Below are positions 1-40,968 of a stretch of 40,968 nt of DNA, piece after piece; position 1 is the first letter of the stretch, and every line of letters starts with the position of its first letter. This DNA comes from Pirellulales bacterium (lineage in GTDB: Bacteria; Planctomycetota; Planctomycetia; Pirellulales; UBA1268). Below the pieces are notes generated by a model. The model worked only from the letters and a program-made list of their open reading frames with translations, did not search any database and had not been told where the DNA came from. The stretch is taken from NCBI GenBank assembly GCA_044339885.1, contig JBIIUP010000003.1:1-40968 (forward strand), in the 5' to 3' direction. Both the position numbers and the translations under genes were made by a program.

Positions 1-2109
1 GCTCCCGAGCCGCCGGCGAGCGTCCCCGCCGACGATGCCGAAGCCGGGGATTCCACGACCGTGGCCCCGCGGGAGCGCCGCACGCTCGGCTCGCTCGATC
101 CGGCCGATCCGGCGCGGATGCTCGTCACGCTCACCAGCCGGGGCGCGGCCGTCGAGCGGATCGAACTGGCCGACGAGCGGTTCCACGATCAGGACGATCG
201 CACCGGCTATCTGGGGCACCTCGCCGCCGTGACCGCCCCCGAGGGCTGCCGGCTGGGGGTCGTGGGTCCGGGAACGCCCGCCGACCGGGCGGGGCTGCGG
301 GCGGGTGACGTGATCGTCCGCGTGGCCGGCAACGCGACCGCCGACCCCCGGGCCCTCGCCGACGTGCTCGCGGCCCGACGACCCCGGGAGAAGGTGGCGA
401 TCGACTACCTCCGCGATGGCCGGGCTGCCGACTGCGAGGCCGTGCTCGACCGCCGCCCGCTGGAGGTCGTGAGGCCGGAGTTCAACGCGGCGCCCGTCGC
501 CGATCCGGACCGCGACCCGCACGACCCGCTCTCGTTCCGCCTGTCGCTGGAGTCGCGGGGTGACCGCACGCGGCCGGAGGCCCTGGGGGAGATCGCCGGA
601 CAGGCCCTGGCCGACGTCGACTGGGAGGTGGAGCCGGGGGCCGAAGCCGGTGGCGTGAGGTTCACGCGGCGGCTGCCGGAAGGCCTCGTGGTCGCCAAGG
701 ACTACCGGCTCGCGCCGCCTGCGGACGGCGGTTCGCCGGGCTACCGCCTGGCGGTCACGGTCGAGCTGAAGGCCGTCGACGGCGAGGTCGTCTGCTCCTA
801 CGCGCTCGACGGTCCCACCGGCCTGCCGACCGAGGGCTGGTGGTACGCGCAGCGGGTGGCCCGCGACTGGGGATCGCTCGCCGTCCGCGACGTGGCCATG
901 CGGTTCGCCGGCGCGCCGAGCACGATCGTCAGCGGGCTGCGGATCGCCGACGCGGCACTCGACCACCCGGCCTCGGCGGTGCTCGAAGGCCGGCCGCTGT
1001 CGTTCGCGGGCGTCGACTCGCTCTACTTTGCCTCCGCGGTCATTCCGGCCGCCTCCGGGGGGGAGGTGCCGGCGCTCGCCGAGGTCCGCCCGCTGGTGGT
1101 GGGCGACGTGCCCCTCGCGGCCCGGAAGAAGCTCGTCGACGTGACGTGCCGGCTGGTGTCCCGCGAGCTCACCGTGCGGCCCGACGCGCCGGTGGTCCAC
1201 CGCTACGAGATCTTCGCCGGGCCCAAGCGTCCCGACCTCCTGGGCGGCTTCGGCGCGGCCGGCGCCACGATGGACGACCTCGTCTACTACGGCTGGTTCG
1301 GCTGGGTCGCCCGGCCGATGATCGCGATCCTCCACGCGCTCTACGCCGTGGTGGGCAACTACGGGATCGCGATCATCCTGCTGACGGTGATGGTCCGCGG
1401 GGCCATGTTCCCGGTGAGCCGCAAACAGGCCCTCTCCTCGCAGAAGATGCAGGTGCTGCAGCCGGAGATGAAGGCCCTCGCCGAGAAGTACAAGAACGAC
1501 CCGGAGAAGCGGACGAAGGCGACGCAGGAGCTCTGGCGGAAGCACAACTACAACCCCATGGGGGGCTGCCTGCTGGTCTTCATCCAGATCCCGATCTTCA
1601 TGGGGCTCTACCGCTCGCTGGCCAGCGACGTCGAGCTGCGGCAGGCTCCGCTGTTCAGTTCCGCGATCCGCTGGTGCTCGAACCTCGCCGCCCCAGACAT
1701 GTTCTGGGACTGGTCGCAGCTGCTGCCCGGCTTCCTCACGGCGCCGGAGGGCTGGCTCGGGCCGTTCCTCAACCTGTTCCCGCTGGCCACGATCGGCCTG
1801 TTCCTCTGGCAGCAGAAGCTGTTCATGCCGCCGGCCGTTGACGAGCAGCAGAAGATGCAGCAGCAGGTGATGAACTACATGATGTGGTTCATGGCCCTGA
1901 TGTTCTTCAAGGTGCCCTGCGGGCTCTGCCTCTACTTCATCGCCTCGAGCTTGTGGGGCATCGCCGAGCGGCTCTGGCTGCCGACGACGCCCGCGACGGC
2001 CGGCGGGGCCACGGTCGTGGACGCGGCCTTCGCGCCGGCCGGCAAGGGGGCCGTGGCCGCGGGGGACGCGGCCCGGCAGAAGCGGGCCGCGCGGAAGAAG
2101 CAGCGGTGA
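1..2109 (+). CDS. yidC: Membrane protein insertase YidC with a PDZ-like insert (5' partial; the frame is open to the window edge)
   Basis: YGWFGWVARPM, GNYGIAIILLTVMVRGAMFP, QPEMKALAEKYK, NPMGGCLLVFIQIPIFMGLY and GLCLYFIASSLWGIAE are YidC core motifs. GTPADRAGLRAGDVIVRV is PDZ-like. No stop in frame 1 upstream of 61. Confidence 0.95.
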   Translation, partial: APEPPASVPADDAEAGDSTTVAPRERRTLGSLDPADPARMLVTLTSRGAAVERIELADERFHDQDDRTGYLGHLAAVTAPEGCRLGVVGPGTPADRAGLRAGDVIVRVAGNATADPRALADVLAARRPREKVAIDYLRDGRAADCEAVLDRRPLEVVRPEFNAAPVADPDRDPHDPLSFRLSLESRGDRTRPEALGEIAGQALADVDWEVEPGAEAGGVRFTRRLPEGLVVAKDYRLAPPADGGSPGYRLAVTVELKAVDGEVVCSYALDGPTGLPTEGWWYAQRVARDWGSLAVRDVAMRFAGAPSTIVSGLRIADAALDHPASAVLEGRPLSFAGVDSLYFASAVIPAASGGEVPALAEVRPLVVGDVPLAARKKLVDVTCRLVSRELTVRPDAPVVHRYEIFAGPKRPDLLGGFGAAGATMDDLVYYGWFGWVARPMIAILHALYAVVGNYGIAIILLTVMVRGAMFPVSRKQALSSQKMQVLQPEMKALAEKYKNDPEKRTKATQELWRKHNYNPMGGCLLVFIQIPIFMGLYRSLASDVELRQAPLFSSAIRWCSNLAAPDMFWDWSQLLPGFLTAPEGWLGPFLNLFPLATIGLFLWQQKLFMPPAVDEQQKMQQQVMNYMMWFMALMFFKVPCGLCLYFIASSLWGIAERLWLPTTPATAGGATVVDAAFAPAGKGAVAAGDAARQKRAARKKQR

Positions 2110-2170
2110 GCGTGCCCGTCGCCGCACGTCCGGATGGCGCCGGCGCGGCGCGGACGGAGGGCTCGGGGCC

Positions 2171-3559
2171 ATGTGGTCCGTCGACGACCTGATCATCGCG
2201 CCGGCGACCGCCGCCGCCGGCGGGGCGCGGGCGATCGTGCGGATCGCGGGCAGCGGGCTGGCGGACCTGCTCGGCCGGCTATTCGACGTCGAGGCCCCGG
2301 GATTGGTCCCGCCGGGAGGCCGACCGCGGCTGGTGACAGCGCGGCTGGCGGCCTCCGGACTCGGAAGCCGGTGGGGCGGCGTGCCCGTCGAAATCCTGCA
2401 CTGGCCGGGGCCGACGGGACCGGTCGGCGGGCCGCTCGCCGAGGTGCAGCTGCCCGGCTCGGTGCCGCTGGTCGCCGACCTCGTCGCCGCCGCCTGCGGG
2501 CACGGGGCCCGGCTCGCCCGCGGCGGTGAGTTCACGCTCCGCGGATTCCTCGCGGGCCGTCTCGATCTCGTCCAGGCCGAGGCCGTGCTCGCCGTGGTCG
2601 ACGCGCGGACGCCCGACGAGCTGGCCGCCGCGCTGGACCGCATGGCCGGCGGCGCCGGGGAAAAGCTCCGCGGCGTGCGGGACGTGCTCCTCGACCTGCT
2701 CGCCGACGTCGAGGCGGCGGTCGACTTCGCGGACGAGACCACGCCGGACGCCGTGCCGGTCGCCGACGAGGCCGCCTGGCGGTCGATGCGGAGCCGACTC
2801 GCCGCAGCCGCCGACCTGCTCGCCGCGACGGCGCAGGGACTGGCCCGGCGGGACGCGGCCGCCGCGGCCGGACTGCCGCGGGCCGTGCTCGTGGGCCGCC
2901 CGAACGTCGGCAAGAGCAGCCTGTTCAACGCCCTGGTCGGCCGGGGGGCGGCGGTCGTGGCCGACCAGGCGGGCACGACCCGCGACTGGCTGGAGGCGCC
3001 CCTGGCCGGCGCCGCCTGCACGCTCGTCGACCTGGCCGGCATCGCCGCCGCAGACCCGGCCGACCAGGTCGACGCCGCGGCCGTCGCCGCGGCCCGGGCC
3101 GAGGTGGACCGGGCCGACGTCGTCGTCGTCTGCCGTGACGCTCTCGACCCCGTGGACCCCGGGCCGCTCACCCTGCCCGCGTCGGCCGCCGTCATCGACG
3201 TCGTTACGCGGTGTGACCGCGGGCCGCCCACGGTCCGGCTCCCGGCCACCGCGATCCGCACCAGCAGCCGCACCGCCGCGGGCCTCGACGAGCTGCGGGC
3301 GGCGATCGACGCCGCCCTCGCCGGGCTGCCGACCCGTGGCTCGCCGGCGACCGTGCGGATGGCCGTCGGCGTCGCCGCCGCCCGCGAGGCCGTGGCCGCC
3401 GCCGGGCGTGCCGCCGAGCCATCCGGGCCCGACCGCGACGAGGCGGTGGTGGCAGTCCACCTCCGCTCCGCGGTCGACGCCCTCGCCGAGGTCACCGGCG
3501 CCACGATCGGCACCGACCTCCTCGATCGGATATTCTCCCGGCACTGCATCGGCAAGTGA
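2171..3559 (+). CDS. mnmE: tRNA modification GTPase MnmE/TrmE
   Basis: GEFTLRGFLAGRLDLVQAEAV, G1 GRPNVGKSSLFN, G2 GTTRD, C-terminal LLDRIFSRHCIGK; follows yidC. Confidence 0.93.
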   Translation: MWSVDDLIIAPATAAAGGARAIVRIAGSGLADLLGRLFDVEAPGLVPPGGRPRLVTARLAASGLGSRWGGVPVEILHWPGPTGPVGGPLAEVQLPGSVPLVADLVAAACGHGARLARGGEFTLRGFLAGRLDLVQAEAVLAVVDARTPDELAAALDRMAGGAGEKLRGVRDVLLDLLADVEAAVDFADETTPDAVPVADEAAWRSMRSRLAAAADLLAATAQGLARRDAAAAAGLPRAVLVGRPNVGKSSLFNALVGRGAAVVADQAGTTRDWLEAPLAGAACTLVDLAGIAAADPADQVDAAAVAAARAEVDRADVVVVCRDALDPVDPGPLTLPASAAVIDVVTRCDRGPPTVRLPATAIRTSSRTAAGLDELRAAIDAALAGLPTRGSPATVRMAVGVAAAREAVAAAGRAAEPSGPDRDEAVVAVHLRSAVDALAEVTGATIGTDLLDRIFSRHCIGK

Positions 3560-3576
3560 GCCGCGGACGGGAGAGG

Positions 3577-5286
3577 ATGGCAACCATCGATTCCACGCTG
3601 GCCTCACTCGCCGCCGGCGCCGCCGCGTTGGCGGGCCGCGGCCCCGCGGCCCGCGCGGCCCTTGCGATCGAGACGGCCCGCGCGGTGGCCGCCGCGGCCG
3701 ATGCCTGGGTCGAGGCGGCCGTGGCCGTGAAGACGCGGCACGAGCGGTCGGGCGGCACCCACGTCGCGGCGGCCGCGGCCCGGGCCGAGGAACTCGCCAC
3801 CGGGCCGCTGGCCACGCTCCGCCTGCTCGCGATCACGGCCCGGGCGCTCCGCGAGATCGACCGCGCGGGCGTGCCGCGGCCCTGCGCCGCTCCGCGGCTG
3901 CTGCACCCGCAGCGGCCGGCCACCGCTTCGCAGTCGGCCGCGTTCGTGGGCGTCGACGTCCTCCCGGAGCGGCGGCTGTTCGACGGGGCCATCTTCCGCG
4001 GCCACTCCTGCGTCGTGCGGTGCGCCGATCCCGGCGGCCTGGAGGCCTTCGACCGCTCCTGGCGGGAGGAGGCGCACCGGCGGCCCCGGGAAGGAGGCGT
4101 GTGCCTCGTGCTCGGGGCGGGCAACGTCACCGGACTGGCCGCCGCCGACACGATCTCGCAGGTCTTCGAGCACGGCCGGGGCGTGCTGCTGAAGCTCCAC
4201 CCGCTCCATGGGCCCCTGGAGCCGGTGCTGGCCCGAGCGCTGGCGCCGCTGGTGTCCGCCGGCCTCGTGGCCATCGTCACCGGCGGCGCGGAACTGGCCC
4301 GCGACGCAGTGGCGGCGCCGGCCGTCACGCACGTCCATCTCACCGGCGGGCAGGGGGCGTTCGACGGGCTGGTCTGGGGCGGTCCCGGGCCGCGTCCGCC
4401 GCAGGCGGTGCCGCTGCTGGCGAAGCCGATCACCTGCGAGCTGGGCAACGTCACCCCCTGGGTCGTCGTGCCCGGCCGGTACACGCCGGTGCAGCTGCGG
4501 TTCCAGGCCGACATGATCGCGGCATCGATCGCCAACAACACGTCGTTCAACTGCATCGCGACGAAGTGCGTGGTCACCTGCCGGTCGTGGGACCAGCGCG
4601 ACGAATTCCTCCGGCTCGTCGCCCGCCGGCTGGAATCGCTCCCCGCGCGGCCGGCCTGGTACCCGGGGTCGACGGCCGCCTGGGAGGCCGTCTCGGGACG
4701 GCCGGCGCCGGCCGACGGCTCGCTGCCGGCGGTGTTCCGCCCCGGCGTCGATGCGGCGCGGGAGCCCCGCTGGCTGGACCGCGAATGGTTCGTGCCCGTC
4801 GCAGTCGAGGTGCCGCTGGAGGCCGGCTCGAGCGACGAGTTCTGCGGCCGGGCCACCGAGTTCACCCGCGGCCTGCCGGGATCGCTCGCGGCGAGCGTCA
4901 CGGCGCCAGCCACGCTGTCGGCCCACGACCGCCGGCGGGTCGACCTGCTCGCCGAGCACCTCGAATACGGCGTCGTCGCCGTGAACACCTGGTCGGCACT
5001 GGGCTACGCCTTGGCGAGCGTGCCCTGGGGAGGCTACCCGGGTGGCACGCTGGCGACGCCGCGCAGCGGCATCGGCCGGGTGCACGACCCGCTCCTCCTG
5101 CCGCTGGTGCACAACTCGATCCTCCGCGCGCCGCTGGTCGTCCGGCCGCTCCCGCCGTGGTTTCCCTGGCACTCCCGCGGCGAACGGCTGGCCGGCGGGG
5201 TCGTGGAGATGCTCGGGGCGATCGCCGCGGGCCGCACCGGGCTGGGCCCGCTGGTGAGGATGCTGCCGGCCGTGCTGGCGGGCTGA
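3577..5286 (+). CDS. Aldehyde dehydrogenase family protein
   Basis: GAGN, HLTGG, catalytic ELGNVTP and FNC, REWF and PWGGY motifs. The ATG at 3577 follows GGAGAGG; an alternative GTG at 3556 overlaps the mnmE stop. Confidence 0.85.
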   Translation: MATIDSTLASLAAGAAALAGRGPAARAALAIETARAVAAAADAWVEAAVAVKTRHERSGGTHVAAAAARAEELATGPLATLRLLAITARALREIDRAGVPRPCAAPRLLHPQRPATASQSAAFVGVDVLPERRLFDGAIFRGHSCVVRCADPGGLEAFDRSWREEAHRRPREGGVCLVLGAGNVTGLAAADTISQVFEHGRGVLLKLHPLHGPLEPVLARALAPLVSAGLVAIVTGGAELARDAVAAPAVTHVHLTGGQGAFDGLVWGGPGPRPPQAVPLLAKPITCELGNVTPWVVVPGRYTPVQLRFQADMIAASIANNTSFNCIATKCVVTCRSWDQRDEFLRLVARRLESLPARPAWYPGSTAAWEAVSGRPAPADGSLPAVFRPGVDAAREPRWLDREWFVPVAVEVPLEAGSSDEFCGRATEFTRGLPGSLAASVTAPATLSAHDRRRVDLLAEHLEYGVVAVNTWSALGYALASVPWGGYPGGTLATPRSGIGRVHDPLLLPLVHNSILRAPLVVRPLPPWFPWHSRGERLAGGVVEMLGAIAAGRTGLGPLVRMLPAVLAG

Positions 5287-5302
5287 CGCCGCGACCGTCG
5301 GC

Positions 5303-5519
5303 GCCGGGGTTGCCCGTGCCCTCTTGTCCGGACGTGTGCCGCGGCGACCAGGCCGTCTGCTGGCGGATCGGTGGTCAGGCGCGGGGTCCCTTGAAGTCGG
5401 CTCCTGTGGGCCGGGGTTGCCCGTGCCCTCTTGTCCGGACGTGTGCCGCGGCGACCAGGCCGTCTGCTGGCGGATCGGTGGTCAGGCGCGGGGTCCCTTG
5501 AAGTCGGCTCCTGTGGGCC
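5303..5519. repeat. Two exact tandem copies of a 107-bp unit starting with the GGGGTTGCCCGTGCCC arm
   Basis: Units start at 5303 and 5410 and are identical by eye. Confidence 0.95.
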
Positions 5520-5628
5520 CGGACGTTCACGCAGGCCTTCCGGGCCTGCGTGAACTCCGTGCTGGCTGCGCTTCGCCATCCTGGCTTCGCTGGCCAGCAA
5601 GGCCGGGCTCCAGGGCACGGGCAACCCC
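5306..5628. repeat. Family-1 structured intergenic element (REPIN/MITE-like) bounded by a 17-bp inverted repeat
   Basis: GGGGTTGCCCGTGCCCT (5306, 5413) is the reverse complement of AGGGCACGGGCAACCCC (5612-5628). 5519-5628 is homologous to 28530-28638. Confidence 0.85.
5525..5555. terminator. Perfect 13-bp hairpin between convergent genes; possible bidirectional terminator or RNA stabiliser
   Basis: GTTCACGCAGGCC-ttccg-GGCCTGCGTGAAC. There is no U-tract, so terminator function is uncertain. Confidence 0.4.
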
Positions 5629-5705
5629 TCGGAACGCGAGCGATTGTGCTGGAGCCCGGAGGGCCTCGCCGGTGCGACAACGACGCCCGTCCGATGCGGC
5701 GTTGC

Positions 5706-7784
5706 TCAGCGGCGGCGACCCTTGATCGCGCGGTCCCGCGGCTGCTTCTCCGGCGGGGTCTCCGAGAACTTGTCGGCTTGTCCGGTGAGCTCGTAGAGAA
5801 AGCGGCTCGGCCGGCAGGGCTTCGGCTTGCCCCACTTGGTGCGGGTCAGGCAGAGCGAGAGCACGAGCCGCTTCTTCGCGCGGGTCACGCCCACGTAGCA
5901 CAGCCGCCGTTCCTCGTCGACCGCCTGCTGGCCGGCGGCGAGCGAGCGGTGGTGCGGCAGCAGACCCTCCTCCATGCCCACCATCCACACGCAGTCGAAC
6001 TCCAGTCCCTTCGCGGCGTGCAGCGTCATCAGCCGCAGCACGTTGCCCTTGGGCTTGTCGTCCTTCTTGAAGCGGTCGTCGTCCTCCACCTGGAGCACGA
6101 AGTCGTCGAGGAACCCGCGGATCACGGCGGGCAGATCGCACCCGCCCGCGGTGCGGCGGCTCCGCTCGTGCTCGTCGAGCGCCGTCGCGACCTCCTCGAC
6201 GCAGCCCCAGCGGGCCTCGGCCTCGGCGGGCTCGTCCTTGTACTCCCGCTCGAGGTGCTGGCGGTACGCGACCGAGTCGAGCAGACCGCGGAGGGCGGTC
6301 GCCCCGCACTGCTCCCCCGGCGCCGCCTCGCGGACGGCCCGCAGCCGCTCGAGGGCCGCCACGCCGCCGCCAGCCGCGGCTGAGAGCCGGCCCGCGTCCC
6401 GCGCCGCGCGGAGCGCCTGCCAGATGCTCGTGCCCTGCTCGGTCGCCGTCCCCCGCGCCGCCTGGATCGCGGCGGCGGAGATCCCGCGCGGGGGCACGTT
6501 GGCGATCCGGGCCAGGGCGAGGTCGTCGTCGGGGTCGACGAGGAACCGCAGGAAGGCCATTACGTCCCGGACCTCGCGCCGATCGAAGAACGAGCGGCTG
6601 CCGACCAGTTCGTAGGGGATGTTCCGCCGGCGCAGCTCCTGCTCGAACGCCCGCGTCTGCTCGCCGGTGCGGACGAGGATCACGGCCTCGGAGGGGTCGC
6701 AGCGGCGTTCGCGGAACAGGCCCTCGACGTCCCCCGTGACGCGGCGGGCCTCGTCGAGCTCGTCCTGCGCCTGGACGATCGCGGGGGGCACGCCGGGGGG
6801 CAGGTTCGAGACCAGCGTCTTGCCGTGCCGCCGCGCGTTCCGCTCGATGAGCATGTTGGCCGCGTGGATGATCTCGGGGGTGGAGCGGTAGTTCTCCTCC
6901 AGCCGCACCACGGTCGCCCCGGGCCAGCGCTTCGCGAAGTCGAGGATGTGGGAGATCTCGGCGCCGCGCCAGGCGTAGATCGACTGGTCGTCGTCCCCCA
7001 CCACGCACAGGCTCCGGTGGTCGCGGGCCAGGGCCGCCAGGATCCGCTCCTGGATGCCGCTGGTGTCCTGGTACTCGTCGACGAGGAGGTGGTCGAAGCG
7101 GCCCGCCTCCGCCCGCCGCACCTCCTCGTCGGTGGCGAACAGCTCGTCCACGAACAGCAGCAGGTCGTCGAAGTCGACGGCGCCCGCGGTCTTCAGCGCG
7201 TCCTGGTAGCGGCGGTAGCCGGCTGCGGCGAGCGTCCAGCGGTCGTCGTCCTCGCCGGAGACCGTGTCGAGCGCGTCCGCGGGGCGGACCGCGCGGCTCT
7301 TCCAACGGCTGATGCGGTCGAGCAGGTCGCCGGTGCCGAGCACGGCGTCGGGCACGCGGAGCTCCTTGAGCACCCGCCGCGCCGCGGTCTCCTGCTCGCC
7401 GCGGTCGATGATCGCGAACCGCTCGGGCAGGCCGAGCCGGGTCGCGTGCCGCCGCAGGATCCGCACGCAGAGGGAGTGGATCGTGGAGATCTCGGGCTTC
7501 TCTGCGGCCTTGCCGCCGAGGAGCTTGCCGGCCCGGGCGAGCATCTCCCGCGCCGCCTTGTTCGTGAACGTCACGGCCAGGATCCGCGACGGGCGGGCCC
7601 CGCGGCGGACGAGCTGGGCGATGCGGGTGATCACCACACGCGTCTTGCCGGTCCCCGCGCCGGCGAGCACGAGGAGCGGCCCCGGCGGCGCCAGCACGGC
7701 CTCCCCCTGCGCGGCGTTGAGGCCGGGCACACCGGTCCGTGGGGCCGGTCGGGACGGGGCGCTGGTCTCTGGCGGCGGCGGCAT
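5706..7784 (-). CDS. ATP-dependent DNA helicase, UvrD/Rep/PcrA family (SF1A)
   Basis: LNAAQ, LAGAGTGKT, VTFTNKAAREM, VDEYQD, VGDDDQSIYAWRGA, LEENYRS, TLHAAKGLEF and EERRLCYVGVTRAK. Start placed at ATG 7784. Confidence 0.95.
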   Translation of the reverse strand: MPPPPETSAPSRPAPRTGVPGLNAAQGEAVLAPPGPLLVLAGAGTGKTRVVITRIAQLVRRGARPSRILAVTFTNKAAREMLARAGKLLGGKAAEKPEISTIHSLCVRILRRHATRLGLPERFAIIDRGEQETAARRVLKELRVPDAVLGTGDLLDRISRWKSRAVRPADALDTVSGEDDDRWTLAAAGYRRYQDALKTAGAVDFDDLLLFVDELFATDEEVRRAEAGRFDHLLVDEYQDTSGIQERILAALARDHRSLCVVGDDDQSIYAWRGAEISHILDFAKRWPGATVVRLEENYRSTPEIIHAANMLIERNARRHGKTLVSNLPPGVPPAIVQAQDELDEARRVTGDVEGLFRERRCDPSEAVILVRTGEQTRAFEQELRRRNIPYELVGSRSFFDRREVRDVMAFLRFLVDPDDDLALARIANVPPRGISAAAIQAARGTATEQGTSIWQALRAARDAGRLSAAAGGGVAALERLRAVREAAPGEQCGATALRGLLDSVAYRQHLEREYKDEPAEAEARWGCVEEVATALDEHERSRRTAGGCDLPAVIRGFLDDFVLQVEDDDRFKKDDKPKGNVLRLMTLHAAKGLEFDCVWMVGMEEGLLPHHRSLAAGQQAVDEERRLCYVGVTRAKKRLVLSLCLTRTKWGKPKPCRPSRFLYELTGQADKFSETPPEKQPRDRAIKGRRR

Positions 7785-7792
7785 GGCGGCGA

Positions 7793-7801
7793 AATGTAGC
7801 A
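7793..7801 (-). promoter_or_regulatory. Extended -10-like element (TGcTACATT) 8 nt before the helicase ATG
   Basis: The minus strand reads gtgTGCTACATTtcgccgccATG, with no Shine-Dalgarno sequence. Confidence 0.4.
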
Positions 7802-7837
7802 CACCACGCCGGAGCGCGACCGCGTCGGGCGGTCGCC

Positions 7838-7868
7838 TTGACGCTCCGCCGTCGGCCCTCTCTATTTT
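7838..7868 (+). promoter_or_regulatory. Putative sigma70-type promoter for the TPR-rluA pair
   Basis: TTGACG at 7838 and AT-rich TCTATTTT at 7861-7868 in a very GC-rich background. Confidence 0.35.
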
Positions 7869-7912
7869 CCGCTCCGCACCGGTGCACGGTGTGGTCACCC
7901 GGAAAGGGCAGC

Positions 7913-8677
7913 ATGCAATCCGATCGCCGGCACGAGCTCGAAGAGAACGACCTGGCCGAAACGACCGTGGCACTCCTGGAGCGGCTGCGGCCGCACCTCA
8001 CGACGGCGGCCGTCGCGGCGGCCGTCGCGCTCGCTGGCATCGCCGCATGGACGCTCGTGAAGTCGCAGCGGGCCGCGGCCGACGCCGCCAGCTGGGATGC
8101 CGCCGTCGCGGCCTTCACCGAGCGGAACCCGGCCCGGCTCGACGAGGTCGTGCGAAAGTATCCGGGCAGTGCCGCGGCGCGGTGGTCGCAGCTGATTCTC
8201 GCCGAGTCCGCCGTCGAGGAGGGGAGCCAGCTGTTGTTCGCCGACAGGGCCAAGGCCCGCGAGCGGCTGGAGAACGCCGCCGCCATTTACGCGGCCGTCC
8301 TCGCGGAGAGGCCTTCGGCGATGATCGCCGAGCGGGCCACGTTCGGGCTCGCCAAGGCCCGCGAAAATCTCGGCCAGATCGAGGAGGCGCTCCAGGGCTA
8401 CCGGGCCGTCGTCGCCGAGCATCCGGCCGGCGCGTTGCGGGAGGTCGCCGAGCAGCGGGCCCAGGCCCTGGCCCGGCCATCGACCCGGGAATGGTACGCT
8501 TGGTTCGCCGAACAGAAGCCGGCGGCTCCGCCCGCCGCCGGTCCGGCCGGCGCCTCGGGCGCCCCGCCTCAGGCCGCGGCACCGACCGATGCACCCGTCC
8601 CACCCTCCGCAGCCGACTCCGCAGGAGCCGCCCCCGCCGGCGCCGCTGCCGGGGCAGGAACTGACGCTGCCCGTTGA
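7913..8677 (+). CDS. Membrane-anchored TPR-like (YfgM-like) protein
   Basis: MQSDRRHELEENDLA start, one TM helix, helical TPR-like repeats (ATFGLAKARENLGQIEEALQGYRAVV), Ala/Pro tail; purine-rich GAAAGGG upstream. Confidence 0.7.
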   Translation: MQSDRRHELEENDLAETTVALLERLRPHLTTAAVAAAVALAGIAAWTLVKSQRAAADAASWDAAVAAFTERNPARLDEVVRKYPGSAAARWSQLILAESAVEEGSQLLFADRAKARERLENAAAIYAAVLAERPSAMIAERATFGLAKARENLGQIEEALQGYRAVVAEHPAGALREVAEQRAQALARPSTREWYAWFAEQKPAAPPAAGPAGASGAPPQAAAPTDAPVPPSAADSAGAAPAGAAAGAGTDAAR

Positions 8678-9626
8678 GGCGGCAGACGTCGGCACGCGGC
8701 TCGACGTGTTCCTCGCCCGGTGCCTGCCGGGGCAAAGCCGGTCCTTCCTGTCCCGGGTGATCGAGAAGGGGGGCGTGCGGGTGGACGGCGTCGCCGCCCG
8801 GGGCTCGCTCAAGCTGCGGCCGGGGTCGGTCGTGCGGTTCACGGTGCCGGAGCCGCCGCGGGCCGGGCCCGCGGCCGAGGAGATCCCGCTCGTCTTCCTC
8901 CACGTCGACGCCTGGATGGCCGCCGTCGACAAGCCGGCCGGAATGGTCGTCCATCCCGCCAAGGGGAACTGGAAAGGCACGCTCGCCGGGGCGCTGAAGT
9001 GGCACCTCGAGCGGGGCGACGCGGCCGCCCCCGGACTCTCCACCGCCGGCGGCCCGACGCGGCCCGGGATCGTCCACCGGCTCGATCGCGATACCAGCGG
9101 CGTGATCGTCGTGGCCCGCAGCGAGGAGGCCCACCACGCGCTGGCGCGGCAGTTCGAGCGGCGCACGGTGGAGAAGACCTACCTGGCGATCACGCAGGGG
9201 CGGCCCCAGCTCGATCGCGACGAGATCGACCTGCCGATCGGCATCCATCCCTACCAGCGGGAGAAGATGGCGGTGCGGCGCGACCATGCCACGAGCCGCG
9301 AGGCCGTGACCCGCTTCGAGGTCGTGGAGCGGTTCCGCAACGCCGCGCTGGTGAGGGTGACGCCGAAGACGGGCCGCACGCACCAGATCCGGGTCCACCT
9401 GGCGGCGATCGGCTGCCCCGTGCTGTGCGACGGCCTGTACAGCGGCCGGACGGTCATCGAGCCGGGGCTCCTCGGGCTGCCGCCGGGCCCGCCGCTGCTG
9501 GGTCGGCAGGCGCTCCACGCGGCCCGGCTGTGCCTCGACCATCCGGCCTCGGGGCAGCGGACGGAGTTCACCGCGCCGCTGCCGGCCGACATGGATCGCT
9601 TGCTGGCGGCGCTCCGGGGCGGTTAG
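8589..9626 (+). CDS. RluA/RluD-family pseudouridine synthase with S4 domain (start uncertain)
   Basis: RLDVFLA (S4), DKPAGMVVHP, HRLDRDTSG, GRTHQIRVHL, RQALHA. Confidence 0.93.
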   Translation: MHPSHPPQPTPQEPPPPAPLPGQELTLPVEAADVGTRLDVFLARCLPGQSRSFLSRVIEKGGVRVDGVAARGSLKLRPGSVVRFTVPEPPRAGPAAEEIPLVFLHVDAWMAAVDKPAGMVVHPAKGNWKGTLAGALKWHLERGDAAAPGLSTAGGPTRPGIVHRLDRDTSGVIVVARSEEAHHALARQFERRTVEKTYLAITQGRPQLDRDEIDLPIGIHPYQREKMAVRRDHATSREAVTRFEVVERFRNAALVRVTPKTGRTHQIRVHLAAIGCPVLCDGLYSGRTVIEPGLLGLPPGPPLLGRQALHAARLCLDHPASGQRTEFTAPLPADMDRLLAALRGG

Positions 9627-9629
9627 ATC

Positions 9630-9900
9630 GCATTCCGCTTGCGTGGAGCGCCGGCTCGGGGGCGGCAAAAGTCTCGTCGCTGTGGGCCGAAGCGGCCCAA
9701 GGCTCCTCGAGCGTTCGCCGACCCCCTTCGCCTCGTCATCTGGCTTGTCAGGCCGCCTCTACGCATGGGGCGCATCCGGTTCACGTGGAGCGTTGGCCCG
9801 GGGGCCGCGGGAGTCTCCCTGCAGGGGGCGAGGTGGTCCATCGCTCGGTGAGCGTTCGCCGATCCCCGTCGCGTCGTCCGCGGCCGCCGTGGCCTCCTCG
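9630..9900. repeat. Degenerate tandem duplication, period ~141-142 bp
   Basis: 9642-9662 vs 9784-9804 match at 18/21; 9709-9737 vs 9850-9878 match at 26/29; the sequence between is collinear. Confidence 0.8.
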
Positions 9901-10652
9901 ATCAGGAGCGCCCGCGGGAGCGTCGAGTCGAGCACGCGGCAGACCGCCACCACGAAGCCGGCGCCGCCGTCCCGCCAGCCGCCCCGCACCGCGTAGCTCT
10001 GCAGAAAGGCCGCCAGGCCGCGGAGCGGCAGCATCCAGGCCCGCGGCCGCGGCCGTCGGTCGCGGAGCAGGCCGGCCTTCAGCGGCGCGTACCGCAGCGC
10101 GCGGGCGACGACGTCGGCGCAGTCGGTGTAGCTGCGGTGGACGATCGAGCCGGCCAGCATCGCCGGCCTGCGGCCGGTCACCACCCGCTCGTGGACCGGC
10201 AGCGGCAAGAAGCCGGCGGTCGTGCGGTTGAAGAGCCGCAGCACCCGCTGGTTCCGCCAGGCGCCGTGGCGGATCTCGCGCGGGCCGATGTAGGTCCGGC
10301 GCCGGAAGGCGTAGCAGGCGGCGGGATCGGCGAGGTCGGCGGCGGCGACGGCACTGCGGGCCTCGTCGTCGAGCATCTCGTCGGCGTCGATCGACAGGAT
10401 CCAGTCGTGGGCGGCCAGCTCGACCGCCCGGCGCTTCTGCGGGCCGTAGCCGAGGAACGGCTGGTGCTCGACCCGGGCTCCCGAGGCGTGGGCGATCTCC
10501 ACCGTGCCGTCGTTCGATCCCGAGTCGACGACGAGCCGCTCGGCGCAGAGATCGACGCTCGCGAGCGTCGCGGGCAGCCGCCGGGACTCGTTGTGGGTGA
10601 TGATCACCGCCGAGATCGGCAGCGTTCCCGCGGTCGGCGGTGACCCGCTCAT
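9759..10652 (-). CDS. Glycosyltransferase family 2 (KdtX/WaaE-like)
   Basis: ISAVIITHNE, VVDSGSNDGT, FLGYGPQK, WILSIDADE (DXD), VHE motif. Confidence 0.9.
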   Translation of the reverse strand: MSGSPPTAGTLPISAVIITHNESRRLPATLASVDLCAERLVVDSGSNDGTVEIAHASGARVEHQPFLGYGPQKRRAVELAAHDWILSIDADEMLDDEARSAVAAADLADPAACYAFRRRTYIGPREIRHGAWRNQRVLRLFNRTTAGFLPLPVHERVVTGRRPAMLAGSIVHRSYTDCADVVARALRYAPLKAGLLRDRRPRPRAWMLPLRGLAAFLQSYAVRGGWRDGGAGFVVAVCRVLDSTLPRALLIEEATAAADDATGIGERSPSDGPPRPLQGDSRGPRANAPREPDAPHA

Positions 10653-12364
10653 GACGGGCTCGCGGTGACGCCGCCCCGGGTCGAAATCGCCGGGGTAGGG
10701 CAGGTCGCGGCGGCGGGCCGTGGCAGCGGGAACTCCAGCGTGAACCTGCTGCCGCGGCCGGGTTCGCTGGCGACGCTGATGTCACCGCCGTGCTCGCGGA
10801 GGATCTTGCGGCTCACCGTCAGGCCCAGGCCCGTGCCCCGGGAGCCCTTGGTGGAGACGAAGAGCGTGAAGATGTCGGCGAGCGTCTCGGGGGCCATGCC
10901 CGTGCCGTTGTCGGCGACCACGATCCGTGCCTGCGCGGCCTCCGTGTCGACCTCGACCGTGATCGAGACACGGCCGTCGGGGACCTCCTCGACGGCGTCG
11001 AGTGCGTTGGTGACGACGTTGAGGACGGCCCGCGAGATCCCCTCCGCGTCGCACCGGGCCGGCGGCAGGTCGGCGGGTCGGGACCACGCGATCGTGGTGC
11101 CCTGGTCGCGGGCCCGCTGGGCCACCGTTTCGACGACGTCGTCGATCACGCCGCCGAGGTCGGTGTCGGCGAGATCGGGCTCGCGTTCCTTGCTGAAGGA
11201 GAGCATGTCCATGACCAGCGAGGAGATCTTCGCCTGGTTGCGCCGGACGATGTCCCAGCCCTTGCGGACGACGGCGAGGTCGTCGTTCTCCAGCCCCATC
11301 TCCACGAGATAGTCGCCGCCGCGGATGCCCTGGAGGATGTTCTTGATGTGGTGCGAGAGCGTGGCGATCGTCTGTCCCACGGCCGCCAGCCGCTCCGTCT
11401 GCAGCTTCGCGGAATAGAAGGCGGTGTCCTCCACGGCGAGGGCCGCCTGGTGGCCGATCGCGATCATGAGCTTGAGGTGCTCGTCGCTGAACCGCGGCCC
11501 GCTCGCTGCCGCCGCCTCGTCCAGCGGCGTCGTGGTGTCGACGTAGATCACGCCGACGGTGTCGTAGCGTCCCCGCAGCGGAACGCAGATCGCCTCGCGG
11601 ACGCCGGTGCGAACCACGCTGTTGCCCGAGGCGAAGCGGTCGTCCTCCTGGGCGTCGCTCGTCAGCACGCCCTCGCCGTTGGTCAGCACGTAGTCGAGGA
11701 TCGTGCGGCTGATCGCCATGGTCTCCTCGACGCCCGCCCGCCGGTCGCGGCGGGCCTTGGTCCGCAGTTCCCGCGTCTCGGAATCGAGGAGCATGATGCA
11801 GCCGCGGTCCGCCTCGATCCACTCGAAGACCAGCTCGAGGATCCGGCTCAAGAGCTCGTCGATGTCGAGGGTGTGGCTGACGGCCAGCGACGTGCGGTAC
11901 ATGACCTGGAGATTGCTGCGGGCCCGGGACAGCCAGTGTGCCGGGGATGGGCCGGGGGGCGACGCCCGGGCGATCGAGTCGTCGTCGCGCATGGCGCGGA
12001 CGATCCGCGAGCCGTCGGCGGCGCTCGCCGGCGGCACGATGTCGACCGAGCCGAGCGCCAGCTCCGCCGCCTGGTCCTGGGCGTAGACGAGGACGGTGCG
12101 GCCGACGCGGATCCGGTCGCCGTTGGCCAGGTCGGCCCGCTCGACCCGCCGCTCGTTGACGAACGTGCCGTTGGAGCTCTTGAGGTCGCCGACGACGAAC
12201 CCCCCCCCGACGCGGCGGATCTCGGCGTGCCGCCGGGAGATCTCGTGGTCGTCGAGCTGGACGACGTTGCCGGGCTCCCGCCCGATGCTCACGGTCCCGC
12301 CGTGGCCGTCGAGATCGATTCGGGTGCCCCGCTGGGCGCCTTGGATGACGACGAGTGCAGGCAC
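10649..12364 (-). CDS. FHA-GAF-HisKA-HATPase sensor histidine kinase
   Basis: FHA: IGR, ISRRHA, SSNGTFVN. GAF: AICVPL, VGVIYVD, IGHQAALAVE. H-box LSHHIKN, N-box NVVTNALDA, DNGTGM and GTGLGL. GTG start at 12364. Confidence 0.92.
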   Translation of the reverse strand: MPALVVIQGAQRGTRIDLDGHGGTVSIGREPGNVVQLDDHEISRRHAEIRRVGGGFVVGDLKSSNGTFVNERRVERADLANGDRIRVGRTVLVYAQDQAAELALGSVDIVPPASAADGSRIVRAMRDDDSIARASPPGPSPAHWLSRARSNLQVMYRTSLAVSHTLDIDELLSRILELVFEWIEADRGCIMLLDSETRELRTKARRDRRAGVEETMAISRTILDYVLTNGEGVLTSDAQEDDRFASGNSVVRTGVREAICVPLRGRYDTVGVIYVDTTTPLDEAAAASGPRFSDEHLKLMIAIGHQAALAVEDTAFYSAKLQTERLAAVGQTIATLSHHIKNILQGIRGGDYLVEMGLENDDLAVVRKGWDIVRRNQAKISSLVMDMLSFSKEREPDLADTDLGGVIDDVVETVAQRARDQGTTIAWSRPADLPPARCDAEGISRAVLNVVTNALDAVEEVPDGRVSITVEVDTEAAQARIVVADNGTGMAPETLADIFTLFVSTKGSRGTGLGLTVSRKILREHGGDISVASEPGRGSRFTLEFPLPRPAAATCPTPAISTRGGVTASPS

Positions 12365-12531
12365 GGACGGGCTCCCGGAGGGCGACCATCGCCCGACCCC
12401 GAATTCTCGCACAGCCCGCCGCGGCCGGGAAGCGATCGGCTCCGCACCGGCGGGCGGCCGATTGGCGGCCCCGCGATACGATGGGAGGAGAGCAGCCGCC
12501 GGGCGCGGCTGGCGGGACCGCGGAGGACGAC

Positions 12532-14451
12532 ATGGCCGACGTGCAAGCGGGAACTCGAGTGGGGCTGGTTGCGGGCAGGGCCCGCCGCCCGGGGCTGTGG
12601 CTGGCGGGTGCGGCCGCGAGCGTGGCCGTGGCGGTCGCGGCCGCCGCGGAGCCGGTGGCCGAGCCGCCCGCCGGCGCGGTGGTGCGGGAGCGGCTCCGGG
12701 CCGCCGTCACCTGGCTGGCCGCGCCGGAACGCGAGGGCCGCGGTCCGGGAACGGCGGGGATCGAGGCCGCCGCGGACTGGGTGGCCCGGGAGCTCGCGGG
12801 GGCCGGGCTGCGGCCGAGCGTCGCCGCGGCGACGCCCTTCCAGACCTTCACGATGACGCTCGAGGCCCGGCTCGGTCCGGCGACCGAGAACGCGGTGGAG
12901 CTCGTGGGGCCGCCGGGGCCCGACGGCGCGGCCGTCGTCGTGCCACTGACGCTCGGAGCCGATTACACGCCGCTGGCCGCGGGAGGCTCCGGCACCTTCG
13001 ACCTGCCGCTGGCCTTCGCTGGCTACGGCATCACCGCCCCGGCGGAGAAGTACGACGACTACGCGGCCGCCGCCGCCGCGGGGAAGGGTGTGATCGTGCT
13101 CCGCCAGGAGCCGCAGAAGGACGACCCGCACTCCGTGTTCAACGGCAACCAGGCCTCACAGCATGCGGCGCTCACCCGCAAGATCGCCAACGCCTCCGAG
13201 CACGAGGCCGCGGCGGTCGTGTTCTGCAACGATGCGACGGCGGAGGAGGGGCTCATGGCCTTCACCCGCGCCGGGGAAGGGTCGGAGGCCCGTGCGCTGC
13301 CGGTGCTCCATGTGCGCCGTGGCATCGTCGACGACGTCGTCCGCGCCGCCCTGGGCCGCGACCTCGCCGCGATCCAGCGGGGCATCGACGAGACGCTCGA
13401 GCCGGCGTCGGCGGCCCTCGGCGGCTGGCGGATCAGGGGCCGGGTCGGGATCGAGCGGGTCGAGTCGCAGGGGCGGAACGTCCTGGCGGTGCTGCCGGGC
13501 CGGGGGGCTCCCGCCGCCGCCGGTGCCGTCGCGATCGATCCGCGGGAGACGGTGGTTCTCGGCGCCCACTACGACCACCTCGGCTACGGCGGGGCGAACT
13601 CGGCGGCGCCCGGCGAGCGGGCGGTCCATCACGGCGCCGACGACAACGCCAGTGGCACCGCCCTGTTGGTGGAGGTCGCGCGACGGCTGGCGGCCGGCCC
13701 GCAGCTGCCGCGGACCGTGCTCTTCGCCGCGTTCTCCGGCGAGGAGCGCGGCCTCCTCGGCAGCGGGCATTACGCCTCCCGTCCGGTGGTGCCGCTGGCC
13801 GACACCGTGGCGATGGTGAACCTCGACATGGTCGGCCGCCTCGACGGCGACAAGGTCGTGGTCCACGGCACGGGCACGGGCACGGGGCTGGAGGCCCTCG
13901 TCGACCGCCTCGTCGCGGGCCACGGCCTGACGGCGGCCAAGGAGCCCGGGGGCTTCGGCCCCAGCGACCACGCCAGCTTCTACGCCAAGAAGATCCCCGT
14001 CCTGCACCTGTTCACCGGCTCGCACGGCGACTACCACCGGCCCAGCGACACGCCGGACAAGATCAACTACGACGGCATGGTCCGGCTCGCCGATCTCGTC
14101 ACCGACCTCGTCCGCGAACTGGCGACGGCCCCGGAGCGACCGGCCTACGTCGAGGTGGCGTCGCCGATGTTCGCCCGCGGGGGTGACCGGCCGTACTTCG
14201 GCAGCATTCCCGACTTCGGGAAGCCGGGGGGCGGCTACGCCATCTCCGGCGTCTCCAAGGATTCGCCGGCGGCCCAGGGAGGGCTCCGTGGCGGCGACCT
14301 CATCGTGCGGCTCGGCTCCAGCGCCGTGACGAACCTCGAGGACTTCGACAGCGCCCTCCGCAAGCACAAGGCCGGCGACACCGTGCCGGTGGTGGTGCGG
14401 CGGGACGGTGCCGAGGTGACGCTTCAGGTGGTGCTCGACGCTCCGCGGTAA
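12532..14451 (+). CDS. Secreted M28 metallopeptidase with PA and C-terminal PDZ domains
   Basis: GAHYDHLG, GADDNASG, FSGEERGLLGS, NLDMVG, SDHASF, DYHRPSD, and PDZ YFGSIPDF...SPAAQGGLRGGD. GGAGG RBS before ATG 12532. Confidence 0.92.
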   Translation: MADVQAGTRVGLVAGRARRPGLWLAGAAASVAVAVAAAAEPVAEPPAGAVVRERLRAAVTWLAAPEREGRGPGTAGIEAAADWVARELAGAGLRPSVAAATPFQTFTMTLEARLGPATENAVELVGPPGPDGAAVVVPLTLGADYTPLAAGGSGTFDLPLAFAGYGITAPAEKYDDYAAAAAAGKGVIVLRQEPQKDDPHSVFNGNQASQHAALTRKIANASEHEAAAVVFCNDATAEEGLMAFTRAGEGSEARALPVLHVRRGIVDDVVRAALGRDLAAIQRGIDETLEPASAALGGWRIRGRVGIERVESQGRNVLAVLPGRGAPAAAGAVAIDPRETVVLGAHYDHLGYGGANSAAPGERAVHHGADDNASGTALLVEVARRLAAGPQLPRTVLFAAFSGEERGLLGSGHYASRPVVPLADTVAMVNLDMVGRLDGDKVVVHGTGTGTGLEALVDRLVAGHGLTAAKEPGGFGPSDHASFYAKKIPVLHLFTGSHGDYHRPSDTPDKINYDGMVRLADLVTDLVRELATAPERPAYVEVASPMFARGGDRPYFGSIPDFGKPGGGYAISGVSKDSPAAQGGLRGGDLIVRLGSSAVTNLEDFDSALRKHKAGDTVPVVVRRDGAEVTLQVVLDAPR

Positions 14452-14616
14452 CCCGGCTTTTCGCGGCCGAATTGCCCTTGAGTCGCCGCCGGCGGATCGC
14501 CATCATCCCGCCCGCTTCCGGGTTCCCGGGCGGTCGTGGACGACCGCCGAGCCCCTCCGGCCCCCCGCGGGTCACGGGGCACCCGAGGCCGAGTCCCCGA
14601 GCAAGGAGTGCTATCC

Positions 14617-15246
14617 GTGAAGAGGCAACTGGCAGGTTTCGCGATCATGGCCGCCGCGGGGCTCGTGTCGTCGACGGCATTGGCCCAGGCCCCCGCCGCA
14701 GGCCCGCGGACCGCGGCCGGCCCCGCCAACCTCACGGCGGTGATCGACGTCGGCTACATCTTCAAGAACCACGCCCGCTTCAAGGCCGCGATGGACAAGA
14801 TGAAGGACGAGGTCATGGCGGCCGAGAACGGCCTCAAGGCCGAGCGCGACCGCATCAACGGGCTCATGGAGCAGCTCAAGGGCTTCAACGTCGGCACGCC
14901 CGAGTTCAAGAAGCTCGAGGCCGAGGTCGCCAAGGCGCAGGGCGACTTCAACGTCACGGCCCAGCTCCAGAAGAAGGACTTCATGGACCGGGAGGCCAAG
15001 GTCTACCTGCAGGTCTACAACGAGATCGAGCAGGCCGTGAGCCAGTTCGCCCGCCAGCACGGCATCGCCGTGGTGCACCGCTTTGACGGCGATCCGGTCG
15101 ATTCCAGCGACCGCAACCGGATCCTCGGCAACATCACCAAGCCGATCGTGTTCTACGACCCGCAGGTCGACATCACGCCCGACGTCCTGAAGATACTCAA
15201 CGGTGCCGCCGTCGCCGGCGCGCCGCAGGCCCAAGCCGTCCGCTAA
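14617..15246 (+). CDS. skp: Skp/OmpH periplasmic chaperone
   Basis: Signal peptide, AVIDVGYIF, long coiled coil, DITPDVLKILN end; AAGGAG RBS before the GTG; lies upstream of the lpx genes. Confidence 0.88.
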   Translation: MKRQLAGFAIMAAAGLVSSTALAQAPAAGPRTAAGPANLTAVIDVGYIFKNHARFKAAMDKMKDEVMAAENGLKAERDRINGLMEQLKGFNVGTPEFKKLEAEVAKAQGDFNVTAQLQKKDFMDREAKVYLQVYNEIEQAVSQFARQHGIAVVHRFDGDPVDSSDRNRILGNITKPIVFYDPQVDITPDVLKILNGAAVAGAPQAQAVR

Positions 15247-15326
15247 GAGGTGCGGCTGGCGGGTCGTGGTCGGGCCGCGCGGGGCGTGGCCGGCACGGGC
15301 GTCGGCCGTGACCGGTCATCACACGC

Positions 15327-16184
15327 ATGCCTTCACGCTCCCAGCGCACCATTCGTCGCCCGGTGTCGGTCCGCGGGACCGGCTATTGGAGCCGCCGCGA
15401 GAACCGCGTCGAGTTCCTGCCGGCGCCCGCCGGCTCCGGCGTGGTCTTCGTCCGCGGCGACCGCGACGTGCCGGTGCGGATCGCGGCCGGCGTCGAGAAC
15501 CGGGTCGACGCCGCGCTGCGGACGAACCTGTCCGTGGCCGGCGTGCAGGTGCAGATGGTCGAGCACGTCCTCAGCGCGTTGGCCGGCCTGGGCGTCGATT
15601 GCTGTCAGGTTCGCGTCTCGGCCGAGGAGCTGCCCGGGCTCGACGGCTCCGCGCTGCGGTTCGTCGAGGCGCTCGACGAGGCGGGCTTCGAGGACCTCGG
15701 GGCGCCGATCGACCCGCTCGTGGTCACCGAGACGCTGCGTGCTGGTGACGACGAGGCCTGGATCGAGGTCTCCCCGCCGCGGCACTCGGGGCTCACGGTG
15801 GAGTACGAGCTCGACTACGGCCCCGGCCCGATCGGCCGGCAGCGGCTGGCCCTGCGGGTGACCCCCGACGTCTACCGGTCCGACCTCGCCGCGGCCCGCA
15901 CGTTTCTGGCGCAGGACGAGGCGAACCGCCTGGTGGCGGCGGGCCTCGGCGTCGGCGTGACGACCCGCGACCTCGTGGTCTTCGGTCCGGACGGGCCGAT
16001 CGACAACCCGTTGCGGTGGTCCGACGAGTGCGTGCGGCACAAGGTGCTCGATCTCGTCGGCGACCTGGCGCTCGTGGGCCGGCCGCTCCACGCCCACGTC
16101 CGGGCCCGGCGGAGCGGCCACCAGCTCAATGCGGTCATGGCCGCCCGCCTCGTGGCGGCCTCGGGGAGGCGGGCTTCGGCCTGA
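15327..16184 (+). CDS. lpxC: UDP-3-O-acyl-N-acetylglucosamine deacetylase
   Basis: QRTI, VEHVLSAL, ELPGLDGSA, AARTF, RHKVLDLVGDL (HKXXD), SGHQLN. Confidence 0.95.
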   Translation: MPSRSQRTIRRPVSVRGTGYWSRRENRVEFLPAPAGSGVVFVRGDRDVPVRIAAGVENRVDAALRTNLSVAGVQVQMVEHVLSALAGLGVDCCQVRVSAEELPGLDGSALRFVEALDEAGFEDLGAPIDPLVVTETLRAGDDEAWIEVSPPRHSGLTVEYELDYGPGPIGRQRLALRVTPDVYRSDLAAARTFLAQDEANRLVAAGLGVGVTTRDLVVFGPDGPIDNPLRWSDECVRHKVLDLVGDLALVGRPLHAHVRARRSGHQLNAVMAARLVAASGRRASA

Positions 16185-16189
16185 CGCTC

Positions 16190-17029
16190 ATGACGGCCGG
16201 CCACGAGGACGTCCCGACCGTGCGGGCTGCGCAGGTCCATCCCACGGCGGTGGTCGAGGCCGGCGCGTCGCTCGCCGCCGGCGTGGTGGTCGGCCCCCAC
16301 TGCGTGGTCTCCGCGCGGGCGGTGATCGGCCGCGGCACGGTGCTCGAGAGCCACGTGACGATCATGGGCGACGTGCGGATCGGCGAGCGCAACCGCATCT
16401 ACCCCAACTGCGTCATCGGCGGCGAGCCGCAGGACGTCAGCTACCGCGGAGGGCCCACCCGGGTCGAGATCGGCGACGACAACCTGATCCGTGAGGGGGT
16501 GACCGTCAACCGCGGCTCCGAGAAGGAGGACGGCCTGACGACGATCGGCAGCGCCAATTTTCTCATGGCGGCCTGCCACGTGGCCCACGACTGCCGCATC
16601 GGCGACCACGTGACGATCGCCAACGGCACGCTGCTCGGCGGCCACGTGCGAGTGCAGTCCCGGGCTTCCCTCTCGGGCGCCGTCGCCGTCCATCACTGGG
16701 TCACGATCGGCGGTTGGTCGTTCGTGGCGGGTCTGTCGCGGGTGCTCCACGACGTGCCGCCGTTCATGCTCTGCGAGGGCGCGCCGGCCCGACCGCGGTG
16801 CGTGAACCTCGTGGCGCTGAGGCGCGGCGGCTTCGCGCCGGCCGCGATCGAGTCGATCAGCGAGGCGTACCGGCTCGTCTATCGGGCGAAGGTGGGCTTC
16901 GAACAGGCGCGGGAGATTCTTCGGTCGCAGGGGGCGGCGGAGGCGGAGGTCGGGCAGCTGCTCGACTTCATCGCCCAGCAGTCCGGCGGCCGGCACGGTC
17001 GGGCACGCGAGCGGAGGAGGGCGGCATGA
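16190..17029 (+). CDS. lpxA: Acyl-ACP--UDP-N-acetylglucosamine O-acyltransferase
   Basis: VHPTAVV, hexapeptide repeats, IGGEPQD, IREGVTVNRGS, HVAHDC, DVPPF. Confidence 0.95.
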   Translation: MTAGHEDVPTVRAAQVHPTAVVEAGASLAAGVVVGPHCVVSARAVIGRGTVLESHVTIMGDVRIGERNRIYPNCVIGGEPQDVSYRGGPTRVEIGDDNLIREGVTVNRGSEKEDGLTTIGSANFLMAACHVAHDCRIGDHVTIANGTLLGGHVRVQSRASLSGAVAVHHWVTIGGWSFVAGLSRVLHDVPPFMLCEGAPARPRCVNLVALRRGGFAPAAIESISEAYRLVYRAKVGFEQAREILRSQGAAEAEVGQLLDFIAQQSGGRHGRARERRRAA

Positions 17030-18084
17030 AGCGGATGCGGACGGCGGTGGTGGGCTGCGGTCACCTGGGCGCGATCCACGCGCGGCTGCTGGCGGCCCGC
17101 GACGACGCGGAGCTGGTGGCGGTGGTCGATCCCTCGGCCGAGGCCCGCGACCGCGTCGCCGCCGCCCACGGCTGCCGCGGGCTCGCCGAACCGCGGGATC
17201 TCGTCGGGTCCGTCGACGCCGTCGTGGTCGCGGCGCCCACGGGCCTCCACGCGGCGGTCTCGCTGCCGCTCCTCGAGGCCGGGATCGACCTGCTCGTGGA
17301 GAAGCCAATCGCCGCGAGCGCGGAGGACGCGCGGGCGATCGTGATCGCGGCCCGCCGGCACGGCCGGACGGTGGCCGTCGGGCACGTGGAGCGGTTCAAC
17401 CCGGCCTGGCGGGCGGCGGCCGACCGGGCGCGCGGTGCCAGCGCGGTCGAGGCCGAGCGGCTGGCGCCGTTCACCTTCCGGTCGCTCGACGTGGGCGTCG
17501 TCCACGACCTCATGATCCACGACATCGACCTCATCCTGTCCCTCGAGCCCGGCAGGCTCGAGCGGGTCGAGGCCCGGGGTCTGGCCGCCACCGGCGGCCA
17601 CGAGGACGCGGTGCGGGCCCGGCTGGCCTTCTCGTCCGGGCTCGTGGCCGATCTCACCGCCTCGCGGATCAGTCCGGTGCTCCGCAGGTCGCTGTCGCTG
17701 TGGTGCGACGCGGGGGTCGTCGCCGTGGACTTCAACGCCAAGACGGTGACCACGCTCGGGGCGTCGCCGGAGGTCAGCGACGGCTCGTTCGTGGCCGCGC
17801 AGGTTCCGCCTGGCGACCGGGGGCCGCTCAAGGACCGTTTCTTCGCCGACGTCCTCCCCCTGGAGACCCTCTCCGTCGCCGACGCCAACGCGATCGCCGC
17901 CGAGCACGACGACTTCCTCGGGGCAGTCCGCGGCGGCCACGCGCCGCTGGTCGACGCCGCGGCCGGCGCCGCGGCGCTCGAAATCGCCGCGCGGGTGCTC
18001 GACGTGCTGGAGTGCCGGCGGTTCGGCATGCGCCGTGCCGCGACCGCCACGATCCCGCTGTTCCCGCGCCGCAAAACCGGCTGA
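17026..18084 (+). CDS. Gfo/Idh/MocA oxidoreductase, GnnA-like
   Basis: GCGHLG, VEKPIA, VGHVERFNPA, DVGVVHDLMIHDID, LTASRIS; ATGA overlap with lpxA. Confidence 0.85.
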   Translation: MKRMRTAVVGCGHLGAIHARLLAARDDAELVAVVDPSAEARDRVAAAHGCRGLAEPRDLVGSVDAVVVAAPTGLHAAVSLPLLEAGIDLLVEKPIAASAEDARAIVIAARRHGRTVAVGHVERFNPAWRAAADRARGASAVEAERLAPFTFRSLDVGVVHDLMIHDIDLILSLEPGRLERVEARGLAATGGHEDAVRARLAFSSGLVADLTASRISPVLRRSLSLWCDAGVVAVDFNAKTVTTLGASPEVSDGSFVAAQVPPGDRGPLKDRFFADVLPLETLSVADANAIAAEHDDFLGAVRGGHAPLVDAAAGAAALEIAARVLDVLECRRFGMRRAATATIPLFPRRKTG

Positions 18085-18193
18085 CGCTTCCCGGTCCGCC
18101 GGACCGTCACTGTCGGCGGCGATGCGGGCCCCCACGGACTGCCGATAGTCCCCGTGGAGCCGGCCGCCGCCGCACCGCACCAGGATCAACCCC

Positions 18194-18811
18194 ATGGCAC
18201 GCGTCGCCGCCAGCCTGATGCTCGTCGTCGCCGGGCTGGCTGCCGGTGGAACGCGGGGCGCGGACGTTCCGCCGCCGCCGCTCGAGGCGTTCGACGACGG
18301 GGGCCTCGCGAGCATGGGAATGGGATCCGTCGCCGCCGCCCTGCGTGGCCTCGAAGATTCCCCGGCGACCGCGGGGGGGCTGCCGTTCGACGTCGTCGTC
18401 AAGGGACCGAGCGGCCCCGACGCCTTGATGGCACCCTTGGCGGCGGAGGTCCGCAGCCGCATCGAGTCGTTCGACGTCGCGGCGGGCGTGAAGGCCGACC
18501 GGCTCGCGCCCGAGGAGGGGGCGGCGGGCTGGACGGGCCGGATCGGCGTGTCGGCGGAGCGGGAGTCGGGCCGGGAGGTGTTCGAGCTGCGGACGAAGCT
18601 CGACAGGAGGCACGAGGTCGGGGTGTTCGGCCTCGAGGTCGGCCCGCGGATCGAGCGGCGGCTGCGGCGGGGCGCCCTGTTCTTCTTCGACGGCAAGGCC
18701 GAGGCTCAGGCGACCCGCTCTGCGGACTCGGGCTGGGCCTTGCCGGGATCGCCGGAGGCCGATGGATTCGGTGCGGTGGGCGTGACGGCTCGCACCGGCT
18801 TCAGCCGCTGA
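18194..18811 (+). CDS. Hypothetical exported protein
   Basis: Signal-peptide-like N terminus, normal GC3-biased codons, C-terminal half rich in alternating beta-strand pattern. Confidence 0.65.
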   Translation: MARVAASLMLVVAGLAAGGTRGADVPPPPLEAFDDGGLASMGMGSVAAALRGLEDSPATAGGLPFDVVVKGPSGPDALMAPLAAEVRSRIESFDVAAGVKADRLAPEEGAAGWTGRIGVSAERESGREVFELRTKLDRRHEVGVFGLEVGPRIERRLRRGALFFFDGKAEAQATRSADSGWALPGSPEADGFGAVGVTARTGFSR

Positions 18812-18835
18812 CGCCGCCTGAGAGCGGGCGGCGAT

Positions 18836-19035
18836 CCGGTCGCACGGCGACCGGTCTACCGAACCGCGTGGCGAGTTCCGGAGCGAGTTGCCGGATTCGG
18901 TAGCCCGGTTGCCGGATTCGGTAGCCCGGTTGCCGTGCAACCGGGAATCCGGTCGCACGGCGACCGGTCTACCACTCGGTCGCACGGCGACCGGTCTACC
19001 ACCCGGTCGCACGGCGACCGGTCTACCGCCCGGTC
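18836..19035. repeat. Family-2 GTAG-type REP cluster (BIME/REPIN-like)
   Basis: Minus-strand GTAG-A-CCGGTCGC-cgt-GCGACCGG copies at 18836, 18949, 18976 and 19003 (27-bp period). A plus-strand GTAG-CCCGGTTGC-cgt-GCAACCGGG lies at 18921-18945, with 21-bp truncated repeats upstream. Confidence 0.9.
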
Positions 19036-20530
19036 AGGCGAGGTCACGGTCCTGGAACAGCACGAGCGCTACCAGCAGGGCGACCGTCGCGTAGAGCGCC
19101 GCGTAGACCGCCGCCCACCCCAGGTAGGCCCAGGGAATCGCCACGCCCCCCACCACCGCCGCCTCGATCGTGAAGTGGTCCAGCACGGGGAGCAGCGTGG
19201 CGAACAGCTGCCCGACGAACCGCACGATCGCGAACCGGCCGACGCTCGACTGCACGATGAGCGGCACGAGGTGCCCGAGGCTGTAGACCGCGAAGCAGAC
19301 GATGAGGTTCGGCACCATGCCCAGCCGCGTGGAGACGGCGAGGCTCACTGCCGCCATGACGATCGTCTCCAGGAGCGAGAGCACGAGCCCGGGTACGACC
19401 GTGATCATCTCGTCGGCGCAGTCCCGCCACAGCGGGTCGACCTTCGCCCCTTCGCGGGCGTCGTAGACCACCTTGAGGCTCGTCGTCGCCAGGAGCACCC
19501 CCCCCAGGATCGTGAACACGAGCACGGCCACGAGCACCAGGCCGGCGAACTTGCCGAGGATGAACTGCCACCGCTGGAGCGGCTTGGAGAGCACCGTCAG
19601 GGCCGTCCGCCCCTCGATCTCGTCGGCCACGGAGATGCTCGCGGTCCAGACGACGACCAGCAGCGCGAGGACCTTGATGAGCGTGAGCCCGCTGTCCTTG
19701 AGCATCTTCACGTCCTCGCCGAACGTGTTGTAGGGAATGACGATGAAGAGCACGAGCAGCACCGAGCCGACGACGATGGCGACGGTGAACACCGGCTGCC
19801 CGATCGCCTCCTTCGTGGTCGCCGCCGCGATCGCCGCCAGCCTGGGGCAGGCCAGGCGGAAGAGGGCGTAGGTCGCGGCCAGGGTGACGAGGACGAGGAA
19901 GGTCCAGGGGAGGATCGCCGCCTGCGGGAACTCCGGCGTGAGCCGCCAGTCGATCGCCAGCCGGGCCGGCTCCACACCCGAGTTCACGGCCTCCAGCCGC
20001 GGCTGCTGTCCGAGGAACGGGTTCGTGGCACCCTCCGCCCTCGTCCACGTCCAGGCCTTCGCGGCCTCGAGTTCGATGTCGGGCACCTTCTCCAGCGCGA
20101 AGCCCGCGATGGGCTGCTGCGTCCGCACGGTGAGCGGCCTGTCGGTCGCAAGTTCGAGAAACTGCAGCTCCTGCGGCCGGATCTCCAGCGGGATCTCGAC
20201 CGTGGCCCCGCCCGCGACGACGTCCACCGTCCGGGAGCCGTGGCCGCCGGAGACCATGCGGACCAGCGACCGGGCGATCTGCCCCGCTGGCACCAGGGGC
20301 GTGAAGGCCACGGCCACGGCGGCGTAAACCAGGAGCAGCCAGGCCAGCGGACCGAGGAACCCGTCCCGCAGGCTGGCCCGCAGCTCCGCCCCGGCACGCG
20401 GCCGCACCACCGCGATCAGCGCCTGGCAGGCGAGCACGGCCGCCACGGCCGCCAGGGCGCCGACGCCCAGCAGCCAGATCGGCGGCAGGGCGGTGAGCCA
20501 GCGGTTGGCGAGCAGCGGTACCACGGACAT
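19034..20530 (-). CDS. ABC-2 type transporter permease with an N-terminal extracytoplasmic insertion
   Basis: Multiple TM helices; SISVADEIEGRTALTVLSKPLQRWQFILGKFAG and LFQDRDLA are typical ABC2_membrane signatures. Confidence 0.85.
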   Translation of the reverse strand: MSVVPLLANRWLTALPPIWLLGVGALAAVAAVLACQALIAVVRPRAGAELRASLRDGFLGPLAWLLLVYAAVAVAFTPLVPAGQIARSLVRMVSGGHGSRTVDVVAGGATVEIPLEIRPQELQFLELATDRPLTVRTQQPIAGFALEKVPDIELEAAKAWTWTRAEGATNPFLGQQPRLEAVNSGVEPARLAIDWRLTPEFPQAAILPWTFLVLVTLAATYALFRLACPRLAAIAAATTKEAIGQPVFTVAIVVGSVLLVLFIVIPYNTFGEDVKMLKDSGLTLIKVLALLVVVWTASISVADEIEGRTALTVLSKPLQRWQFILGKFAGLVLVAVLVFTILGGVLLATTSLKVVYDAREGAKVDPLWRDCADEMITVVPGLVLSLLETIVMAAVSLAVSTRLGMVPNLIVCFAVYSLGHLVPLIVQSSVGRFAIVRFVGQLFATLLPVLDHFTIEAAVVGGVAIPWAYLGWAAVYAALYATVALLVALVLFQDRDLA

Positions 20531-20629
20531 CCCTCACCCGGTTGGGCGTGCGACCGACCCTTCGAGCCTCGATCGCGATCCCGCAGGAACTTCGGGATTA
20601 TGCCCTCCCGGGCCGGCCGGCGGTAGCGG

Positions 20630-21868
20630 TCAGCCGCCGGCCGGCCCGGCGAGCACCGTCGCCGCGGGGCCGTCGAGCCGCCAGGTCGCCAGGACGCGGT
20701 CGAGGTCGTCACGGGTGAGCGACTCGACGATCGCGAGGGCGTCGGCCACCGAGCGGTAGACGCCGGAGTGGGCCCACTCCCCGCCGACCTCGAACAGCCG
20801 CCGCCGCGGCCGCTCGCCGGCCAGCACGACCCGGCTCGCCAGCTTGTTGCGGGCCCGCTCGAACTCGCCGGAGTCGATGCCCCGGGCCGCCGCCTCGCCG
20901 TAGATGGCGACGATCCTCTCGAGCAGATCGTCGGCGTCGGCGGCATCGCAGGAGAGCTGCGTCGTGAACAGCCCGGCGTCGAGGAACTCCTGGTGGTGGA
21001 GCGTGGCCTGCTCGGCGTCGCCGGGATCGACGAGGGCCCAGTAGAGCCGGCTGCCCGAGCCGTCGCCGAGAACGGTGGCCAGGAGCTTGGCCGCAAACCG
21101 GTCGGCGTGGGTCTCCGCCGGGCCGGCCGACATCCGCACGCCGTACTCGAGGGTCGCGGCCGGGCGGACGATCCGCTGGACGCACGTCGCGGCGGCCACG
21201 CCCGGCGCCGCCGGCACCAGCCGCGGCGATTCCGCCTGCGGCTCCCAGTCGCCGCACGTCCGCCGGGCGGCGGCCACCAGCGCTTCGAAGTCGACGGCCC
21301 CCGTGGCCGCGAGCACCGTCGTGCCGGGGGCGTACCGTCGCCGGTGGTAGTCCCGCATCGCCTCCACGGGCAGCGCGGTGATCGAGTCGACCGTCCCCAG
21401 CACGCTCCGCCCCAGCGGATGACCGGCGAAAAAGTCGGCGCGACACCGCTCGTCGGCCCCGAAGGGGGGCTGGTCGTCGTACATCCGGATCTCCTCCAGG
21501 ATGACGAGCTTTTCCGTGGCGAAGTCCTCCGCACGGAGCGCCGGCCGCATCATCGCAGCCAGCAGGTCCACCGCCTCGTCCTGCCGCTCGGGCAGCACGG
21601 CCGCGTAGTAGACGGTGTCCTCCTCGCTCGTGAAGGCGTTGGCGCCGGCCCCCATGCCGTCGAACCGGCGGTTGATCTCGTCGCCCGAGAGCTCGGCTGT
21701 GCCCTTGAAGACCATGTGCTCGAGGAAGTGGCTCACGCCCCAGAGCGCGTCGCTCTCGTCGCGGGCGCCGGTCTTCACGAAGAACCCGATGCTCGTGGAG
21801 ACGGCGCCGGCGGTCGTCTCGGCGACCACCTCCAGGCCGTTCCCGAGCCGTTCATGCAGGAACGGCAC
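20630..21868 (-). CDS. M16B zinc peptidase, catalytic subunit
   Basis: GVSHFLEHMVFKGT (HXXEH), NAFTS, EKLVILEEI. Confidence 0.93.
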   Translation of the reverse strand: MPFLHERLGNGLEVVAETTAGAVSTSIGFFVKTGARDESDALWGVSHFLEHMVFKGTAELSGDEINRRFDGMGAGANAFTSEEDTVYYAAVLPERQDEAVDLLAAMMRPALRAEDFATEKLVILEEIRMYDDQPPFGADERCRADFFAGHPLGRSVLGTVDSITALPVEAMRDYHRRRYAPGTTVLAATGAVDFEALVAAARRTCGDWEPQAESPRLVPAAPGVAAATCVQRIVRPAATLEYGVRMSAGPAETHADRFAAKLLATVLGDGSGSRLYWALVDPGDAEQATLHHQEFLDAGLFTTQLSCDAADADDLLERIVAIYGEAAARGIDSGEFERARNKLASRVVLAGERPRRRLFEVGGEWAHSGVYRSVADALAIVESLTRDDLDRVLATWRLDGPAATVLAGPAGG

Positions 21869-23099
21869 GCGGCACCTCCAGGGGCTCGCGGCCCAGGCAC
21901 ACGACGGAGAGGTCGCACGGCGGCCGCGCGGCCAACCAGGCCTCGATTCCGGCGACGGTGAGCCGATCGTAGCGGGCGAGTTCCTCGGCGAGGGTCTGCA
22001 CCCGGCCGAGATGGTACCACTGCCGCGCGATCGCGCCGGCCCGCGCCGCGCTCGACTCCTGCTGCATCACCAGGCCGCTCTTGACGCGGGCCTTCACCCG
22101 GTCGAGCTCCTCGGCCGTCAGCGTGCCCGCCAGGCGGTCGATCTCCGCCAGGATGACGTCGAGCGTCTCCTGGGCCCGCGCGGCCGTCGTGCCCGCGTGG
22201 CAGACGGCCATCGCGAAGTCGCGGTGGGTCTGGTAGCCGGCGGCGACGCTGTAGCAGAGGCCGCGCCGCTCGCGGACCTCCGTGAACAGCCGCGAGCTCG
22301 ACCCGCCCCCGAGGATGCCCAGCGCCGCGGTGGCCTCGTACGACTCGTCGCTGCGGTACGGGGGCGCCGACCAGGCCAGGGCCACGTGGGTCTGCTGGGC
22401 GTCGTGCGGCACGTGACGGAACCGCGGGCCGCGCGGGCCCTCGGCCACGGCCGGAGCGGCCGCGGCCTCCCAGTCGCCGAACAACCGCTCCATCCGGGCC
22501 ACGAAGTCGTCCCAATCGATGCGTCCCGCGACGGCCACGATGGTGTCCCGGGGGCCATGGTGGTCCGCGACGAACCGGCGGACGTCGGCCACCGTGAGTC
22601 CTGCGACGTCGGCGGAGAGCCCCTCGGAGGGCATGCCCCACGGCGACGGAAAGTGGAGCTGCCGCAGGGCCAGCATCGTGCGGTGCGCCGGGTCGTCCTC
22701 GGTGCCCGCGAGGTTCTGGAGAACCATCTGCCGCGCCGCCTCGAACTCGCCGTCGGGCAGCCGCGGCCGGCGGACGAGATCGGCGTAGATCGGCAGCGCC
22801 AGGGGAAGCTGGCGGGCGACCATGGCGCCCGACAGGCTCGCATGCGTCGTGCTCACCGCCTGCGACCACTGCACGCCCGCCGACTCCAGGTCCTCCACGA
22901 CCTGCCGGCTCGTGCGGTCGCCGGCGCCGCGGAGGCACATCTCGCCGGCGAGCGTGGCCAGGCCGCACCGCCCCGGGCCGTCGTGGATCGCACCGGCGGG
23001 CACGTGGAAGGCGATGGCCGCCGACTCGACGTGCGGCAGGTGCTCGCCCAGGAGCGTGATGCCGTTGTCGAGCGTCGCGGTGAAGATCGCCTGCTTCAA
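21852..23099 (-). CDS. M16B peptidase, non-catalytic subunit
   Basis: M16 fold motifs, but GLATLAGEM replaces HXXEH; ILGGGSSSRLFTEVRERRGLCYSV keeps the R/Y motif. TTG start at 23099. Confidence 0.9.
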   Translation of the reverse strand: MKQAIFTATLDNGITLLGEHLPHVESAAIAFHVPAGAIHDGPGRCGLATLAGEMCLRGAGDRTSRQVVEDLESAGVQWSQAVSTTHASLSGAMVARQLPLALPIYADLVRRPRLPDGEFEAARQMVLQNLAGTEDDPAHRTMLALRQLHFPSPWGMPSEGLSADVAGLTVADVRRFVADHHGPRDTIVAVAGRIDWDDFVARMERLFGDWEAAAAPAVAEGPRGPRFRHVPHDAQQTHVALAWSAPPYRSDESYEATAALGILGGGSSSRLFTEVRERRGLCYSVAAGYQTHRDFAMAVCHAGTTAARAQETLDVILAEIDRLAGTLTAEELDRVKARVKSGLVMQQESSAARAGAIARQWYHLGRVQTLAEELARYDRLTVAGIEAWLAARPPCDLSVVCLGREPLEVPRAVPA

Positions 23100-23136
23100 G
23101 GATCGCTCTGTGGAGGGTGCGCCGGCCGTACCGCGT

Positions 23137-23802
23137 TTAGAATGCCGTGCCGGCGGGCAGGTCGGCAACGGCGATCCCGGGGTCCAGCCCGGGGGCCAGG
23201 TCCGACGGTTCGCCCGCGCCGGCGGCGGCCTCGGCGAGGTCGGTCACCTTGTAGATGGTCCGCGTGCGCCGGAAGCCCAGCCGCTGGTAGAGCCGCACGG
23301 CCCCGCAGTTGTCGGCCGTCACCTCCAGCGACACGGTGCCGATCCCGTGGCTGCGGAAGCCGGCGAGCGCCTGGTCGATGAGGCAGGATCCGAGGCCGCG
23401 GCCCCGGTGGCCGGGCACGACGCCCACGTTCTGGATCATCCCGCCGCGGCCGCGGTCGAGCACCCCCTGGATCGTGCCGCACCACTCGAGTTCGGCGGCC
23501 GAGTCGCCCCAGGCGACGAGCCAGGTGGCCAGCGGCAGGAAGCCGGGCTTGTTGCGGATCTCGCGCATCAGCCGCCGGCAGCCCTCGAGGTTCCCGAGGC
23601 AGGGGAACACCCGGGCGTCGATCTCGCCACGGAACGCCCGGTACTTCGTGCGGGCGTGGACGTCGAGGACGGCCTCGTTCCAGGGCACGAACCGGTAGCC
23701 CGCGGGGAGCGGGGCCTCTCCGCGCCGCACCGCGAGGCGAGCCTCCGGGCGAACCTCCAGGCGAACCTCCATGCGGAACCGCTTGAAGTAGGTCGAGTCC
23801 AT
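23137..23802 (-). CDS. GNAT family N-acetyltransferase
   Basis: NVGVVPGHRGRGLG (motif A) and LEVTADNCGAVRLYQRLGF (motif B); MDSTYFKRFRM start. Confidence 0.9.
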   Translation of the reverse strand: MDSTYFKRFRMEVRLEVRPEARLAVRRGEAPLPAGYRFVPWNEAVLDVHARTKYRAFRGEIDARVFPCLGNLEGCRRLMREIRNKPGFLPLATWLVAWGDSAAELEWCGTIQGVLDRGRGGMIQNVGVVPGHRGRGLGSCLIDQALAGFRSHGIGTVSLEVTADNCGAVRLYQRLGFRRTRTIYKVTDLAEAAAGAGEPSDLAPGLDPGIAVADLPAGTAF

Positions 23803-23925
23803 CGGTTCGCGCTCCGGCCCGGTCACCCGTTCGTCGTGACCATAAGAGTATGGTCCATTCCGGTCAACGCGCCGGCTTCCCCGCCCCGTCGGCCGCCCGC
23901 GAAACCGGCAGTCCCATGACGCTCG

Positions 23926-23955
23926 TTGCAACCGCCGCAGCCGGCAGGGTAGGAT
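23926..23955 (+). promoter_or_regulatory. Putative sigma70 promoter of the tro operon
   Basis: TTGCAA (23926)-N18-TAGGAT (23950). Confidence 0.5.
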
Positions 23956-23993
23956 TTTGGACGCTCAAAAAATGTTTTTTGACCCCTCAAAAA
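23954..23993. promoter_or_regulatory. Two tandem DtxR/TroR-like palindromic operators
   Basis: ATTTTGG-acgc-TCAAAAA (23954-23971) and the perfect TTTTTGA-cccc-TCAAAAA (23976-23993), 22 bp apart, form an AT island directly before the metal ABC operon. Confidence 0.7.
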
Positions 23994-24082
23994 TTCGCCG
24001 TACCCGGCGCGGCTCCGGCCGTGGCGGAAGCTGCGGCCGCAGGCCCGGCTGCGAGGGGCGTCCCGGCCGCGGAACGGCCCTG

Positions 24083-25012
24083 GTGATCGGCGTCGCCGCC
24101 GCCCTGGCGGCGGCCTGCCTGGCGGGCTGTTCCCCGGGGTCCGCTCGGACCGCAGGCTCGTCACGCCCCCGCATCCTCTGCACCACGACGATCGTCGCGG
24201 ATCTGGTCCGGGAAGTCGCCGGCGACCGGGCCGAGGTGGAGAGCCTCATGGCCGCGGGCATCGACCCGCACTCCTACCGGGCCACGCCGCGGGATGCCGA
24301 CCGCCTGGCGACCGCCGACCTCGTCGTGGCCCACGGCCTGCGTCTGGAGGGAAAGCTCGCCGACCTGCTGGCCCGGCTCGGCGACCGCGTGCCGGTCGTG
24401 GCCGTCGCCGACGCGGTGCCCCCGGAACGGCTCCTCGGAGTGGGGGCTGGGCAGTTCGATCCCCACGTCTGGTTCGACGCCGCGCTCTGGGCCGGCTGCG
24501 CGGCCCCCGTGGCCGCAGCCCTCGCCCGCATCGATCCCGACGGTGCCGCCGCCTACAGCGGCCGCGCCGCGGCGTGGGCCGCGCGGCTGGAGGCCCTCGA
24601 CGCCGAGCTCCGCGCGCGGCTGGAATCGATCCCGCCGCCGCGCCGCGTGCTCGTCACCGCGCACGACGCGTTCCGCTACTTCGGCCGGGCCTACGGGATC
24701 GAGGTCGTCGGTGTGCAGGGCGTGAGCACCGAGAGCGAGGCGGGCCTGGCCGACATCAACGGCCTCGTCGAGTTGCTCGTCGACCGCCGCATCCCGGCCG
24801 TCTTTCTGGAGACGAGCGTTTCCGACCGCAACGTCGCGGCGCTCGTCGAGGGGGCGGCGGCCCGGGGGCACGTGGTGACCCTGGGCGGCCGGCTCTATTC
24901 CGACTCGCTCGGGGCCGCAGGGAGCGGCGCCGAGACGCTCGCGGAGGCGCTGGAGACCAACGTCCGGACCATCGTCGCCGCGCTGGCGGCTCCCGCCGCG
25001 GACGGAGGCTAG
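24083..25012 (+). CDS. troA: Mn/Zn/Fe ABC transporter substrate-binding lipoprotein (TroA type); the start may be upstream (in-frame ATG at 23972)
   Basis: Lipobox LAGC; ligand motifs DPHSY, DPHVW, TAHDAF and YSDSLG (His/His/His/Asp, as in TroA). Confidence 0.9.
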   Translation: MIGVAAALAAACLAGCSPGSARTAGSSRPRILCTTTIVADLVREVAGDRAEVESLMAAGIDPHSYRATPRDADRLATADLVVAHGLRLEGKLADLLARLGDRVPVVAVADAVPPERLLGVGAGQFDPHVWFDAALWAGCAAPVAAALARIDPDGAAAYSGRAAAWAARLEALDAELRARLESIPPPRRVLVTAHDAFRYFGRAYGIEVVGVQGVSTESEAGLADINGLVELLVDRRIPAVFLETSVSDRNVAALVEGAAARGHVVTLGGRLYSDSLGAAGSGAETLAEALETNVRTIVAALAAPAADGG

Positions 25013-25015
25013 GCC

Positions 25016-25798
25016 GTGCCCCCCGTCGCGCTCGGGCCGCCGCTCGTCGAGTTCCACGACGTGACCGTCGCCTACGGCCGGCGGCCCGTGCTGTGGAACA
25101 TCGACCTCGCGATCGAAACGGCCTGCCTCTTCGGCGTCATCGGCCCCAACGGCGCGGGCAAGAGCACGCTCCTGAAGGCGGCGCTGGGACTGGTGCCGGT
25201 GGTGGGAGGCACGGTGCGGTTCGAGGGGCGGCCGCTCGACGAGGTCCGCCGCCGGGTCGGCTACGTGCCGCAGCGCGAGACCGTCGACTGGGATTTTCCC
25301 GCCAGCGTGATGGACGTGGTCCTCATGGGCACCTACGCGGGACTGGGATGGTTCCGCCGCCCCGGCCCGCGGGAACGGGCGGTGGCCCGGGAGAGCCTCG
25401 ACCGCGTGGGCCTGGCGGACGTCGCCGACCGGCAGATCGGCCGGCTCTCCGGGGGCCAGCAGCAGCGGGTGTTCCTCGCCCGGGCGTTGGCGCAGGAGGC
25501 GCGGATCTACCTGCTCGACGAGCCGATGGCCGGCGTCGACGCACGATCGCAGGAGCGGATCTTCGCGGTGCTCGCCGAGTTGCGTGCCGAGGGCCGCCTC
25601 GTGATCGTGGTGCACCACGACCTGCGGACCGCCGCGGAGTGGTTCGATCGGGTGGCGCTGGTCGACATGCGGCTGGTCGCGGCCGGTCCGACGGCCGCCG
25701 TGCTCACGCCGGAGAACCTGCGGCGCACCTACGCCGGACAGATGGAACTGCTCGACGAGATCGGCAGGGCGGTCGCCTCCCGGGGCCGCACGCCGTGA
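25016..25798 (+). CDS. troB: Metal ABC transporter ATP-binding protein (TroB/MntB type)
   Basis: [40 protein letters not shown]. Confidence 0.93.
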
Positions 25799-27018
25799 CC
25801 GCCGCCATCCTCACGCACAACACGCTGGTGGTGGCGGCCGGCGTCGCAGCGGTGGGGTTCGCCGCGGGCATGGTGGGCGGCCTGGGGCTGCTGCGGAAGC
25901 GGCCGCTCGTGGCCGACGCCGCGGCCCACGCCACGCTCCTGGGGGTCGCCGGCGGGTTTCTCGCCACCGGCCGCCGCGACCTGCCGACGCTCCTCGCCGG
26001 CGCGCTGGTCACCGCGGTGGCCGCGCTGGGCACGCTCGTGCTCGTGCGGCGGTTCACCCGGACCCGCGACGACGCGGCCACCGCGATCACGATCGGCGTC
26101 GGCTTCGGTGCCGGGATCGCCCTCCTCTCCGGCATCACCGCCCGCGGCATCCCCGGCGCCGCAGGCCTGGGGCAGTTCCTCCTCGGCCACACCGCGGCGC
26201 TCGCCTCCCGCGACGCCCTGCTGTTGGCCGCGGTGTCGGCCGTCACGGTGGGGGTGGTGTGGCTCGGCTTCAAGGAGGCGATGCTCGTGGCCTTCGACGC
26301 CGAGTTCGCGGCCGCCACGGGCTGGCCGGTCGCCGCAATCGACCTGGCGGTGGTCACGCTCGTGGCGGTGATGGTCGTCGTCGGTCTGCCCGCGGCGGGG
26401 GCGGTGCTCGTCACGGGGCTGGTGGTGATCCCGCCCGTCGCGGCCCGCCAGTGGACCGACCGCGGGTCGACGCTCCTGCTGCTCGCCGGGCTGTTCGGGC
26501 TGGCGGCGGCGGGGGCCGGCGTGATCGTCGGCGCCGCGGCGCCGCGGATCGCCGCGGCGGTGGGGCTGCAGACCCCGACGGGCCTGGCCACCGGCCCGCT
26601 GGTGGTGCTCGCGGCCGCCGCGATCGCCGCCGTGTCGTTCGTGGCGGCGCCGGACCGGGGCTGGATCGTGCGCGGCCTCCGGGCGGCCGAGGAGCGGCGC
26701 CGCTGGACCGCGGGGCTGATCCTCGACGCCTGCCTGCGGGCCGCCGGCGACGGTGCGGGCCGCAGCTTCTCCGCCGCCGCGGTGCGGGCCGCGACCGGGG
26801 GCGGCCGGCGGGCCGTGGCCCGCGGCTGGGAATCACTCGTGCGGGAGGGAATCGTCGCGCCGGAGTCGGCCGCCGACACCTGGCGACTGACGGAGACGGG
26901 CCGGGCCGTCGCGGCGGAGCGCCGGGCGAGGATCCGCGGCTGGGAGGCCGCCTTCGATGCGGCGCCGGCCGCCGCCCGCGAGGCCTTCTCGCTGGAGCTC
27001 CGGGAGCCGCCCCGATGA
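25795..27018 (+). CDS. troC: Metal ABC permease (ABC-3, TroC type) with a C-terminal degenerate DtxR-like winged-helix tail
   Basis: [36 protein letters not shown]; tail SLVREGIV...[15 protein letters not shown] overlap with troB. Confidence 0.88.
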
Positions 27019-28256
27019 TCGCCCCGATGCACCTCTGGGCCCTGGCGACGGCGGCCGCCGTCGCGGCCGCGTGCGGGCTGGTCGGCACGCTGCTGGTCGT
27101 GCGGCGGATGAGCCTGCTGGGCGACGCGATCGGCCACGCCGTCCTGCCGGGCATCGCGGTGGCCGTGCTCGCCGGCGGCCGCCCCGGCGGCCTCCTGGTG
27201 TTCGCCGCAGCGACGGCCACGGCCCTCCTCACCGTCTGGCTCACGCGGTTCCTGCGGACGGCCGTCGGCCTGAGCGAGGACGCCGGGGCAGGGGTCGTGT
27301 TCACGGCCCTGTTCGCGGCCGGCGTGGTGATCGTGTCGACGGCCGGCGCGCGGATGCACCTCGATCCCGACTGCGTGCTCTACGGCATTCTCGAGTTCGT
27401 GCCCTTCGACACGGTGGTCGTCGCCGGCAGCGCGGTGCCGCGCGGCTTCCTCGCGGCGGCTGCGGTGCTCGCGGTGGTCGGCTGCGGGCTGGCCGCCACC
27501 TGGAAGCTCCAGGCGTTCGCCGCCTTCGACGCGGAGGCGGCGCGGGCGGCCGGCGTGCCGGTGGCGGCAGTCACCGGCGGCCTGCTCGCGGCGACGGCAC
27601 TGGCCACCGTCGCGGGGTTCGAGGTCGTGGGGGCGGTGCTCGTGGTGGCCCTGCTCGTGGTGCCCGCCGCCGCCGCGGAACTCCTCTTCCACCGCCTGCA
27701 CCACGTCGCGCTGGCCGCGGTCGTCATCGCCGTCGTCGGCGCGTGCCTGGGCTACCTCGCGGCCTGGCGGTGGAACACCAACGCCGCCGGCATGATCGCG
27801 GTCGTCCTCGGGCTGGAATACCTCGCCGCGGTCGTGCTGGCGCCGGGCGATGGCCTGCTCGCCCGGGCGGCCTCGCGGCTGCGGTACGCCTGGCGGGTGG
27901 CGAGCGAGGACCGGCTGGCCGCGGTCTGGCGGGCGGGGGAGCAGGGGCAGGCGGTGCCACCGCCGCGGACGGCGCTGGAGCGGGTGGCCGCGGTCTGGCT
28001 GGCGGTCACGCGCCGCGTGGTCGGCGGAACGACCCTCTCGCCCGTGGGCCGGCGCGAGGCGGAGATGGTGGTGCGGTCGCACCGCCTCTGGGAGGCGTGG
28101 CTGGGCCGGCACGCCGACCTGCCCCTCGATCACCTGCATCCGCCGGCCGAATGGGTGGAGCACCATCTCGGCGCGGCGATGCGGCGGCGGATCGAGGCGG
28201 AGGTGGGACGCGTCGACGGCGACCCCCACGGCCGCGAGATTCCGCCCGAGGCGTGA
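27015..28256 (+). CDS. troD: Metal ABC permease (ABC-3, TroD type) fused to a DtxR/MntR metal-binding/dimerisation domain
   Basis: RRMSLLGDAIGHAVLPGI, HLDPDCVLYG; tail SEDRL...GRREAEMVVRSHRLWEAWL...HLHPPAEWVEHHL...DPHGREIP. ATGA overlap with troC. Confidence 0.9.
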   Translation: MIAPMHLWALATAAAVAAACGLVGTLLVVRRMSLLGDAIGHAVLPGIAVAVLAGGRPGGLLVFAAATATALLTVWLTRFLRTAVGLSEDAGAGVVFTALFAAGVVIVSTAGARMHLDPDCVLYGILEFVPFDTVVVAGSAVPRGFLAAAAVLAVVGCGLAATWKLQAFAAFDAEAARAAGVPVAAVTGGLLAATALATVAGFEVVGAVLVVALLVVPAAAAELLFHRLHHVALAAVVIAVVGACLGYLAAWRWNTNAAGMIAVVLGLEYLAAVVLAPGDGLLARAASRLRYAWRVASEDRLAAVWRAGEQGQAVPPPRTALERVAAVWLAVTRRVVGGTTLSPVGRREAEMVVRSHRLWEAWLGRHADLPLDHLHPPAEWVEHHLGAAMRRRIEAEVGRVDGDPHGREIPPEA

Positions 28257-28297
28257 GCCGCGTCGGACGGATCACGCACGACCCGCAGTGTTCGGTC

Positions 28298-28553
28298 GGC
28301 TCGGGGCTGCCCGTGCCCTGTCGCCGGACGTTCGCTCCGCCCATCCCGGCAGTCCTGTTCGGCACGGCGGATGTGGGGCAGGTCGAGCGGCGTCGCGCGA
28401 GGCTCGGGGCTGCCCGTGCCCTGTCGCCGGACGCTCGCTCCGCCCATCCTGGCAGTCCTGTTCGGCACGGCGGATGCGGGGCAGGTCGAGCGGCGTCGCG
28501 CGAGGCTCGGGGCTGCCCGTGCCCTGTCGCCGGACGTTCGCTCCGCCCATCCT
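28298..28553. repeat. About 2.5 tandem copies of a 103-bp unit starting with the GGGGCTGCCCGTGCCC arm
   Basis: Units start at 28298, 28401 and 28504 and differ by only a few substitutions. Confidence 0.95.
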
Positions 28554-28726
28554 GGGCTGCGCTCACTCCGTGCTGGCTGCGCTTCGGCATCCTGCCTGCG
28601 CTTGCCAGCAAGGCCGGCTCCCGGGCACGGGCAGCCCCTTGCGAGGCCGCATTTCCCGCTCTGCCCATCCCCGTGCTGCGCTCAGTCCGTGCTGGCTGCG
28701 CTTGCCTGCAATGCCGGCTCCCGGGC
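28509..28726. repeat. Family-1 element (130 bp, 28509-28638) followed by an internally deleted partial copy
   Basis: 16-bp inverted repeat GGGGCTGCCCGTGCCC / GGGCACGGGCAGCCCC. The interior matches 5519-5628; a partial copy lies at ~28656-28726. Confidence 0.85.
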
Positions 28727-28735
28727 GCGGGACGG

Positions 28736-29635
28736 TCACGGCGCGGCGAACCGTCGCAGGCGGGCGAGATTCGCGCGGTCGTTCCGCGGCGAGGGCTTGC
28801 CGTCGGGGCCTTCCTTCGGAGTCTCCAGCACGATCGGGACGCCCGCCAGCTTCGGGTGCCGCATGACGAGCCGGAAGGCCTCGGGGCCGATGCAGCCCCG
28901 GCCGATCGCCTCGTGCCGGTCGACACGCGAACCGAGTTCGCGCTTCGAGTCGTTGGCGTGGATGAGCTTCAGCCGGCGGAGGCCGATCGACCGGTCGAAC
29001 CGGCGAAGCGTGTCGTCGAGCGCCGCGCGGGGCGCCAGGGCATAGCCCGCGGCGAACACGTGGCAGGTGTCGAGGCACACGCCCACCCGCTTCCGCAGGC
29101 CCGGGACGGCGTCGATCCTCGCGAGCATCTCGCCGATCTCCTCGAATCTCGCCCCCAGGCACGAGCCCTGGCCGGCGGTGGTCTCGATGAGGATTCCGGC
29201 CGCCAGCGACTTCGTGCGGGCCAGCGCCCGGGCGATCCCGTCCGCCGCCCGCGCGACCGCCTTGGCCACCGGCTGCGCGCCCGCCGCGCCGGGATGCGCG
29301 ACCACCCAGGGGATGCCCAGGGCGTCGGCGCGGCGGAGCTCCTCGACGAGCCCGTCGATCGACCGCCGGCGCAGGGCGGTGTCGGCCGCGGCGGGGTTGA
29401 TGAGGTAGGAGTCGTGGGCGACGACGATCGCCAGGCCCGCGTCGCTGACGGCGGCGCGGAAGGCGGCGACCTCGGCGGCGTCGAGCGGCGCCGCCTGCCA
29501 CTGGTTGATGTTCCGCGTGAAGATCTGCAGGCACTCGCAGCCCGTCTCGACCGCGCGGTCCACGGCCCTGGTGAAGCCGCCGGCGATCGACTGGTGGGCG
29601 CCGAGCGGGGTGTGCGGCCGGGATCGGGAGGGCAT
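28736..29635 (-). CDS. nfo: Endonuclease IV (AP endonuclease)
   Basis: GAHQSIAGG, QIFTRN, HDSYLIN, ETTAGQG, DTCHVFAAG, HANDSK, DRHE, LETP. Confidence 0.95.
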   Translation of the reverse strand: MPSRSRPHTPLGAHQSIAGGFTRAVDRAVETGCECLQIFTRNINQWQAAPLDAAEVAAFRAAVSDAGLAIVVAHDSYLINPAAADTALRRRSIDGLVEELRRADALGIPWVVAHPGAAGAQPVAKAVARAADGIARALARTKSLAAGILIETTAGQGSCLGARFEEIGEMLARIDAVPGLRKRVGVCLDTCHVFAAGYALAPRAALDDTLRRFDRSIGLRRLKLIHANDSKRELGSRVDRHEAIGRGCIGPEAFRLVMRHPKLAGVPIVLETPKEGPDGKPSPRNDRANLARLRRFAAP

Positions 29636-29823
29636 GAAACGACGTGCTCAATGGACGGCGAAGCGGCGGCAGTGTCCCACGCCCCGCGGCCGGAGGGAAG
29701 CCGCGGCCAGGGCCGGCCGAGCCGTCGTCGGGGCCGGAGGCGGCCCGGTGTTTTGCCGCATCGGGCCGCCCGCGTAGACTGTTCGACGTTGGCTGGGTGT
29801 CCCGACCCGAACGGAGTTCGTCC

Positions 29824-30324
29824 GTGTCCACGATCGTCTCTGCAGCCCTGGCCGCGGGCATCGCGGTGCTGGCCGGCATCGCCCTGGCGCTGGCCCTGCG
29901 GCCGGCGCGTGCCGCGCGAAGGGTTCAGGCGCTGGCGCGGGCGCAGCGAGACTTCCACCGCCAGCGGGAGCCGCTCGAGGCCCGCTTCATCCAGCGGGCG
30001 GCCGCACGCGGCAAGCCCCGGGGGCTCCGCTGGGTCGACATCGACTTCGACGACGACGTGGTCTACGCCCTCGACCGCAAGGAGCGCCGGCTCAAGGCGC
30101 TGGTGGCGGTGGAGGTGCAGTTCGAGGCCGTCGAGGGGGGCGGCATGGAGGACAACGAGAACGTCGCCAACGCGAAGGCCGGCACGGCCGAGTTCATGCA
30201 CGACGGCACGCGGTGGATCACCGACGGGAAGGTCTATTTCAACCTCGCCCCGTCGGCGACGGTCAGGTTCCACGCGCCCGACATGGAGGCCGTGGCCGAG
30301 GTGCAGGCCGTCGGCAGGGCGTAG
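29824..30324 (+). CDS. Hypothetical single-pass membrane protein
   Basis: N-terminal TM helix and clean codon usage; TTGCCG-N16-TAGACT promoter-like motif at 29753-29780; GGAG before the GTG. Confidence 0.75.
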   Translation: MSTIVSAALAAGIAVLAGIALALALRPARAARRVQALARAQRDFHRQREPLEARFIQRAAARGKPRGLRWVDIDFDDDVVYALDRKERRLKALVAVEVQFEAVEGGGMEDNENVANAKAGTAEFMHDGTRWITDGKVYFNLAPSATVRFHAPDMEAVAEVQAVGRA

Positions 30325-30423
30325 CGGGCGTCACCCACCGCCGTCTTGGCAGGGGGCCCGGCAACCGGCGTCGAGTTTGTCGGTTGCGCCGGTCCGCGGC
30401 GGGCCGGCGCGGGTCCGGCGTCG

Positions 30424-32232
30424 ATGAATCCCCGGGGGTGCGCGGGGCCATCGGGGGCAGGACACGTGGTTCGCCGTGGGACGTTCCGGCTGGTGATCGC
30501 GGCCTGGGCCTGCGCGGTCGCGGGTGTCGCCGCGGCCGCCGAGCCGGTCCGGCGGGCCGCACTGGCCCTGCCGCCTGCGGCCCGCGAGGAACCCCAGGCG
30601 GCGGCGCGGCGGCACCTCTCCCAGGCCCGGGAGTACCTCGACGCATCCTCCGCCCTGGCGAAGGAGCGGCACCGGCATGCGGTCGACGGCTTCTACCTGG
30701 CCTGCGAGGAGGCCTGGAAGGCAGTCTGGACCGCGCCCGAGGCGGCCGACATCCTCTGCGAAGCGGCCGATCTCTATGCGCACGCGCTGGCGGGCCTGCT
30801 GGAGAGCGCGCGTTTCCACGGCCGCACCGCCCCCGGCGGGCTGTGGATCGGCCCCCCGTCCAAGCCGATCTTCGTTCCCTTCCAGCCCCGGGGCCTCCCG
30901 GTCGGGACCGAAGGCATCGCCTCGCTCGAGCCGCAGTCGCAGGCCGACGATCAGCGGATCACGCGGCGGTTCGTCCGCTGCGGCTTCGGGCTGCCGGTGG
31001 TCGTGCGGGTGAAGACCCCGCGGGGCGACCCTTTCGCTCCGGATCGGCAGTCGCTGGCCGCCACGGCGGTGCTGCGGTTCAGCATGCCCGGCGACGAGAA
31101 CGTGCTCGAGCGGTTCACCGGCCCGGTGGCTCAGGACCACGCCCCCGCCGTGCTCGACCTGGCGAATCCGGTGGAGATCGCCGCCGTGCGAATCGGGTCG
31201 GCACGGCCGCACCTCGCAGCCGACCTCACCGCGCCGCTGCTGGACATGCTCGAGGGCATGCCGCGGTCGGGCATCGAGGGGTTCATCCAGCCCTTCGGCC
31301 AGGGCGACACGCGGCCGCGGCTGGAGTTCCTCCAGCCGCACCAGCCGGGCCGAATCCCGGTGGTCTTCATCCACGGCCTGGCCAGCGACGAGGGCACCTG
31401 GTTCGACCTCGTCAACGAGCTGCGATCCTGGCCGGAGTTCCACCGCCGCTTCGAGCCCTGGGTCTTCCACTATCCCACGGGGGCCGCCTTCCTCCAGTCG
31501 TCGGCCCGACTCCGGCAGGAGCTCGCGCAGGCCATCCGCTCGCTCGATCCCCGGGGGCGGGATCCGGCGCTCCGGCAGATCGTGCTCGTCGGCCACAGCA
31601 TGGGCGGCCTCCACGCCAAGATGCAGGTGATCGACCCGGGCACGGCCATCTGGGACACGATGGCGGTCGTCCCGTTCGAGCAGATCAGGCTGCGGCCGCA
31701 GACGCGGGTCCAGGTGAGGCCCGCCTACTTCTTCGAGCCCGCGCCGTTCGTGACCCGGATCGTCTGCATCGCCACGCCGCACCGCGGTTCGATCCTGGCA
31801 TCGTTGGGGGTGGGGCGGCTGGCCTCGCTCACCGTCCGCACGCCTCCGGAGGCCCAGGCGGTCCACGACGAGGCGGTGCGCCTCAATCCCGGCGCGTTCC
31901 GCCCCGACTTCGAGCGCAAGGTGCCCACGACGATCGATCTCCTCGAGCCGTCGTCGCTGCTGCTGCAGGCGCTGGAGAACCAGCGGCCGGCCTGCTGGGT
32001 GACCGTGCACTCGATCGTGGGGGACGGACACCACTCACTGACCGGCGGACGGGACGACTGCGTCGTGGCGGTGGAGAGCGCCCGCACGGCAGGGGCGGTG
32101 AGCGAGATCATGGTCCCGGCCACGCACACGAAGGTGCATCACCACCCGCTCGCGGTCGCCGAACTGCGACGGATCCTCGAGCAGCACGGCGCGGAGACGG
32201 GGCTGGCGGCCGCCGCGGTCGCCGCGCGGTAG
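30424..32232 (+). CDS. Exported alpha/beta hydrolase (lipase/esterase-like); start uncertain
   Basis: PVVFIHGLAS, VGHSMGG nucleophile elbow, ATPHRGS, DDCVV, terminal HT; signal-like hydrophobic segment. Confidence 0.88.
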   Translation: MNPRGCAGPSGAGHVVRRGTFRLVIAAWACAVAGVAAAAEPVRRAALALPPAAREEPQAAARRHLSQAREYLDASSALAKERHRHAVDGFYLACEEAWKAVWTAPEAADILCEAADLYAHALAGLLESARFHGRTAPGGLWIGPPSKPIFVPFQPRGLPVGTEGIASLEPQSQADDQRITRRFVRCGFGLPVVVRVKTPRGDPFAPDRQSLAATAVLRFSMPGDENVLERFTGPVAQDHAPAVLDLANPVEIAAVRIGSARPHLAADLTAPLLDMLEGMPRSGIEGFIQPFGQGDTRPRLEFLQPHQPGRIPVVFIHGLASDEGTWFDLVNELRSWPEFHRRFEPWVFHYPTGAAFLQSSARLRQELAQAIRSLDPRGRDPALRQIVLVGHSMGGLHAKMQVIDPGTAIWDTMAVVPFEQIRLRPQTRVQVRPAYFFEPAPFVTRIVCIATPHRGSILASLGVGRLASLTVRTPPEAQAVHDEAVRLNPGAFRPDFERKVPTTIDLLEPSSLLLQALENQRPACWVTVHSIVGDGHHSLTGGRDDCVVAVESARTAGAVSEIMVPATHTKVHHHPLAVAELRRILEQHGAETGLAAAAVAAR

Positions 32233-32290
32233 CCCGTGCCGCGCGGCGGCGTAGACGGGTTCCACATGATGCGCAGGCGTCGCGGGGGCC

Positions 32291-32328
32291 GGGGCTACCC
32301 GTGCCGGCTCGCCGGCACGGGCAACCCC
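32291..32328. repeat. Minimal Family-1 hairpin (arms only)
   Basis: GGGGCTACCCGTGCCGGC-tc-GCCGGCACGGGCAACCCC between convergent genes. Confidence 0.75.
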
Positions 32329-32383
32329 TCGCACACTCGATGGTGTGGGCTCTTGGATGCGTGAGGATCGAACATGATCCGTG

Positions 32384-33421
32384 TTACTGAGCCGCGATCG
32401 CGGCGATCTGGCCGTCGGCGATCGATCCCAGGAGCGGGAACACGGCCGTGGCGGTGCCGGCTTCGATCGTGTCGGCGACGAAGTGCACTGAGCCGTCGGC
32501 CATGGCGAAGAACGCCCCGCCGCGGTGCTCGCTCCCCGGTGACTCGAAGAAGCCGTTGTTGAGGCCCCCCGGGTTGCCGGCACCCGGATCGGTCGCCGTG
32601 GTGAAGAGCGTGGCGACACCGCCGAGGGCCCAGCCGTCCTGGCTCGTGCGGTGGTCGGTCTCGGCCGGCGCCGACCCGCCTTCCCGCGGCCGCAGCCGCT
32701 GGAGTTCACCGACGAGGATCGTGTTGGAGAGGCCGTCGCTGATCGCCGCGGCCGGCAGGCCCTCGTTCGGCTGGAACGCACCGCCGGTGGTCCGCGCGGT
32801 GGCGGCGTCGCCGCGGTGGGCGAAGCGGTGGTCCTCGGCGACCCCGTTCTCGAACCCGTCGAGCCGGCCGTGGCAGCCGCCGTAGTCGGTGCCGCCGCCG
32901 CGCCACGTCGGATCGACGAGGTTCAGCGGGTCGCCGTACCCCAAGCGGATTCCGCCCCGGCGGCTGGGGCAGTAGAGCGTGGGCATGTCGGTCTGGGCCG
33001 TCGCGGCGTTGCCGCGAACGTTGGTGTCGCGGTTCCAGAGCGTCTGGATCGAGGCCGCCTCCAGATGCGGCATGATCTCGAGCATCCAGCTCGTGCCGTG
33101 CTTCGCGCCGGGGTTGAAGCCGGGCGGCAGGCGGGCCTCGGCCCACGGGTTCCAGCAGCCGCTGCAGGCGACGGTGTCCGTGCCCTCGGAGACGCGGGTC
33201 GATGCCGGCAGCCGCCCCTGGGTCGACTCGTACGTCAGCACGGCGGTGGCGAGCTGGCGAAGGTTGTTTCCGCAGTGCGAGCGACGGGCCGACTCGCGGG
33301 CCGCCTGGACCGCCGGCAGCAGGAGACCGATGAGAACCGCGATGATGGTGATCACGACGAGCAGTTCCACGAGGCTGAAGCCGGCCCGTCCGGACCGGCC
33401 GATCGCAACGGGATGAACCAT
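32384..33421 (-). CDS. DUF1559 prepilin-type N-terminal cleavage/methylation protein with H-X9-DG motif
   Basis: G|FSLVELLVVITIIAVLIGLLLPAVQAARESARR, CGNNLRQL, YCPS, ISDGLSNTILVGE, HRGGAFFAMADGSVH. Confidence 0.95.
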   Translation of the reverse strand: MVHPVAIGRSGRAGFSLVELLVVITIIAVLIGLLLPAVQAARESARRSHCGNNLRQLATAVLTYESTQGRLPASTRVSEGTDTVACSGCWNPWAEARLPPGFNPGAKHGTSWMLEIMPHLEAASIQTLWNRDTNVRGNAATAQTDMPTLYCPSRRGGIRLGYGDPLNLVDPTWRGGGTDYGGCHGRLDGFENGVAEDHRFAHRGDAATARTTGGAFQPNEGLPAAAISDGLSNTILVGELQRLRPREGGSAPAETDHRTSQDGWALGGVATLFTTATDPGAGNPGGLNNGFFESPGSEHRGGAFFAMADGSVHFVADTIEAGTATAVFPLLGSIADGQIAAIAAQ

Positions 33422-33618
33422 GGGCAGGGAACGAACCTCGGACCCGTGGGGGTCCTTCGGCCGATCGACTCCGTGGGTAATGCGCCGGAAGCCGGCCGGG
33501 GAGGCCGACTCTCGCCGGGGGCGGCGAACCGACGACGTGGTGGGGCGGGATCGAAGGTCGACGAATCCTGTCGATCCATCCTCCGGCATCGGGTGACGCC
33601 GGCCTTCGACTGGATGAG

Positions 33619-33662
33619 ACTATGACGAGACCGCGTGAGGATTTCGCGAGGCCGCCGTGAGA
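33619..33662 (-). promoter_or_regulatory. 11-bp-phased CTCAC/CTCGC direct repeats plus a CATAGT -10-like box upstream of DUF1559
   Basis: Minus strand: TCTCACGGCGG CCTCGCGAAAT CCTCAC-gcggtctcgt-CATAGT. Confidence 0.5.
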
Positions 33663-36600
33663 TTCTCGTGCTTTTTCGCAGTGCCGTGGCGGCCCCGGCG
33701 GCGGCCCGCCCAGCCCGCGAGCGCGAGGCCCAGGCCGGCGAGCAGCACCGCGTGCGGCTCGGGGACGGCGGCGTAGACGAGGTACAGCCCGCGATCGTCG
33801 CCGCCGTCGAAGCTCGTCGCCCCGCCGCGGGCCACCGTGAAGGCGGCACCGTCGAACCCGGTCGTGATGATCCTGAACCAGGTCGGGTCGAAGGAGGAGA
33901 TCGCCGCGTTGGCCACGAGGAACCGCCACCGGTAGTCGGCGTTGGGATCGAATCCGGCGGCCGTCCCCGAGAGGTTGATCATGTCGATCGTGAACTGGCC
34001 GGCGGGGTCGCCCGACAGGCCGGACAGCGTGAAGCCGTCGGTCACGGTCACGAGATCCCAGCTGCTGCCCGGGCTCCCCGCGGCATTCGTGAGCTCGAAC
34101 TGGTAGACGCCGCCGGTGCCGAACGTGAGGGTCTCGACGGTCAACGCCCCGACGCTGGCCCCGGGGGCGATCGTCGCCCCGCCGGCGACGACGAGATCGG
34201 CCCCCGCAACGGTGCCGTTACCGCCGAGCGTCTGCGAGCCGCCGAGGAAGTACGAGGCGGCGAGGAAGTCCAGCGTCGCCCCGGCGTCGACCTGGATCAG
34301 GTCGCTGGCGAGCGTCGCCGAGCTTCCGATCGCGAGCCGGCCGGCCGCCACCTGCGTGTCGCCGACGAAGTCGGTGATGCCGGTGAGCGTGAGCAGGCCG
34401 GCACCGGTCTTGCGGAGGCCGCCGGCTCCGGTGACCACGCTTGAGACGGCGAGGCCCGCGGCACCCGTGCCCGCGCCGACGTCGAACGTCTTCATGCCGG
34501 CGGCGAGGCTCACCGTGCCGCCGGCGATCGTGGCCGTCTGGCCGGCCGTCGCCGTCGAGCGGATCGTGCCGGAGACCGTGATCGCCTGCGAGGCAGCGAT
34601 GTTGACGGCGCCTGAGTTCTGGAGGAGCAGCTCCCGGCCGGAGTTGACGGTGAAGCCACGGGCGCCGTTGGCCACGGTGCCGAGCGTACCGCCGACGATC
34701 ACGTTCCGCTGGAAGTCGGCCGCGCCGCTGAACGTCGAGAAGTTGAGGGCGACGTTGTCGCCGACGGTGAGGTCTCCCGCCACCGTCCATGGGTTGGAGC
34801 CTGCCGACAGGGTCGTCGTGCGCGCGGCACCGCTGCTGTCGAACACGACGTTCATGGCGTACGTCCGTCCGCTGACGGAGGGATTCTCGCTGAAATCCCG
34901 GAACACGAACGTGCTGCCGGCGGCCCACGTCACGTCCGCGTCGAAGAGCAGGTTGGCCGTGCCGGCGGCTCCGCCCTGCTGGATGACGACGCCCGTCGGG
35001 CCGACGGCCACCGAACCGGATGGTGCGGTGTAGGCAACCGTGGCGGTGCTCCGCAGCGTGCCGTCGACGTTGATTCGTCCGCCGGTGGAGCCGAGCTGGC
35101 TTGCGGTCGTGGTCACGGTCTGGCCGGCGGCGATGCCGAGCGTTCCCGACGTGATCGCCAGCTGCGTGAGCGTGCCACTCGACCCGAGGACGAGCACGCC
35201 GGCTCCGGCCTTCGAGATGCCGCCCGATCCGTAGCCGCCGGAGAGCGTCGCAGTCGCGCCGCTGCCGACCGTCACGGTCCGCAGGGCGTTGCCGAAGCCC
35301 ACCGGGCCGGAGAGCTCGAGGGCCCCGGAAGCGGCGTTGCCCAGGCCCCCGTTGTCCGTGAAGGTGACGGCGTTGGCCACGGTCCGCGGCGAGCCGTCGG
35401 CCGAGAGCGTGCCGCCGGCGAGCGTGATCCCGCCGGTGCCGAGGGGGCTGGAACTGCCGACGGCGATCGCCCCGGCGGAGATGGTCGTGGGACCGGTGAA
35501 GGAACCGTTGTTCCCGGATAGCGTCACGGTGCCGGCACCGGACTTCGCCAGGGTGCCGGACCCGACGAGCGTGCCCGAGTAGGTGCCGCTCGTCGCCTGC
35601 GCGAACGTCAGCGACGCATCGTTCGTGATGCCGCCCTGGAGGCTCGTCGTCGTGCCGACGAGCGACCCGCCGGCCACGACCGTGCCGCCGGAGTAGGAGT
35701 TGGCCCCGGAGAGCGTCACGATCCCGCCCGTGACCCGCAGGCCGCCCGAACCGCCGACGGCGTTGGCGAACGTGCCCGTCGAGAAGCCGTCGAAGGCGAG
35801 CGTGGCGCCGCTCGACACGGCCACGGCGGAGCCTGCGGCCAGCGACCCGCCCGCGGCCATCACGAGCGTGCCCGAGGAGACGGTCGTGGGACCCGTGTAG
35901 GTGTTGGCTCCGGCGAGCGACAGGCTCCCGGTGCCGACCTTCTCCAGGCCGCCGGCTCCGGAGATGGTTCCGGCGTAGCTGGTCGACGTGTTCGCCGTGC
36001 CGACGGTGAGCGTGCCCGAATTCGCGACGACGTTGGCCGCTCCCGCAAGCGATCCGAAGGTCTCGCTGCCCGCCAAGGCAAGGCCGGCACCGGCCGAGCC
36101 GTCCACGGCGGGGCCGCCCGCAAGCCGCCCGGCCGAGCCGAGGACGAGCGTGCCGCTGGAAAGCGTGAGGGTGCTTGCGGTCGACCGGCCGTCGAGCCGG
36201 GCGTTGCCCGTGGAGACGATCGCGGCCCCGCCGAGCGTGGCCGTGGCGGCGACGGTGCCGCCGGAGAGCGTGGAGGTGGCCGCGGAGAGCGTGCCCGAGC
36301 CGGCGAGGATGCCGCCCGACATCGAGAACGTGCCGACGGTGTCGGAGAAGTTCGCGAGGTCGAGGCTGCCGCCGGAGACGGCCAGCGCCGCGGTGTCGCC
36401 GAGCAGATTCGCCCCCCCGAGGGCGAGCGAACCCGCCGTCACCGACACGGTTGCCGCGCTCACCGGGCCGGTCAGCGTGGCCGTGCCGGAGCCCTGTTTC
36501 GCGAGCCCGCCGGTGCCGCTGACCGTGCCCAGCGAGATCGCATTGGCTCCCTGGAGCGTGAGGCCGTGGCCGGCGGTGGTGACCGTGCCGGAGACGACGA

Positions 36601-38746
36601 GATCGCCGGCGTTGGCGGCCAGGACGGAGTCGCCGTCGAGTTCGATGCCGTTGGTGACGGTCTGGGTGAACGACGACGCGTTCACGATGCCGACGCCCCC
36701 CAGGTGCAGCAGGTTGCCCCCGACGGTGTAGGAGCCGGTCGCCGATCCGGAGAACGTGAGGCCCGTGATGCCGGCCAACTCGTTCGGTCCCGTGCCGCTG
36801 ACGATGTCGTTCACCGAGACCCCGCCCGGCCCTGCGAACACGATCGCCGGATCGCCCTCGGGGGTGTCGGGATCGGAGTTCCAGTTGCCGCCGAAGCTCC
36901 ACGAGCCCGAGCCCGCGATCCAGACGTATTCGTCGAGCGGCGTGTGGGTGTAGACGAGGCTCAGGGTCGTGCTGTCGTTGGCCAGGCTGAAGGAGCCGAG
37001 CGCGGAATTGTAGGGAGTGAAGCCGCCGGTGGTAATCGTCCACCAGGTGCCCGAGCCGACCGAGATGCCGCCGGCGAACGTGCCGATGGTCCAGGTCCCG
37101 CTGGCGTTCGTCTGGAAATTGCCGACGGGGCCGGGCGTCGTCGAGCCGGAGAGCGAGAGCAGGTTGAGCGTGAAGGTGTTGCCGCTGGTGGCGTTGATCG
37201 TGAGTGACCCCGAGCTGTCGACAAGGTCCCAAGCCGTGCCCGCCGCTCCGGTGGCGCTGAGCATCTCCCAGTCGTATGCGCCGCCGCCGTCCCAGACCAT
37301 GTTGCCGGTGGTGAGCACGCCCGGGCTGTTGCCGGGACTGATCGAGCCGCCGCTGCCGATCGAAACGGCGCCCGTCGTGCCCGAGCCGCCGAGGATGCCG
37401 GCGGTGTTCACGGCGAGCGTGGCGCTGGCGAGCGATCCGTCGACGTTCAGCCGGCCGCCGCTGACCGTGGTCGTGCCGGTGAACCCGACGGCGCCCGAGA
37501 GCGTCAGCGCCCCGCCGCCGACCTTCGTGAGGCCGCCGCTGCCGGTGATGTTGCCGGAGAACGTCCCGGAGTCGCCGGCGCCGCCGACAGTGAGCGTGTG
37601 GGCCCCGATGCTCACGGTGCCGCTCCCCCGGAGCGCGGCGATGGCGTCGCTGCCGCCGAGGGCGAACGTCGCACCGGAGCTCACGTCGACCGTGGAGGCG
37701 TCGCCGATCACGTTGCCTGCGGCGGTGGCCAGCGTGCCGGCCACGACGGCGGTCGTCCCGGAGTAGGTGTTCACCCCGCCCAGCGTGACCGTGCCGCCCC
37801 CCTCCTTCCGCAGGCCGCTGGAGCCGGCGATCACGGAGTTGAGCGTCGCGGCGATTCCGGTCGTGGCCGTGATCACGTTGGCCGCGGCGGCGCCGCCGAG
37901 CGTGATCGTGCCGCCCTGGAGCGTGTAGCCGGTCGTGCCGAAGGCGATGCCGTTGGCGGCCGTGACCGCGCCGGCGGTCACGGTGCCGGCCGCTCCGGCG
38001 AACGTGGCCTTGTTCGTGGACAGCCAGTTGCCCGAGCCGTCCGCCCAGGTGCCGCTGCCGCCGGCGGCGGCGGACGATGTCCACAAGCCGCCGTTCCAGA
38101 GATCGGCGGCAGACGTCGTGACGCCCAGGACGAGGTCGTCGATCCGAAACGTCTGCGAACCCGTGCCACCGTAGCCGTACAGGCGGTATGTGACCGATGT
38201 TCCGGAGCTCGTCACGGAAGCCGGGCCGCGGTAGGCCCACGTCGAGGTGTTGGCGATCGTCCCCGGCGTGATCAGGTCGCCGGCGTAGGAGTCGACGCTC
38301 GACCGCAGCGTGTAGTTCTGTGGGCCTGTCGACGTCGATCTCGCCCCGAAGCCGATGCTCGACAGCGAGAACGTGTAGCCGGTCGCGGCGGAGAGCGTCA
38401 CCTGGTAGTAGGCGCTCGAGGCGGTCGAGAGGGCGCCCGCGATGGCGCTGATGCCCGCGTTGTTGCCCCCGGAGGCGGTCGCGGTCGTGCCGTTGAGCTG
38501 AAAGGTGTAGACCGACGACGCGGTCGTTGTGGAGTAGGCATTGCTCGGAGTGGTCGTCGTGTTGCCAATCCCGAGTGCGCCGACCGTCAGGTTGGCGACG
38601 CCCGTCACCGACGTCACGGTGCCCGACGTCGTCATGTTCCAGTAGAGATCGCCCGCGACGCCGTCCGGCGCCGAGGACGCGATGATCCACGCCGCGACGG
38701 CGATTCGAGTCATCGTGCCGAAGGGATGTCGCACGGCTCGGTTCAT
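33620..38746 (-). CDS. Large PEP-CTERM surface protein with autotransporter-associated beta-strand repeats (1708 aa)
   Basis: Signal peptide; about 8 GL.K.G.G.LTL.G.N.Y.G.T repeats; C-terminal VPEP (33755-33766) followed by a TM helix and RRRGR. Start placed at ATG 38746. Confidence 0.92.
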   Translation of the reverse strand: MNRAVRHPFGTMTRIAVAAWIIASSAPDGVAGDLYWNMTTSGTVTSVTGVANLTVGALGIGNTTTTPSNAYSTTTASSVYTFQLNGTTATASGGNNAGISAIAGALSTASSAYYQVTLSAATGYTFSLSSIGFGARSTSTGPQNYTLRSSVDSYAGDLITPGTIANTSTWAYRGPASVTSSGTSVTYRLYGYGGTGSQTFRIDDLVLGVTTSAADLWNGGLWTSSAAAGGSGTWADGSGNWLSTNKATFAGAAGTVTAGAVTAANGIAFGTTGYTLQGGTITLGGAAAANVITATTGIAATLNSVIAGSSGLRKEGGGTVTLGGVNTYSGTTAVVAGTLATAAGNVIGDASTVDVSSGATFALGGSDAIAALRGSGTVSIGAHTLTVGGAGDSGTFSGNITGSGGLTKVGGGALTLSGAVGFTGTTTVSGGRLNVDGSLASATLAVNTAGILGGSGTTGAVSIGSGGSISPGNSPGVLTTGNMVWDGGGAYDWEMLSATGAAGTAWDLVDSSGSLTINATSGNTFTLNLLSLSGSTTPGPVGNFQTNASGTWTIGTFAGGISVGSGTWWTITTGGFTPYNSALGSFSLANDSTTLSLVYTHTPLDEYVWIAGSGSWSFGGNWNSDPDTPEGDPAIVFAGPGGVSVNDIVSGTGPNELAGITGLTFSGSATGSYTVGGNLLHLGGVGIVNASSFTQTVTNGIELDGDSVLAANAGDLVVSGTVTTAGHGLTLQGANAISLGTVSGTGGLAKQGSGTATLTGPVSAATVSVTAGSLALGGANLLGDTAALAVSGGSLDLANFSDTVGTFSMSGGILAGSGTLSAATSTLSGGTVAATATLGGAAIVSTGNARLDGRSTASTLTLSSGTLVLGSAGRLAGGPAVDGSAGAGLALAGSETFGSLAGAANVVANSGTLTVGTANTSTSYAGTISGAGGLEKVGTGSLSLAGANTYTGPTTVSSGTLVMAAGGSLAAGSAVAVSSGATLAFDGFSTGTFANAVGGSGGLRVTGGIVTLSGANSYSGGTVVAGGSLVGTTTSLQGGITNDASLTFAQATSGTYSGTLVGSGTLAKSGAGTVTLSGNNGSFTGPTTISAGAIAVGSSSPLGTGGITLAGGTLSADGSPRTVANAVTFTDNGGLGNAASGALELSGPVGFGNALRTVTVGSGATATLSGGYGSGGISKAGAGVLVLGSSGTLTQLAITSGTLGIAAGQTVTTTASQLGSTGGRINVDGTLRSTATVAYTAPSGSVAVGPTGVVIQQGGAAGTANLLFDADVTWAAGSTFVFRDFSENPSVSGRTYAMNVVFDSSGAARTTTLSAGSNPWTVAGDLTVGDNVALNFSTFSGAADFQRNVIVGGTLGTVANGARGFTVNSGRELLLQNSGAVNIAASQAITVSGTIRSTATAGQTATIAGGTVSLAAGMKTFDVGAGTGAAGLAVSSVVTGAGGLRKTGAGLLTLTGITDFVGDTQVAAGRLAIGSSATLASDLIQVDAGATLDFLAASYFLGGSQTLGGNGTVAGADLVVAGGATIAPGASVGALTVETLTFGTGGVYQFELTNAAGSPGSSWDLVTVTDGFTLSGLSGDPAGQFTIDMINLSGTAAGFDPNADYRWRFLVANAAISSFDPTWFRIITTGFDGAAFTVARGGATSFDGGDDRGLYLVYAAVPEPHAVLLAGLGLALAGWAGRRRGRHGTAKKHENLTAASRNPHAVSS

Positions 38747-38904
38747 GGCATCGCCCCTGACGGTGTCCCCGGTGCGGGCCTCGTGCCCGGCACCGGACGA
38801 CGGATCTCGGACGACGGCGGCGACGTCAGTCGCGGCCTCCAACAGTCGCGGAATCCCGCGCGACACGGTCGCGTCCGATCCGCAGGCCGGACGCGACGGG
38901 ACGG

Positions 38905-38959
38905 ATGATGGTCCGGGCATGTGAGCCGCATGTGAGTCTCGTCCGAGAATTCGGTGAGC
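38905..38959 (-). promoter_or_regulatory. Four 11-bp-phased CTCAC-type direct repeats plus a CATCAT -10-like box upstream of the PEP-CTERM gene
   Basis: Minus strand: GCTCACCGAAT TCTCGGACGAG ACTCACATGCG GCTCAC-atgcccggac-CATCAT. Confidence 0.55.
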
Positions 38960-39339
38960 GCTCCGTCCGCCGCCGCCGACCGAAACAAGACGAACGGTGC
39001 CGCCAGGGAAAAGCTCCCGCGAAGAGCGTTCCCGGCTGTCCCCAAAACGCCGCTGGAATAGCACATGAAAGGACCGTTTTCCACCGGCCGCAGCCTCGGG
39101 CATCGTCCACCGGCGCTGACGGCCGGAACAGCGAATGCCGGGCCATTGCCCAAACGTCATCGTCGTCACGCGGCAATCCCGGCCCAGGCAAGCAAGGGAC
39201 GTCTGTGGCTGCCCGCCGGGCGGGCAGTGGCAGCCGCCGGTTGCCTCGAAAGCGATCAGCGGCCGGCGGGTCGGGTCGGGTATTCTCGTATTCTCGACGA
39301 GAAGGTCCGCCCACATCCGGTCCACTCCGAGGCCTCGCC

Positions 39340-40890
39340 ATGCAGCCCGATTCAAGATCCCCGCGAAGTCGCCGCCGATTTCTCGTCGAGGCCGGGGCGA
39401 TCGCGGGTTCGTCGCTGGTGCCCTCGGTGTCGCCGGGTGCCGACCTGGGCCGGGCCCGCACGATCTCGATCTTCCACACCACCGATCTCCACGGCCGCAT
39501 CCTCCCCACGAGCACCTACGAAGGGCTCGACGACGTGGGCGGCTTCGCCCGCTGTGCCAGCTGCATCCGCCAGTGGCGGCGGGAATCGCCGCACTCGCTG
39601 ACCGTCGACGTCGGCGACGTCGTGCAGGGCACCGCGGTGAGCCTGCATCGCGGCGGCCGGCTCATGATCGAGCTCTTCAATCGGCTCGGCTACGACGCCT
39701 GGACTCTCGGCAATCACGACTTCGACTGGGGGCCGGAGAAGACCGAGGGGCTCCTGGAGATCTCCCGGTCCCCGGTGCTCACGGGCAACGTCACCCGCGG
39801 CGGGGCGGCCGCCGGATCGTTCGCCGGCGCCTGGGGCAAAGTGAAACCCTGGACCGTCCGCGAGGTGGGGGGCTTCCGGATCGGACTCGTCGGCCTGATC
39901 ACGCCGGGCCTCGCCTTCTGGCTCTCCCCGGAGACGCTCGGCGGCGTGGCCGCCGTCGATCCCGTGGGGACGCTCCGGCAGTCGCTCGCCGAGCTCAAGG
40001 CGGAGAAGTGCGACGCGATCGTGGTGCTCGGCCACATGGGCTGGCGGTTCAACGACGACTACGCCAATCCCGTCCGGCTGATGCTCCGCGACGCCAAGGA
40101 CGTCGACGTCTACCTCGCCGGCCACTCCCACCAGGACCAGCCGGCTTGGACGCAGAGTGGCGTCGTCTGCTCCCAGGCCAGCTACCACGGCATCCACTGC
40201 GGCCGGGTGGACCTCACCTTCGACCTCGACCGGCGGAAGCTCGTCTCCCGGCGGGCGTTCACCATGCTCATGGACGACCGCTTCCCGCTCGACCCGCTGG
40301 TCATGGAGCTGGCGAAGCCCGACCTGGATGCCGCCGAGACGCAGCTGGCCCGCGAGGTCGCCACGCTCGAGCGTCCGCTCGGCGGCCGGGGCCGCGACAG
40401 CGAGCTGGTGTCGCTGCTCTGCGAGAGCTTCGCCGCGTCCCTGAAGAAGCAGGGCATCCCGGTCGACGGGGTCTTCCACGGCACCTTCGGCTCGGGCGAC
40501 CTGCAGCCCAAGCGGCTCACCGTCGCCGACTGCTGGAAGATCATTCCCTACGAGAACATGCTCGTGACCGCCGAGGTCACCGGGGGCGACCTGGTGAGGA
40601 TCCTCGGCGAGGACGCCGCGCTGGAGAACTCCGACCGGACGCTCTGGCCGTTCGAGGTGGCGCGGGACGAGCAGGGGAAGCCGCGGCGCATCCTGCGTGG
40701 CGGCGCGGAGCTGCCCAACGACAAGACCTTCACGATCGCGTTCAACAGCTACGACGCGCAGTCCGGGGGGCGGCGGTTCCTGGAGATGCGGGACATCCTC
40801 GCGGCCCCGCGGGCCAAGCGGCGGACGACGCCGCTCGACACGCGGACGGCGCTGATCGACGCGTTGCTGGACCGCGGTCGGATCGGCTGA
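39340..40890 (+). CDS. Tat-exported bifunctional metallophosphatase / 5'-nucleotidase (UshA/CpdB family)
   Basis: SRRRFL Tat motif; HTTDLHG, DVGD, GNHDFD, LGH and GHSH; C-terminal IPYEN and NSY nucleotidase-C motifs. Confidence 0.92.
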   Translation: MQPDSRSPRSRRRFLVEAGAIAGSSLVPSVSPGADLGRARTISIFHTTDLHGRILPTSTYEGLDDVGGFARCASCIRQWRRESPHSLTVDVGDVVQGTAVSLHRGGRLMIELFNRLGYDAWTLGNHDFDWGPEKTEGLLEISRSPVLTGNVTRGGAAAGSFAGAWGKVKPWTVREVGGFRIGLVGLITPGLAFWLSPETLGGVAAVDPVGTLRQSLAELKAEKCDAIVVLGHMGWRFNDDYANPVRLMLRDAKDVDVYLAGHSHQDQPAWTQSGVVCSQASYHGIHCGRVDLTFDLDRRKLVSRRAFTMLMDDRFPLDPLVMELAKPDLDAAETQLAREVATLERPLGGRGRDSELVSLLCESFAASLKKQGIPVDGVFHGTFGSGDLQPKRLTVADCWKIIPYENMLVTAEVTGGDLVRILGEDAALENSDRTLWPFEVARDEQGKPRRILRGGAELPNDKTFTIAFNSYDAQSGGRRFLEMRDILAAPRAKRRTTPLDTRTALIDALLDRGRIG

Positions 40891-40902
40891 CGCGGCGGTT
40901 CG

Positions 40903-40968
40903 GGAGACCGGTCGCCGTGCGACCGGAGTCCCGGTTGCACGGCAACCGGGCTACCGAGAGGCAACCGG
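40903..40968. repeat. Family-2 REP heterodoublet, running off the window edge
   Basis: GGAG-A-CCGGTCGC-cgt-GCGACCGG-agt-CCCGGTTGC-acg-GCAACCGGG-CTAC is a near-exact reverse complement of 18921-18972. Confidence 0.9.

Follow-up and report, generated by a model that had tools for sequence, protein, structure and literature searches.

The two permeases of a planctomycete ABC importer carry C-terminal tails for which sequence comparison supports descent from a DtxR-like domain followed by decay in complementary ways. The tail of TroD has kept its metal-ligand set and carries a shortened DNA-binding region, and the tail of TroC has kept a winged helix and lost the ligands. The importer, of the Mn/Zn/Fe type, is encoded by a troABCD operon on the + strand of the window (the whole stretch of 40,968 nucleotides that was analysed). 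The reading preferred here, at slightly under an even chance, is that the TroD tail is a tethered metal sensor which gates transport. The genes of the operon and the transmembrane parts of the permeases are as follows.

23972..25012, + strand: troA, ZnuA/TroA-type substrate-binding protein (PF01297, E 1e-73)
25016..25798, + strand: troB, ABC ATPase of 260 aa (ABC_tran at residues 28-172, E 7e-28)
25795..27018, + strand: troC, 407 aa, its GTG start overlapping the troB stop
25795..26619, + strand: transmembrane part of troC, ABC-3 permease (PF00950, E 2e-37)
27015..28256, + strand: troD, 413 aa, its ATG start overlapping the troC stop
27015..27854, + strand: transmembrane part of troD, ABC-3 permease (PF00950, E 8e-36)

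By domain content and by operon context, TroC and TroD are ABC-3 metal importer permeases of the TroC/TroD, ZnuB, MntB type. The ABC-3 domain covers residues 14-250 of TroC and 7-274 of TroD, with PF00950 scores of 129.5 and 124.3 bits, respectively, against a curated cut-off of 20.1. The gene order is the same in related loci. The start of troA was revised to the ATG at 23972, which lies between two palindromes; in 35 of 37 motif-bearing loci this conserved ATG is in frame, with the reading continuing uninterrupted into TroA. A Pfam search of TroB found no extra regulatory domain, the remaining matches all being to P-loop families; any substrate feedback on the transporter would therefore have to come through the permeases.

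The tail of TroD comprises the following parts.

27855..28256, + strand: TroD tail, 133 aa, DtxR/MntR-like (Pfam, alignment and structure model)
27858-27944, + strand: conserved linker helix, running into ligand-bearing helix 1
27972-28007, + strand: single helix replacing the HTH
28041-28244, + strand: wing and Fe_dep_repr_C, after the HTH-replacing helix

The original prediction held that this tail keeps the DtxR/MntR ligand set behind a shortened HTH, and both parts of that description stand. Fe_dep_repr_C (PF02742) is matched at TroD residues 343-410 (E 3.5e-16, 59-62 bits against a cut-off of 27), and the HTH family Fe_dep_repress (PF01325) is without a match in a Pfam search at E up to 1. 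The ligand-type residues, in protein numbering, are E298, D299, H356, E360, H373, H375, E379, E382, H383, D403 and H405; the 11 corresponding columns of the tail (E18, D19, H76, E80, H93, H95, E99, E102, H103, D123 and H125) are identical in all 53 D tails and fall, in the alignment, on the H/E/H/E/E/H positions of MntR/DtxR proteins with solved structures. Those columns that we take to be true ligands are assigned from DtxR/MntR structures and from the alignments to the solved proteins. The modelled tail (pLDDT 82) has DtxR/MntR repressors as its best structural matches (DR2539, E 1e-5, TM 0.66-0.72), with one helix (40-51) in place of the two DtxR HTH helices. Counted on the alignment from the helix-1 aromatic column to the H76 column, the HTH region has 50 residues in the window, a median of 54 in 53 D tails of the clade and a median of 64 in eight soluble DtxR proteins, which leaves the window's tail 14 residues shorter than the soluble proteins. 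The expected recognition-helix region is the least conserved stretch of the D tail, although these loci share an almost unvarying operator. The tail as a whole is retained in 52 of 52 close relatives, with 41 invariant columns and dN/dS of 0.08-0.28; a large database search found it retained in 507 homologues, and PF00950 and PF02742 occur together in 120 of the 120 homologues listed.

The TroD linker is conserved at R4, W13, R14 and V15. In the model the last transmembrane helix is followed by a 5-residue turn and then by one long conserved helix which runs into helix 1. Conserved and modelled as a single helix in this way, the linker is not a loose tether, and a movement of helix 1 would be passed on to the permease. 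The invariant ligand set would also suit a D tail which, at the cytoplasmic exit, takes the imported ion and hands it on or buffers it, without regulating transport, as would the place of the domain directly after the last transmembrane helix and an ancestral form with one such domain per permease. This acceptor role is judged improbable, since the conserved linker helix suggests mechanical coupling, known members of the family use the DtxR-type site as a slow, allosteric sensor, and we know of no precedent among ABC-3 importers.

The preferred reading, gating of transport by a tethered sensor, takes up the second option of the original prediction, a metal-sensing gate in the cytoplasm. Under it, the ancestral planctomycete form would have had a DtxR/MntR-like cytoplasmic domain of its own on each permease. 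The TroD tail would be the working part today, binding metal while tethered to the membrane, with half of its HTH lost and DNA no longer read. Cytoplasmic metal filling the TroD-tail site would clamp helix 1 onto the C-terminal helices, and this movement would reach the permease and slow or stop import, a form of trans-inhibition exerted via a membrane subunit. The TroC tail would be a weakly constrained remnant, its winged helix kept, its ligands gone and the whole lost in many relatives. Transcription would be controlled separately, by a soluble homodimeric repressor of the DtxR family on tandem operators overlapping the -10 region and the troA start codon. Metal binding by the D tail, its loss of DNA binding, the gating of transport and the identity of the operator-binding protein are all steps that we infer.

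Some considerations run against gating. In the trans-inhibited ABC importers MetNI and ModBC the sensor belongs to the ATPase rather than to the permease. Proteins of the DtxR family are normally dimers, and one transporter holds one D tail only. The HTH region of distant TroD-type tails spans 47-69 residues and is full-length in some of them. The full-size winged helix of TroC-type tails, in turn, is under purifying selection, and a pure metal sensor needs none.

The tail of TroC is made up as follows.

26620..27018, + strand: TroC tail, 132 aa, decayed DtxR-like domain with a truncated C-terminal end
about 26764-26889, + strand: winged helix of the TroC tail (structure model)
26806-26844, + strand: recognition-type helix of the TroC tail
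26893-26994, + strand: helix 4/5 remnant of the TroC tail

It had been described beforehand as winged-helix-like, stripped of ligands and truncated, and this was borne out. The model (pLDDT 84) consists of strand, helix, helix, beta-hairpin and long helix, that is, a winged helix, and among solved structures it most resembles MarR-type, Sso10a and AspA proteins (E about 7e-3, TM about 0.5). The H76, H95 and H103 columns and the DPHG motif occur in 0 of 22 C tails, and 'RIRGWE' of TroC pairs with 'SHRLWE' in the alignment. Pfam gave no significant family, Fe_dep_repress (E up to 1) and Fe_dep_repr_C included, so that in the HMM check proposed for the two tails Fe_dep_repr_C falls on that of TroD and not on that of TroC, and Fe_dep_repress on neither. 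Below threshold were the winged-helix families HVO_A0261_N (E 0.005) and EarA (0.22) and an IclR-like NCBIfam model (0.02). A sequence comparison of the TroC-tail profile with solved structures gave nothing significant; the best E was 0.58, and all matches were winged-helix proteins. The tail is Ala/Arg-rich, and a word-indexed homologue search returned one match among 8000 scored candidates; its relatives were found by tblastn on homologous loci and by profile searches. A search for stand-alone copies in 121 genomes of the order gave only permease-attached matches and two weak small frames (E about 2e-4).

Of the 52 close relatives, 28 have a short TroC tail or none and three have an intermediate one, with at least five losses on a TroD tree that was a quick one. 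Where present the tail has dN/dS of 0.29-0.74, below 1 in 10 of 10 pairs, which indicates purifying selection. Conservation of the asymmetry in orthologues had been put forward as a check, and every locus with a C tail shows it (22 of 22 C tails without ligands, 53 of 53 D tails with them).

The common origin of the two tails becomes clear through more distant genomes. At least 25 of the 301 Planctomycetota genomes searched have a Fe_dep_repr_C tail on both permeases. The C-tail profile aligns with distant planctomycete TroC-type tails that keep Fe_dep_repr_C over 142 columns (hhalign 98.3%, E 2.6e-14). The TroC tail is thus homologous over its full length to tails bearing the domain, and the complementary decay suggested earlier is real. 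A direct comparison of the C- and D-tail profiles is modest (76%, E 2.3e-5, 43 columns), the clear link being the one through the distant TroC-type tails, and these also form a visible series of ligand loss. In the distant genomes Fe_dep_repr_C is found in 32 of 32 tails and Fe_dep_repress, at E up to 0.01, in 0 of 32; with the two of the window, Fe_dep_repress is found in 0 of 34 tails. That both tails are functionless remains of an old gene fusion would agree with the repeated loss and fast evolution of the C tail and with the stepwise ligand decay in TroC-type tails; the retention of the D tail in all close relatives and in the 507 database homologues, together with its invariant columns and low dN/dS, makes such a relic very improbable.

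Two palindromes lie at the start of the operon.

23955..23970, unstranded: operator palindrome 1, TTTTGGACGCTCAAAA, consensus TTTTGA-N4-TCAAAA
23977..23992, unstranded: operator palindrome 2, TTTTGACCCCTCAAAA, inside troA codons 2-7

Operators had been expected at 23954-23993, and these candidates, a tandem perfect palindrome forming a direct repeat (D1) with 22-nt spacing, are indeed there. Palindrome 1 stands immediately 3' of a TAGGAT hexamer, in place of which most relatives have TATGAT. A promoter scan gave no + strand sigma-70 match at its threshold; read by eye, TTGCAA-N18-TAGGAT scores 8/12. Among 42 upstream regions, 31 have two sites 21-22 nt apart, seven have one and four have none, and relatives have the operator whether or not they carry a TroC tail. 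In this genome, copies with 0-1 mismatch occur only on contigs C178 and C108. A reading of the palindromes as an RNA hairpin was rejected: palindrome 1 directly adjoins the -10 hexamer, a transcript would include just part of it, and the C108 copy is without an ATG between its halves.

A symmetric palindrome suits a homodimer, not two unlike heads. Another contig of this genome, C252, encodes a complete soluble DtxR of 221 aa, which has an SH3-like end and an HTH recognised as Fe_dep_repress. In seven of seven distant loci a full-length soluble DtxR gene adjoins troA, and in three of the four divergent ones an exact TTTTGA-N4-TCAAAA lies between the two genes; these loci were hand-picked for a second short-frame match nearby, and the counts are not frequencies. 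From gene neighbourhood alone, the operator is assigned to the soluble DtxR as its putative repressor. Two Fur-family genes are also present in the genome, which speaks against that assignment.

The same seven loci, together with the presence of a soluble DtxR beside tailed permeases in this genome, would allow for titration of the repressor. The tethered D tail would keep the DtxR dimer interface, pair with one soluble DtxR monomer and hold the repressor at the membrane, so that repression would depend on how many transporters there are or on their state. Pfam describes Fe_dep_repr_C as the family's dimerisation domain. By tblastn, however, the D tail has 31-44% identity to the soluble DtxR genes of the distant loci, over part of the query length, and we know of no precedent; the chance of this arrangement is put at about one in ten.

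An alternative akin to the first option of the original prediction is that the TroD tail, alone or with the TroC tail, proteolytically released or still tethered, acts in its metal-loaded form as a repressor of troABCD at the tandem operators. Promoter and start codon are both overlapped by these operators, the D-tail ligands are invariant, the modelled C tail has a complete winged helix including a basic helix, and the tails jointly would give one head and one sensor. The D tail is nevertheless short of one HTH helix, and that region varies where the operator does not. No tail has a Fe_dep_repress match, a soluble DtxR exists and adjoins the operon in relatives, and neither alignment nor model of TroD gives the long flexible linker. 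The more specific proposal of a C and D heterodimer on the operators is not supported: the C tail has been lost at least five times, more than half of the relatives that keep the D tail have it short or absent, and the operator persists with and without it. Its symmetric halves misfit two unlike heads, the recognition-helix region of the D tail is the least conserved, and a separate full DtxR is present. A complex prediction for the two tails, run without controls, scored 0.01 against a mark of 0.32, which speaks neither for binding nor against it. Repression by the tails is on balance unlikely, at perhaps one chance in five. Support for it, which at the same time counts against gating, comes from the Chlamydia YtgC-YtgR protein of the same architecture, in which, according to PMC5599777, the fused domain is cleaved and acts as a metal-dependent repressor of its own operon; that review reports permease-DtxR fusions from 11 phyla.

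YtgC-YtgR and TroD have in common an ABC-3 permease and a C-terminal DtxR-like domain that keeps its ligands, in one polypeptide and within an A-B-C-D importer operon. Chlamydia and Planctomycetota both belong to the PVC group. To our knowledge, only YtgC carries the fused domain in Chlamydia, whereas in Planctomycetota such a domain is on both permeases and appears to have been complete ancestrally. An intact DNA-binding head is absent here, the D tail having one helix for two and the C tail a winged helix without a sensor. This genome moreover has a separate soluble DtxR.

In the troABCD-troR locus of Treponema a soluble DtxR-family protein, TroR, is encoded with the transporter, whose gene order is as here. 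The distant planctomycete relatives with a soluble DtxR gene and a palindromic operator beside troA resemble it; in this genome, by contrast, the soluble DtxR is on another contig and the permeases carry the additional DtxR-derived tails. The D tail resembles soluble MntR/DtxR proteins (Deinococcus DR2539, PDB 8pvt; mycobacterial MntR, 5zr4) in fold and sequence (E 4e-15), with TM 0.66-0.72 and aligned H/E ligands, and differs from them in being membrane-tethered, single-copy per transporter, one HTH helix shorter and without the SH3-like third domain. PF02742 together with the ligands of helix 1, helix 4 and helices 5-6 is found in the TroD tail only, and PF01325 in neither tail. With MetNI and ModBC the likeness would be in the proposed logic only, by which import stops once the transported substrate occupies a cytoplasmic domain of its transporter. 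Their sensor domains sit C-terminally on the ATPase and have no relation to DtxR, whereas TroB, with its 260 aa, consists of the ABC_tran core without a regulatory domain; with the candidate sensor on the permease, this is a functional analogy and not membership.

In Planctomycetota the fusion is thus found on both permeases, never with a recognisable DtxR DNA-binding head, and in genomes that also have an ordinary soluble DtxR and a palindromic operator that is conserved, a combination which argues for the recruitment of a repressor fold to a task at the transporter itself. Put more generally, and more tentatively than the gating proposed for TroD itself, planctomycete ABC-3 importers may carry, as a regulatory module of a kind not yet described, DtxR-derived metal-sensing domains on both permeases, originally a pseudo-symmetric pair under the transporter that would gate import by cytoplasmic metal, with a separate soluble DtxR for transcription; the window would then represent a late stage, in which one domain has become a winged helix free of ligands and the other a sensor that has no head. 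The system is easily testable, its proteins being small and its ligands obvious. If true, it would provide the first case of an ABC importer with substrate feedback through a membrane subunit, and it would offer a natural decay series of one half of a paired sensor, from full ligands to partial, to none and to loss.

The G+C fraction is very high across the window (0.69-0.79). A four-gene importer operon, troA-troB-troC-troD, has overlapping start and stop codons at both the troB/troC and troC/troD junctions:

23972-25012: troA, ZnuA-type binding protein (Pfam E 1e-73)
25016-25798: troB, ATPase, 260 aa
25795-27018: troC, permease, 407 aa (ABC-3 E 2e-37)
27015-28256: troD, permease, 413 aa (ABC-3 E 8e-36)

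TroC and TroD each carry about 130 additional residues C-terminal to the ABC-3 domain, here the C tail and the D tail. A Pfam search of TroB found no regulatory domain. Directly 3' of troD, at 28298-28555, is a tandem repeat with a 103-bp unit, 2.5 copies and 97% identity.

The D tail was expected to combine the DtxR/MntR ligand set with a shortened HTH, and both features are confirmed. In Pfam the tail matches Fe_dep_repr_C, the metal-binding/dimerisation domain (E 3.5e-16), and gives no match to the DtxR HTH family, Fe_dep_repress; the nearest NCBIfam models are MntR and DtxR, with scores far below their cut-offs. Alignments of relatives gave confident AlphaFold models (pLDDT 82 for the D tail, 84 for the C tail). 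The D-tail model superposes on DtxR-family Mn/Fe repressors (DR2539 E 1e-5, TM up to 0.72; E 4e-15 by sequence comparison) and has a single helix between helix 1 and the wing, where two are expected. The HTH region spans 50 residues in the window and a median of 54 in its clade, versus medians of 64 in soluble DtxR proteins, 63 in distant D-type tails and 65 in distant C-type tails. In two distant loci, L070 and L077, the helix-turn-helix region of the TroD-type tail is full-length ('...EEVAAPLGYPPEKLGAALRRCRARGEV...'); shortening is thus a feature of the window's clade rather than of TroD-type tails in general.

Homologues of the D tail number 507 at E up to 1e-3; the 120 matches listed are without exception permeases that combine ABC-3 and Fe_dep_repr_C. 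Among 61 related loci from Planctomycetota assemblies, both permeases are readable in 52, all of which keep the D tail (132-161 aa). The 53-sequence alignment has 41 invariant columns, among them (tail numbering) E18, D19, H76, E80, H93, H95, E99, E102, H103, D123 and H125, and is most variable at the expected HTH position. Alignment and model together place a conserved five-residue turn after the last membrane helix, then a conserved helix running directly into ligand-bearing helix 1. Pairwise dN/dS (10 pairs) lies at 0.08-0.28 in the D tail, against 0.02-0.30 in the membrane parts.

The C-tail model shows a typical winged helix and, after it, a long helix, consistent with the original prediction. 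Among solved folds, MarR-type, Sso10a and AspA proteins come nearest (E about 7e-3, TM about 0.5), and neither Pfam nor NCBIfam gives a significant family, winged-helix families being sub-threshold only. Metal ligands are missing in every close-relative locus having the tail, so that the noted asymmetry with the ligand-bearing D tail is conserved. Of the 52 loci, 21 have a C tail of >90 aa and 28 a short one (at most 40 aa), with 3 in between; five other genomes of the same genus gave a C-tail match in three and none in two. A quick maximum-likelihood TroD tree, with distant TroD-type proteins as the root, has long C tails on all its basal branches and needs at least five changes to account for the short state. 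The C tail's pairwise dN/dS of 0.29-0.74 (10 pairs) indicates weak but continuing constraint. On the same tree, loci from assembly records titled 'Candidatus Kuenenia' (L001, L002, L004, L009, L012, L022, L032, L038, L039), whose TroD shares 66-77% identity with that of the window, sit amid rows bearing a Pirellulales or Planctomycetaceae label; these titles may be unreliable taxonomic labels.

A D-tail profile search of 301 Planctomycetota genomes gave matches in 101, at least 25 of which, among the matches listed, have two on the same strand 1.1-1.7 kb apart. Eighteen distant loci were hand-picked as paired or top-scoring matches, so that counts from them are not frequencies; in 14 both the TroC-type and the TroD-type permease are tailed (122-202 aa). 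Fe_dep_repr_C scores above cut-off in 14/14 C-type and 18/18 D-type tails, and Fe_dep_repress matches none of these 32. The distant C-type tails form a series of ligand states: five retain HRLWE, DHVH..AE..EH and DPHG, seven have H95 replaced by D, most with an 'ASPH' ending, and two have lost most ligands. The window-clade C-tail profile aligns with them over 142 columns (probability 98.3%, E 2.6e-14), its 'RRRR.AAW...LD.AP..AR' standing opposite their 'R.HRLWE.YL...ADIA.DH'. On this match, the C tail in the window is the end stage in the decay of a DtxR-like domain that used to be complete, and the proposed complementary decay of the two tails is real as an evolutionary pattern.

Upstream of troA, within a 71% G+C region, lies an A+T-rich island comprising, in order, TAGGAT, TTTTGGACGCTCAAAA, AATG and TTTTTGACCCCTCAAAA. 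Across 42 upstream regions, TTTTGA-N4/5-(T)CAAAA occurs as two sites 21-22 nt apart in 31, as one in 7 and not at all in 4, although three of the last have a degenerate version. Of the 37 loci with an ATG between the sites, 35 read from it in frame and without a stop into TroA, giving a conserved N-terminus, M-(F/I)-F-(D/E)-x-x-K (35/37 relatives). The second palindrome therefore falls inside the coding sequence (codons 2-7) and troA starts at 23972; the TTG start at 23957 in the ORF list is probably wrong. Elsewhere in the genome that holds the window (3.16 Mb, 94% complete), the only copies at 0-1 mismatches are a tandem pair at C108:11285-11323, on another contig, about 10 nt upstream of a minus-strand gene (10261-11274). 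Its 337-aa product has what we take to be a prepilin-type N-terminus (...GFSLVELLVVIAIIG...), and the gene may share a regulon with the tro operon.

The operators predicted at 23954-23993 thus exist, but the idea that the tails act there as a repressor is weakened. Two-site regions occur in 13 loci with a long C tail and 18 without, and the own genome encodes one soluble DtxR-family protein (221 aa; with a recognised HTH, Fe_dep_repr_C and one more domain at the C-terminus), as well as two Fur-family proteins. Full-length homologues of this DtxR (34-47% identity) immediately adjoin troA in 7/7 distant loci that were selected for a short-frame match near the operon. In L085-L091, from distant Planctomycetota, the gene is divergent from troA or co-directional upstream. 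Of four divergent arrangements, three have an exact TTTTGA-N4-TCAAAA in the intergenic space and the fourth has TTTTAG...CTAAAA; two co-directional loci have no room for a site, and three A+T-rich loci were uninformative. The Treponema tro operon likewise has a DtxR-type gene with its tro genes, but there troR is located after troD, not beside troA. Three points make the soluble DtxR, from context, the most likely operator reader: the palindrome is symmetric, a regulator gene whose product has a normal HTH lies next door, and the site occurs independently of tail state. That the tails titrate this soluble repressor is improbable.

A review (PMC5599777) credits Thompson et al. 2012 with permease-repressor fusions in 11 phyla and describes, for Chlamydia YtgR, cleavage followed by repression. 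Despite that precedent, cleavage and repression by the tails here, the main rival reading, is unlikely: the D tail is missing a helix and varies where its 'recognition' part would lie, the C tail has been lost repeatedly, and the genome encodes a soluble DtxR. Double-tailed permeases, head-less tails and this TTTTGA-N4-TCAAAA operator were not found described in the accessible portions of the literature on YtgR/DtxR permease fusions (the papers listed all on Chlamydia; Thompson et al. 2012 known via the review only), or on fused DtxR permeases or YtgC in Planctomycetes.

That the tails pass metal on, as a hand-off, is improbable, and that they are pure relics very improbable. We tentatively favour the D tail as a tethered metal sensor because it has all ligands and no DNA-reading head, is joined to its membrane helix by a conserved helical junction and serves an importer whose TroB lacks a regulatory domain. 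The D tail would sense metal at the membrane and feed back onto transport, with the C tail as its declining partner from an ancestral pair of tails.
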